DNA of 36,567 nucleotides from the IMG/VR virus record IMGVR_UViG_3300031159_000045, positions 1-36,567 of that record; one strand, written 5' to 3'. The translations under genes were made by a program, and so were the position numbers. Source of the stretch: a virus. Its lineage: Duplodnaviria > Caudoviricetes. This document shows, piece by piece, positions 1-36,567 of this stretch. Within the stretch, counting starts at the first letter, position 1. The number at the start of each line of letters is the position of its first letter. The notes beneath the pieces are model-generated. The model was given only the letters and a program-made list of their open reading frames with translations, was not told the DNA's origin and ran no database searches.

Positions 1-79
1 CAGATTTTTTATGCGATTCAAGAACGAATGCTTTTCTAAAAAATGCAGCAATATCAAGGGTTTTCGGGTTCAAATACAT

Positions 80-112
80 AAAAAAATCGAGCCCCGTCTC
101 GCGACGAGGCCC
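80..112 (-). terminator. Intrinsic terminator downstream of the integrase
   Basis: Minus strand GGGCCTCGTC-GCGA-GACGGGGCTC followed by GA and a T run. Confidence 0.6.
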
Positions 113-250
113 TCATGGGAGAGGAGGGATTTTTCTTTTGGTCATGTTTTGCGATCTTTTGAATAAATTTATTTTATTAGATTTTTGCCTCCGTGCTCTT
201 GTTTTTATTAATGTGTAGTGAGGTTGTTTTGTGTTCTGTTTTAAAAATAT

Positions 251-292
251 TGTGATCAATCTGTGATCAACTCGTAGGCAAACTGTGATCAG
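251..292 (+). repeat. Three TGTGATCA(A/G) direct repeats, putative integrase arm-type sites of an att region
   Basis: Copies at 251-259, 262-270 and 284-292, at the 3' end of int; function is inferred. Confidence 0.55.
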
Positions 293-1493
293 TTTTAGAG
301 TCATTCTCTTTTTTTTGAATCGCCAAAATATCGTCAAAAGTTGCTGCCGCTTCCCGTTCAACCGACTTGAATATGTGTCCATAAATCTGGAGCATCTTTT
401 CGTTCTTGTGACCAACCCGCCGTGCGATGGCCTCCGAATGAATTTTTTTGTAGATCAACCAGGATACGGAGGTATGCCGAAGATCATGAAAGCGTATATG
501 CTTCAAATTGTGTCTCTTATGGAATCTGTCCCACCAATGTGTCAAACGCTTTGGATGAACCGGCTTTCCATCGGGGTGGGCGAATAAGAACTGCCTTCCT
601 TCCCATAACTCGATACCTTCCTGATTTTTCTGCTGCTCATCTTTGTAGGCTTTCAATTCCTCGACGAACATTTCAGGAATCGAGATTCTCCGGACCGAGT
701 TTTTGCTCTTCGGCCTTTTGATTACAGGCTTACCGTCAATGTTCATTGTGATCGCTTGCTTCACATGGATAATTCCTTTCTCTAAATCAACGTTCGGCCA
801 TTCGAGACCGGCGATCTCACTGCGGCGCATTCCGCCAATGACGGCGAGCAGAACCATGATCCGGATATGAGGTGGCTCATTTTCCAGCGCCACGATCAAC
901 TCTTTAATTTCCTTCTCGTCATAAACTTTCATTTCCTGAACGTCGTCTTCTTTCGGTTTTCGAACGCCATCCATTGGATTTTCTTTGATGTACTTCTCAT
1001 CCATCGCAAACCGAAAAATACTCTTCAGCACGCGGTAATTAAAGACGATCGTGGCGGATTTGAGCGGTCCTTCGCCGCGTTTTCTGGCTTCCGGGGATCG
1101 AAGGTAAACCAGAAAATCGCTGAGATGCCTTGTGTTTATTTCATCAAGCCACTTTCTTTCGAAATAAGGCAGAATGCGTCGCTTCAGCTGGAAGCGATAA
1201 TTCTCCTTCGTTTTCTCTTCAAGATTAACGTCGACATGCTTCCGAAGCCATTCTTCGGTAAGCTGCTTGAAGCTGATTCGGGCCTCCGGTTTGCTCGCTC
1301 CTAATTCATACTCCATTTTGAATTTGGCAATTTCATCCCTGAGATGCTCTTCCAGGCGCTTTGGTGCCCGCAGAATGGCCGGATCGGTAACGCGGATTGT
1401 TTTGGTCGGTTGAATGCGATTGCCTAACGCATCGAATCCATAATTAAGAACAAGTTGCCAAGAATTTTTTCCGCGTTTTCTATAACTCGCCAT
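267..1493 (-). CDS. int: Tyrosine integrase
   Basis: N-terminal arm-binding-like MASYRKRGKNSWQL; catalytic motifs GMRRSEI, K(PKS), HDLRH, RVGH, IYGH; ATG at 1493 with SD AGGAGT. Confidence 0.95.
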   Translation of the reverse strand: MASYRKRGKNSWQLVLNYGFDALGNRIQPTKTIRVTDPAILRAPKRLEEHLRDEIAKFKMEYELGASKPEARISFKQLTEEWLRKHVDVNLEEKTKENYRFQLKRRILPYFERKWLDEINTRHLSDFLVYLRSPEARKRGEGPLKSATIVFNYRVLKSIFRFAMDEKYIKENPMDGVRKPKEDDVQEMKVYDEKEIKELIVALENEPPHIRIMVLLAVIGGMRRSEIAGLEWPNVDLEKGIIHVKQAITMNIDGKPVIKRPKSKNSVRRISIPEMFVEELKAYKDEQQKNQEGIELWEGRQFLFAHPDGKPVHPKRLTHWWDRFHKRHNLKHIRFHDLRHTSVSWLIYKKIHSEAIARRVGHKNEKMLQIYGHIFKSVEREAAATFDDILAIQKKENDSKTDHSLPTS

Positions 1494-1671
1494 GATGTTC
1501 ACTCCTAATGCGAAACTCAAAGGCATGCTTGAAATAATGCATGCCGTCGATTACGATGTCCCGCAAAGTGTGCCGCTGAATTAGGCCGGTGCAGATGAGT
1601 TCGCCATCCATCCAGACCTCTATGGGAAGGTTGTGAAGGAAGGCGTGGTTAATTATTGCGGATTTTCTCAT
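1480..1671 (-). CDS. Small hypothetical protein (63 aa)
   Basis: ORF overlapping both neighbours in the repressor-to-int operon. Confidence 0.55.
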   Translation of the reverse strand: MRKSAIINHAFLHNLPIEVWMDGELICTGLIQRHTLRDIVIDGMHYFKHAFEFRIRSEHHGEL

Positions 1672-1873
1672 ATAATTGATGAATTTCCGACTCAGTTTTT
1701 CTTTTCACATCCTGCATCGTAATGTTTAAACCAATAATAGTAAGACCTATAAATATGGATGTAAGCAACAATGAAAAGTAGCCCGAAAAAAGAAAAGCCG
1801 TATATCCAAATGATATAAATCCAGTAATCAGGCATAATCCAAAGACATATTGCCAAAATTTATTCTCTTTCAT
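1649..1873 (-). CDS. Small two-TM membrane protein
   Basis: Two hydrophobic segments and a charged tail; AT-rich; start may instead be GTG at 1891. Confidence 0.6.
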   Translation of the reverse strand: MKENKFWQYVFGLCLITGFISFGYTAFLFSGYFSLLLTSIFIGLTIIGLNITMQDVKRKTESEIHQLYEKIRNN

Positions 1874-1920
1874 AATGCGAGGTGATCCCACCTTTATTTT
1901 TTGGGAAATACGAAATATAT

Positions 1921-2715
1921 TTACAATATTCCGTCAATTTTAATCAGCTCTCCTTCACATTCCTCGCAAAAACGGTCCCATATGATCCGTTCAGTATGTA
2001 TAAGTCCACATTTGCTGCAAATATAAATGATCTCGCTGGTAGCCGCTATTTCTTCATAAGATTCCCACGTTTCAAACTGTCGCTCCTTCGGCCAACCAGT
2101 GACTTCTATATGTTGTAGTTTTGGCCATTTATCTAGGCGGATGTTCTGGATTAACGAATTTCGTATTGATTTCTCAAGTCCTTTTATCCTCTTAATGGCC
2201 GGTGTCAAATTGACTTGGCATTTCTCAGCTAGTTGTTCGGGTAGCAGATCCGTTAGATTTTGAAAAACGTAATTAGGCATCAATAGACGGGAAGCAAACC
2301 AATGGGCTTCAACTTCCATTATTCCTGCTACTTCCTCAGGAACCCGGTACATTTGATCTTCACTATTCAGAAGAAAATTACCATGAAGAAGAATATGACC
2401 AAGTTCATGAGCCAAAGTGAAATATTGGCGCCTTCGAAGTGTTTCTTCATCATACGCCGAATTACCATGAGTAGATAGGAAAACGACAAATTTATTACCA
2501 TTCCGGCGTGGGACTTTAACCATGAAACCGTCAACATTTTCAATTTCTTCATAACAAATACGCCAACCGCGGCGCTGGAAAAAATCGTGTAGAGGAATTG
2601 GTGGTTGCGGGAATCCAAGTTCTTTAAGAACTGAATTGGCTGCAACTTGCGCTAATTTGAATCGAGGGGTTCGAATGTTTGGGGCACGAAGAAGAGCCGC
2701 TTCAGTTCTGCTCAA
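1921..2715 (-). CDS. ImmA/IrrE-family metallopeptidase (anti-repressor) with C-terminal CxxC...CxxC
   Basis: FTLAHELGH zincin motif and E-VEAHWFASRLLMP signature; adjacent to the XRE repressor. Confidence 0.9.
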   Translation of the reverse strand: MSRTEAALLRAPNIRTPRFKLAQVAANSVLKELGFPQPPIPLHDFFQRRGWRICYEEIENVDGFMVKVPRRNGNKFVVFLSTHGNSAYDEETLRRRQYFTLAHELGHILLHGNFLLNSEDQMYRVPEEVAGIMEVEAHWFASRLLMPNYVFQNLTDLLPEQLAEKCQVNLTPAIKRIKGLEKSIRNSLIQNIRLDKWPKLQHIEVTGWPKERQFETWESYEEIAATSEIIYICSKCGLIHTERIIWDRFCEECEGELIKIDGIL

Positions 2716-2728
2716 TGAACTTCACCTT

Positions 2729-3079
2729 CTAGTTGTCGTCTTCATCCTCGAACATTTCTTTTGCTTTTTTGGCCAGTTCCATCATTTTTTCGAATGCCTT
2801 CGGAGAGAGGTCTTTCTTGGCTCGCATAATAAACTGAACTTCAGGTTCTTTAAGTAAACTGTCCGTATTCTGGTTTACCTCATAGCCCTTTCGTCCCATA
2901 AGGTAATCAATGGAGACCTCAAATAAGTCCGCTAATTTCTCGGCTGTTTCCAAATCAGGCTCTCTTTTGCCACTTTCCCAGTTAGCATATGTTGATCGAG
3001 CAACACCGATTTTGTTAGCCACATCCTCTTGTGTCCAATTACGCTTGAGTCGTTCTCTCTCCAAATTAACGAGTCGCAT
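2729..3079 (-). CDS. XRE-family HTH repressor (ImmR/CI-like)
   Basis: TQEDVANKIGVARSTYANWESGKREP helix-turn-helix; ATG at 3079 with SD GAGGAGG. Confidence 0.9.
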   Translation of the reverse strand: MRLVNLERERLKRNWTQEDVANKIGVARSTYANWESGKREPDLETAEKLADLFEVSIDYLMGRKGYEVNQNTDSLLKEPEVQFIMRAKKDLSPKAFEKMMELAKKAKEMFEDEDDN

Positions 3080-3105
3080 GGGACCCCTCCTCGTCTCCAT
3101 TATAA

Positions 3106-3453
3106 CGTTGCAATATGAAACAAAAAATTAATTCTCCAAAAAGAAACAAATTGCATTGACATGTTTCGTTACGAAACATATAATCAAACTGCAGGATGTT
3201 GCGAAGTGAAACGTAGGAGGTGTTTATGGATGGCAGAAAAACTTGACTGGCTTGTAAAATTGAGAGGGGAGTTGACGCAAGAAGAAGCTGCCGAAAAATG
3301 CGGGATACGCCGCAGCACATACGCAAACATTGAAAGCGGGAACCGCTCTCCTGGGATCGATAAGGCTAAAAAAATCGCCATCGGTCTTGATTTCGAGAAA
3401 CACGGGTTGGATTGGACGATTTTTTTTGACCAAAAGCGTTTCGAAACGAAACA
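3106..3453. promoter_or_regulatory. Four 17-bp operator-like sites, consensus YGTTKCR-N3-YGAAACR
   Basis: 3106-3122 CGTTGCAATATGAAACA; 3162-3178 TGTTTCGTTACGAAACA; 3197-3213 TGTTGCGAAGTGAAACG; 3437-3453 CGTTTCGAAACGAAACA. Confidence 0.8.
3156..3184 (+). promoter_or_regulatory. Consensus SigA early lytic promoter
   Basis: TTGACA (3156-3161), 17-bp spacer, TATAAT (3179-3184); the spacer is an inverted repeat. Confidence 0.9.
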
Positions 3454-3472
3454 TTTAAAGGAGGTGATTTAA
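3230..3472 (+). CDS. Cro-like XRE HTH protein
   Basis: TQEEAAEKCGIRRSTYANIESGNRSP; divergent from the repressor; SD AGGAGGT. Confidence 0.88.
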   Translation: MAEKLDWLVKLRGELTQEEAAEKCGIRRSTYANIESGNRSPGIDKAKKIAIGLDFEKHGLDWTIFFDQKRFETKHLKEVI

Positions 3473-3700
3473 CTGGAACCAAACGACATCGAGCGAGCGC
3501 TCGACGAAATCGCAGTAGCAAGCGCAGATTATCACGTTGCCGAATCGCCGCAACGGCTGCTTGAACTCAGCCAAATGGCAGCTGGGTTCGTGAAAGTGGC
3601 GGTTGAGGTGAAAGCTGTTACTCCGTCAGAAATGAGGTTGACGAAGGCATTATTCGATCAGGCTGTCGACAAATGGCTTCGCTCTTGGGAAGCGAGATAG
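3473..3700 (+). CDS. Hypothetical 75-aa protein with a probable CTG start (absent from the ORF track)
   Basis: SD AAGGAGGTGA at 3458-3467 followed by CTG; open frame EPNDIERALDEIAVASADY...LRSWEAR* fills the gap exactly. Confidence 0.65.
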   Translation: MEPNDIERALDEIAVASADYHVAESPQRLLELSQMAAGFVKVAVEVKAVTPSEMRLTKALFDQAVDKWLRSWEAR

Positions 3701-3710
3701 GAGGATGGGC

Positions 3711-3941
3711 ATGGAAAATCGCATGACGGTCAAAGAAGCGGCACCATTCCTTAAAATTTCGGAATGGCTCCTGTACGACATGGTCCGCAAAAAGCAAATC
3801 CCGCATTTCAAAATCCGCTCCAAGATTTTCTTCCGGCGCGAAGCGCTTGAAGCTTGGATGCTCGAACAAGAAGCGGCCTCCGCGCTACCGGCCGTGATGC
3901 CATTCGGTAAGGCCGACGAGCCTCGATATGGCAGCCATTAA
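3711..3941 (+). CDS. Excisionase-like HTH_17 protein
   Basis: MTVKEAAPFLKISEWLLYDMVRKKQIPHFKIRSKIFF pattern; SD AGGAGG. Confidence 0.85.
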   Translation: MENRMTVKEAAPFLKISEWLLYDMVRKKQIPHFKIRSKIFFRREALEAWMLEQEAASALPAVMPFGKADEPRYGSH

Positions 3942-4092
3942 ACGGGGAATACCCGCCGTGAGGGGATATCGGACGGCGGGCTGAGCGGGGAACGAGAAGA
4001 TCGATCTGATGTACCCATCATACTCACTGGGGGCCGAACATGATAGATGGGTTTCCGTGCTGATTCAGAACAGGAGGGTGGTGAGGAAACGT

Positions 4093-4452
4093 TTGAAGCC
4101 GGAACAAAGCGTTAGGGAAATGCTGAGGGCCTGCAGGGAGCGCGCTGGTCTGACTCAGCAGGAGTTGGCCGCCAAACTCCACATCGACCGGTCCACGGTC
4201 GCGAAGATCGAAACGGGAATCATCAAGGATCCAGGATTCACCCTGGTTAAGCAATGGTGCGATGCAACGAACAGCATGGACTTGATGCACCTGGAATTCA
4301 CGGGCGCCGGCCGGGACGGATGGAAGAAACTGCTGAGCCTGGAGGCGCTGGTGAGGAACATGAAGTCGATCACGGAAAGTATCCATCTTAGAAGGAAGGG
4401 GAGTCGAAATGCCGTTAACGCAAAGCTTGGACGCCTACGCCGGCGGGTATGA
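4093..4452 (+). CDS. XRE-family HTH protein
   Basis: RERAGLTQQELAAKLHIDRSTVAKIETG; start uncertain (4078-4120). Confidence 0.8.
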   Translation: MKPEQSVREMLRACRERAGLTQQELAAKLHIDRSTVAKIETGIIKDPGFTLVKQWCDATNSMDLMHLEFTGAGRDGWKKLLSLEALVRNMKSITESIHLRRKGSRNAVNAKLGRLRRRV

Positions 4453-4612
4453 CCCAGAACGATACCGGAGCAAGCAACCGTTCTGCGGCCCCCGTTGCGA
4501 CTGCTGCGGGCTTCCGCTCCGTAGTGAGAAATTCCGGTACGGTGGCCAGGATTATTGCCTCTCGTGCGTGTTGGAAGAGGCCGAAATCGAACGGATTGGG
4601 GTGGAATATTGA
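4409..4612 (+). CDS. Small Cys-rich (zinc-finger-like) protein
   Basis: CDCC...CLSC; SD AAGGGGAG. Confidence 0.65.
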   Translation: MPLTQSLDAYAGGYDPERYRSKQPFCGPRCDCCGLPLRSEKFRYGGQDYCLSCVLEEAEIERIGVEY

Positions 4613-4911
4613 TGCCAAAAGCGAAGAAGCTGACCGAAGAGCAGCTTCGCAAGCAGCGGGAACAGCGCCGGAAAGAATTGATCTACGTGCGGGACTGGCT
4701 GCATAGTCACCCGCATCGTGTAGACCCGGATATCCGGCCGGCGGCCATCGATTACCTGAACGGATGCATAGCGGAGCTTGAACGGATGGACAAGCCCGAA
4801 CAAATGAAAAGCACCCGTCTGGCGGGACGGGTGCGATTGAGAGACCGGATAAGGACTCTGGTTGCTGTCATTTTAACACAGCATATCGTCGCAAGGGAAG
4901 TGGGCAAATGA
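4612..4911 (+). CDS. Hypothetical protein
   Basis: TGATG coupling to the upstream gene; begins MPKAKK. Confidence 0.6.
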   Translation: MPKAKKLTEEQLRKQREQRRKELIYVRDWLHSHPHRVDPDIRPAAIDYLNGCIAELERMDKPEQMKSTRLAGRVRLRDRIRTLVAVILTQHIVAREVGK

Positions 4912-5105
4912 GAAAATCCGCTTCCGAAAAAGCAGTGCGGCGGTTGGCTTCGGAGATAGGTGCCACAATCAAACGCGATAATGCGAATCGAATGTTGACC
5001 GTTCGACTGAACGATAAGGTGCAGCGGTTTTGGCAGGGGAGCTGGACGGAAGTGGAGATCTGGCTCCGCAAGCAGATACCGCAGTCTCAGAAACGAAAGG
5101 TTTGA
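4908..5105 (+). CDS. Hypothetical basic protein
   Basis: ATGA overlap with the upstream stop. Confidence 0.6.
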   Translation: MRKSASEKAVRRLASEIGATIKRDNANRMLTVRLNDKVQRFWQGSWTEVEIWLRKQIPQSQKRKV

Positions 5106-5114
5106 ACCTGTCCC

Positions 5115-5312
5115 GTGAGCGGATAAGCTGCGGCTTGTCCCCTCACAGATGGGCTCAAGCTCATCCAAGGTGGTGGCGGAAGAGAGACGCAAACCTGCCG
5201 GGTCTTTGGCCGTGGGACAACCACATGATTGCCGTTGAGTCACGATTGCAGCCGAGTGCTGTTGCCCGGAGGAAAACGGAGTCCATGGAAGAATGGCCCA
5301 TGGCCACCTTGA
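5115..5312 (+). ncRNA. Putative structured RNA with a tRNA-like acceptor stem and D-arm
   Basis: Two hairpins, then CAAGGTGG (5166-5173) pairing with CCACCTTG (5304-5311); no canonical T-loop. Confidence 0.4.
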
Positions 5313-5337
5313 ACTACATACGAAAGGCGGTGATGGA

Positions 5338-5622
5338 TTGGAAAAGGCTACGAAAGAGCTTTCGGGGTTGGAAACGTTGCTCGCTGAGACTTTCGACAGA
5401 GCCGAGGAATTGATCGAAGACGGCGGCAGCGCGGCGGAATTCTTAGTGGCGCTCGCGAAATTCATGGGGCATTTCTACAATCGTCATTTTCCGGCGAATT
5501 TGCACGGATACTTGACGACCAACTTCGGAAACCAGGTAAACGTGTTTTCGCGGGAGTTGAGGAAGGTGTACCCGTATTCCAACGAATTGCATTTGGTTTT
5601 GATCCACAGCAACGAAAAATGA
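5338..5622 (+). CDS. Hypothetical protein
   Basis: TTG at 5338 after SD AAAGGCGGTGA; the ORF track starts it at 5293. Confidence 0.6.
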   Translation: MEKATKELSGLETLLAETFDRAEELIEDGGSAAEFLVALAKFMGHFYNRHFPANLHGYLTTNFGNQVNVFSRELRKVYPYSNELHLVLIHSNEK

Positions 5623-5710
5623 CCCGCGGCAACGGGTCATCGGCATTAATCCTATGCCGCCATCTTAGCACGGTGGCGGCCTGAAATTCAAGAGGGACGG
5701 TGAATCATCG

Positions 5711-6655
5711 ATGGCAATGAGCGTGGCAGCCGTCACAAAGGGCCTTGATCGGGATGCCTGGCTGAAACTCCGCAAGCGCGGGATCGGCGGTTCCGACGCG
5801 GCCGCTGTTGCCGGCATGAACCCCTACAAATCGGCGGTGGCAGTGTTCCTGGAAAAGACGGGCCAGATGGAGCCGGAAGAGGCTGGAGAGGCCGCATATT
5901 GGGGGAACGTCCTCGAGGACGTTGTGGCGAAGGAGTTTGCGCTTCGAACCGGTTTGAAAGTTCAGCGGACCAACAAAATGTACCGGCATCCAGAGCATCA
6001 CTTCATGATCGGTAACGTCGACCGACTGGTGACGGACGGTAATAAGCGTCGAGGCATCCTGGAAGTGAAAACGGCGAGCGCCTACAAAGCGGGCGACTGG
6101 GAAGATGGTCGGATCCCTGACAATTATGCGATCCAGCTTCAGCATTACATGGCCGTCCTTGGCCTTGATTACGGCCACTTCGCGGTGCTGATTGGCGGTA
6201 ACCGGTTCGAGCATCGGTACGTGGAACGCGATGAGCGCATTGTAAAGTACCTGATCGAAATCGAAAAGCACTTCTGGAATGAGCATGTTCTGAAAAGAAT
6301 CCCGCCGATGATCGACGGCAGCAAGGCTTCGACGGACCTACTGAGTTACCTTTACCCGACCAGCAAACCGGACAGCATCGTGGCGTTGCCTCCTGATATG
6401 GCCGATCGAGTGAAGGAACTCCGGGAAGCTCAGGAGGCGGCGAAGGCAGCCGAAGCCCGGCTCGAGGCAGCCAAGAACTTTATCAAGGCGGCTGCCGGCG
6501 ACGCAGAAACGATCCTGTTCAACGGCGAGAAGGTCGCGACCTGGAAGTCGAACGAAACGACGTCGCTCGATACGAAACGCCTTAAGGCCGAGAGGCCGGA
6601 AATCTACGAGGAATTCGCTAAGACCACCACGGTCCGGCGGTTCCTGATTAAGTGA
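5711..6655 (+). CDS. YqaJ-like viral recombinase exonuclease
   Basis: WLKLRKRGIGGSDAA, GNVD, LEVKT, QLQHYM motifs. Confidence 0.93.
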   Translation: MAMSVAAVTKGLDRDAWLKLRKRGIGGSDAAAVAGMNPYKSAVAVFLEKTGQMEPEEAGEAAYWGNVLEDVVAKEFALRTGLKVQRTNKMYRHPEHHFMIGNVDRLVTDGNKRRGILEVKTASAYKAGDWEDGRIPDNYAIQLQHYMAVLGLDYGHFAVLIGGNRFEHRYVERDERIVKYLIEIEKHFWNEHVLKRIPPMIDGSKASTDLLSYLYPTSKPDSIVALPPDMADRVKELREAQEAAKAAEARLEAAKNFIKAAAGDAETILFNGEKVATWKSNETTSLDTKRLKAERPEIYEEFAKTTTVRRFLIK

Positions 6656-6668
6656 GGAGGTCCACCTG

Positions 6669-7595
6669 ATGGCAGCAGCAAATACGAGCCGTTCCAATAC
6701 CGAACTGGCGAACAAATTGCAGAACCAAACGCCGGCAAATAACAATAAGCCGGCCCCGACTCCGGCCCAGACGATCGGGGCCTATATGGAAAAAATGAAA
6801 AGCCAGATCGCCGAGGCTCTTCCCAAACATATGAGCATCGACCGCCTGAGCCGTATCGCGCTGACGACGATCCGAACGAACCCGAAGCTATTGGAATGTA
6901 CCGTCCCCTCTCTTATGGCTGCCGTTATGCAAGCCGCCCAACTCGGACTGGAACCGGGGATTCTCGGCCAGTGCTATTTTGTACCCTTCAAGAACAAAAA
7001 GCAGGGCGTCAGCGAGGTCCAATTTGTTTTGGGCTACAAAGGGATGATCGACCTCGCCCGACGCAGCGGGCATATTCAGTCCATCTCCGCACACGTCGTT
7101 TACGAAAACGACAAATTGGAACTCGTTTATGGGCTGGAAGAAAAATTGACTCACATTCCGTGGCACATCCGGACAGATGAAAAAATTTCAGAGTCGGGAG
7201 CAGCCCGCGGCGCGTACATGGTGGCCAAGTTTAAGGATGGCGGTCATTACGTTCTCTACATGCCGATTTCTGAGATTCTGAAGCATCGTGACCGGTCTAG
7301 CGGCTACCAGAACGCCATCCAGTATGGTAGGACGGACAATCCGTGGTTCACGGATCCCGAGGAAATGTACAAAAAAACCGTGATCCGCGCCGGTTGGAAG
7401 TATCTTCCCATTAGTATTGAAGTGGCTGACGCTGTCGACAGAGATGAAACCGTTCGTCGGGATATTAATTCCGGTGGCGAAATCATCGAGATTAACGGAG
7501 CTGCTACGAACGAGGAGGAACCCCAGCACCAACTTGAATCCAGGATTTCCTCTGAGGAGGAAATGGAATTCGAGGCGGCAATGAATGCCGACTGA
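6669..7595 (+). CDS. recT: RecT single-strand annealing recombinase
   Basis: AAQLGLEP, CYFVPF, LGYKGMIDLARRSG, EEMYKKTV, KYLPIS. Confidence 0.95.
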   Translation: MAAANTSRSNTELANKLQNQTPANNNKPAPTPAQTIGAYMEKMKSQIAEALPKHMSIDRLSRIALTTIRTNPKLLECTVPSLMAAVMQAAQLGLEPGILGQCYFVPFKNKKQGVSEVQFVLGYKGMIDLARRSGHIQSISAHVVYENDKLELVYGLEEKLTHIPWHIRTDEKISESGAARGAYMVAKFKDGGHYVLYMPISEILKHRDRSSGYQNAIQYGRTDNPWFTDPEEMYKKTVIRAGWKYLPISIEVADAVDRDETVRRDINSGGEIIEINGAATNEEEPQHQLESRISSEEEMEFEAAMNAD

Positions 7596-7797
7596 GGTTA
7601 AATATCCCGATGAGTACGGAAGGCCGCTTCTCCAATCCATGATCTCAGAACGAATCTGGGCGCTCATGAAGACGGACAAGCAGGCCTTTCAGCAGGAGGT
7701 TAGGAGGTACTTCGCCGTGGCATACCCGGGGTTCACGGTGGTCCGGGCGAAGTATCCGCACATATTTCTGCGGGATGACCGCGATAGGAGGCAATAA
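7585..7797 (+). CDS. Hypothetical protein
   Basis: Overlaps the recT stop; SD GAGG. Confidence 0.6.
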   Translation: MPTEVKYPDEYGRPLLQSMISERIWALMKTDKQAFQQEVRRYFAVAYPGFTVVRAKYPHIFLRDDRDRRQ

Positions 7798-7798
7798 A

Positions 7799-8422
7799 TT
7801 GCTGAATGACGTCACCGTATTCGATTTCGAAACGTCTGGTTTGAACGCTAAAGAAGACCGCGTCATCGAGATGGCCGCGATCCGGGTGATAAACGGCGAG
7901 ATCGTTACCGAATTCGAGACGCTGGTCCGGCTGGAAGACCGCGAACTGCCGCCGAAGATCACCGAACTGACCGGCATCCGGCCGGAGATGCTCGCCGGCG
8001 GGATGGACGAGATGATCGCCTTTAAGATCCTGCGGAACATCATGGGAGACAGCCTACTGGTCGCGCACAACGCGGCCTTTGACCTTCAGTTCCTGCATTG
8101 GGCGATGCAGCGAATCGGCGGAAAGACATTTCGGAATCCATTCATCGATACCCTTACAATCAGCCGCGAACGTCATGTTTACCCCCATAAGCTGTCGGAC
8201 ATGTGCGAACGATACGGAATCGAGCTGCAAGGCGCTCACCGCGCGCTGAACGACGTCAGGGCCACATGGGAACTTCTGATGGCCCTGCACCTTGAAGATA
8301 GCGTGGAACCATACATCAACCGCCTGGGCTATCTGAACAAGTTTGGCCCTCCTCCTTGGTCCCCTGAGCACGCTATCCTCTTTGGAACCGATAACCGCTA
8401 TGAAGAGCGGAACACGGGGTGA
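7799..8422 (+). CDS. DEDDh 3'-5' exonuclease (DnaQ/PolC-exo-like)
   Basis: DFETSG, AHNAAFD, HRALND motifs; TTG start after AGGAGG. Confidence 0.92.
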   Translation: MLNDVTVFDFETSGLNAKEDRVIEMAAIRVINGEIVTEFETLVRLEDRELPPKITELTGIRPEMLAGGMDEMIAFKILRNIMGDSLLVAHNAAFDLQFLHWAMQRIGGKTFRNPFIDTLTISRERHVYPHKLSDMCERYGIELQGAHRALNDVRATWELLMALHLEDSVEPYINRLGYLNKFGPPPWSPEHAILFGTDNRYEERNTG

Positions 8423-8428
8423 ATGACC

Positions 8429-8581
8429 ATGAAAAACGGCAAAAAGCCTACACGCCGCCAGAAGGAAGCGATCCGGTATGTCCAGCTCAATCCGGATAAC
8501 TGGCTGGTCGTAAAAAGCCTTCCGAATGAGCTGCACATCATGCATCGTGAGACCGGAAGTATTCGCGTTATCCCTGCGTAG
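8429..8581 (+). CDS. Small phage protein, DUF6906-like (absent from the ORF track)
   Basis: MKNGKKPTRRQKEAIRYVQLNPDNWLVVK... translated by hand; family recalled from memory. Confidence 0.7.
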   Translation: MKNGKKPTRRQKEAIRYVQLNPDNWLVVKSLPNELHIMHRETGSIRVIPA

Positions 8582-8595
8582 GAGGTGTCAGACGG

Positions 8596-9666
8596 ATGGC
8601 CAGCCCGCAAACAGGCAATGGGTTCATACGAATTGCAAATGAGCTTTGGGACGAGGTCATCCGTCGGGACTTCTCCAAGCGCCAGAAGGACATTATCGAC
8701 TTCATATGGCGATTGTCCTACGGATGCCAGAAGAAAACGGCCTACATCCCTAAGCTGGTTTACTTCGAACTGTGCGGAATCGGCAGGAACCACATCAAAG
8801 AGGAACTCCAGTATCTCGAATCCTGCAGAGTGATTTTTTGGGATCGAGAGGAGAAGACGTTCGAGGTAAACAAGGATCATGAGCAATGGCAAGTGTCTCC
8901 GGTGAAGGGGTGGAAAGAGTTCAAATTCGACGAACTCCTCCATCTGAATATGCAAAAAAGTTCCCAAAACGGGAATGAAAAAGTTCCCAAAAAGGGAATG
9001 AAAAAGTTCCCGAAACAGGAACTTTTTGATGAAGAGGAGTCCGAAATGTTCCCAAAACGGGAACAAGAGGGTTCCCAAAACGGGAACATTTTTTCCGAAA
9101 AAGTTCCCAAAACGGGAACATCGACCCTTGATAATCCGAGTAATGACGCGGCTTCCGGGGTTTCTAAAGACATATTTAAAGACAGTATTAAAAACAGTAG
9201 TAGTACTAGAGATAATACGTGCTATACCGGGGCCGCTGCTTCAGCCGTTGTCACAACCGAAGATTTTTCATTCGGGAAAATCTATCGGATCTACGAAGAG
9301 CACTTCACCGAAGACAACAAGGTGACGCAATTCGAGGTCGAAGATCTTTCCGACATGTTTGACACCTACGGCGGTGAATGGTTGCTGGAAGCAATGCGAG
9401 AAGCAGTTCGCGCCAAAGTGCGAACGCTCAAGTATATCAACGGCGTGCTGAAAGGATTCCAGGAACGCGGTGGCCCCGGTAAGCCACCAAACGGACAAGC
9501 GCCACCGGCGGCCCCGGCAGAAAGCGGCACGTCCCGGACAACCGGACCGCCAACGCCATCCGCAGATCAGACGCGGGAATTTATCGAACGGCAGCAGCGC
9601 CTGATTCGCGAAAAGCAAGAAAGACTGCGACAACGTGCAGAGGAGACCGTACAGCATGGAACTTGA
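8596..9666 (+). CDS. Phage replication initiator (lambda O-like N-terminus, DnaD-like C-terminus)
   Basis: MASPQTGNGFIRIANEL N-terminus; internal iteron-encoded repeats; EAMREAV...LKYINGVL; followed by the helicase. Confidence 0.88.
   Translation: MASPQTGNGFIRIANELWDEVIRRDFSKRQKDIIDFIWRLSYGCQKKTAYIPKLVYFELCGIGRNHIKEELQYLESCRVIFWDREEKTFEVNKDHEQWQVSPVKGWKEFKFDELLHLNMQKSSQNGNEKVPKKGMKKFPKQELFDEEESEMFPKREQEGSQNGNIFSEKVPKTGTSTLDNPSNDAASGVSKDIFKDSIKNSSSTRDNTCYTGAAASAVVTTEDFSFGKIYRIYEEHFTEDNKVTQFEVEDLSDMFDTYGGEWLLEAMREAVRAKVRTLKYINGVLKGFQERGGPGKPPNGQAPPAAPAESGTSRTTGPPTPSADQTREFIERQQRLIREKQERLRQRAEETVQHGT
8960..9119 (+). repeat. Six iterons GTTCCC-N5-GGGAA(C); putative replication origin
   Basis: Starts at 8960, 8983, 9006, 9048, 9071 and 9103; AT-rich tract follows at about 9160-9217. 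Confidence 0.8.
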
Positions 9667-11014
9667 TTATCAACCGCCCTTTGACACTCGACTCGAGTTG
9701 CATATCCTTGGCGCGATGATCAGCGATCCGGAGTGCATCGCGGACGTGATCGAAATCGTGAAGCCGAAATACTTTTACCACCGCTCGCACATGCGGATTT
9801 ACGAGAAGATCATCGAGGCGTGGAGCGAGGACGAAACGAGCGTCGATCTGCAGCTGATCGCGCCGAGCCTGGCCGAACAGAACATATCGCTGAGCAGTAT
9901 CGTCGAGGCGGCACATTCGGTTTTTTCGACCGCGGACATCGAGAAATATTGCGAACGGCTGAAAGACTTGGCCATGCTCCGATCGGCCGGCAAGATCGGC
10001 GAAGAACTCGTTAAGGCCACGACGCTGCGGGAGCAGGACGAAATCCGGGCGGCGATCAGCAAAGCCGAACTGAACCTCGCGCGCCTGAACGAAGCAACGG
10101 CCCGGACGGATACATTGCTCACGATGAAAGAAGCCGTCATACGGTTTCACGAACAGTTTGAGAAGGTGTACTACAGCAGCGACGGCGGCGTCAGCGGCAT
10201 CCCTACGGGATTCCGGGACCTCGACGCAATCACATCCGGCCTGCAGCGGGCGGACCTGATCATCATCGGCGCGCGGCCATCGATGGGCAAGACCACGCTC
10301 GGGCAACAGATTGCGCTTAACGTGAGCTTGACCCCGGAAGGCCCCGGGGAACCGACCGCCTTTTTCAGCCTGGAACAATCGGCTCGTCAGCTGGCGGGCA
10401 GGGCGATGGCAAACCAATCGCTGATTGACCTCTCGAAACTCAACTCGGGGCTCATCAGCGACGACGAGTGGGAAAAGTACACGCTGGCTATGAGCCGTCT
10501 ATCTGAAGCGAACCTGGTTATTGACGAGCAGCCGGGCTTGACGGTCAACGAGATTAAGGCCAAGGCGCGGAAGATTAAGCGCGAGCGCGGGCTGTCGCTG
10601 GTCTTGATCGATTATCTCGGCAAGATCCGGGCGCCGGATCCGAGGATGAACCGATACGAGGCTGTGAGCGAAAACGCTCGCCTCCTGAAGGACATGGCCA
10701 AGGAATTGGACGTCCCGGTCATCTGCCTGGCCCAGCTTTCCCGGGCGGTCGAGCAGCGTCAGGACAAGCGCCCGATGATGTCGGACCTGCGGGAATCTGG
10801 CGAAATCGAGCAGGAAGCTGACATTATCGCCTTCTTGTATCGCGATGATTATTACAACCGCGATACGGAGAGGAAAAACATCACCGAACTCATCATTGCG
10901 AAAAATCGTAACGGCCCGATTGGCACAGTGGAGCTGTATTTCCTGAAAAATTTCAACAGGTTCGTAGACGTAGACAGGGGGCATACGCATGCAGAACAGA
11001 TGGCACTTGTATGA
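9656..11014 (+). CDS. dnaB: Replicative DnaB-family helicase
   Basis: GARPSMGKT Walker A, LIDYL, AQLSR, SDLRESGEIEQEAD, KNRNGP. Confidence 0.96.
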   Translation: MELDYQPPFDTRLELHILGAMISDPECIADVIEIVKPKYFYHRSHMRIYEKIIEAWSEDETSVDLQLIAPSLAEQNISLSSIVEAAHSVFSTADIEKYCERLKDLAMLRSAGKIGEELVKATTLREQDEIRAAISKAELNLARLNEATARTDTLLTMKEAVIRFHEQFEKVYYSSDGGVSGIPTGFRDLDAITSGLQRADLIIIGARPSMGKTTLGQQIALNVSLTPEGPGEPTAFFSLEQSARQLAGRAMANQSLIDLSKLNSGLISDDEWEKYTLAMSRLSEANLVIDEQPGLTVNEIKAKARKIKRERGLSLVLIDYLGKIRAPDPRMNRYEAVSENARLLKDMAKELDVPVICLAQLSRAVEQRQDKRPMMSDLRESGEIEQEADIIAFLYRDDYYNRDTERKNITELIIAKNRNGPIGTVELYFLKNFNRFVDVDRGHTHAEQMALV

Positions 11015-11162
11015 ATGGCTCAAACAGCAGTATATGCGGACCGGCCGGATACCTTCGGCGGACGAGTCGCGGGCCGCTTTCCCGGAACTGCCGTTGGAGG
11101 AAATGGGCGAAGGGTACACCGAATTCATGGCCGTTTTTGGCCGCTACGAGAGGGGAGCGTGA
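10989..11162 (+). CDS. Hypothetical 57-aa protein (absent from the ORF track)
   Basis: MQNRWHLYEWLKQQYMRTGRIPS... with SD AGGGGG; preferred over the 5' half of track ORF 11015..11302. Confidence 0.5.
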   Translation: MQNRWHLYEWLKQQYMRTGRIPSADESRAAFPELPLEEMGEGYTEFMAVFGRYERGA

Positions 11163-11167
11163 GTGGA

Positions 11168-11302
11168 ATGTATAGGCTGACGTACAAAGGCCGGCCGATC
11201 GGACCGGAATTTAACGGCGAACGCGAGGTTATCCAGGCATTCATCCGGATGTTTCCGGTCTGCCAGGGATTGGGGTGGAAGCGATGCGGACCACGGCGGT
11301 GA
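11168..11302 (+). CDS. Small hypothetical protein
   Basis: MYRLTYKGRPIG...; purine-rich SD upstream. Confidence 0.45.
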   Translation: MYRLTYKGRPIGPEFNGEREVIQAFIRMFPVCQGLGWKRCGPRR

Positions 11303-11724
11303 CCGAACAGAAAGGGATTTCCTTCACGGTTTTCGGTGAACCAGTCGCGCAAGGACGACCTCGTTTTGCAGTCGTAGCCGGACGAGCAATGGCTTACGAC
11401 CCGAAGAAATCCCGCGATTACAAGGATTACGTCCGGCTGGCCGCTTCTGAACATGCGCCGGCGAAACTGCTGGATGAAGCGCTGGCTCTCGAAATCAAAG
11501 TTTTTCGTCCGATCCCGAAGTCTTTCAGCAAAAAGAAGGCGGCAGACGCCGAATCCGGTCTGATTCGCCCGACCACGAAGCCGGATGCGGACAACTACCT
11601 GAAGGGCATCAAGGACGCGCTGAAAAACGTGATCTGGACGGATGACAGCCAAATCGTAGATGTCCATGTTTCGAAATGGTACGGGCAGCGCCCGCGAGTA
11701 GAAATCACCATCAAACCCATATGA
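11284..11724 (+). CDS. rusA: RusA Holliday junction resolvase
   Basis: GEPVAQGRPR, KPDADNYLKGIKDAL, DDSQIV; start uncertain. Confidence 0.93.
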   Translation: MRTTAVTEQKGISFTVFGEPVAQGRPRFAVVAGRAMAYDPKKSRDYKDYVRLAASEHAPAKLLDEALALEIKVFRPIPKSFSKKKAADAESGLIRPTTKPDADNYLKGIKDALKNVIWTDDSQIVDVHVSKWYGQRPRVEITIKPI

Positions 11725-11738
11725 GAGGAAGAGGCTAA

Positions 11739-12407
11739 ATGAGCAATGTTCAATTCATGGCGGATTTCCCGCAAATCACACTCGGAAAGAAAACGAAAAT
11801 CGTACTTGAGATCCCGGAAGGAACGACGTTCTCGAAAATCGCGGAAATCGCGCAACATCGTGGCGAGCGCATTTTGGTCCAATTCGGACAACCGCAGATG
11901 GAAATGGACTTTGAACGGGTGCCCGGCGGCGGCCTTGTCGCAACCGTGAACGCCCGCGGCGAAGTGGAGCGCATCGAACGTAGCGAACCAGCAGATGATG
12001 CTGATTCGGATCCAGAAGACGTACTTGTTCAAGACGGCGAAGAATCCGAGCAGATCGAATTCACCGACGAAGAGGCTGACGGCTCGGGAGAATCGGACGA
12101 TCCGGGAGAACAGGACGACCAGGATGAACAATCGGGACCACAGGACGATCAAGAGTCTGCAGCAGAGGACGAAGAGCCGGATGTGGACAAGGAAGAACTT
12201 GAAAACTTCATCCTGCAAGAACGCCCGGAATTCCCGGACATCCCGTATAACTTCCCCGAATTGCTGCGCCGGCGCCGCGAAGAGAACGAGAAGTGGATTG
12301 ATCTTGCCAAGGAAGTCGGAATCGCGTCTAGCAGACTGCAAGCGTTCTGGAACGTCTACAAAAAGCGCGTGAAGAAAATGATCATCGCAAACAGAGGAGC
12401 AGCTTAA
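11739..12407 (+). CDS. Hypothetical protein with a highly acidic centre and an HTH-like C-terminus
   Basis: D/E-rich tract; WIDLAKEVGIASSRL. Confidence 0.75.
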   Translation: MSNVQFMADFPQITLGKKTKIVLEIPEGTTFSKIAEIAQHRGERILVQFGQPQMEMDFERVPGGGLVATVNARGEVERIERSEPADDADSDPEDVLVQDGEESEQIEFTDEEADGSGESDDPGEQDDQDEQSGPQDDQESAAEDEEPDVDKEELENFILQERPEFPDIPYNFPELLRRRREENEKWIDLAKEVGIASSRLQAFWNVYKKRVKKMIIANRGAA

Positions 12408-12411
12408 TCAG

Positions 12412-12570
12412 ATGAATAAACCAGCAACATTCCCCTTCCTAGATCACCTTCTCGAACTAAAGGAAGGGGAAGAAACGATAATCTTCGTCGGTGGCCGTGC
12501 GTTCTTGATTTCGCCGGCCACTGAGGACGACATAGAGCGGATCAGCAAGGGATATTTTTGTATGGATTGA
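12412..12570 (+). CDS. Small hypothetical protein (52 aa)
   Basis: MNKPATFPFLDHLLELKEGEETIIFVGGR...; SD AGAGGAG. Confidence 0.6.
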   Translation: MNKPATFPFLDHLLELKEGEETIIFVGGRAFLISPATEDDIERISKGYFCMD

Positions 12571-12579
12571 GGGGATGAG

Positions 12580-12678
12580 ATGAGCGACCAAGAAATCGCT
12601 GAAAAATACAAGATCAAGTTAAGTACGCTGCGGTATTATCAGGCTTTGTGGCGCAAACGAGGTCAACAGAATGCGTAA
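12580..12678 (+). CDS. 32-aa HTH-like peptide or gene remnant
   Basis: MSDQEIAEKYKIKLSTLRYYQ...; SD GAGGGG. Confidence 0.4.
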   Translation: MSDQEIAEKYKIKLSTLRYYQALWRKRGQQNA

Positions 12679-13747
12679 GGCGTCACTTTTTTCCGGCATC
12701 GGAGGGATCGATCTTGCGGCCCATTGGGCGGGCATGGAGACGGTGTGCTTTTGCGAGCGCGAACCGTTCCCGCAGCGCGTCCTCCGCAAACACTGGCCGG
12801 ACGTGCCGATCATCGACGATGTTCATGATTTTACGCGAAAGGAGTTGGAGCGACTTGGCATTATCGGAGACGGTCGAGCAATTGACCTTATTTCCGCCGG
12901 ATACCCTTGCCAGCCTTTCAGTGTCGCCGGGCAGCGACGAGGCACGGAAGATGACCGCCACCTCTGGCCAGAAGTTAAGCGAATCTTATCGGAAATCCGG
13001 CCCCGTTGGTTTGTTGGCGAAAATGTTGCTGGGCACGTCACTTTGGGGCTCGACGATGTGCTTACTGACCTGGGAGGGGCGGGCTACGCCGCGCAAGTGT
13101 TTATTATTCCAGCTGCGGCCGTCGGTGCCAGTCATAGACGAGACAGGGTGTTCATTGTGGCCTACACCGAGGACATTCGATGCAACGTCAGCAGCGAATC
13201 TACCACTGCAGAACAAGGACAGAAAAAGATCGTCTCCGACACACGAAGGACTTGTTCGAGCGGTGAAATTTTGGCCGACGCCCCGGGCGAACGATGCGGA
13301 GAAGCGTGGGAATATATCGGACGATCCGAGGAATGGGCTGCCGGGAATAGTGAAGATGTGGCCCACGCCAGCGGCGCAGGACGCGAAGAATGCAATGCTT
13401 CCGCCGTCTCAATCGGACCGGGACACAGTCCCCGGGGCGGTGATTCGTTCGGGGGAAACCGGCCAACTCAACCCGGAATGGGTGGAAGCGCTCATGAACT
13501 TTCCAATTGGTTGGACGGAGGTGTGAACCCGCTGGATGCTCTCGCCGAGTTTATCGCTCAATATCCGCAACCGGCACTCATGGGGCAGCCGCAGCATACT
13601 TGGGAACCGCCGCGTGTGGCGACGGGCGTCAAGAACCGGTCGGCACGTCTGAAGGCGCTGGGTAACGCGGTGAATCCGTTGCAAATTTATCCGATCATGT
13701 ACGCAATTCGGGTGATTGATGATTGGTTGAGGAGAGATGCCGCATGA
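12671..13747 (+). CDS. C5-cytosine DNA methyltransferase, catalytic (alpha) polypeptide
   Basis: Motifs I FSGIGG, IV GYPCQPFS, VI ENV, VIII HRRDRVFIVAY, X RLKALGNAV; no motif IX recognised. Confidence 0.92.
   Translation: MRKASLFSGIGGIDLAAHWAGMETVCFCEREPFPQRVLRKHWPDVPIIDDVHDFTRKELERLGIIGDGRAIDLISAGYPCQPFSVAGQRRGTEDDRHLWPEVKRILSEIRPRWFVGENVAGHVTLGLDDVLTDLGGAGYAAQVFIIPAAAVGASHRRDRVFIVAYTEDIRCNVSSESTTAEQGQKKIVSDTRRTCSSGEILADAPGERCGEAWEYIGRSEEWAAGNSEDVAHASGAGREECNASAVSIGPGHSPRGGDSFGGNRPTQPGMGGSAHELSNWLDGGVNPLDALAEFIAQYPQPALMGQPQHTWEPPRVATGVKNRSARLKALGNAVNPLQIYPIMYAIRVIDDWLRRDAA
12855..13526 (+). CDS. Nested +1-frame gene: putative MTase beta polypeptide (three WPTP modules and a motif IX-like segment)
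   Basis: Open frame 12648-13526; TTG at 12855 after AAAGGAG; ends GQLNPEWVEALMNFPIGWTEV. Confidence 0.72.
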   Translation: MALSETVEQLTLFPPDTLASLSVSPGSDEARKMTATSGQKLSESYRKSGPVGLLAKMLLGTSLWGSTMCLLTWEGRATPRKCLLFQLRPSVPVIDETGCSLWPTPRTFDATSAANLPLQNKDRKRSSPTHEGLVRAVKFWPTPRANDAEKRGNISDDPRNGLPGIVKMWPTPAAQDAKNAMLPPSQSDRDTVPGAVIRSGETGQLNPEWVEALMNFPIGWTEV

Positions 13748-14550
13748 CCGCCCCGCGCATTTTACACTACCCAGGCAGCAAGTGGAACATGGCTGAATGG
13801 ATCATTGACCATATGCCGCCGCATAAGACGTACCTTGAGCCGTTCTTCGGCAGCGGGGCCGTGTTCTTCAACAAGGAGCCCTCCCCGCTTGAGACAATCA
13901 ACGACCTGGACGGTGACGTGGTCAATCTGTTCCGAGTGATCAGGGATCGTCCGGACGAGCTTGCACGCTTGGTCTATTGGACGCCGTACAGCCGGGAGGA
14001 ATATTACGCCTCATACGACATGGAGGGGGCGGACGAGCTAGAGAGGGCGAGAAGGTTCTTGGTGCGGTGCTGGATGGCGATGGGTGCAAAACTAAGCAAC
14101 AGAACCGGATGGAGAAATAACCATGATGCCAATTCGCCAAGTCTAATCAAGCTATGGGACATGTTGCCGGAGCGCCTGATGATTGTTACGGATCGGTTAA
14201 AGGGTGCACAAATTGAACAGAAACCGGCGTTGGAACTTATCAAGGAATATCGTTCAACTGAAACATTGATCTACGCGGATCCGCCATATCTTCTTTCTAC
14301 GCGAACAGGGAAGGTCTACAAAAATGAAATGGATGAAAACGAACACCTCGAGCTGCTCAATGCATTAGACGCTCATCCCGGGCCTGTTCTTTTATCTGGA
14401 TACGAGCATCCATTGTATCTCAAAAGGTTGAGCCATTGGCATTGTGAGAGAAAAGACGTTCTCGCTCAAGCAGGGAAAATCGCTACCGAAGTCCTCTGGA
14501 TCAACCCAGTCGCAGCCGAACACGCCGGCAGGCAATTGACACTATTCTAA
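13744..14550 (+). CDS. Dam-like (D12 class) N6-adenine DNA methyltransferase
   Basis: YPGSK, EPFFGSG, INDLD, YADPPY; ATGA-coupled to the C5 MTase. Confidence 0.93.
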   Translation: MTAPRILHYPGSKWNMAEWIIDHMPPHKTYLEPFFGSGAVFFNKEPSPLETINDLDGDVVNLFRVIRDRPDELARLVYWTPYSREEYYASYDMEGADELERARRFLVRCWMAMGAKLSNRTGWRNNHDANSPSLIKLWDMLPERLMIVTDRLKGAQIEQKPALELIKEYRSTETLIYADPPYLLSTRTGKVYKNEMDENEHLELLNALDAHPGPVLLSGYEHPLYLKRLSHWHCERKDVLAQAGKIATEVLWINPVAAEHAGRQLTLF

Positions 14551-14606
14551 GGGAGGACAAACATCCTCCCCCATCACCCCATAAGGGAATAAGGAGAGGA
14601 TCGGGA

Positions 14607-14783
14607 ATGACTTTTTACCTCAGACATAAACAAGGGCAGAAGCGAGATGTTTTGCTCAAATCTATCGATATTCCGGCCGGAACGGCTGTGGTGGAGACAA
14701 CAGACGGCGAAGCAATGTTCGAAGAAACTTGGCGGCTTGCGGACATTATCGAAGAATACGAATTCCGCTATGACATTTGGTGA
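14607..14783 (+). CDS. Small hypothetical protein (58 aa)
   Basis: MTFYLRHKQGQKRDVLLKSID...; SD AAGGAGAGG. Confidence 0.6.
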   Translation: MTFYLRHKQGQKRDVLLKSIDIPAGTAVVETTDGEAMFEETWRLADIIEEYEFRYDIW

Positions 14784-14797
14784 GGAGGCAACCGATC

Positions 14798-15355
14798 ATG
14801 AGTGATGCTGTAAGCGGCAAAGCGATTGTAAAAGCTCTGAACGGAAAAGCAGACGTGCATGAAGCTGTCGGAAACATATCTGCTGCTGGCGAATTAAGAG
14901 CCTGGGCGGCACGAATTGTACGCGGCGACTTTTCCATCACCTCCCCAGCAGAGGGAGAATGGAAAGCAATCAGCGAAGTGATGCAGCGTGAAAACGCGCA
15001 GTTACACGATAAAATTCGACGGCTAAGGGCGGCGTTGGAAGCGATAGTAAGTGAACCAGTTAAATTAGGATTTTTCATGGAATGGATTGATAAGGCCAAG
15101 AAAATATCTTTTGAAGCCCTCTCCACCACAACCGAACCAGCCGGGGCGCAGCGGTGCATGGAATTACCGCTTGCGGACGAAGCTGAACGTCAGTCCGGAT
15201 GGACGTTATCTCCAAGGTATTTAGACGAAATTCAAAATAAGATAGAAGGATACGAGGATTGTCCAAGTTGGGAAGGCATACAACTTGTGCTCCTTGCTCA
15301 TTACGGATTGCCTTTACCAAAAGTGGACGAGGAAGGAGTCGAGAGCGATGCGTGA
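14798..15355 (+). CDS. Hypothetical accessory protein
   Basis: SD GAGGAGG; coupled gene chain. Confidence 0.65.
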   Translation: MSDAVSGKAIVKALNGKADVHEAVGNISAAGELRAWAARIVRGDFSITSPAEGEWKAISEVMQRENAQLHDKIRRLRAALEAIVSEPVKLGFFMEWIDKAKKISFEALSTTTEPAGAQRCMELPLADEAERQSGWTLSPRYLDEIQNKIEGYEDCPSWEGIQLVLLAHYGLPLPKVDEEGVESDA

Positions 15356-15551
15356 TCGAAACGGTAGGAATATTCAAGTCGGAGACACTTGGGAGTTTCA
15401 CGGTGTTCAGTACAAAGTCGAACGTTACAAAAATGGCGAACTGTATTTTAGGAACCAGCACAAAAACGCCACACCTGATGACCATATTCCCGGGAGATAT
15501 TCTGAAGAAGGCATCGTGGTGGATGTTATGAAAGGAGATGGGAACGAATGA
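15348..15551 (+). CDS. Hypothetical protein (DRNGRNIQVGD, YopX C-terminus-like)
   Basis: SD AAGGAG; motif resembles the DKNG.EI..GD segment. Confidence 0.55.
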   Translation: MRDRNGRNIQVGDTWEFHGVQYKVERYKNGELYFRNQHKNATPDDHIPGRYSEEGIVVDVMKGDGNE

Positions 15552-15847
15552 ACGTCCGGAATACAAAAGGCCCCATCATCAGCAGCACGCGGTCGATGAC
15601 CGAACCAACCGGGGCGGAACGGGTGAGGGAATATTGCCCTCCTGACGTACAACGACTTTTTGAAGAGCATTACAACAACATCTTTGCGACGGGTGAACGG
15701 GATTATCGCGAATGCGATATTTGTGAGGCGATTGAAAAGGTTGTGAAAATGTACGGACATGAAATCGATTATAGATTCGATCAAATATCACCTAATGTAA
15801 TCACCATCCCCAGCATCAACGCGCCGGAAGGAGATGAGGACGCATGA
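15548..15847 (+). CDS. Hypothetical protein
   Basis: ATGA coupling; SD AAAGGAG. Confidence 0.6.
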   Translation: MNVRNTKGPIISSTRSMTEPTGAERVREYCPPDVQRLFEEHYNNIFATGERDYRECDICEAIEKVVKMYGHEIDYRFDQISPNVITIPSINAPEGDEDA

Positions 15848-16167
15848 TACGGTTGACGAAAATTGATTCTGAAGGCAATAAGAAACAAATCATCATTGAA
15901 GTTGAATCTATAGAAAGCATCGAAGAATGTTATGGATTTACGGAAATCACTACTAAACGCGGTTGGGTAATCAAAATCACCGAATCCCCGCAGGAAGTCG
16001 CCCGTAAGGTGCTGGAGTGGCGGCTTGCGATGGAGCGGTATCGAGCATACGTAAACGCCGCCGCTTTGGACGAAAAACCGCAGTCTAACGAATGTTGGGA
16101 ACTTGCGGCAAACGCGAAGGCGGAACTTGTGAGACTCGCCGGACTGGAGGAACCGAACCATGGGTGA
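15844..16167 (+). CDS. FlbD/SwrD-family-like protein
   Basis: MIRLTK...IESIEE...TEIT...ITESPQEVARKVLEWR matches the remembered FlbD pattern. Confidence 0.65.
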   Translation: MIRLTKIDSEGNKKQIIIEVESIESIEECYGFTEITTKRGWVIKITESPQEVARKVLEWRLAMERYRAYVNAAALDEKPQSNECWELAANAKAELVRLAGLEEPNHG

Positions 16168-16253
16168 GATCGCCGACATGATCCTTCACGGATAAATAAA
16201 AAAAGCCCCTTATAAGAGGCCCCGTCAATCCAATTATAAGGGGAACGATCTGT

Positions 16254-17219
16254 ATGGACAAGCAAACTTTGCAGGCCAAATACGAGGAATTGGAGACGGA
16301 AAAGGCAGCACTCAATCCGATCGATGACAAATTCCGAATCACGGTCATCGAGCAGGAACAGGCGCGCCTGGCCGCCCAGATCGCCGAGATCGACCGCCTC
16401 GAGCAACAAGCCGCCACGGTCGCCACCGTCGAGCTGCCGCAGGACTACGACGCGCTGTGGGGCGTGTCCGGTGCCAACGACGAAATCATTTCGCTCATCC
16501 AGCAGGCGTACGAGCAGGCGTTTGCGGCCGGTAACGATTATATCGCGCAGATCCAGGAAGAGTATCAAGCCAAGCTGGAGGCGGCGGAAACTGAGCGCCA
16601 AAACCTCGCGCAGCTGGTTGAATCGCTGCAAGCCCAGCTGGATTCGACTAAAGACGCGCTGAAGAAAGCCGAAATCGATCGCCAAACGTCCGAGGAAGCC
16701 CAGGCGGACGCCGAAGCCAAGCGCGACAATGCTGTGGCGCTCATGGAAGAGGCGCAGGCGGAGCGCGATAAAGCCGTTTCGCAGGTAAACAGCCTCAAGA
16801 GCCAGATCGACGAGCTCGAGAACATGTTGCGCGCCTACAAAAATCGTTCTGCCAGCGGTGGCGTTCTTAGCGGCCTCAAGCTTACCTCCACGCTGCCGGT
16901 AGAAAGCGAAGAAGAGCGGAAAGCTCGCTTGGAACGGGAACGCATCGAGCAAATCAATCGAGGCCTGGCGAGGCTGGGAGAAGCCCCTCTGCCGCTTCCT
17001 ACGAAGAAGGAGGAAAGCACTGCAGTCAAAGACGACCGATTTTCTGTGGACCAGGACAACGTCAACGCCGGTGGACTGGCTGAAGGGAACGCTAACGTAC
17101 CGTTGGATGGAGAAGCAACTGCGGAACTCACCCTGGAACAAAAAGTAGAAGTGCTGTGGAAGTGGAGAAACGTTGTTAATGACAAACTGTTTCCGCTGCA
17201 AGTCGTTGATATGAAATAA
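16254..17219 (+). CDS. Long coiled-coil protein of unknown function
   Basis: A/E/Q-rich heptad character; SD AAGGGG. Confidence 0.8.
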   Translation: MDKQTLQAKYEELETEKAALNPIDDKFRITVIEQEQARLAAQIAEIDRLEQQAATVATVELPQDYDALWGVSGANDEIISLIQQAYEQAFAAGNDYIAQIQEEYQAKLEAAETERQNLAQLVESLQAQLDSTKDALKKAEIDRQTSEEAQADAEAKRDNAVALMEEAQAERDKAVSQVNSLKSQIDELENMLRAYKNRSASGGVLSGLKLTSTLPVESEEERKARLERERIEQINRGLARLGEAPLPLPTKKEESTAVKDDRFSVDQDNVNAGGLAEGNANVPLDGEATAELTLEQKVEVLWKWRNVVNDKLFPLQVVDMK

Positions 17220-17224
17220 AGAAC

Positions 17225-17242
17225 GGCCCTCTTCGGAGGGCC
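17225..17242 (+). terminator. GC hairpin with a UUCG loop
   Basis: GGCCCTC-TTCG-GAGGGCC; weak U-tract. Confidence 0.45.
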
Positions 17243-17274
17243 ATTGCCCATAACGGGATGAGGGGGAAACGGGA

Positions 17275-17820
17275 ATGGCGATCGGACAGCTTTATACGCG
17301 GACGGGCGGGTACACGGTGATGAATTTGGGGCCGGCGACAGCGGAGAACTATCGGCGCTCTGCAAGGATGGCTCGCGCGCTTCTGGCGCGCACGAAGGAC
17401 AAAGGCGACCGGCGGACGATCAACGAGATGATCGGAGAATGCGAATACGCTGCGGAATGGCTCGAAACAGGTAGGCGGCCGGGGAACCGCCGGGGCATCG
17501 AGAGGCGCGCAGCGTACCAACGAGAGCGTCCGGTGGACCCGATCGTCTTGCAGGCTTACATCGGGCACAGGAGCGCCGGAGGAGCCGTGCAGGCGTCCAG
17601 TGTGACCGATGAGGACCGACAGCGCATCGAAAATGTTCTGGCCAAGCTTACGAACCGTGAGCGCGAGGCGTATACGATGGTGGTTGGAGGCGGATTGTCG
17701 TACTCAGAAGTGGCCGAACTGATTGGAGTGCAGAAAGGGAGTGTTCAGAGTTTTGTCGAGGCGGCAGAGAAGAAGATTCGGAGTATGCTTTTTCAAGGTG
17801 ACCTTTTCGATTTCCTTTGA
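17275..17820 (+). CDS. Xpf/YqaQ-like sigma-type late transcription factor
   Basis: EWLETGRRPGNRRGIERRAAYQRE plus a sigma region 4 HTH (LTNREREAY...GLSYSEVAELIGV); lies just before the packaging genes; start may be 17317 or 17320. Confidence 0.82.
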   Translation: MAIGQLYTRTGGYTVMNLGPATAENYRRSARMARALLARTKDKGDRRTINEMIGECEYAAEWLETGRRPGNRRGIERRAAYQRERPVDPIVLQAYIGHRSAGGAVQASSVTDEDRQRIENVLAKLTNREREAYTMVVGGGLSYSEVAELIGVQKGSVQSFVEAAEKKIRSMLFQGDLFDFL

Positions 17821-17864
17821 TCGATTTTTCCCTCCCACTAAACGGTGGCGAGGGATTATTTTTT

Positions 17865-18002
17865 TACCTTACGAACGCCACCTATTGGTGTAACGTTATT
17901 TTTTAACGTTAACCCGTGAAGCCTTACGTGACGCGGGTTCTTCGCTTTTTTAACGATTACTCACCACGAAGAATTAACGTTTTTTTCACGGCTTAACGTT
18001 AA
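17865..18002 (+). promoter_or_regulatory. Late promoter / possible pac region with repeated AACGTT palindromes
   Basis: AACGTT at 17892, 17905, 17976 and 17995; AACGAT at 17952; T-tracts between copies. Confidence 0.45.
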
Positions 18003-18024
18003 GCGGAAAGGGGGGCTGCAATTC

Positions 18025-18732
18025 GTGGCTAAACCGATGAAGATCGAAGCACTCGGGTTGCAGAGCATCGTCGCCGCCGGACTCCTGGAAGGCAAAAACC
18101 CGCAGCAGATCGCCGAGGAATGCAGCAAGGCCGCCAAGCAACCGATCAGCAACATGGCCGTGCGCCGGTACATCGAGGCCATGGAAGGCAGCGCTAGCGT
18201 CATGATGGCGCCTGCGAAAGCATCGGCCAAGCCGCCGGACAAGCGCCGCGAACAGGCGGTCAAATCCGTCCCGGAACGCGTGCAGCGCCTCGTAGACCGC
18301 GACATCGACCTTATCGAGCTGCAGTATCGGACGACGGCGGCGCTGGCCGAGAGGTTCGAGTGGATATCGTCGCTCCCGGAAAACTTCGAAAGGCGCATGC
18401 AGCAGTTGCATGACCTGCTTCGTCAAGAGGGCACCGACACAACGACGCTGGACCATTGGGGTCTTGCGTTCACGCTGGAGCTACGCCGCAACATCGGGAA
18501 CATGGCGGTGCTCAACCGGGAGATCCGGGAAAACGCGCGGTTCATGGCTTCGCTGCGGGAAAAGGCGTTCGAGTTCAACCTGATTCAGGAATACCTGCAG
18601 CTGTTCATGGAAATTTTTCGCGAGGCCAGTCCAGAGGCTTACGAGATCGCTGAACAGAAGATAGCGGCAAATCCGCGCATGCAGCGGATCGTGGAGCAGC
18701 AAAAGGAACTGAGGGGGTACGAAGAGGGATGA
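18025..18732 (+). CDS. Putative terminase small subunit
   Basis: N-terminal HTH-like segment and helical body; position before terL; positional call. Confidence 0.55.
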   Translation: MAKPMKIEALGLQSIVAAGLLEGKNPQQIAEECSKAAKQPISNMAVRRYIEAMEGSASVMMAPAKASAKPPDKRREQAVKSVPERVQRLVDRDIDLIELQYRTTAALAERFEWISSLPENFERRMQQLHDLLRQEGTDTTTLDHWGLAFTLELRRNIGNMAVLNREIRENARFMASLREKAFEFNLIQEYLQLFMEIFREASPEAYEIAEQKIAANPRMQRIVEQQKELRGYEEG

Positions 18733-18733
18733 A

Positions 18734-18763
18734 ACCACTGACGAAGAGGTTTTCGTCAGTGGT
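18734..18763 (-). terminator. 12-bp hairpin terminating the zinc-ribbon moron
   Basis: ACCACTGACGAA-N6-TTCGTCAGTGGT. Confidence 0.6.
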
Positions 18764-18775
18764 CCTACATTCTAC

Positions 18776-18907
18776 TTACCGATATTCTGTGTTATCGCAT
18801 TTCGGGCAAGGCGGAAGCTTGTCGGAATCATCGTCAAGAACAACAGTTTGGCCGCAATCTGTGCAGACATAGGTTCCCTTGCCTGGTTTTTCACCGGTAG
18901 ATGGCAT
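18776..18907 (-). CDS. 43-aa zinc-ribbon protein (absent from the ORF track)
   Basis: MPSTGEKPGKGTYVCTDCGQTVVLDDDSDKLPPCPKCDNTEYR; SD AAGGGGAGGTGA. Confidence 0.85.
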   Translation of the reverse strand: MPSTGEKPGKGTYVCTDCGQTVVLDDDSDKLPPCPKCDNTEYR

Positions 18908-18931
18908 GTCGAATCACCTCCCCTTATGGAA

Positions 18932-18961
18932 ATATTCGACAAATAAAGATAAAAACCTTCC
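18932..18961 (-). promoter_or_regulatory. SigH-like promoter
   Basis: Minus strand GAAGGTTTT-N11-GTCGAATAT resembles the AGGA...GAAT consensus. Confidence 0.55.
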
Positions 18962-18988
18962 TATGATCGCAAAGGAGGTGCGCTACAT

Positions 18989-20680
18989 GTGCTTCTCGCC
19001 AAGATCCACGACCGGATAAAGGAACAGGCCAAAGTCAAGAACACCCCGAAATGGGTGCGGGAACCGCGCAAGTACATCGAAGAGCGACTATACATCCGTA
19101 CCAAAACCAAACAGGTCGTGCCGCTGCGCTTCAATCCGATACAGTCCATGTATTGGGATGCGAAGACGAAGCGCGACATCATTCTCAAACCTCGCCAGCT
19201 TGGGTTTTCGACCCTGACGCTCGCGAGGTTTTTTGAGTGCGTCATAAATGAGGAAAACGTCACGGCGGTCGTCGTGGCGCACGATGCGGACAGCACGCAG
19301 AAGCTTTTCCAGACGGTCCAGCTTATGTACGAGCGGCTTCCGGAAGCGAAGAAGGAGCAGCTCAACAACGGCAAAAATAAGCCAAAATACGGCAACCGGA
19401 AGGAATACTACTTCGCCGGAAACAACAGCCGGATTTACGTCGGTACCGCTGGATCCAGCAGTTTCGGCCGCGGGCAGACGATCAACTATCTCCTGTGTTC
19501 GGAGGTCGCGTTCTGGCCTAACCCGGAAGAACTCATGACCGGACTTCTGCAGGCTGTTCCGCCGGACGGCGAAGTCGTGATCGAGAGCACGGCCAACGGC
19601 GTCGGCAACTACTACCACCAGACGTACGAGGACGCCAAGCGCGGAAAGAACACGTGGAAGGCGCACTTCTATGCCTGGTTCCAACACCCGGAGTATCGCC
19701 TCGAACTCGCTCCGGGGGAAACGCTGGAATACGACGAAGATGAGCGCGAACTGATCTCGAAATATGGCGTCGATGACGCGCAACTCAAATGGCGCCGCTG
19801 GAAGATCAGCGAGATGCCGAGCAAGCCGGACATGAGCAAGGAGGACGCGTTCAAGCAGGAGTATCCGGCCAACGACCTCGAGGCGTTCCTGATGACCGGC
19901 ACGCCGGTATTCGATACACGGAAGGTTATGGCGCGCATCGAATTCCTGGAGACCAAGCGGGCGACGATGCGCCCGGACGAACTGCCTGTGCGCGGGAACT
20001 TCGTTTTCAAATACAAGGACCAGATGATCGTCGACAGCAGCATTAGCTTTGTGCCGGATCCGAACGGCGTCGTCACCATCTACAAACATCCTGAGCCGCG
20101 ACGCCCGTACGTGCTCGGCGGGGACACCTCGGAGGGCGGCAAGGACTACAGCGCCGGCCAGATGCTGGACAATATCACCGGCGAGCAGGTGGCCGTCTGG
20201 CATGGGCACAGCGACACGGATTTGTTCGCCAAGCAGATGTACTGCTTCTGCCGCTTCTATAACGGCGCGCTTGCGGCGATCGAGGTCAACTTTGACTTGC
20301 ACCCGGTCAAGGAGCTTGAACGCCTCGGATACTGGCACCAATACCGGCGCGAGCAGATCGACGATTACAACGAGCCTGAGCAGAGCAAGCATGGCTTTAA
20401 AACGACGCCCGTGACACGGCCGGTCATCATTGCGGAACTCGTGGCGATCGTTCGGGAGTCGATCCATCTGATCAACGATCTGCCGACGCTCTACGAGATG
20501 CTGTCGTTCGTTCGCGGGCCCACTGGCAAACCTGAGGCAGCGCCCGGCAAGCACGACGACCTCATTATGGCGCTGGCGATCGCGCACCAAGCGCGTGGCC
20601 AGCAGTCGATGCAACTGGCTCCGGAACAAATCGATTACGACCCAGATTATGAGCCAGCTTTCGGAAGGACGGGATGGTAA
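18989..20680 (+). CDS. terL: Terminase large subunit
   Basis: ILKPRQLGFST Walker A, LLCSEVAFW Walker B, IESTANG, GGDTSEG, HDDLIMA nuclease motifs. Confidence 0.95.
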   Translation: MLLAKIHDRIKEQAKVKNTPKWVREPRKYIEERLYIRTKTKQVVPLRFNPIQSMYWDAKTKRDIILKPRQLGFSTLTLARFFECVINEENVTAVVVAHDADSTQKLFQTVQLMYERLPEAKKEQLNNGKNKPKYGNRKEYYFAGNNSRIYVGTAGSSSFGRGQTINYLLCSEVAFWPNPEELMTGLLQAVPPDGEVVIESTANGVGNYYHQTYEDAKRGKNTWKAHFYAWFQHPEYRLELAPGETLEYDEDERELISKYGVDDAQLKWRRWKISEMPSKPDMSKEDAFKQEYPANDLEAFLMTGTPVFDTRKVMARIEFLETKRATMRPDELPVRGNFVFKYKDQMIVDSSISFVPDPNGVVTIYKHPEPRRPYVLGGDTSEGGKDYSAGQMLDNITGEQVAVWHGHSDTDLFAKQMYCFCRFYNGALAAIEVNFDLHPVKELERLGYWHQYRREQIDDYNEPEQSKHGFKTTPVTRPVIIAELVAIVRESIHLINDLPTLYEMLSFVRGPTGKPEAAPGKHDDLIMALAIAHQARGQQSMQLAPEQIDYDPDYEPAFGRTGW

Positions 20681-20695
20681 GGAGGGTAGCCGAAA

Positions 20696-20905
20696 ATGAA
20701 ACTTGATTGGGATAAGGCTTTGAAACACGGCATCTTCGCGGCTCTGTTCGTCGCGCTTCTGGCATTCACGATGAACGAGAACCGCGCTCGCGAACAGGAG
20801 TACCGGCAGATCATCCAGCAGCAAACAGAAGCTAACGCCAAATTTGCCGACTTGATCAAAATCGATCTGACGCAGATTAAAGACAAACTCGCAGAGGGGA
20901 GGTAA
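20696..20905 (+). CDS. BhlA/UviB-like holin
   Basis: GIFAALFVALL TM segment followed by ENRAREQEYRQII coiled coil; 69 aa. Confidence 0.75.
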   Translation: MKLDWDKALKHGIFAALFVALLAFTMNENRAREQEYRQIIQQQTEANAKFADLIKIDLTQIKDKLAEGR

Positions 20906-20911
20906 GGCACG

Positions 20912-22888
20912 TTGGCCAAACAATCGCAGAAAAACCTGACAAAGTACCTGCAGCGAATCGAATACGCCGAACAAAAGCGCGATGCGGTCTGGCGCGACAA
21001 ATGGCTGGCTTGGTACAAGCGGTACCGTAACGTCGTGGATATGGTGGTCGATCCACGGACGAAAAAGCCGCGCCTGGACCGCTCGAACATTTCCATTCCG
21101 TACCAATTCACGATGGTGGAGACGGTGCTTCCGCGGCTGGTCGAGACGCTTTTCGCTGGTCGCCCATACGTTACCATGAAGGGGCTGCCTCCCGGAACTT
21201 CCGGCGGTGATGTTCGGTCTTTCGTCGAAATGGTGAAGGCGAAAATCAAGCCATGGGAAGACGCTGCCAAGAATATGGAAACGCTCGTCGATTATCAAAT
21301 GAACGTCCCGATGGACATCCAGGACATTTTCGCGGACGGCCTTAAGGGCATGTGCATCTACGGTACGGCCGTGGCTTATACCGGCTGGCGGCTGCGGGAA
21401 CGCGAAGTAATACGACGAGAACGGCGGCCGGTAATGTCTGGCGAATTTGACCCAGAAACCGGCGAGGAACTTCCGATGATTGTTAGCGGTGAAATCGTCA
21501 CAGACTTCCAAGAAGTGTCTGTCAGCGTCAAAGAATACGACGATCCGGAGGTCAGATTCGTGGATCTGGGCCTCTTTTTTGTGGATCCGAACGCGACGGA
21601 CATCGACGACGCTCGCTATTGCGGCCATGACGTATACGTCTCGAAGCGCGAACTCGAGGCGTTGGAAGAACAGGGGGTAATCCGGGTTGATTGGAAACGG
21701 CTGTCGAAGGATTCCCAGGTCAATGAAGCGCGCAATTATCGCATGACGTCGATCGGTCTCCCGTCGGTAGACGACCAGGACGACAACGGCCACGATGACG
21801 ATCTTTACCGCCTAACCTACTATTGGGAAGACGATCTGCGCGTCATGATCCTGAACCGCTGTCAGGTGGTCGCAGAAGGACCGAATCCGTACTGGCATAA
21901 GAAAAAGCCGTACGACAAGGACGTATACTGCGGCGTTCCCGGGGAGTTCTACGGCATCGGCATCATGGAAATCACCCAGGACTTGGGCGACGAACTCAAC
22001 GCCGAGCGTAACCAGCGGATCGATTACCGTTCCATGAGTATGCGACGGATGTTCAAGAAGCGTCGCGGGGCAAACATCGATCCGAATCAGTTGGTATGGC
22101 GACAGGGTGGAGTCATCGATGTCGAGAAAATGGACGACCTTGAAACGCTGGACGCTCCTGACGGCGCGCTGGCGGGTTCTTTTAACCAGGAGGCCATGAT
22201 CAAGCAGGACATCCGTGACGCGGTCGGCGCGCACGACATCGTTATGGGTGCGGCCAGCGGTGGAACGGCCACTGAAGCGATGACGCGGGACAACAACGCG
22301 TCGATCCGGTTCAAGATGATCATCAGTTCAGTGGAAAAGCGCCTACTGCTCGGTGTCGCCCGCAAGATGGTGCAGCTCAACCAGCAGTTCATTGCCGACA
22401 TCCGCGTGCTACCGTTGTTCGATCAGGACGAAAGTCAATGGCCGATCATAACGCCGGAGGATATTCAGGGCGAGTTTCACATCATCGCGTCCGGCAGCAA
22501 CGTGGAGCCGCTGGCCAACAAAGAGGCATTCAAACAGAGAATGGTGGAACTGTACCGGATTGTAGCATCCGATCCGTTTTATCAGCAGTTCCCCAATAAG
22601 CGCCGCAATCTTCTCCAGAAGGTGTTCGAGTCCTTCGACATTCAGGACACGGACGACCTGCTGCCGACCGATGACGAGCTTGCCGGTAGCATCCAGCAAA
22701 TGGCGGTGCAGCAGTTTATCTCAACGCTGCCGCCACAGTTGCAGGCCGTCCTACAGACGGTTATGCAGCAGCAGGCAGCGTCGCCACCGTCCATTCCTTC
22801 CGTTCCTCCGGCCGGCGGCGCGCTTAACACGGCGGCGATGCAGGAACAAGGGCTGCAGATGTCCGGCGCCATCGGGGGTGCCGTATGA
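20912..22888 (+). CDS. Portal protein (P22/podovirus-like)
   Basis: 658 aa after terL; FFVDPNA, FYGIGI, TATEA motifs; Q-rich C-terminus. Confidence 0.85.
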   Translation: MAKQSQKNLTKYLQRIEYAEQKRDAVWRDKWLAWYKRYRNVVDMVVDPRTKKPRLDRSNISIPYQFTMVETVLPRLVETLFAGRPYVTMKGLPPGTSGGDVRSFVEMVKAKIKPWEDAAKNMETLVDYQMNVPMDIQDIFADGLKGMCIYGTAVAYTGWRLREREVIRRERRPVMSGEFDPETGEELPMIVSGEIVTDFQEVSVSVKEYDDPEVRFVDLGLFFVDPNATDIDDARYCGHDVYVSKRELEALEEQGVIRVDWKRLSKDSQVNEARNYRMTSIGLPSVDDQDDNGHDDDLYRLTYYWEDDLRVMILNRCQVVAEGPNPYWHKKKPYDKDVYCGVPGEFYGIGIMEITQDLGDELNAERNQRIDYRSMSMRRMFKKRRGANIDPNQLVWRQGGVIDVEKMDDLETLDAPDGALAGSFNQEAMIKQDIRDAVGAHDIVMGAASGGTATEAMTRDNNASIRFKMIISSVEKRLLLGVARKMVQLNQQFIADIRVLPLFDQDESQWPIITPEDIQGEFHIIASGSNVEPLANKEAFKQRMVELYRIVASDPFYQQFPNKRRNLLQKVFESFDIQDTDDLLPTDDELAGSIQQMAVQQFISTLPPQLQAVLQTVMQQQAASPPSIPSVPPAGGALNTAAMQEQGLQMSGAIGGAV

Positions 22889-23112
22889 CCGAAGCTCAGG
22901 CCGTGCGTTATACGACGCAGACGGAGGGTTGGGCTATCATCGAGGCGGAAATTCATCGATCGCTGGACTACCACCGCGGGCGTCTGGAAGACTGCAAAAC
23001 ATGGGACGAGGTGCAACAGCATCGCGGGGCGATAAGGGCGCTTACTGCGGTGCTTTCGCATGTTGAACAAACGATCAGGGAGGAGGTGGAAGAGGGTGGC
23101 GAGGTACCGTAA
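22885..23112 (+). CDS. Small protein between portal and scaffold
   Basis: ATGA coupling; T.GW.II...QHRGAIRAL pattern. Confidence 0.7.
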   Translation: MTEAQAVRYTTQTEGWAIIEAEIHRSLDYHRGRLEDCKTWDEVQQHRGAIRALTAVLSHVEQTIREEVEEGGEVP

Positions 23113-23262
23113 AAAGCCGGTTGTTGTCGAATCTGAGTAGTAGTTACCGCAGAAAATTAAAAACCGCGGGCCCGGTGAGACTCCGCGCCCGCACATCCAC
23201 TTCGGTGGAACGGCTCCTATTCGGGGGCATTTTTATATTCCACATTGAAAGGGGAAAACCCA

Positions 23263-24138
23263 ATGAGCATTTTCGGTGACGAGACGATAACCCTTCCCGG
23301 ATCCCCGGATGCCGGACAAGACGAGGGCGGGGCCGTAAGTGCCGGAAACGAAAACGACGCCGCCGAAGGTTTCGAAGAACGCGAAGACGCGGAATTCGAA
23401 GAAGCCGACGAAGGCGGCGAGCAGCAAGACGACGAACAAGCCGATGACGATGAAGGCGATGCGTCCCCGGGCGATGATGCCGGACAAGGCGACAACGGCC
23501 TCATTCTCGGTAAGTTCAAGACGCAGGAAGACCTGGCCAAAGCGTATCTCAATCTGCAGCGGGAATTTACGAAGCAGCGCCAAGCGCGGTCTCAGCAGCA
23601 GCCGGCGGCCGCGCCTGCACAAACAGGACAAGGACAGTCGGTCGACCTGAACGAAGTGTTCTGGGCTCAGTTCCGCCAAAACCCGGCTGCGACCATCCAG
23701 GCAATCGTTCAGCACGCCGTCTCGCAACATACTGCGCCGCTCGTTGAAGAACGCCGGACGGAAGTACTTGGGCGTCAATTTGAGGAATTGGCGAAGGAAT
23801 ACCGCCAGCTTGCGACGGACGAGGGCATGCAGAAGTTTACGGCGGCTATCCAGGACGTTGCGGCAGAACTCGGCAATCCCGATCTGGCATTCAACCCGAC
23901 GCCTCGCATGCTCCGCATGGCGGCTCAAGAAGCGTTCGGGGACACTGCGGCAAAGGCGTACGAACGCGGCAAGCAAGCCGGCCGCCAGGACTCCGAGCGG
24001 GCGCGACAAAGCAAGCAAGGCGTCGCTGTCCCGGTCGGAGGAGCAAAACGCAAGGCAGAGACACTGAAGACGCCGGCGGACGAAATCAAGGCGGCCATCT
24101 TGGAGGCCGGACGATCCGGCGGCGGCATCTTCGGTTAA
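23263..24138 (+). CDS. Capsid scaffolding protein
   Basis: Acidic N-terminus, GKFKTQEDLAKAYLNLQ, helical; directly before the capsid gene. Confidence 0.8.
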   Translation: MSIFGDETITLPGSPDAGQDEGGAVSAGNENDAAEGFEEREDAEFEEADEGGEQQDDEQADDDEGDASPGDDAGQGDNGLILGKFKTQEDLAKAYLNLQREFTKQRQARSQQQPAAAPAQTGQGQSVDLNEVFWAQFRQNPAATIQAIVQHAVSQHTAPLVEERRTEVLGRQFEELAKEYRQLATDEGMQKFTAAIQDVAAELGNPDLAFNPTPRMLRMAAQEAFGDTAAKAYERGKQAGRQDSERARQSKQGVAVPVGGAKRKAETLKTPADEIKAAILEAGRSGGGIFG

Positions 24139-24162
24139 TTCAAATCCAAGGAGTGATCACAT

Positions 24163-25317
24163 ATGGCAGTAGTAACGGGAACTCGTGATACCCGAAACAT
24201 CACGCAAAACAAAATTGTTGTCGACATGAGCGACACGATCGCGCTGCTGCAGCCCAATGCAGAGCCGTTCATGTCGTTCCTCAAAATCGCGAAACGCAAC
24301 ACGGAAGTGGCCACCAACCCGAAGTTCGAATGGTTGGAAGACGATCTCCTGCCGCGCTGGGACGCCGTGAACAACGCTTCCGGCTATCAGCCCTCGGATA
24401 CGTCCATTGTGGTGGACAACAGCTCGTATTTTACCGTCAACGATGTCGTCAAGGTGCCGCGGACCGGCGAGGTTTTGCTGGTGACGGCCATCAACACGAC
24501 GACCAATACGCTGACGGTCGTGCGCGGGTACGGCGTGACGGCGGCGGCCGCGCTCAATGATGACGATCCGCTCGTCATCATCGGTAATGCCAACCAAGAA
24601 GGTTCCGGTACCCGCGAGCTTAAGTCTACGCAGGAAGTGCCCAAATTCAACTACACCCAGATCTTCAAAACTCCCTTCGGTGTGACGAATACCGAAAACG
24701 CAACGAAGATGTACGGCGGCAAAGACCTGTCGTATCAGCAAATGAAGGCAGGCGTGCAGCACAAGATTGACATGGCCCGCGCCTTCGTTTTCGGTGAGCG
24801 AAAAGAGGACCTCAGCGGCGGAAAACCGAAGCGCACGACGGGCGGACTGCTGTCGTTCCTGACCAAAAACAACTACGATGCCGGCGGCCAGTTGACGCAG
24901 ACGGAGTTCGACAACAATATCTCGGAGGTCGTGTTCAAGTATGGCAGCAAGGAAAAAATCCTGCTCGCGTCGGCTCGCTTGCTGTCCGTCATCAACAGCT
25001 GGGCGCTTGGTAGGCTCCAAGTCGACAACCTGGCGAAGCAGTACGGCCTTGAAATCTTCAAGTACGTCACGCCTTTTGGCGTTTACAACATCATGAACTA
25101 TCAACACATCCTCGAAGGCGCTGTATACGGGGGCTACGGCATCGTGATCGATCCGGAGGCCGTCAAATATCGCCCGCTGCAAGGACGCGATACGAAGCTG
25201 GAGACCAACATCCAGGCGAACGACGAGGACCAGCGGAAGGACCAATACATCACGGAGGCGGGCCTCGAAGTCCGCAATCCGGAGAAACACGCCGTCATCA
25301 CCGGCGTAACGAGCTAA
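24163..25317 (+). CDS. Major capsid protein (SU10/DUF5309-like)
   Basis: KFEWLEDDL, NYTQIF, RTTGGLL, ITEAGLEVRN. Confidence 0.85.
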   Translation: MAVVTGTRDTRNITQNKIVVDMSDTIALLQPNAEPFMSFLKIAKRNTEVATNPKFEWLEDDLLPRWDAVNNASGYQPSDTSIVVDNSSYFTVNDVVKVPRTGEVLLVTAINTTTNTLTVVRGYGVTAAAALNDDDPLVIIGNANQEGSGTRELKSTQEVPKFNYTQIFKTPFGVTNTENATKMYGGKDLSYQQMKAGVQHKIDMARAFVFGERKEDLSGGKPKRTTGGLLSFLTKNNYDAGGQLTQTEFDNNISEVVFKYGSKEKILLASARLLSVINSWALGRLQVDNLAKQYGLEIFKYVTPFGVYNIMNYQHILEGAVYGGYGIVIDPEAVKYRPLQGRDTKLETNIQANDEDQRKDQYITEAGLEVRNPEKHAVITGVTS

Positions 25318-25333
25318 GGAGGTACAAACAGTC

Positions 25334-25579
25334 ATGGCGAAATTTCAAAGTCGCTGCCCGAATCAAGTCTTGTGCATCAAGCCGGCGCGCAATTCGGTTG
25401 TCGACGGCATCGTCGTTCCGGTTCCGGGTGAGCACATCCGGTTCGAGAACGGGGAGTACGTCACGAACGACAAAGACAAGATCGCGTTCCTGCGTAAGCA
25501 TCGTTTTTTTGGAACATCGATCGTCGAAGTGACGACCGCGGAAGCGAAAAAAGCGGAGCCGCCGGTGCCCGCGGAATAA
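25334..25579 (+). CDS. Small head-associated protein
   Basis: SD AAGGAGG; follows the capsid gene. Confidence 0.7.
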   Translation: MAKFQSRCPNQVLCIKPARNSVVDGIVVPVPGEHIRFENGEYVTNDKDKIAFLRKHRFFGTSIVEVTTAEAKKAEPPVPAE

Positions 25580-25597
25580 TGATTCGTACTCCTGACG

Positions 25598-25627
25598 AGG
25601 CAGGGCATTTTGATGTCCTGCCTTTTT
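25598..25627 (+). terminator. Intrinsic terminator after the head genes
   Basis: AGGCAGGGCAT-TTTG-ATGTCCTGCCT followed by a T run. Confidence 0.8.
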
Positions 25628-25650
25628 CTGTATAAGGACGGTGAAACGAT

Positions 25651-26220
25651 GTGGCAATGACATACGGCGAAATCATCGCGGAGGCCGACGAGCGGTATCC
25701 GAACGGCCTGACGGTGGATTCGAAACTGCGGAAGATTTACAACCGAGAAACGTTTCTCATGCGGACGATCTACCGCCAGAAGACGGCGACGGTATTCGAT
25801 GTGCAGGCTGGGCTGTTCCTGTACCCAATCAACTTCCACCATTCGAAAATCTTTCAGGCCATCTATGCCGGCAAATTCTTCGAATACGAGGACATTAACG
25901 ACAAGACCGGGCAGCCTCCGTTTATGTACACGTACGAGAATTACATCGGGGTTTATCCGACGCCGGACAAGGATATTCAGGGCGGCTTGCTGCTGTTCCA
26001 CTACGTCGAACCGACATGGCCGCTGTCGACCGGTTACTATCCGGTGTTTGACCCGGATTTCCCGATGGTGTTGGTCTATTCGCTTTGCAAAGACATGGCC
26101 GAGGTCAACAAGGAGTTCGACGTGGCCAACGGGTTCATTCAGCAATATAACGCCGAGATCGAGGAGTTCATGAAGGTTAACCGCGAGCCGGCGCCATCTC
26201 AGATGAGGGTGGAGTGGTGA
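25651..26220 (+). CDS. Head-tail adaptor (tail tubular A-like)
   Basis: 189 aa; IGVYPTPD motif; position. Confidence 0.7.
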   Translation: MAMTYGEIIAEADERYPNGLTVDSKLRKIYNRETFLMRTIYRQKTATVFDVQAGLFLYPINFHHSKIFQAIYAGKFFEYEDINDKTGQPPFMYTYENYIGVYPTPDKDIQGGLLLFHYVEPTWPLSTGYYPVFDPDFPMVLVYSLCKDMAEVNKEFDVANGFIQQYNAEIEEFMKVNREPAPSQMRVEW

Positions 26221-26222
26221 CG

Positions 26223-27953
26223 ATGAGTGTTGATTATGGGACCAACTCGGAGCTGATTGCGGGGCAATTGCTGAGTGCTTTGGAGGCGCAGCGGGTTTGG
26301 GGCACAATCATGGTCAACGTTATGGATTTTGGAGCCCGAGGAAATGGTGTTAATGATGACACAGCAGCCGTAAACAAGGCGTTCCTGGCGGCAAAAGAAA
26401 TTGGAGGGATGGTCATATTCCCTTCAACAACAAAGTCATATCGATTGTCCAAATTTAACGCATTACCGGGGGTAAATGTATTTGGAATTGGGAGACCTAA
26501 AATTGATCTGTTTTATAACAACGGCGGCGATCCTGTTCTTGTTGGTTTAAAAAGCGACGCAGTTTACGAAAATCTCCACTTCAATTGTTTGGAACCTGAC
26601 TTGGAGTGGAACCGAACTGATTTAACAAACCAAAATAATATCTTCATACGGAATTGTAGGTTTGAAGGGTTCAGGCATACGAGCGGTGGACCGAATGCTT
26701 GGGGCATTTATATGGACGGAACAACAAATGTTGTCATCGAGAACTGCCAGTTCGAAAACAATTCGCAATCGGATATTGCGATTGTAGAAGGGTGCCAAAA
26801 CATTACGATTATCAATGCTCAAGGTAGCGCTTTGCACTTGAACATTGAACCTAATGACGCATCAGCACTCATAAAGAATATCAAGGTAATCGGAGGTACT
26901 TATAATCAAGTCAGATTGTTGGAAAACTCCTTTACTTCGTACTGCATTCAGAATGCAAGTTTTACAGCTTGTCAAATCAATATACTTCGTTATAACGGGG
27001 GCGGAGCTAGTTTTGATTCCAGTTGCCGTATTGGGACAGTGGAAAACCCAGTATCAGCTAAAATTGGTGGGGTTGTAAACTTTGGTGGAGCTCTGTCATT
27101 CAGTAAAAACCTTCTTACTGACCCTCTATTGGTTAGTTATAGTAACACTGGTTCCTCCAATTGGAAACTGGGTTACACACCCGTCGGAGGCATGACTTCG
27201 CGTATAAATGACGCCGAGATTGGTCGTGTTTTCAAACTAAATCCAAGCAACACGAATTCAACAGTATCAATTGATAATGCGACTAATGTTGCTGTGTCAG
27301 AAAATACATTATATGCCGTTGTATTTACTGGAAGGGCCACATATCCAGTTGGCAGTACATTCATTAGTTACCTTGTACGGGTATCGTATTTGGATAGTGG
27401 AAGTACATTGATATCGGAAGAATATCTTCACTTTTGTAGGGCGTCTGCTGGAAATAAAAGCCCTCTTAATACTGAAACATGTATATTCAAAACTCCGGCG
27501 AATACTGCCTATTTAAAAGTTAGAATAACCAATGCTTCCGGGCAAAATTCTCCGGCTTCCGTCGATATTGTTGCCATTTCTTTGCATAAAGTGTTATCTA
27601 ACGGAATGACAATGAATAGTAGCGACGACATTAAGATGATTCATACATTGAGAAATGGTCCGTTGGCTGTAAATGCACCAGAAGTTCCTAAACCCGCTGT
27701 TGGTTATCCTGCGTATGAAGTAGGTGACAAATTTACATTAATTCCTGCGAATGGAGTCGCGATTGAATATGTTTGCATTACAGCAGGTTCACCAGGTACG
27801 TGGGTGGCATCTGGGCAAATTGGATACCGAACGTCGAGTGGAGCTCCGACCGTTACACCTAATTTTGTGGGTGAAGAACTTCTCGACACAACGAATGGTA
27901 AATGGTACAAAGCCAAAGGCGCAACCGGATCGGACTGGGTTGCCCTGAACTAG
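26223..27953 (+). CDS. Beta-helix tailspike / polysaccharide depolymerase (pectate lyase 3-like) with a CBM-like domain
   Basis: VNVMDFGARGNGVNDDTAA, NVVIENCQFENN repeats; low GC. Confidence 0.8.
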   Translation: MSVDYGTNSELIAGQLLSALEAQRVWGTIMVNVMDFGARGNGVNDDTAAVNKAFLAAKEIGGMVIFPSTTKSYRLSKFNALPGVNVFGIGRPKIDLFYNNGGDPVLVGLKSDAVYENLHFNCLEPDLEWNRTDLTNQNNIFIRNCRFEGFRHTSGGPNAWGIYMDGTTNVVIENCQFENNSQSDIAIVEGCQNITIINAQGSALHLNIEPNDASALIKNIKVIGGTYNQVRLLENSFTSYCIQNASFTACQINILRYNGGGASFDSSCRIGTVENPVSAKIGGVVNFGGALSFSKNLLTDPLLVSYSNTGSSNWKLGYTPVGGMTSRINDAEIGRVFKLNPSNTNSTVSIDNATNVAVSENTLYAVVFTGRATYPVGSTFISYLVRVSYLDSGSTLISEEYLHFCRASAGNKSPLNTETCIFKTPANTAYLKVRITNASGQNSPASVDIVAISLHKVLSNGMTMNSSDDIKMIHTLRNGPLAVNAPEVPKPAVGYPAYEVGDKFTLIPANGVAIEYVCITAGSPGTWVASGQIGYRTSSGAPTVTPNFVGEELLDTTNGKWYKAKGATGSDWVALN

Positions 27954-27964
27954 GAGGGATTACA

Positions 27965-28246
27965 TTGGCTCTTCAAAAGGATATAACAACACCGTCAGGA
28001 ATTGAGGTTAAAGGGGCTTACGCTCGAATCGATTCGAGAAGTGGAAAGAATAAGGGAACGATGACGTTCACTTTGAATTACTATGTGGACCGTCAAGCTT
28101 TTATTGATGGAAAATCAGAGATCATTCAGGAAGTTTATAGTTTTGTTCCATCTGTGGAAGAAAACGCCCTGAATGATATTAAACAAGGGTATGAGTATTT
28201 AAAAACTTTGCCAGAATTTGAAGGGGCAGTTGATATATTGGAGTAA
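27965..28246 (+). CDS. Small tail-associated protein
   Basis: TTG after AGGAGG; QGYEYLKTLPEFEGA C-terminus. Confidence 0.7.
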   Translation: MALQKDITTPSGIEVKGAYARIDSRSGKNKGTMTFTLNYYVDRQAFIDGKSEIIQEVYSFVPSVEENALNDIKQGYEYLKTLPEFEGAVDILE

Positions 28247-28247
28247 A

Positions 28248-28275
28248 AAACTGAGAGGGTGTACCCTCTCAGTTT
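28248..28275. terminator. Hairpin between convergent genes
   Basis: AAACTGAGAGGG-TGTA-CCCTCTCAGTTT; A-run gives a U-tail on the minus strand. Confidence 0.75.
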
Positions 28276-29569
28276 GCATTGCTTAATATTTTGGCTTGTG
28301 TCAATCGCCCGGTCTGTATTCCTGATAATTGATTGCTGCTTTCAAAAACTTCTTCAGTATTGAGGTTGTTCTTCAGGAAGACCAGCACCATCAACAAGGT
28401 AATATACCGGGTCGAAAATATATCAGGAATCAAGCAAGTTCCAAGCACGGTGAGCAAAATCAGCCAGGATTCATGCATACGATTCCGTGAATCAAGTATT
28501 GCAAAAATGAAAAGTGAGGTATCGGTTGGCCCATTAACGAAGAAATATAGTCTCTGCTAAATCCGTAACCCAATAATGGTTTTTCCTTAAACATATTGAT
28601 TGCAATCTCATAACCAACATCTCTCTCTGATGTGGAGAAAAGAATATCTTTAATACCGGATTGTTGCCGAACTGATGTGTAAAGACTATAGGCACCGAAT
28701 AAACCAACTACACCAAGAAAAGCAGAAACTAATTTACGAGTTACACCTTTTTGTCCAACGAAAATATACATCATGTATAAAGCAAAAAATACGACTAATC
28801 CTGTGCGGGCTGATGTAATCGCAGCACCAATTAAAATGATGATTGGAGTTAACCATGATTTAATTTTGGACTTTTGATTACTTAATAGCTGAATCGATAA
28901 GAAAGCGGTTGTTACTAAGTACAATGATGCATGGCTAGGTTCAGAAAATAGAAAGTAAAAAGACTGTCGGTTTAAAAAGAACTCTACAACCCCAATAGTT
29001 GTTCCGAATTTAAATAAAACATACTGTACTATGATGCCTATACTGGAGAAAAGTCCAGCCTTTATGTAACTTTTTTCAATGTACAGTAGATTAGTTTCAC
29101 TTATCACTCTTCCTTTAAGGAGAGCAACAAGCACAATAATGCTGTGAAAAGACAAAATAATAAACTGACTCAGTCCTTGACTAAAATAATTCGAGTTTGT
29201 GATCAATAAGGGGATGATCGAAAATAGTATTACAAAAAAAATAATGAGACCAAGCGTAAACATTGACCGGTTTAGTTTTATGTCTTTCTTCATCGAAAGC
29301 AAATGAATTATGAGAAGCAGGCCAAATAAGTAAAACCAGGCAATCGGTAGTTCTCCGTAATCGCCACCGAAAACATTACGCCATGATAACGGTATGCTAT
29401 AGCACATGATTTGCACTAAAGCGGTGGTCTTGTTCGACTTCTTTTTAAATTTTCTATAGGCGTACACGAAAAACAAAATGGAAAATCCGAAAATAGCGAA
29501 TCCGGGTATACTGTAAGTTACACCTACGGCCCATATGATTAACAAAGAAAAGTACAAAATATTTACCAT
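28269..29569 (-). pseudogene. Wzy/O-antigen ligase-family membrane protein, apparently frameshifted near the 3' end
   Basis: Multiple TM segments; FSEPS, TSARTG, PLLGYG, PH motifs; frame 28460..29569 stops early and a hydrophobic tail continues in 28269..28478. Confidence 0.7.
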
Positions 29570-29604
29570 TTTATCACCTTTAATCCGGAAGTCTTGTCTA
29601 ATTG

Positions 29605-29633
29605 ATAATATGATCGATGTATATTATTGTCAA
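29605..29633 (-). promoter_or_regulatory. SigA promoter of the wzy-like moron
   Basis: Minus strand TTGACA-17 bp-TATTAT; SD AAAGGTGA. Confidence 0.75.
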
Positions 29634-29670
29634 TCGAATAACATTTTTTAGAAAGGCGAGAGATGATAAC

Positions 29671-31095
29671 ATGTTAAACTACTGGCCCCGCATTTCACCA
29701 AAGAAGCCAACGCACACGCAGCGTGAATTCCTCGGGGTGGACAAGCGTGACCCATTCTCGCTCGACCCGCGGCTGTCCCCTCTGGCCCGCAACTTCATAA
29801 GTACAAACGCCCCAGCCCTGACCGTGCGGCCGGGGTTTTCTGTTTTAGGCGGAGCAATCGGAACCCGCGTGCTCGGCCTCGGGGCATGGAAGGAATCGGA
29901 GTTACACGCCATTTTCAACGATGGTACATGGCGGAAGTGGACAGGTTCGACATGGTCGACGCCGCTGGCTAGCGGGCTGAACACTTCGGCAGTCTGGTCG
30001 TTCTGCAACTTCAAAGGTAACCTCGGAGACGTGAATCTGATCGCAACGAACGGCGTCGATCCGATGAAACGATACGACGGCAGCACCGTAAGCAACGTTC
30101 CGACAGCCCCGGCTGGTGCTAACTTCATCGAGACGCACGACAACCGCTTGTACTGCGCCGTCGGACTGAAACTTTACTTCTCGCCAATCGGTATCGCCGA
30201 CAACTGGAACCTGGTCGAGCAAACGCCGGCGGACGGCGGCAACTTCGACAAGAACACACCACAGGGTGAATCGATCATTGGTTTGCGCGCGGGCTCCGGG
30301 CATGTGTTTGTGCTGTTCCCTTCGTCCTCCTGGGAGTTGTACGGCACGAGCTCGGAGGACTATTCCTACATGCCGGTTGCCGAGGACATCGGCGGGCTTA
30401 ATGACCAGTGCATCGTCAACCTGGGCGGCCTGATTTACTTTCTCGATGAGACCGGTATCTATGTTTACTCGGGTGGCACGCGGCCCCGGAAAGAGTTCAG
30501 CGCAGCCGTTCAGTGGTACGTCGACAACATGAATAAGTCAGCGAAGCTGACCAGCTGCATGGGGGCAGATGGTCGTTATCTGTACGTGGCAATCCCAATG
30601 AGCGCGAATGCAACAGCACCGGACACGATCCTGGTCTGGGATTCGGTGACCGGCATCTGGAACGTATGGGACGGTATCGACGCTGTTCTGATGGCGAAGG
30701 TTGGCGATACGATGTACATGGCCGATGCGCAGGGCCGTGTGCTTCGGATCGGAGGCACGACGGACAACGGCGCGGCCATCTCGTGGGAGTGGCAGCAAAA
30801 GCCGATCAGCGCCTCATCCATGGGGCAGTTGATCCGGTGGCGCGGCCTGTGGGTGACGGCGGTGAAGCCGGCCGGTAGTACGCTGCAGGTTTACATTACC
30901 GACCAGCCGATCGCCGACAGCGGGTGGAAGCTCGCCGGAACGTTCGGCAGCAACATTGATATGCAGATGCTCCCGATGCCGGTTCCGCCTGCGCTAATGG
31001 CTAACGCGCGCTTCCTGCGGCAAAAGATCACCGGGACCGGTCCGGCCACCATCTACGAAACGTCTTGGGACCAAATCGAGCTGCCGATTCGGTAG
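29671..31095 (+). CDS. Tail nozzle / stabilisation protein (tail tubular B or P22 gp10-like)
   Basis: 474 aa beta-rich; HDNRLY, LIYFLDETGIYVYSG; position. Confidence 0.7.
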   Translation: MLNYWPRISPKKPTHTQREFLGVDKRDPFSLDPRLSPLARNFISTNAPALTVRPGFSVLGGAIGTRVLGLGAWKESELHAIFNDGTWRKWTGSTWSTPLASGLNTSAVWSFCNFKGNLGDVNLIATNGVDPMKRYDGSTVSNVPTAPAGANFIETHDNRLYCAVGLKLYFSPIGIADNWNLVEQTPADGGNFDKNTPQGESIIGLRAGSGHVFVLFPSSSWELYGTSSEDYSYMPVAEDIGGLNDQCIVNLGGLIYFLDETGIYVYSGGTRPRKEFSAAVQWYVDNMNKSAKLTSCMGADGRYLYVAIPMSANATAPDTILVWDSVTGIWNVWDGIDAVLMAKVGDTMYMADAQGRVLRIGGTTDNGAAISWEWQQKPISASSMGQLIRWRGLWVTAVKPAGSTLQVYITDQPIADSGWKLAGTFGSNIDMQMLPMPVPPALMANARFLRQKITGTGPATIYETSWDQIELPIR

Positions 31096-31112
31096 AAAGG
31101 AGGGGATAAACA

Positions 31113-31820
31113 GTGGCAGAAATCCCAAAGTTCAGCGATCTGTCCGGAAAAGAAACGCTCGAAGAATTGATCGAGCGCGTTGGCGTCATTCAGAAATATC
31201 TCAACTGGTTCGGCGCCGGACGAATTTCCAGCATCAACATCCGGGAAATCGGTGGATATTCGGTCAGCCAGACAGAACTGAAGTCGAAGGACGGAGACGT
31301 CGGCATGTCTTCGGCCAACGACGCACCGGACCCTATTCGGCTGTGGGCAGGCAGCGCGGACAAGGATTCGGCCCCGTGGCGCGTTTATAAAAGCGGCAAG
31401 GGCGTAACAACAGGTTGGAGGATTCAAAGTTCTAACGGTGCTTATCCATATGTAGTTATGGATCCTGATGTCGATCTTTTTGGAGCCTACAAGTCTAATA
31501 CGGACTACATCCTCATGACTGCCCAGGAAACCATTAATTCACCGGAATTACAGTTTCACGCGTTCGAAACCGAAGGACGCATATTCGCCGTTAATGTGCT
31601 TGGTGTCAAAAGCCTTGTCGTCGCAACAGTAGCTGGCAAAGGAAACCTGCAACTAAGTGGAGATAATGTACTGTTAAGCCCGACTTTAGGCTATGTAAAG
31701 TTTCGTAATTGGAGTGAAGTTTATAACATCGACACAGGGCGAACCCTTAAACAAGATATCGACTCTCTTCAATCGCAGATTAATAGTTTGAACTTAAGGG
31801 TAACGGCTCTAGGCGGATAA
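31113..31820 (+). CDS. Putative tail protein
   Basis: IRLWAGS..KDSAPWRVYKSG motif; C-terminal coiled coil. Confidence 0.6.
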   Translation: MAEIPKFSDLSGKETLEELIERVGVIQKYLNWFGAGRISSINIREIGGYSVSQTELKSKDGDVGMSSANDAPDPIRLWAGSADKDSAPWRVYKSGKGVTTGWRIQSSNGAYPYVVMDPDVDLFGAYKSNTDYILMTAQETINSPELQFHAFETEGRIFAVNVLGVKSLVVATVAGKGNLQLSGDNVLLSPTLGYVKFRNWSEVYNIDTGRTLKQDIDSLQSQINSLNLRVTALGG

Positions 31821-31866
31821 TATTCGAAGTGTTAAACTGGTGGAAAATGGAGAAAGAGGGATGCTG

Positions 31867-32400
31867 ATGCGAAAACATATCATTAGTTTTATCGCTGGAA
31901 TTCTTTTTGCTTCTGCCATGCCGACTTATGCCGCCGTTACTTCGATCGCCGGAAAAAGCGTGAAAATACAAGGAGAATTTCCGGTTCTCGTTGACGGGGT
32001 CGAACTTCAAAAAAAATCCATCGCAATCGATGGTACGACCTACATTCCCCTAAGAGTAGCAGCGGATTCTTTCGGTTATGACTCTTCTTTCGTTAACAAG
32101 ACTGTCATCTTGGAAAAAAAGGAGGACGTAACGAACGTGGAAGAAACCCAGGAATCAACTCCAATTGAGCAGACCACAAAACGGAGAGTGGAGGCGATTG
32201 AAGAGGATATTGTGAATTGGACAATCCAAAAGCAAATGGTTCAAGGATCTCTTGATACCGCTAAATACAATGTCGAAAAGGGAATAAATGTTGAAAAGAA
32301 CCAGGAATCGATAAAGGAGTATCAGACGATTCTTGATACTATTAACCAGAAATTGAATGATCTCGAAAAGGAAAAACAGGCTGCAGAAGCAGCGCAATAA
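31867..32400 (+). CDS. Secreted protein with a copper amine oxidase N-terminal (stalk)-like domain
   Basis: Signal peptide ending in AYA-like YAA; IDGTTYIPLRVAADSFG. Confidence 0.7.
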   Translation: MRKHIISFIAGILFASAMPTYAAVTSIAGKSVKIQGEFPVLVDGVELQKKSIAIDGTTYIPLRVAADSFGYDSSFVNKTVILEKKEDVTNVEETQESTPIEQTTKRRVEAIEEDIVNWTIQKQMVQGSLDTAKYNVEKGINVEKNQESIKEYQTILDTINQKLNDLEKEKQAAEAAQ

Positions 32401-32406
32401 TATAAC

Positions 32407-32431
32407 AGGCGCCTTGTCGGGCGTCTTTTTA
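32407..32431 (+). terminator. Intrinsic terminator
   Basis: AGGCGCCT-TGTC-GGGCGTCT-TTTT. Confidence 0.7.
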
Positions 32432-32452
32432 TTATGTAAAGGGGACATCCAT

Positions 32453-32641
32453 ATGAGATTAACTGAAGAACAAAAGAACAAGTTGAAAAATAACCGTCTT
32501 CTTCTGTACGAAGCAAAAATCTTCGAATTGGAGATGGATCGCACAGCTGCAGAAGCAGCCGGAGACATGGAGGCATTACCGAATATTGAAGCGAACATTG
32601 AAAAATTGAAGCAGGCGGCTGCAGCCGTCGAGAAAATGTAA
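32453..32641 (+). CDS. Small helical protein
   Basis: SD AAAGGGG; 62 aa. Confidence 0.65.
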   Translation: MRLTEEQKNKLKNNRLLLYEAKIFELEMDRTAAEAAGDMEALPNIEANIEKLKQAAAAVEKM

Positions 32642-32645
32642 AAGG

Positions 32646-32675
32646 AGCCTACCAAATCGGTGGGTTTTTTATTTT
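32646..32675 (+). terminator. Intrinsic terminator
   Basis: AGCCTACC-AAATC-GGTGGGTT followed by TTTTATTTT. Confidence 0.65.
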
Positions 32676-32693
32676 GCCAGTGAGGTGATTCAG

Positions 32694-33902
32694 ATGGCCA
32701 CAAGCACGAACCAGGCCAACATCTGGGCCCGGCAGTATCTGCGGGATATGGGATACAGCGACGACCAGATTGGCTACGACAAAAACAGGAACATGGTCAT
32801 GGCCGGCGGCATGGACTTCTTCTCTCCTACCGTTACGAAAAACGGCATGGCCTACGGAACGCGGGACCAGCTCGACAACGCCTATCAAACTCTGAAGTAC
32901 AAGCAGGGGCAGAAACAAGCAAACGAACTCGTTCAACGGTTCAACGCCGCACTGAACAAGACATACACGCCGACACCGTTCACCTACGATCCGAACAGCG
33001 ACCCGCAGTATCAGGCGGCGCTGCAGCAGGCCCAGCAAAACGCCAAGATCGCCACCGGGAACGCTATGGCTGCGCTGAACGCCCGCGGCATCGACACCAG
33101 TAGCGTCATGGGTGACCGGGCCGCGCAAATCCAGCAGCAGTCGCTCGGCCAGGTGACAAGCGAAGTGCTGCCGCAACTCGTGCAGCAGGCATACAACCGC
33201 TGGGCCAACGAACAGGCGATGGCATACCAAGCTCAACAGGACGAGATTGCGAACCTCATGAACGCGCTCGGCCTGACCAACCAAATGAACCAGCAGATGA
33301 TCGACAACCGCATGAATGAGAAAAACGCGAACCTGAACGCTGCGCTCGCCGTCAGTGACCTTACCGGCCGGCAGATCACGCCGCAGTCGGATTGGGGCGG
33401 GCTGTTCCGGCAGGCCGCCAACCCGAATACGCCTTTGTCGCTTGCTGGCCAGCAACAGCGGTTTAATATGGATCAGCAGCAGTTCGCAAACGACATGGCA
33501 CTTCGGGAGTTTCAGGAGAACGTTCGTCAATTTGGTTTGGAATATGCGCTTCGTAAGGCGGCCCAGGACGCCAGCATTGCAAACCAAGAGGCGCAGACGG
33601 CGCTGGATTATCAGCGATTTTTGAGTGGCGGCACCGACGGCGGCAGCAACAACTACAACGGGCTTACGGCCAATCAGGCGCTGTCCGTGCTCAGGAGCCA
33701 GTATTCGGTACCAATATACGACGAGGAAGGCAAACAAACCGGCACGAAGATCACGTCCGACCCGGAAGCGCGCCGCCAGATGATTAACCAAATCCTGATG
33801 ATGGGCCTTCCGGATGCGGTGACGGATCAAGTCGCAGCCAGCATGGGCATCACGAACCAGGAGTGGCGCGCGGTCACTGGGGTGGATCTGGGAAATCGAT
33901 AA
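32694..33902 (+). CDS. Putative internal virion / DNA ejection protein
   Basis: Q/A/N-rich helical protein; FTYDPNSDPQYQ motif; position after the tail genes. Confidence 0.7.
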   Translation: MATSTNQANIWARQYLRDMGYSDDQIGYDKNRNMVMAGGMDFFSPTVTKNGMAYGTRDQLDNAYQTLKYKQGQKQANELVQRFNAALNKTYTPTPFTYDPNSDPQYQAALQQAQQNAKIATGNAMAALNARGIDTSSVMGDRAAQIQQQSLGQVTSEVLPQLVQQAYNRWANEQAMAYQAQQDEIANLMNALGLTNQMNQQMIDNRMNEKNANLNAALAVSDLTGRQITPQSDWGGLFRQAANPNTPLSLAGQQQRFNMDQQQFANDMALREFQENVRQFGLEYALRKAAQDASIANQEAQTALDYQRFLSGGTDGGSNNYNGLTANQALSVLRSQYSVPIYDEEGKQTGTKITSDPEARRQMINQILMMGLPDAVTDQVAASMGITNQEWRAVTGVDLGNR

Positions 33903-34306
33903 CCGGCAACCGCGTTAAGGTGCCAGCGCGGTATGCCGGTATGATCGATCAAGCGACGAAGAAATACGGATTGCCAGAAGGGTTGCTCGCGGCCGTGGCA
34001 CAGGCCGAATCCAGCTGGAATCCGAATGCAAAGAGTAGCAAAGGCGCGCAGGGTTTGTTCCAGTTCATGCCGTCCACGGCCCGAGGGTACGGCATCGATC
34101 CATATGACCCGGCCCAAGCGACGGACGCCGCAGGCAAGATGCTCAGCGGGTTGCTCGCCAAATACGACGGCGACCTGTCGAAAGCGCTGGCTGCCTACAA
34201 TTGGGGCGGGGGAAACGTCGACAAAGCTGTTCGTAAGTATGGAAACAACTGGCTTTCGCACGCTCCGGCCGAGACCAGGAAGTACATTAAGAAGATTCTG
34301 GGGTGA
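33863..34306 (+). CDS. Lytic transglycosylase (SLT) domain, probably reached by frameshift
   Basis: AESSWNPNAKSSKGAQGLFQFMP, ALAAYNWG, ETRKY. Confidence 0.9.
   Translation: MARGHWGGSGKSITGNRVKVPARYAGMIDQATKKYGLPEGLLAAVAQAESSWNPNAKSSKGAQGLFQFMPSTARGYGIDPYDPAQATDAAGKMLSGLLAKYDGDLSKALAAYNWGGGNVDKAVRKYGNNWLSHAPAETRKYIKKILG
33890..33940 (+). other. Putative -1 programmed ribosomal frameshift signal
   Basis: In-phase G GGA AAT at 33890-33896; 13-bp bulged hairpin at 33902-33940. Confidence 0.7.
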
Positions 34307-34311
34307 TAAAT

Positions 34312-36567
34312 TTGACTTCAAAGTATGATGCCTACCGCCAGAAGTACAGTTCCAAATTCAACGAATACGCAGAACGTTATGTAGGAGGGGCTGCGGCTCC
34401 TCCTGTTTCTGTTCAGCCCATTTCGGGCGGAAGTAAATATGATGTTGCGCGGCAGCGGATTGCCACCGGCGCCGCTGAACGCGAAACGCTCCAAGGGCTT
34501 GCGCAGGGCGTCGATATCCTGTCTGATTTCTTCGGATCCGCGATCAAAAAGGGGGTTGCTAACGCGATCGACCGCACAAAACAAGCCGTTCAGGAGCGGA
34601 AACTTCGTGAAGCCGAAGAAGCAAAGTCCCGGGCGACCCAAACGCCCGCGGTGAAGCACAGCCCGCTCAGCAAAGCGATCGCCAGCACCAGCGACTTTAT
34701 TGCTGATCTTATCCCGGTTCATGTTCCGGGTGGTCGAAAGATGGATAAGACAATCGGTGAGCAGATTGGAGCAATCGGCAGAAGAACCCAGATCCCCGGG
34801 ACCGTCGGAGACTTGTTGGCCGGTTTCGATCTCACGGCTTCCATGGGCCTGTCGAAGGTTCTGGCCGACGCATTCGGCATGCAGGACCGGACGGAGCGCG
34901 CCGAGGACACGACGGGCGGCAAAATCGGCCAAGCAATCGGCTATCTTAATCCCGGCGGCGGTGGTCTGGCATACAGGGCGGCCGGCAGGCTGACAGCGCC
35001 ACTTGTGCGGAATGCTTCTAGCATCGTCCAGAATGCGGCTAGGGGGGCGGCAGCGGGCGGCATCCTGCAGGGCGGAATTGAGGCTGGGGAAGCATTGTCC
35101 GGCCAGAATGACCAGCCACTCGGGGAACGAGCGCGCGAAATCGCTCTTGCGGTCGGAATCGGCGGCGCCGGAGACGCTGCAATTCAAGGGATCGGAAGGC
35201 TGCTATCCAACGTCGGCAACCGCGCGGCGCAGCAAATCGTTAACCGCTCGCTGGAGACGACAAGTGTGCTCGATGATGTCGGCAGAGAATCGAGTCTCGT
35301 TTCTGCCTCGAAAAGGTACTTGGATGACATTGACGAGCAGCTTGCGAATCTTAACCGGAACGCGCCCGATTACGAGCAGCAGCGGGCGGCGCTCGAAAAT
35401 GACCGTAGGGCAACCGTGTCGTTCATCCGGCAGCATGAACCGGATTTCGTTGACGAGGTAGCAGTTTCCGTCCCCCCGGACATTGATTCGCTTGTTCGTG
35501 AATACCAGCAAGCGGACGAGGCGATCAAAGAACTGGACGAGAGATTCGGCAGGAAGTACGGTGCAAATCAACCGATGACGCCGGACGATTTGCGACAGTA
35601 CCTGGCGCTGAACGAAGCCCGCAGCCAGGCTGCCCAAAAGATTCAAAACGCGGTTCGCATTGCCGAAGTCCCGGAAGGCGTAAAGGCTCGCGCCGCTGCT
35701 GGAACCGAGTTGACCGCCGCGGCAACTTCTACACCGCCCACAGCAGCTTTACCGGCGGGAACCGTCCGCGCGCGCGTGACACCGCCGGCAGGAAACAGGT
35801 CGACGGGTCCGACGGCAGCCGAAAGCAAGCCGAAGAAGACCATCTCCCGCGTGCAGCTGATCGAGAACATTCGTAAAAACCTTGGCGTGACCATAGACAC
35901 CGGGCGCACAGGGTACTCCCGCGACCAAGTTCTGGGCGTTTACAAGACGCAACCCGAGGTAATCCGGACCGGATACGCAGAGGATTACGATACGATCGCG
36001 CATGAGATCGGACATCACTTCGTCAAGCAATACAACCTGTTGGAGCCGAGGTACGAACACGAACTGCTGAACATGATGGATACAATCGGTTCGCACGATT
36101 ACCAGTCCTATCCGCGATCAGAGTGGTTCGAAGAAGGCGTCGCCGAGTACATGCGGGTTTACCTGACGGATCCGGACCGAGCCCGTGAGTTGGCGCCGGA
36201 GTTCACCGCACATTTGGAGAGCGTGCTGCCGAAGAAGACAAAACGGGGACTGGCCAACGTACAGCGCGACATCCGAACATGGATCGAACAGGGTCCGTAT
36301 GAGCAGGCCAAGGGTCTTATCGACTTCGACGGCGGCGGCAGCAAGGATAGGAAGGCGAGTTGGAACCGCTGGTACACAACAATGATCGATGACCTGAATC
36401 CGATCAGACTGGCGGAAAAAGCGCTAACCGGTACCGTGAACATAGGCAGCAAGTCCATCTATAAGATGGCCCGGCTGAGCCGCGGCGTTGGCGAGCAAGC
36501 GAAAATGGCGATCACCCGCGGTATATTCGATTCTCAGGGTAACAAACTCAGCGACGGGCTTCGGCAG
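34312..36567 (+). CDS. Large internal virion / polyvalent-type protein with a zincin-like HExxH domain (3'-truncated; absent from the ORF track)
   Basis: TTG at 34312 after GGGGTGA; MTSKYDAYRQKY...; frame spot-checked open to the window end (752 codons); AHEIGHH at about 35998-36018 and EEGVAEY downstream. Confidence 0.78.
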   Translation, partial: MTSKYDAYRQKYSSKFNEYAERYVGGAAAPPVSVQPISGGSKYDVARQRIATGAAERETLQGLAQGVDILSDFFGSAIKKGVANAIDRTKQAVQERKLREAEEAKSRATQTPAVKHSPLSKAIASTSDFIADLIPVHVPGGRKMDKTIGEQIGAIGRRTQIPGTVGDLLAGFDLTASMGLSKVLADAFGMQDRTERAEDTTGGKIGQAIGYLNPGGGGLAYRAAGRLTAPLVRNASSIVQNAARGAAAGGILQGGIEAGEALSGQNDQPLGERAREIALAVGIGGAGDAAIQGIGRLLSNVGNRAAQQIVNRSLETTSVLDDVGRESSLVSASKRYLDDIDEQLANLNRNAPDYEQQRAALENDRRATVSFIRQHEPDFVDEVAVSVPPDIDSLVREYQQADEAIKELDERFGRKYGANQPMTPDDLRQYLALNEARSQAAQKIQNAVRIAEVPEGVKARAAAGTELTAAATSTPPTAALPAGTVRARVTPPAGNRSTGPTAAESKPKKTISRVQLIENIRKNLGVTIDTGRTGYSRDQVLGVYKTQPEVIRTGYAEDYDTIAHEIGHHFVKQYNLLEPRYEHELLNMMDTIGSHDYQSYPRSEWFEEGVAEYMRVYLTDPDRARELAPEFTAHLESVLPKKTKRGLANVQRDIRTWIEQGPYEQAKGLIDFDGGGSKDRKASWNRWYTTMIDDLNPIRLAEKALTGTVNIGSKSIYKMARLSRGVGEQAKMAITRGIFDSQGNKLSDGLRQ

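Follow-up and report, generated by a model that had tools for sequence, protein, structure and literature searches.

A putative two-chain cytosine-C5 methyltransferase with a nested, modular second subunit and a clamp-type tag in a temperate phage

On balance, we take one gene of the temperate phage analysed here to encode a cytosine-C5 methyltransferase of two chains, the nested second of which would carry exchangeable specificity modules and a clamp tag. The window, by which we mean the whole stretch of 36,567 nucleotides, is one contig of 36.6 kb. The catalytic chain, alpha, occupies positions 12671..13747 and the nested chain, beta, positions 12855..13526 in the +1 frame of alpha; all features described below lie on the + strand.

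Phage setting

By its gene annotation the window reads as a temperate phage, with an integrase and repressor-type HTH genes. Other genes encode YqaJ/RecT, replication protein O, DnaB, RusA, methylases and a sigma factor, and the structural and packaging genes comprise a terminase, an SU10-like portal, capsid and adaptor. No polymerase or clamp gene was found among the window ORFs scanned, and phage replication would therefore rely on those of the host. The alpha/beta gene is an orphan inside the phage replication operon. No cognate restriction enzyme adjoins it, the flanks being unknown ORFs and a Dam-like methylase gene. Promoter and terminator scans of the phage DNA gave results at chance level only. 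The words CCGA, CGCGCG and AGCGCT are depleted in the phage genome, and none of them could be assigned to any beta module. In a comparison of 191 alpha rows the closest relatives of alpha come from Paenibacillaceae; the tree of these rows was a quick version with many open forks, and gains of the clamp tag were not counted from it.

The alpha chain

Alpha (358 residues) is the catalytic chain of a C5 methyltransferase, with motifs I-VIII and X. It matches PF00145 in Pfam over residues 1-189 only (E 1e-37) and PHROG 363 with E 1e-79. A sequence-only reading of this DNA had assigned motifs I, IV, VI, VIII and X to the ORF, and all are in place, starting at 12686 (motif I, LFSGIGG), 12899 (IV, GYPCQ), 13019 (VI, ENV), 13133 (VIII, HRRDRV) and 13646 (X, RLKALGNAVNP). 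Motifs of both chains are numbered by the usual scheme for C5 methyltransferases.

The region between motifs VIII and X had been described as Ser/Gly-rich filler, a description that is right for part of it. Residues 166-290 contain 19 Gly and 15 Ser per 125 residues, and comparison of loci shows the alpha frame across the modules (13166..13540) to be open and little conserved in sequence. However, 13562-13618 (YPQPALMG...WEPPRV) is found again in relatives, and alpha residues 274-318 fall in the predicted alpha-beta interface. Relatives and the predicted interface together delimit a conserved C-terminal part of alpha at 13562..13678, comprising YPQPALMG, WEPPRV and motif X. The predicted model of a one-chain relative aligns to M.HhaI (Z 21.8, rmsd 3.5, 232 aligned residues); the matches returned by Foldseek and VIA-align correspond to the C5-methyltransferase core and leave the modules unresolved.

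The nested beta gene

The +1 frame is open from 12648 to 13526, and beta, a chain of 223 residues, lies wholly within alpha. Its start had been proposed at the TTG at 12855, 10 nt downstream of AAAGGAG (12838..12844), the likely beta ribosome-binding site. These coordinates check, and homologues of beta place a Met at the position of this TTG. A start with a Shine-Dalgarno match of at least 5 nt was present in this interval in 41 of 108 nested loci, compared with 9 of 432 control windows.

Beta matches PHROG 1008, 'DNA methyltransferase' (E 3e-43), 1,336 proteins among 1,802 candidates, and 78 of 50,697 phage records. Judged by its sequence profile, which matches 30,293 clusters (50% identity clusters, E 1e-10), the phage family is very large and mostly unannotated. 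A search of the ESM Atlas returned viral clusters only, none carrying a name, and neither beta nor its profile gave any match to PDB sequences at E 10. PHROG 363 and PHROG 1008 are the same two proteins, represented for example by gp61/gp62 of Paenibacillus larvae phage Leyra, where both genes are annotated, beta as a nested second gene; in some records both proteins are called 'DNA-cytosine methyltransferase'. PMC6070908 lists both Paenibacillus larvae phage genes and, in its accessible part, does not discuss nesting, modules or function.

The first part of beta forms an arm of ~100 residues over alpha motifs IV-VIII (12894..13157), in which the beta consensus stands above the alpha-synonymous expectation at many columns. 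Its conservation and the list of interface residues mark it as a predicted docking arm. Neither this conserved N-terminal arm nor the clamp-type motif of beta figured in the sequence-only reading.

Selection on both frames

Synonymous recoding of alpha introduced a mean of 7.0 stops into the beta frame, with none of 100 shuffles stop-free, and recoding of beta introduced a mean of 6.0 stops into the alpha frame, with none of 200 stop-free. The third frame of the window gene has 5 stops, against 4.9 expected.

We examined the layout in two sets of loci. The beta-found set (160 loci obtained by beta alignment, together with Leyra and the window, giving 153 unique loci) contained 136 nested loci, 6 with motif X in beta, 3 with an alpha stop, 1 with a frameshift, 5 incomplete and 2 without a match; the beta offset was +1 in all 151 loci having both matches. 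Across the module regions of the 136 nested loci, 936 alpha-frame stops are predicted by recoding of beta; 976 occur in the third frame. The zero alpha stops of the nested class are true by definition, and the informative number is therefore that alpha is open around beta in 136 of 153 loci, where 0.9 would be expected by chance under synonymous recoding of beta. The six loci with motif X in beta serve as a natural control, with 67 alpha-frame stops against 62 expected. This agrees with the earlier claim that the module region asks nothing more of the alpha frame than to be free of stops, since relatives with motif X in beta fill with stops at chance level; judging from these sequences, alpha over the modules need only stay open to reach motif X. 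The alpha-found set comprised 76 usable loci of 80, with 11 of the 80 contigs also in the beta-found set and one being the twin of the window. Both frames were open and nested in 71 of the 76; of the others, 3 had motif X in beta, 1 had a frameshift and 1 did not stay open when read from the motif position.

By beta codon position (1/2/3), differences were 0.22/0.18/0.57 in the modules and 0.17/0.16/0.44 in motif IX, where the module pairs were picked at at least 50% beta-frame identity, which favours the result, and a beta motif served as anchor for the motif IX pairs. For the overlap with motifs IV-VIII the values were 0.21/0.41/0.32, and for the motif I region, where only alpha is encoded, 0.32/0.68/0.37. 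Constraint therefore shifts to beta over the modules and motif IX and is shared over IV-VIII. The shift to the +1 frame that had been expected in 13158-13526 is thus seen, but constraint on this frame also takes in the whole arm overlapping motifs IV-VIII.

Parts of the stretch, 13146-13519 for example, recur without differences in contigs from other runs, and the twin of the window (L162) is 100% identical across alpha 1-170; the two-frame layout is therefore not an assembly error. An artefact or a chance ORF is ruled out by the recoding statistics, both sets of loci and the identical contigs from other runs. By these comparisons, both the alpha and beta frames are kept open and under selection.

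Motif IX and the predicted heterodimer

The +1 frame ends in GQLNPEWVEALMNFPIGWT (13461..13517), which had been claimed to be motif IX. This assignment gains from a gapless alignment to the motif IX of an EcoHK31I-type beta (E 2.9e-4, probability 40%) and from its predicted packing on alpha 312-350. The EcoHK31I-type gene used here, L243, is an E. coli allele found via a published primer; its alpha has 309 residues and its beta, in the +1 frame, 176, and it adjoins a NotI-family nuclease. Pfam detected no motif IX in beta (0 families in the six proteins with motif X in beta).

Co-prediction of alpha and beta, which had been proposed as a check, gave a score of 0.90 in three runs, against 0.00 for the best of 3 controls. 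Each chain was given an 86-row alignment made in this analysis. Of 157 solved complexes 116 attain the mark applied to the score, as do 2 of 215 mismatched pairs, and the pass of the IX-X part may partly reflect likeness to solved one-chain methyltransferases. The runs share at least 72% of contacts, with a partner pLDDT of 61-62. On the beta side the predicted interface comprises residues 47-89, 165-178 and 201-223, with residues 1-30 outside it; beta 85-87 contacts alpha 143-146. The last WPTP (beta 165-178) is predicted to lie next to the contacts of the docking arm and motif IX. In the model, then, the arm (47-89) and motif IX (201-223) of beta are predicted to pack on alpha, and we consider it very likely that the two chains form a real heterodimer.

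A different account would do without beta as a chain of its own: by programmed frameshifting, ribosomes would shift +1 once past motif VIII and return past motif IX, so producing one chain. Genes fused by fixed frameshifts do exist, and three proteins (P0029, P0041 and P0336) have motifs I-III fused in frame to beta. Two shifts would however be needed, the arm upstream of motif VIII is selected, has start and Shine-Dalgarno signals and lies in the predicted interface, and M.EcoHK31I is described as working as two chains (PMC2836561). We regard frameshifting as most improbable and retain the heterodimer.

The module array

Between the arm and motif IX are three modules that begin with WPTP at 13158, 13272 and 13359, as had been claimed, and that measure 38, 29 and 33 residues. 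Module 1 (WPTPRTFDA..., 13158..13271) is of a rare type, a singleton among 1,504 parsed modules; close copies occur in P0078 and P0083, and other sequence takes its place in the contigs from runs X2 and X3, with the joint at 13169-13272. Module 2 (WPTPRANDAEKRG..., 13272..13358) is of a common type and belongs to a family of 95 among the 1,504 modules. Module 3 (WPTPAAQDAKN..., 13359..13457) is of a common, usually last type, its family of 78 members being last in 67 arrays, and its WPTP is predicted to touch alpha.

The 1,504 modules, a small sample of the family, come from 492 distinct arrays (loci and proteins), with 1-9 modules per array, and form 365 families at the middle clustering threshold. 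Internal modules have a median length of 32 residues, start with W-P-T-P and end with L-x-x-A-V-K-(L/M). Twenty pairs of families occur in both orders. No family is repeated within any of the 455 multi-module arrays at any of the three thresholds, whereas shuffling gives means of 25-32 arrays with a repeat over the thresholds, permutation a mean of 28.9 (minimum 13), and permutation with first, middle and last places kept apart a mean of 23.7 (minimum 11). Indels had been expected in multiples of three, which holds for 164 of 188 counted among 24 loci in pairs that are not independent, mostly of module size (81-138 bases), and fails for the other 24. Contigs of near relatives depart from the window at 13162, 13272 and 13359 and then continue into other module ends. 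Sequence comparison thus bears out the claim that modules are gained, lost and reordered whole, and places their exchange, as whole units, at the WPTP codon.

Non-repetition, reordering and module-sized exchange agree with functions that do not duplicate one another, like those of the tandem target-recognition domains (TRDs) in Bacillus phage methylases (PMC8936443, PMC12707154), although the absence of repeats could instead reflect recombination deleting identical copies. From these sequence patterns it seems rather more probable than otherwise that each module recognises a different DNA target. Profile and HMM comparisons showed no likeness of the modules to the TRDs of SPbeta MtbP, in tests of low power in which a motif X control profile also missed MtbP, and similarly low-power tests showed none to solved TRDs among PDB chains or, in the six proteins with motif X in beta, to Pfam families. 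The model of one-chain relative P0136 has a good core with the modules at pLDDT 29-47, and modules 2-3 with motif IX folded alone gave a mean pLDDT of 56.

The array might also be read more narrowly, as part of a heterodimer in which only the module by motif IX reads DNA, or in which the array provides non-specific affinity or processivity, so that the enzyme would have a single or a relaxed specificity. In the predicted complex alpha is contacted by the last module alone, at beta 165-178, some families are nearly always last (family 3 in 22 of 25 cases), and TRD homology was not found in the low-power tests. Against this, hundreds of families are conserved, reordered and non-repeated, where avidity would favour repeats, and common families sit first, in the middle or alone. 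We consider this narrower role unlikely, and prefer the reading in which the modules have separate targets.

Other layouts in the family

Of 120 proteins tested, 90 have motifs IV, VIII, IX and X together in one chain. One or more modules sit between VIII and IX, where a TRD belongs, in 82 of them. One-chain proteins and nested genes have module families in common, and some one-chain relatives carry a unit after motif IX too. The W[PA]TP of beta reads [VML][AGV][DNHY][APST] in the alpha frame in all 227 cases, and an alpha-frame ghost of WPTP is found just after motif VIII in 63 of 93 one-chain proteins. L324 and L245 are the two loci whose DNA was read throughout. Their +1 frame still has the arm, together with a Qxx[LM]F-type start and one or two modules, and has no motif IX. 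Modules would thus function on either chain, and the arm is kept where motif IX has gone.

The one-chain relatives were considered as ancestral monomers, a view that was dropped because the WPTP ghosts and the short beta of L324 and L245 point to derivation. By sequence the one-chain relatives look derived from nested genes, and they are therefore not independent proof of TRD function. In one locus classification the 'single' class mostly took in a different, EcoHK31I-like lineage, and 68 of 160 loci stayed unclassed. In the six relatives with motif X in beta, alpha ends just after motif VIII, and beta has modules, IX and X. Nested, X-in-beta and IX-in-alpha forms thus coexist in the family.

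These layouts bear on the suggestion that the modules are protein-binding or decoy peptides, directed for example against host defence proteins, and do not read DNA. The modules are predicted with low confidence and are probably flexible, and L324 and L245 keep the arm and a module on a beta lacking motif IX. In both chain layouts, though, the modules occupy the TRD position before motif IX, and the enzyme would otherwise be without another candidate recognition region, the alpha filler being unconstrained. We think a decoy role very unlikely, and continue with the modules as candidate DNA readers.

A clamp-type tag and a Dam-like neighbour

Beta residues 9-13 (12879..12893) are QLTLF, a pentapeptide of the sliding-clamp-binding type. 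A Qxx[LM]F motif is present at the beta start in 127 of 191 loci, against 4.1 expected, and absent in 64; the 191 are the unique loci of 241 passing a motif and open-frame filter, and as they are related the counts are not independent. It lies mostly 2-8 codons past a start, and control windows and frames have it in 0-2 of 191. The motif occurs at codon -7 from motif IV in 82 loci (QLTLF type) and in a second register, at codon -13, in 40 loci (QMDLF and QKDLF type), over different alpha residues. Such a second register points to the motif itself being selected, and not to a single inherited site. In the beta-found set the clamp-type motif is present in 76 of 147 loci (1.8 expected), with 38 different alpha hexamers beneath it, and in the alpha-found set in 25 of 76 (0.4 expected); 114 of 181 beta proteins have it. 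QLTLF lies outside the predicted alpha interface.

The gene following alpha encodes a Dam-like (D12) adenine methylase (13744..14550; PF02086, DPPY at 14278), the ATG of which overlaps the alpha stop. Its C-terminus is also QLTLF (14533-14547), and 8 of 13 readable C-termini of its homologues end in a Qxx[LMI]F-type motif, as counted by eye and including the twin L162. The contigs from runs X4 and X5 lack this gene.

The consensus of bacterial beta-clamp clients is given as QL(S/D)LF (PMC9690074), from which the beta QLTLF departs by a T at position 3, and an N-terminal clamp motif is reported to function in MuC of phage Mu (bioRxiv 2025.01.04.631326). Like these clients and MuC, beta has a short Q-x-x-L-F peptide at a chain end, off the folded interface. 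The literature searched yielded no paper that describes a methylase of a phage or bacterium as a client of the beta clamp.

QLTLF could instead be a by-product of the alpha codons with no clamp role, or the enzyme could mainly regulate phage or host genes and leave restriction unopposed. The 64 loci of 191 without the motif and the inflation of counts by shared ancestry leave room for this, as does the EcoHK31I-type beta of L243, which starts later and has no such motif. A by-product is opposed by the probability of QLTLF given the alpha residues of the window (0.009), by the variety of alpha hexamers and the second register, and by the same motif on the unrelated Dam-like neighbour and its relatives. 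We consider these alternatives quite unlikely, and from the sequence evidence think it likely that the QLTLF tag of beta binds the host sliding clamp.

Comparison with known systems

M.EcoHK31I is described as a YGGCCR alpha/beta C5 methyltransferase working as two chains (PMC2836561, PMC3404938), the N-terminus of its beta aiding association (PMC2836561). The window pair resembles it in having the whole of beta nested in the +1 frame of alpha, motifs I-VIII and X on alpha, and at the end of beta a motif IX with the FPxxWT ending seen in the L243 alignment. The arm of beta, like the M.EcoHK31I beta N-terminus (PMC2836561), may also serve association, being in the predicted interface. The arm aligns to L243 beta over 19 columns (E 0.05-0.08) that lie over the alpha ENV motif, a match that falls short of significance and is possibly a by-product. 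The analogy drawn earlier stands for layout and motif IX and breaks down for target recognition, as the TRD of M.EcoHK31I is placed in alpha (PMC2836561, PMC3404938), whereas the conserved variable units of the window are in beta. EcoHK31I-type beta has no WPTP modules and no QxxLF, and starts at alpha codon 104, past motif IV; the window beta starts before motif IV, with QLTLF. The EcoHK31I-type gene has an adjacent restriction enzyme, in contrast to the orphan in the phage replication operon.

SPR, phi3T, SPbeta MtbP, H2 and phiBssHII are described as multispecific Bacillus phage C5 methyltransferases (PMC8936443, PMC12707154). The window system shares with them the setting of an orphan methylase in a temperate phage and tandem, variable, exchangeable units between motifs VIII and IX. 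The earlier comparison with SPR and phi3T is thus apt for position and exchange. It does not extend to the polypeptide, since those enzymes are reported as single chains with tested TRDs and the window units belong to a second chain that is read in a different frame, nor, in the low-power tests, to sequence likeness with the MtbP TRDs. Arrays of the window family reach 9 units. The unit after motif IX in some one-chain relatives recalls phiBssHII (PMC8936443).

M.AquI has motifs I-VIII in alpha and the distal variable region, IX and X in beta, as described in PMC3404938. The six relatives with motif X in beta (6 of 153) are split in the same way, except that their genes still overlap across IV-VIII; the window differs from M.AquI in having motif X in alpha. 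The window system therefore has an EcoHK31I-like layout and SPR/phi3T-like modularity, yet fails a defining feature of each. In the literature searched, which was thin in older and subscription papers, we found no paper on the nesting, modules or clamp tag of the phage family.

Proposed mechanism and significance

We propose that a single mRNA of the replication operon (repO, DnaB, RusA) would carry both starts, 12671 and 12855, each used by ribosomes independently. Alpha would supply the catalytic motifs, and beta would dock by its arm, adding motif IX and alternative recognition modules. The heterodimer would ride DnaN behind the fork, as the Dam-like neighbour may too, so that new phage DNA would be marked at up to three sequence types and shielded from host restriction. 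Since beta is contained within alpha, recombination at the shared WPTP junction would swap a module and change specificity while keeping the subunits together. From this context we hold it fairly likely that anti-restriction is the main purpose. A broader proposal, which we put forward tentatively and short of endorsing it, is that the phage family has a clamp-riding, programmable cytosine methylase, encoded by a single sequence in two frames and built of an overprinted adaptor, which would tether it to the replication fork, and hundreds of modules of ~30 residues, each with its own target and open to addition, reordering and, by frameshifts, transfer between chains.

The family presents overlapping genes in motion, with a built-in control for release of a frame. 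Because beta usually escapes gene callers, the annotation of many phage 'dcm' genes is incomplete, and a codon-optimised clone of alpha would destroy its partner. With a clamp tag, these phages would offer a prokaryotic counterpart of the coupling of methylation to replication through DNMT1 and PCNA (PMC9690074). If each module sets a target, the family would hold a natural library of several hundred plug-in m5C recognition units, useful for methylase design and open to testing by simple deletions and swaps, and this would explain how temperate phages match diverse restriction systems.

Distribution of motifs between the two chains in relatives

Among related loci (L numbers) and proteins (P numbers), the division of motifs between the catalytic chain, alpha, and the nested +1-frame chain, beta, takes further forms. 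One set (L002, L004, L011, L092, L103, L136, P0078 and P0083) resembles the known two-chain C5-methyltransferase M.AquI in layout: alpha stops directly past motif VIII, and the modules together with motifs IX and X all lie in beta. A third layout, with motif IX in alpha, is found in L324 (1200-2540 and 1399-1872) and L245 (1457-2547). Here alpha has taken over motif IX and the later modules from beta; the +1 frame retains the arm, the clamp-type start and one or two modules.

A second two-frame lineage, comprising L350, L352, L356, L360 and others, lacks the WPTP modules. Its +1 frame resembles by eye the beta chain of EcoHK31I (CSLSxVLE...YYLS), and in the four named loci opens with QL[TS]LF.

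In P0029, P0041 and P0336, known as protein sequences only, the whole of beta is joined in frame to motifs I-III and motif IV is absent; these fusions represent either a frame-swapped variant or frameshift errors.

Insertions in and around the beta arm

The beta-like protein P0130 carries a LAGLIDADG domain (PF00961) within the arm, and by eye an HNH-like insert lies upstream of motif IV in L245 (826-1533). In L100, L104, L112, L136, L157, P0021 and P0047, the stretch from motif IV to motif VIII is lengthened by insertions of 21 or 33 codons that leave both frames open.

Neighbouring and other genes of the window

The start of a Dam-like D12 methylase gene (13744-14550), which has QLTLF at its end, overlaps the alpha stop. 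In contigs of two other runs, X4 and X5, 38 bases stand in place of this entire gene, which is therefore an exchangeable cassette. The early/middle region also encodes a DEDDh exonuclease (7775-8422) and a small FlbD-like protein (15844-16167).

An SU10-type portal, major capsid protein and adaptor (20912-26220) occur in the same phage as integrase and repressor genes. Antisense to the terminase and portal genes is an open frame of 901 codons (19088-21793, minus strand); a search for a PHROG match to it found none, and it is possibly a shadow of codon bias. Finally, a low-GC, O-antigen-ligase-like gene (Wzy_C; 28460-29569, minus strand), on the opposite strand after a tailspike-like gene, is a candidate lysogenic-conversion moron.

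Follow-up and report, generated by a model that had tools for sequence, protein, structure and literature searches.

A conserved −1 frameshift signal predicted to place interchangeable wall-cutting domains on a likely ejection protein of short-tailed phages

The stretch of DNA analysed here, 36,567 nt in length (the window), contains integrase, repressor and recombination genes and represents the genome of an uncultured temperate phage. One of its late genes, which we refer to as the carrier, ends CTG GGA AAT CGA TAA, and its stop codon is overlapped by a second reading frame that encodes a hydrolase. This raises the question of whether the hydrolase is made as a protein of its own or as an extension of some carrier chains, and what such an extension would do. 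A preliminary description of the locus had proposed a −1 frameshift fusing an ejection protein to a lytic transglycosylase. The sequence elements that it named are all present (Table 1): a slippery heptamer in phase with the carrier, a hairpin 5 nt after it, and a transglycosylase frame in the −1 register without a well-spaced Shine-Dalgarno (SD) sequence, as none of the six ATG, GTG or TTG codons before the catalytic Glu has an SD match of at least 4 nt at a distance of 4-12 nt. The plain product has the 402 residues given there; the fusion after a −1 slip was computed as 537 rather than 536 residues.

Table 1 Positions of the carrier, its 3′ junction and neighbouring late genes in the window
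Feature	Position	Strand	Basis and remarks
Shine-Dalgarno sequence of the carrier, GAGGTGA	32682..32688	+	Sequence
Carrier gene, 402 aa from ATG	32694..33902	+	ORF; likely internal virion or ejection protein, no named family
Slippery heptamer G GGA AAT, in phase	33890..33896	+	Sequence and conservation
Spacer, 5 nt	33897..33901	+	Sequence; 0-frame stop TAA at 33900-33902
Hairpin, 15 bp, predicted 3′ stimulator	33902..33940	+	Folding and covariation of the outer 7 pairs
−1 frame extension, predicted lytic transglycosylase (SLT, PF01464)	33893..34306	+	ORF and profile; putative catalytic Glu codon 34007-34009
Terminase, SU10-type portal, capsid and adaptor genes	18989..26220	+	Profile matches; context
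P22-gp10-like tail hub/nozzle	29617..31095	+	Profile matches; marks a short-tailed virion
Large protein with HExxH motif, cut off at window end	34303..36567	+	Sequence

The heptamer is the sole in-phase one of the carrier gene, and the −1 frame is open from 33788 to 34306, making it the longest open −1 frame among the 17 late genes scanned. In the same scan the carrier is followed by the strongest downstream fold: the hairpin, with a single bulge in its 15 bp, has a predicted energy of −25.9 kcal/mol (z −4.13; 0 of 200 shuffled sequences were as stable), and the second strongest fold reaches −14.0 kcal/mol. Stem-loops right after stop codons are common in bacteria and, in the available literature text, are not known as drivers of frameshifting; the hairpin by itself would therefore be insufficient evidence. 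A reading as an intrinsic terminator was rejected, the hairpin having no U tail and not being listed by a terminator scan. We also set aside an upstream SD-like stimulator (GGGGTG, 5 nt before the heptamer), as a loose, control-free motif search matched only 34 of 79 loci. Against the SLT profile the −1 frame scores 100 bits (curated cut-off 21.3; E 7.5e-29) and it contains the AES catalytic Glu motif, which together place it in the SLT family; the extension is accordingly a predicted lytic transglycosylase and a predicted wall-cutting domain.

Homologs of the carrier were drawn from viral contigs, metagenomes and genomes, together with a sample of 401 genomes from the family to which a Paenibacillus record belongs; 64 of these genomes contain a carrier. 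From 147 entries we removed 6 that run off their contig and 2 under the profile cut-off, which have neither a heptamer nor a −1 hydrolase. The remaining 139 loci form 104 clusters at 95% identity, with three loci identical to the window merged with it. The protein family comprises 642 representatives at E values up to 1e-10; strong matches in named genome records belong to Paenibacillus, and a close protein comes from Cohnella. A phylum-wide sample gave matches in 6 of 401 genomes, four of them weak and without heptamer or −1 hydrolase, and no carrier was found among the cultivated phages of the INPHARED set. Two cultivated-phage records with related capsids carry contractile-tail genes.

Three natural states occur among the 104 clusters. 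A hydrolase lies across the carrier stop in the −1 frame in 81, is fused to the carrier in frame in 5 and is absent from 17. Named Paenibacillus lysogens exemplify all three: frameshifted with an SLT tip (P. rhizophilus 7197, P. amylolyticus PAE5) or a GH73 tip (P. silvae CGMCC 1.12770), fused (P. gorillae G1) and tip-less (P. kobensis NBRC 15729). Wherever the hydrolase occupies a separate frame, that frame is −1 (81 of 81). The −1 hydrolases are SLT domains (47, in two sequence classes of 19 and 28), GH73 glucosaminidases (24), VgrG3-like C-terminal domains (9) and one peptidase M15. In-frame fusions also account for 9 of 184 database proteins and include both SLT classes, GH73 and VgrG3-like domains. 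On a FastTree tree of the carriers the tip type changes at least 39 times, a figure that recombination within carriers may inflate. The sequences thereby indicate a tip that is interchangeable among four enzyme families behind one conserved slip cassette. It is also optional in some lineages: six-frame scans of about 10 kb around 12 of the 17 tip-less loci showed no such hydrolase in any of the 12 regions, so its relocation was not found there, and the tip is evidently not universally needed. The one cluster outside the three states (L094) has kept the signal and has a broken GH73 frame; in this locus and in L085 the slip signal is intact and the hydrolase frame is interrupted internally, by decay or by sequencing error. 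A set of long carriers known from protein only (P0020-P0030) ends in FNQ, FNQR or FNQNR, not in GK or GN.

Conservation of the heptamer and covariation of the stem among relatives had been named in the preliminary description as checks on its reading, and both are borne out. A slippery heptamer occurs in the last 8 codons of the carrier in 79 of the 81 loci with a −1 hydrolase and in none of the 22 with a fused (5) or missing (17) one, against a background of 106 in 6552 windows; in 73 loci it directly precedes the stop codon. Seventy of the 79 are strict X XXY YYZ sites and 9 are G GGG GAG, a class defined after the data were seen; GGGGGAA, a similar site with G-U re-pairing, has been discussed (PMC10885494). 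The tree, built from 103 carriers without L079 and without the terminal residues, offers 11 independent pairs on branches with good support, and in all of them the heptamer tracks the −1 hydrolase (p about 0.001). The signal is conserved beyond what the protein requires. At all 72 G-type sites, Gly is preceded by a codon with G in its third position (17.4 expected from codon use), and Gly itself is encoded by GGA before AAN (63 of 63) and by GGG before GAG (9 of 9). At the protein level, 65 of 180 homologs have a C-terminus of GK, GN or GE, where about 2 would be expected. The two related −1 SLT loci without a heptamer, L116 (2002-2071) and L137, have a U run instead (GTT TTT CAG and TTT TTT CAG); their stem differs in sequence but keeps the spacing.

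Structure downstream of the carrier is similarly distributed. Folds below −12 kcal/mol were predicted in 71 of the 81 −1 loci and in 0 of the 22 others, a contrast that is partly built in because the control regions hold the ribosome-binding site of the next gene, which favours low structure; within-locus control windows average −8 to −10 kcal/mol. A 6-7 bp stem begins 5 or 6 nt past the heptamer in 66 of 82 loci; this distance lies within the usual heptamer-to-structure spacing of 5-9 nt (PMC5009743). Covariation was assessed in the window's SLT class, using 18 of its 19 loci (all but L006). Their outer 7 pairs include 25 cells with both sides changed, and 0 of 500 shuffles reached this two-sided count, the percentage paired or the covariation score; the number of covarying pairs did not stand out from the shuffles (167 of 500), and the structure tested was read from the same sequences. 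A second stem of 5-8 bp, which would form a pseudoknot, is found in 12 of the 13 loci of this class that have the first stem (permutation p 0.005), and was not seen in the other tip classes. The window is the exception among the 13: its second stem would have only 3 bp, so a pseudoknot was rejected there, and it has a longer hairpin instead.

With an in-phase X XXY YYZ site leading into an open −1 frame, a 3′ structure at the usual distance and conservation exceeding protein constraint, the junction has the features of a heptamer-type frameshift. Conservation, synonymous-site constraint, covariation, the missing ribosome-binding sites and the in-frame fusions together give strong support to the −1 frameshift first proposed, and we consider a programmed −1 ribosomal frameshift at the end of the carrier very probable. 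Given the −1 hydrolase, the conserved slippery site and the usual hairpin, ribosomes likely produce two forms of the protein, a plain one and, more rarely, one with an enzyme tip. According to the accepted mechanics of −1 frameshifting, the ribosome would pause at the hairpin 5-6 nt downstream, and the tRNAs on GGA and AAT would re-pair on GGG and AAA so that the stop codon is bypassed. A small share of ribosomes would likely slip back by one base in this way, and the adjacent stop codon may add to the stimulation. One gene would then yield both the plain protein and the longer one with its predicted wall-cutting tip. The slip rate is probably low, since in E. coli sites of the A_AAC type are less effective than A_AAG (PMC5009743), tRNA-Lys(CUU), expected to lower the shiftiness of AAG sites (PMC5009743), was found in host-family genomes (3 of 4 loci checked), and the G GGA AAT ending of the window is unique among 80 sites.

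The designation of the carrier as an ejection protein agrees with its gene order, its composition and a helical model; the homology to known ejection proteins that the name might imply was not detected. The carrier follows a P22-gp10-like hub and precedes a very large LPD38-type gene, so that it occupies the position of an ejection cluster: after hub and needle genes, in a short-tailed phage and beside a very large protein. SU10 gp20-24 have the same position after nozzle and needle and are lost on genome release, gp20 being a transglycosylase (PMC9509320). LPD38 was found in the next gene in 15 of 20 relatives, where the counterpart of the gene at 34303 measures 1,100-1,700 aa (869 aa in one locus), and the LPD38 protein of phi24B is present in virions and has been proposed as an ejection protein. 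By gene position and the LPD38 of its relatives, the window's large protein is likely a second ejection protein. In composition, with 41.5% Q/A/N/G and no Cys, the carrier resembles P22 gp7/gp20 and SU10 gp21/22, and its predicted structure consists mostly of long helices (pLDDT 82; pTM 0.42, a low global confidence).

Searches with the carrier gave no match in Pfam or to an annotated PHROG and no sequence match in the PDB. Foldseek reached a best E of 0.32 against the PDB and returned uncharacterised top matches among viral models, and an ESM Atlas search pointed to no named family. An hhalign probability of 0.4% gave homology to P22 gp7 no support, SU10 gp21 gave 0.2%, and direct comparison with P22, SU10 and H4/4 proteins showed no homology; proteins of T7 were covered via the PDB and PHROG searches. 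Podovirus ejection genes can share under 10% identity (PMC8954989). Because all tests of homology to named ejection proteins were negative, we infer a function like theirs and do not claim membership of a family. We regard this functional assignment as quite probable.

The frameshift could be real and the carrier still be something other than an ejected conduit, such as an external part of the tail, a chaperone or another virion or assembly protein, or the fusion could serve lysis. The lack of homology to solved or named ejection proteins and the low global confidence of the model would fit such a role, and lambda G/GT provides a frameshift pair that is non-structural (PMC5009743). On the other hand, the carrier lies between hub/needle-like genes and the LPD38 giant, as SU10 gp20-24 follow nozzle and needle, and resembles P22 and SU10 ejection proteins in composition; a separate amidase endolysin is encoded further downstream in the two relatives scanned, and neither a tail tube nor a tape measure is evident in three module maps. 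We therefore consider these other roles unlikely.

If the carrier is an ejection protein, both forms would likely be packaged in the virion and ejected at infection. The gene order suggests, as does the analogy with SU10 gp20 and T7 gp16, that the carrier may form a helical conduit through the Gram-positive envelope, in which a few tipped subunits would open the peptidoglycan locally. The slip cassette would be a socket that receives SLT, GH73, VgrG3-like or M15 domains in exchange for one another. Taken together, the frameshift, the two forms and the ejected wall-cutting tip make up an explanation that we hold to be probable.

A different account would treat the hydrolase as an independent gene, translated from its own start or by re-initiation coupled to the carrier stop, with the heptamer incidental. 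In the window, an ATG at 33941 coincides with the start of the Pfam SLT match and would give the whole of it. This ATG nevertheless comes right after the stem, which would hide its upstream region, and PHROG homology sets in ahead of it: the best match starts with residue 10 of the 147-aa −1 ORF, close to the slip site. Across the 81 loci, the −1 codon over the stop is often a possible start (CTG 41, GTG 2, ATG 2), whereas GTA in 32, ATA in 2 (the window being one) and CTA in 2 speak against initiation there. Of the 72 hydrolase frames in which the catalytic motif was located (the pattern missed 9 of the 81), 10 lack ATG, GTG and TTG upstream of the motif, and in 17 an ATG is present. A start codon of any kind with a 4-nt SD occurs in 12 of these 72 frames; the next gene has one in 73 of 78 cases and the carrier in 102 of 104. 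Independent initiation of the hydrolase appears unlikely from these sequences; the account as a whole would also leave the fixed −1 phase and the synonymous constraint unexplained, and we judge it very improbable. As a start codon is often lacking, gene callers will miss or truncate these hydrolase frames.

Slippage of RNA polymerase in place of ribosomal frameshifting could also produce the fusion, and both the tRNA-Lys(CUU) of the host family, with which AAG is expected to be less shifty, and the U runs at two loci would suit it; most sites nevertheless have runs of just 3-5 bases, and the signal is locked to codon phase, 5-6 nt ahead of a 3′ stem, leaving this mechanism only a slight chance. 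A sequencing error or a decayed fusion gene, which the in-frame fusions of relatives and the internal breaks of L085 and L094 might suggest, is largely refuted and has a negligible chance, since 36 of 38 clusters at 60% identity share one and the same break, phase and signal, and the junction is identical, without indel, in contigs of three runs (X1, X2 and X3), of which X1, and perhaps X2 as well, may have supplied the window itself.

Phage lambda G/GT uses the slip site G GGA AAG. Like that pair, the carrier would yield a short and a long product from a G GGA AAN heptamer at the end of a gene. Unlike it, the extension is a hydrolase and not a tube-binding domain, and the carrier does not have the setting of G/GT, a pair flanked in its long-tailed phage by the genes for tail tube and tape measure. 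Optional frameshifted C-terminal domains on virion proteins are known from T3/T7 gene 10, Lactobacillus phage A2 and the Listeria phages A118, A500 and PSA (PMC5009743), where one gene likewise gives a plain and an extended structural protein. The mobile Ig-like domains occur in frame or behind a frameshift, as do the tips described here (PMC5009743). Those extensions are mostly Ig-like decorations of capsid or tail tube proteins and are indifferent to the direction of the shift (+1 or −1) (PMC5009743). The extension of the carrier, in contrast, is a predicted enzyme from one of four families, always in the −1 frame, behind one conserved cassette and on a likely internal protein.

Transglycosylases are found on the ejection proteins T7 gp16 and SU10 gp20 (PMC8954989, PMC9509320), so that these systems, too, have a muralytic domain encoded among the ejection genes of a short-tailed phage; with SU10 the window also shares the type of portal, capsid and adaptor genes upstream. 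The enzymes of T7 gp16 and SU10 gp20 are encoded in frame, in phages of Gram-negative hosts, and have no detectable homology to the carrier, and the word 'frameshift' is absent from the available text of both papers (PMC8954989, PMC9509320). The closest parallel found is the Alteromonas phage vB_AspP-H4/4, a podovirus for which a putative −1 frameshift between a lysozyme and an internal virion protein is mentioned in one sentence (PMC5658483). In its record (MF278336.1), gp39 ends with A AAA AAG followed by the stop, and gp40 is annotated as joined. As here, a muralytic domain and an internal virion protein would be united by a −1 shift. The order is reversed, however, with the lysozyme as the constant N-terminal part and the virion protein as the extension, and the case concerns a putative shift in one genome of a T7-like phage with a Gram-negative host, without homology to the carrier.

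In the literature covered, mostly main text of freely accessible papers and including PMC5512222 and bioRxiv 10.64898/2026.04.10.717836, we found no report of a frameshift in the carrier family; supplementary frameshift catalogues may list these loci. What is new here, as read from sequence, is a conserved slip cassette with interchangeable predicted wall-cutting tips, together with the three natural states; the podophages concerned have Gram-positive bacteria as their named hosts. If correct, this would extend phage frameshifting beyond tail chaperones and capsid decorations to the dose of an infection enzyme in the virion. It would also offer a testable model of how short-tailed phages cross the thick Gram-positive wall, for which the T7/P22 ejection model is not described in the available text of PMC8954989. 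The frameshifted, fused and absent states and the four enzyme types form a ready comparative series within a single family. More tentatively, and with somewhat less than even confidence, we suggest that widespread temperate P22/SU10-like podophages of Gram-positive Paenibacillaceae may build a trans-wall conduit from one gene in two forms with a reusable tip socket, and that the stimulator (hairpin or pseudoknot) or a full fusion may set the number of armed subunits, tuning entry to the wall chemistry of the host.

Several further features of the genome lie outside this argument. Directly upstream of the carrier (31840-32641) are a predicted secreted protein of 186 aa with a weak Cu_amine_oxidN1 match and a 62-aa ORF, with a terminator-like hairpin at 32407-32426 near them; relatives have similar secreted-type genes in this slot. 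Between the tail spike region and the hub, a membrane gene resembling O-antigen ligase/Wzy (PF04932) occupies the opposite strand (28460-29569, −), and it may be a moron for surface modification or superinfection exclusion. Adjoining genes for a C5-cytosine and a Dam-type adenine methyltransferase are located at 12671-14550, and a FlbD/SwrD-like protein (PF06289, E 4.8e-06) is encoded at 15844-16167, with a possible effect on host motility. In three relatives (L152-L154) the same carrier/hub/LPD38 tail module is joined to capsid families (Mu gpT-like, Phage_capsid_4) different from the SU10-type capsid of the window, which suggests exchange of head modules.
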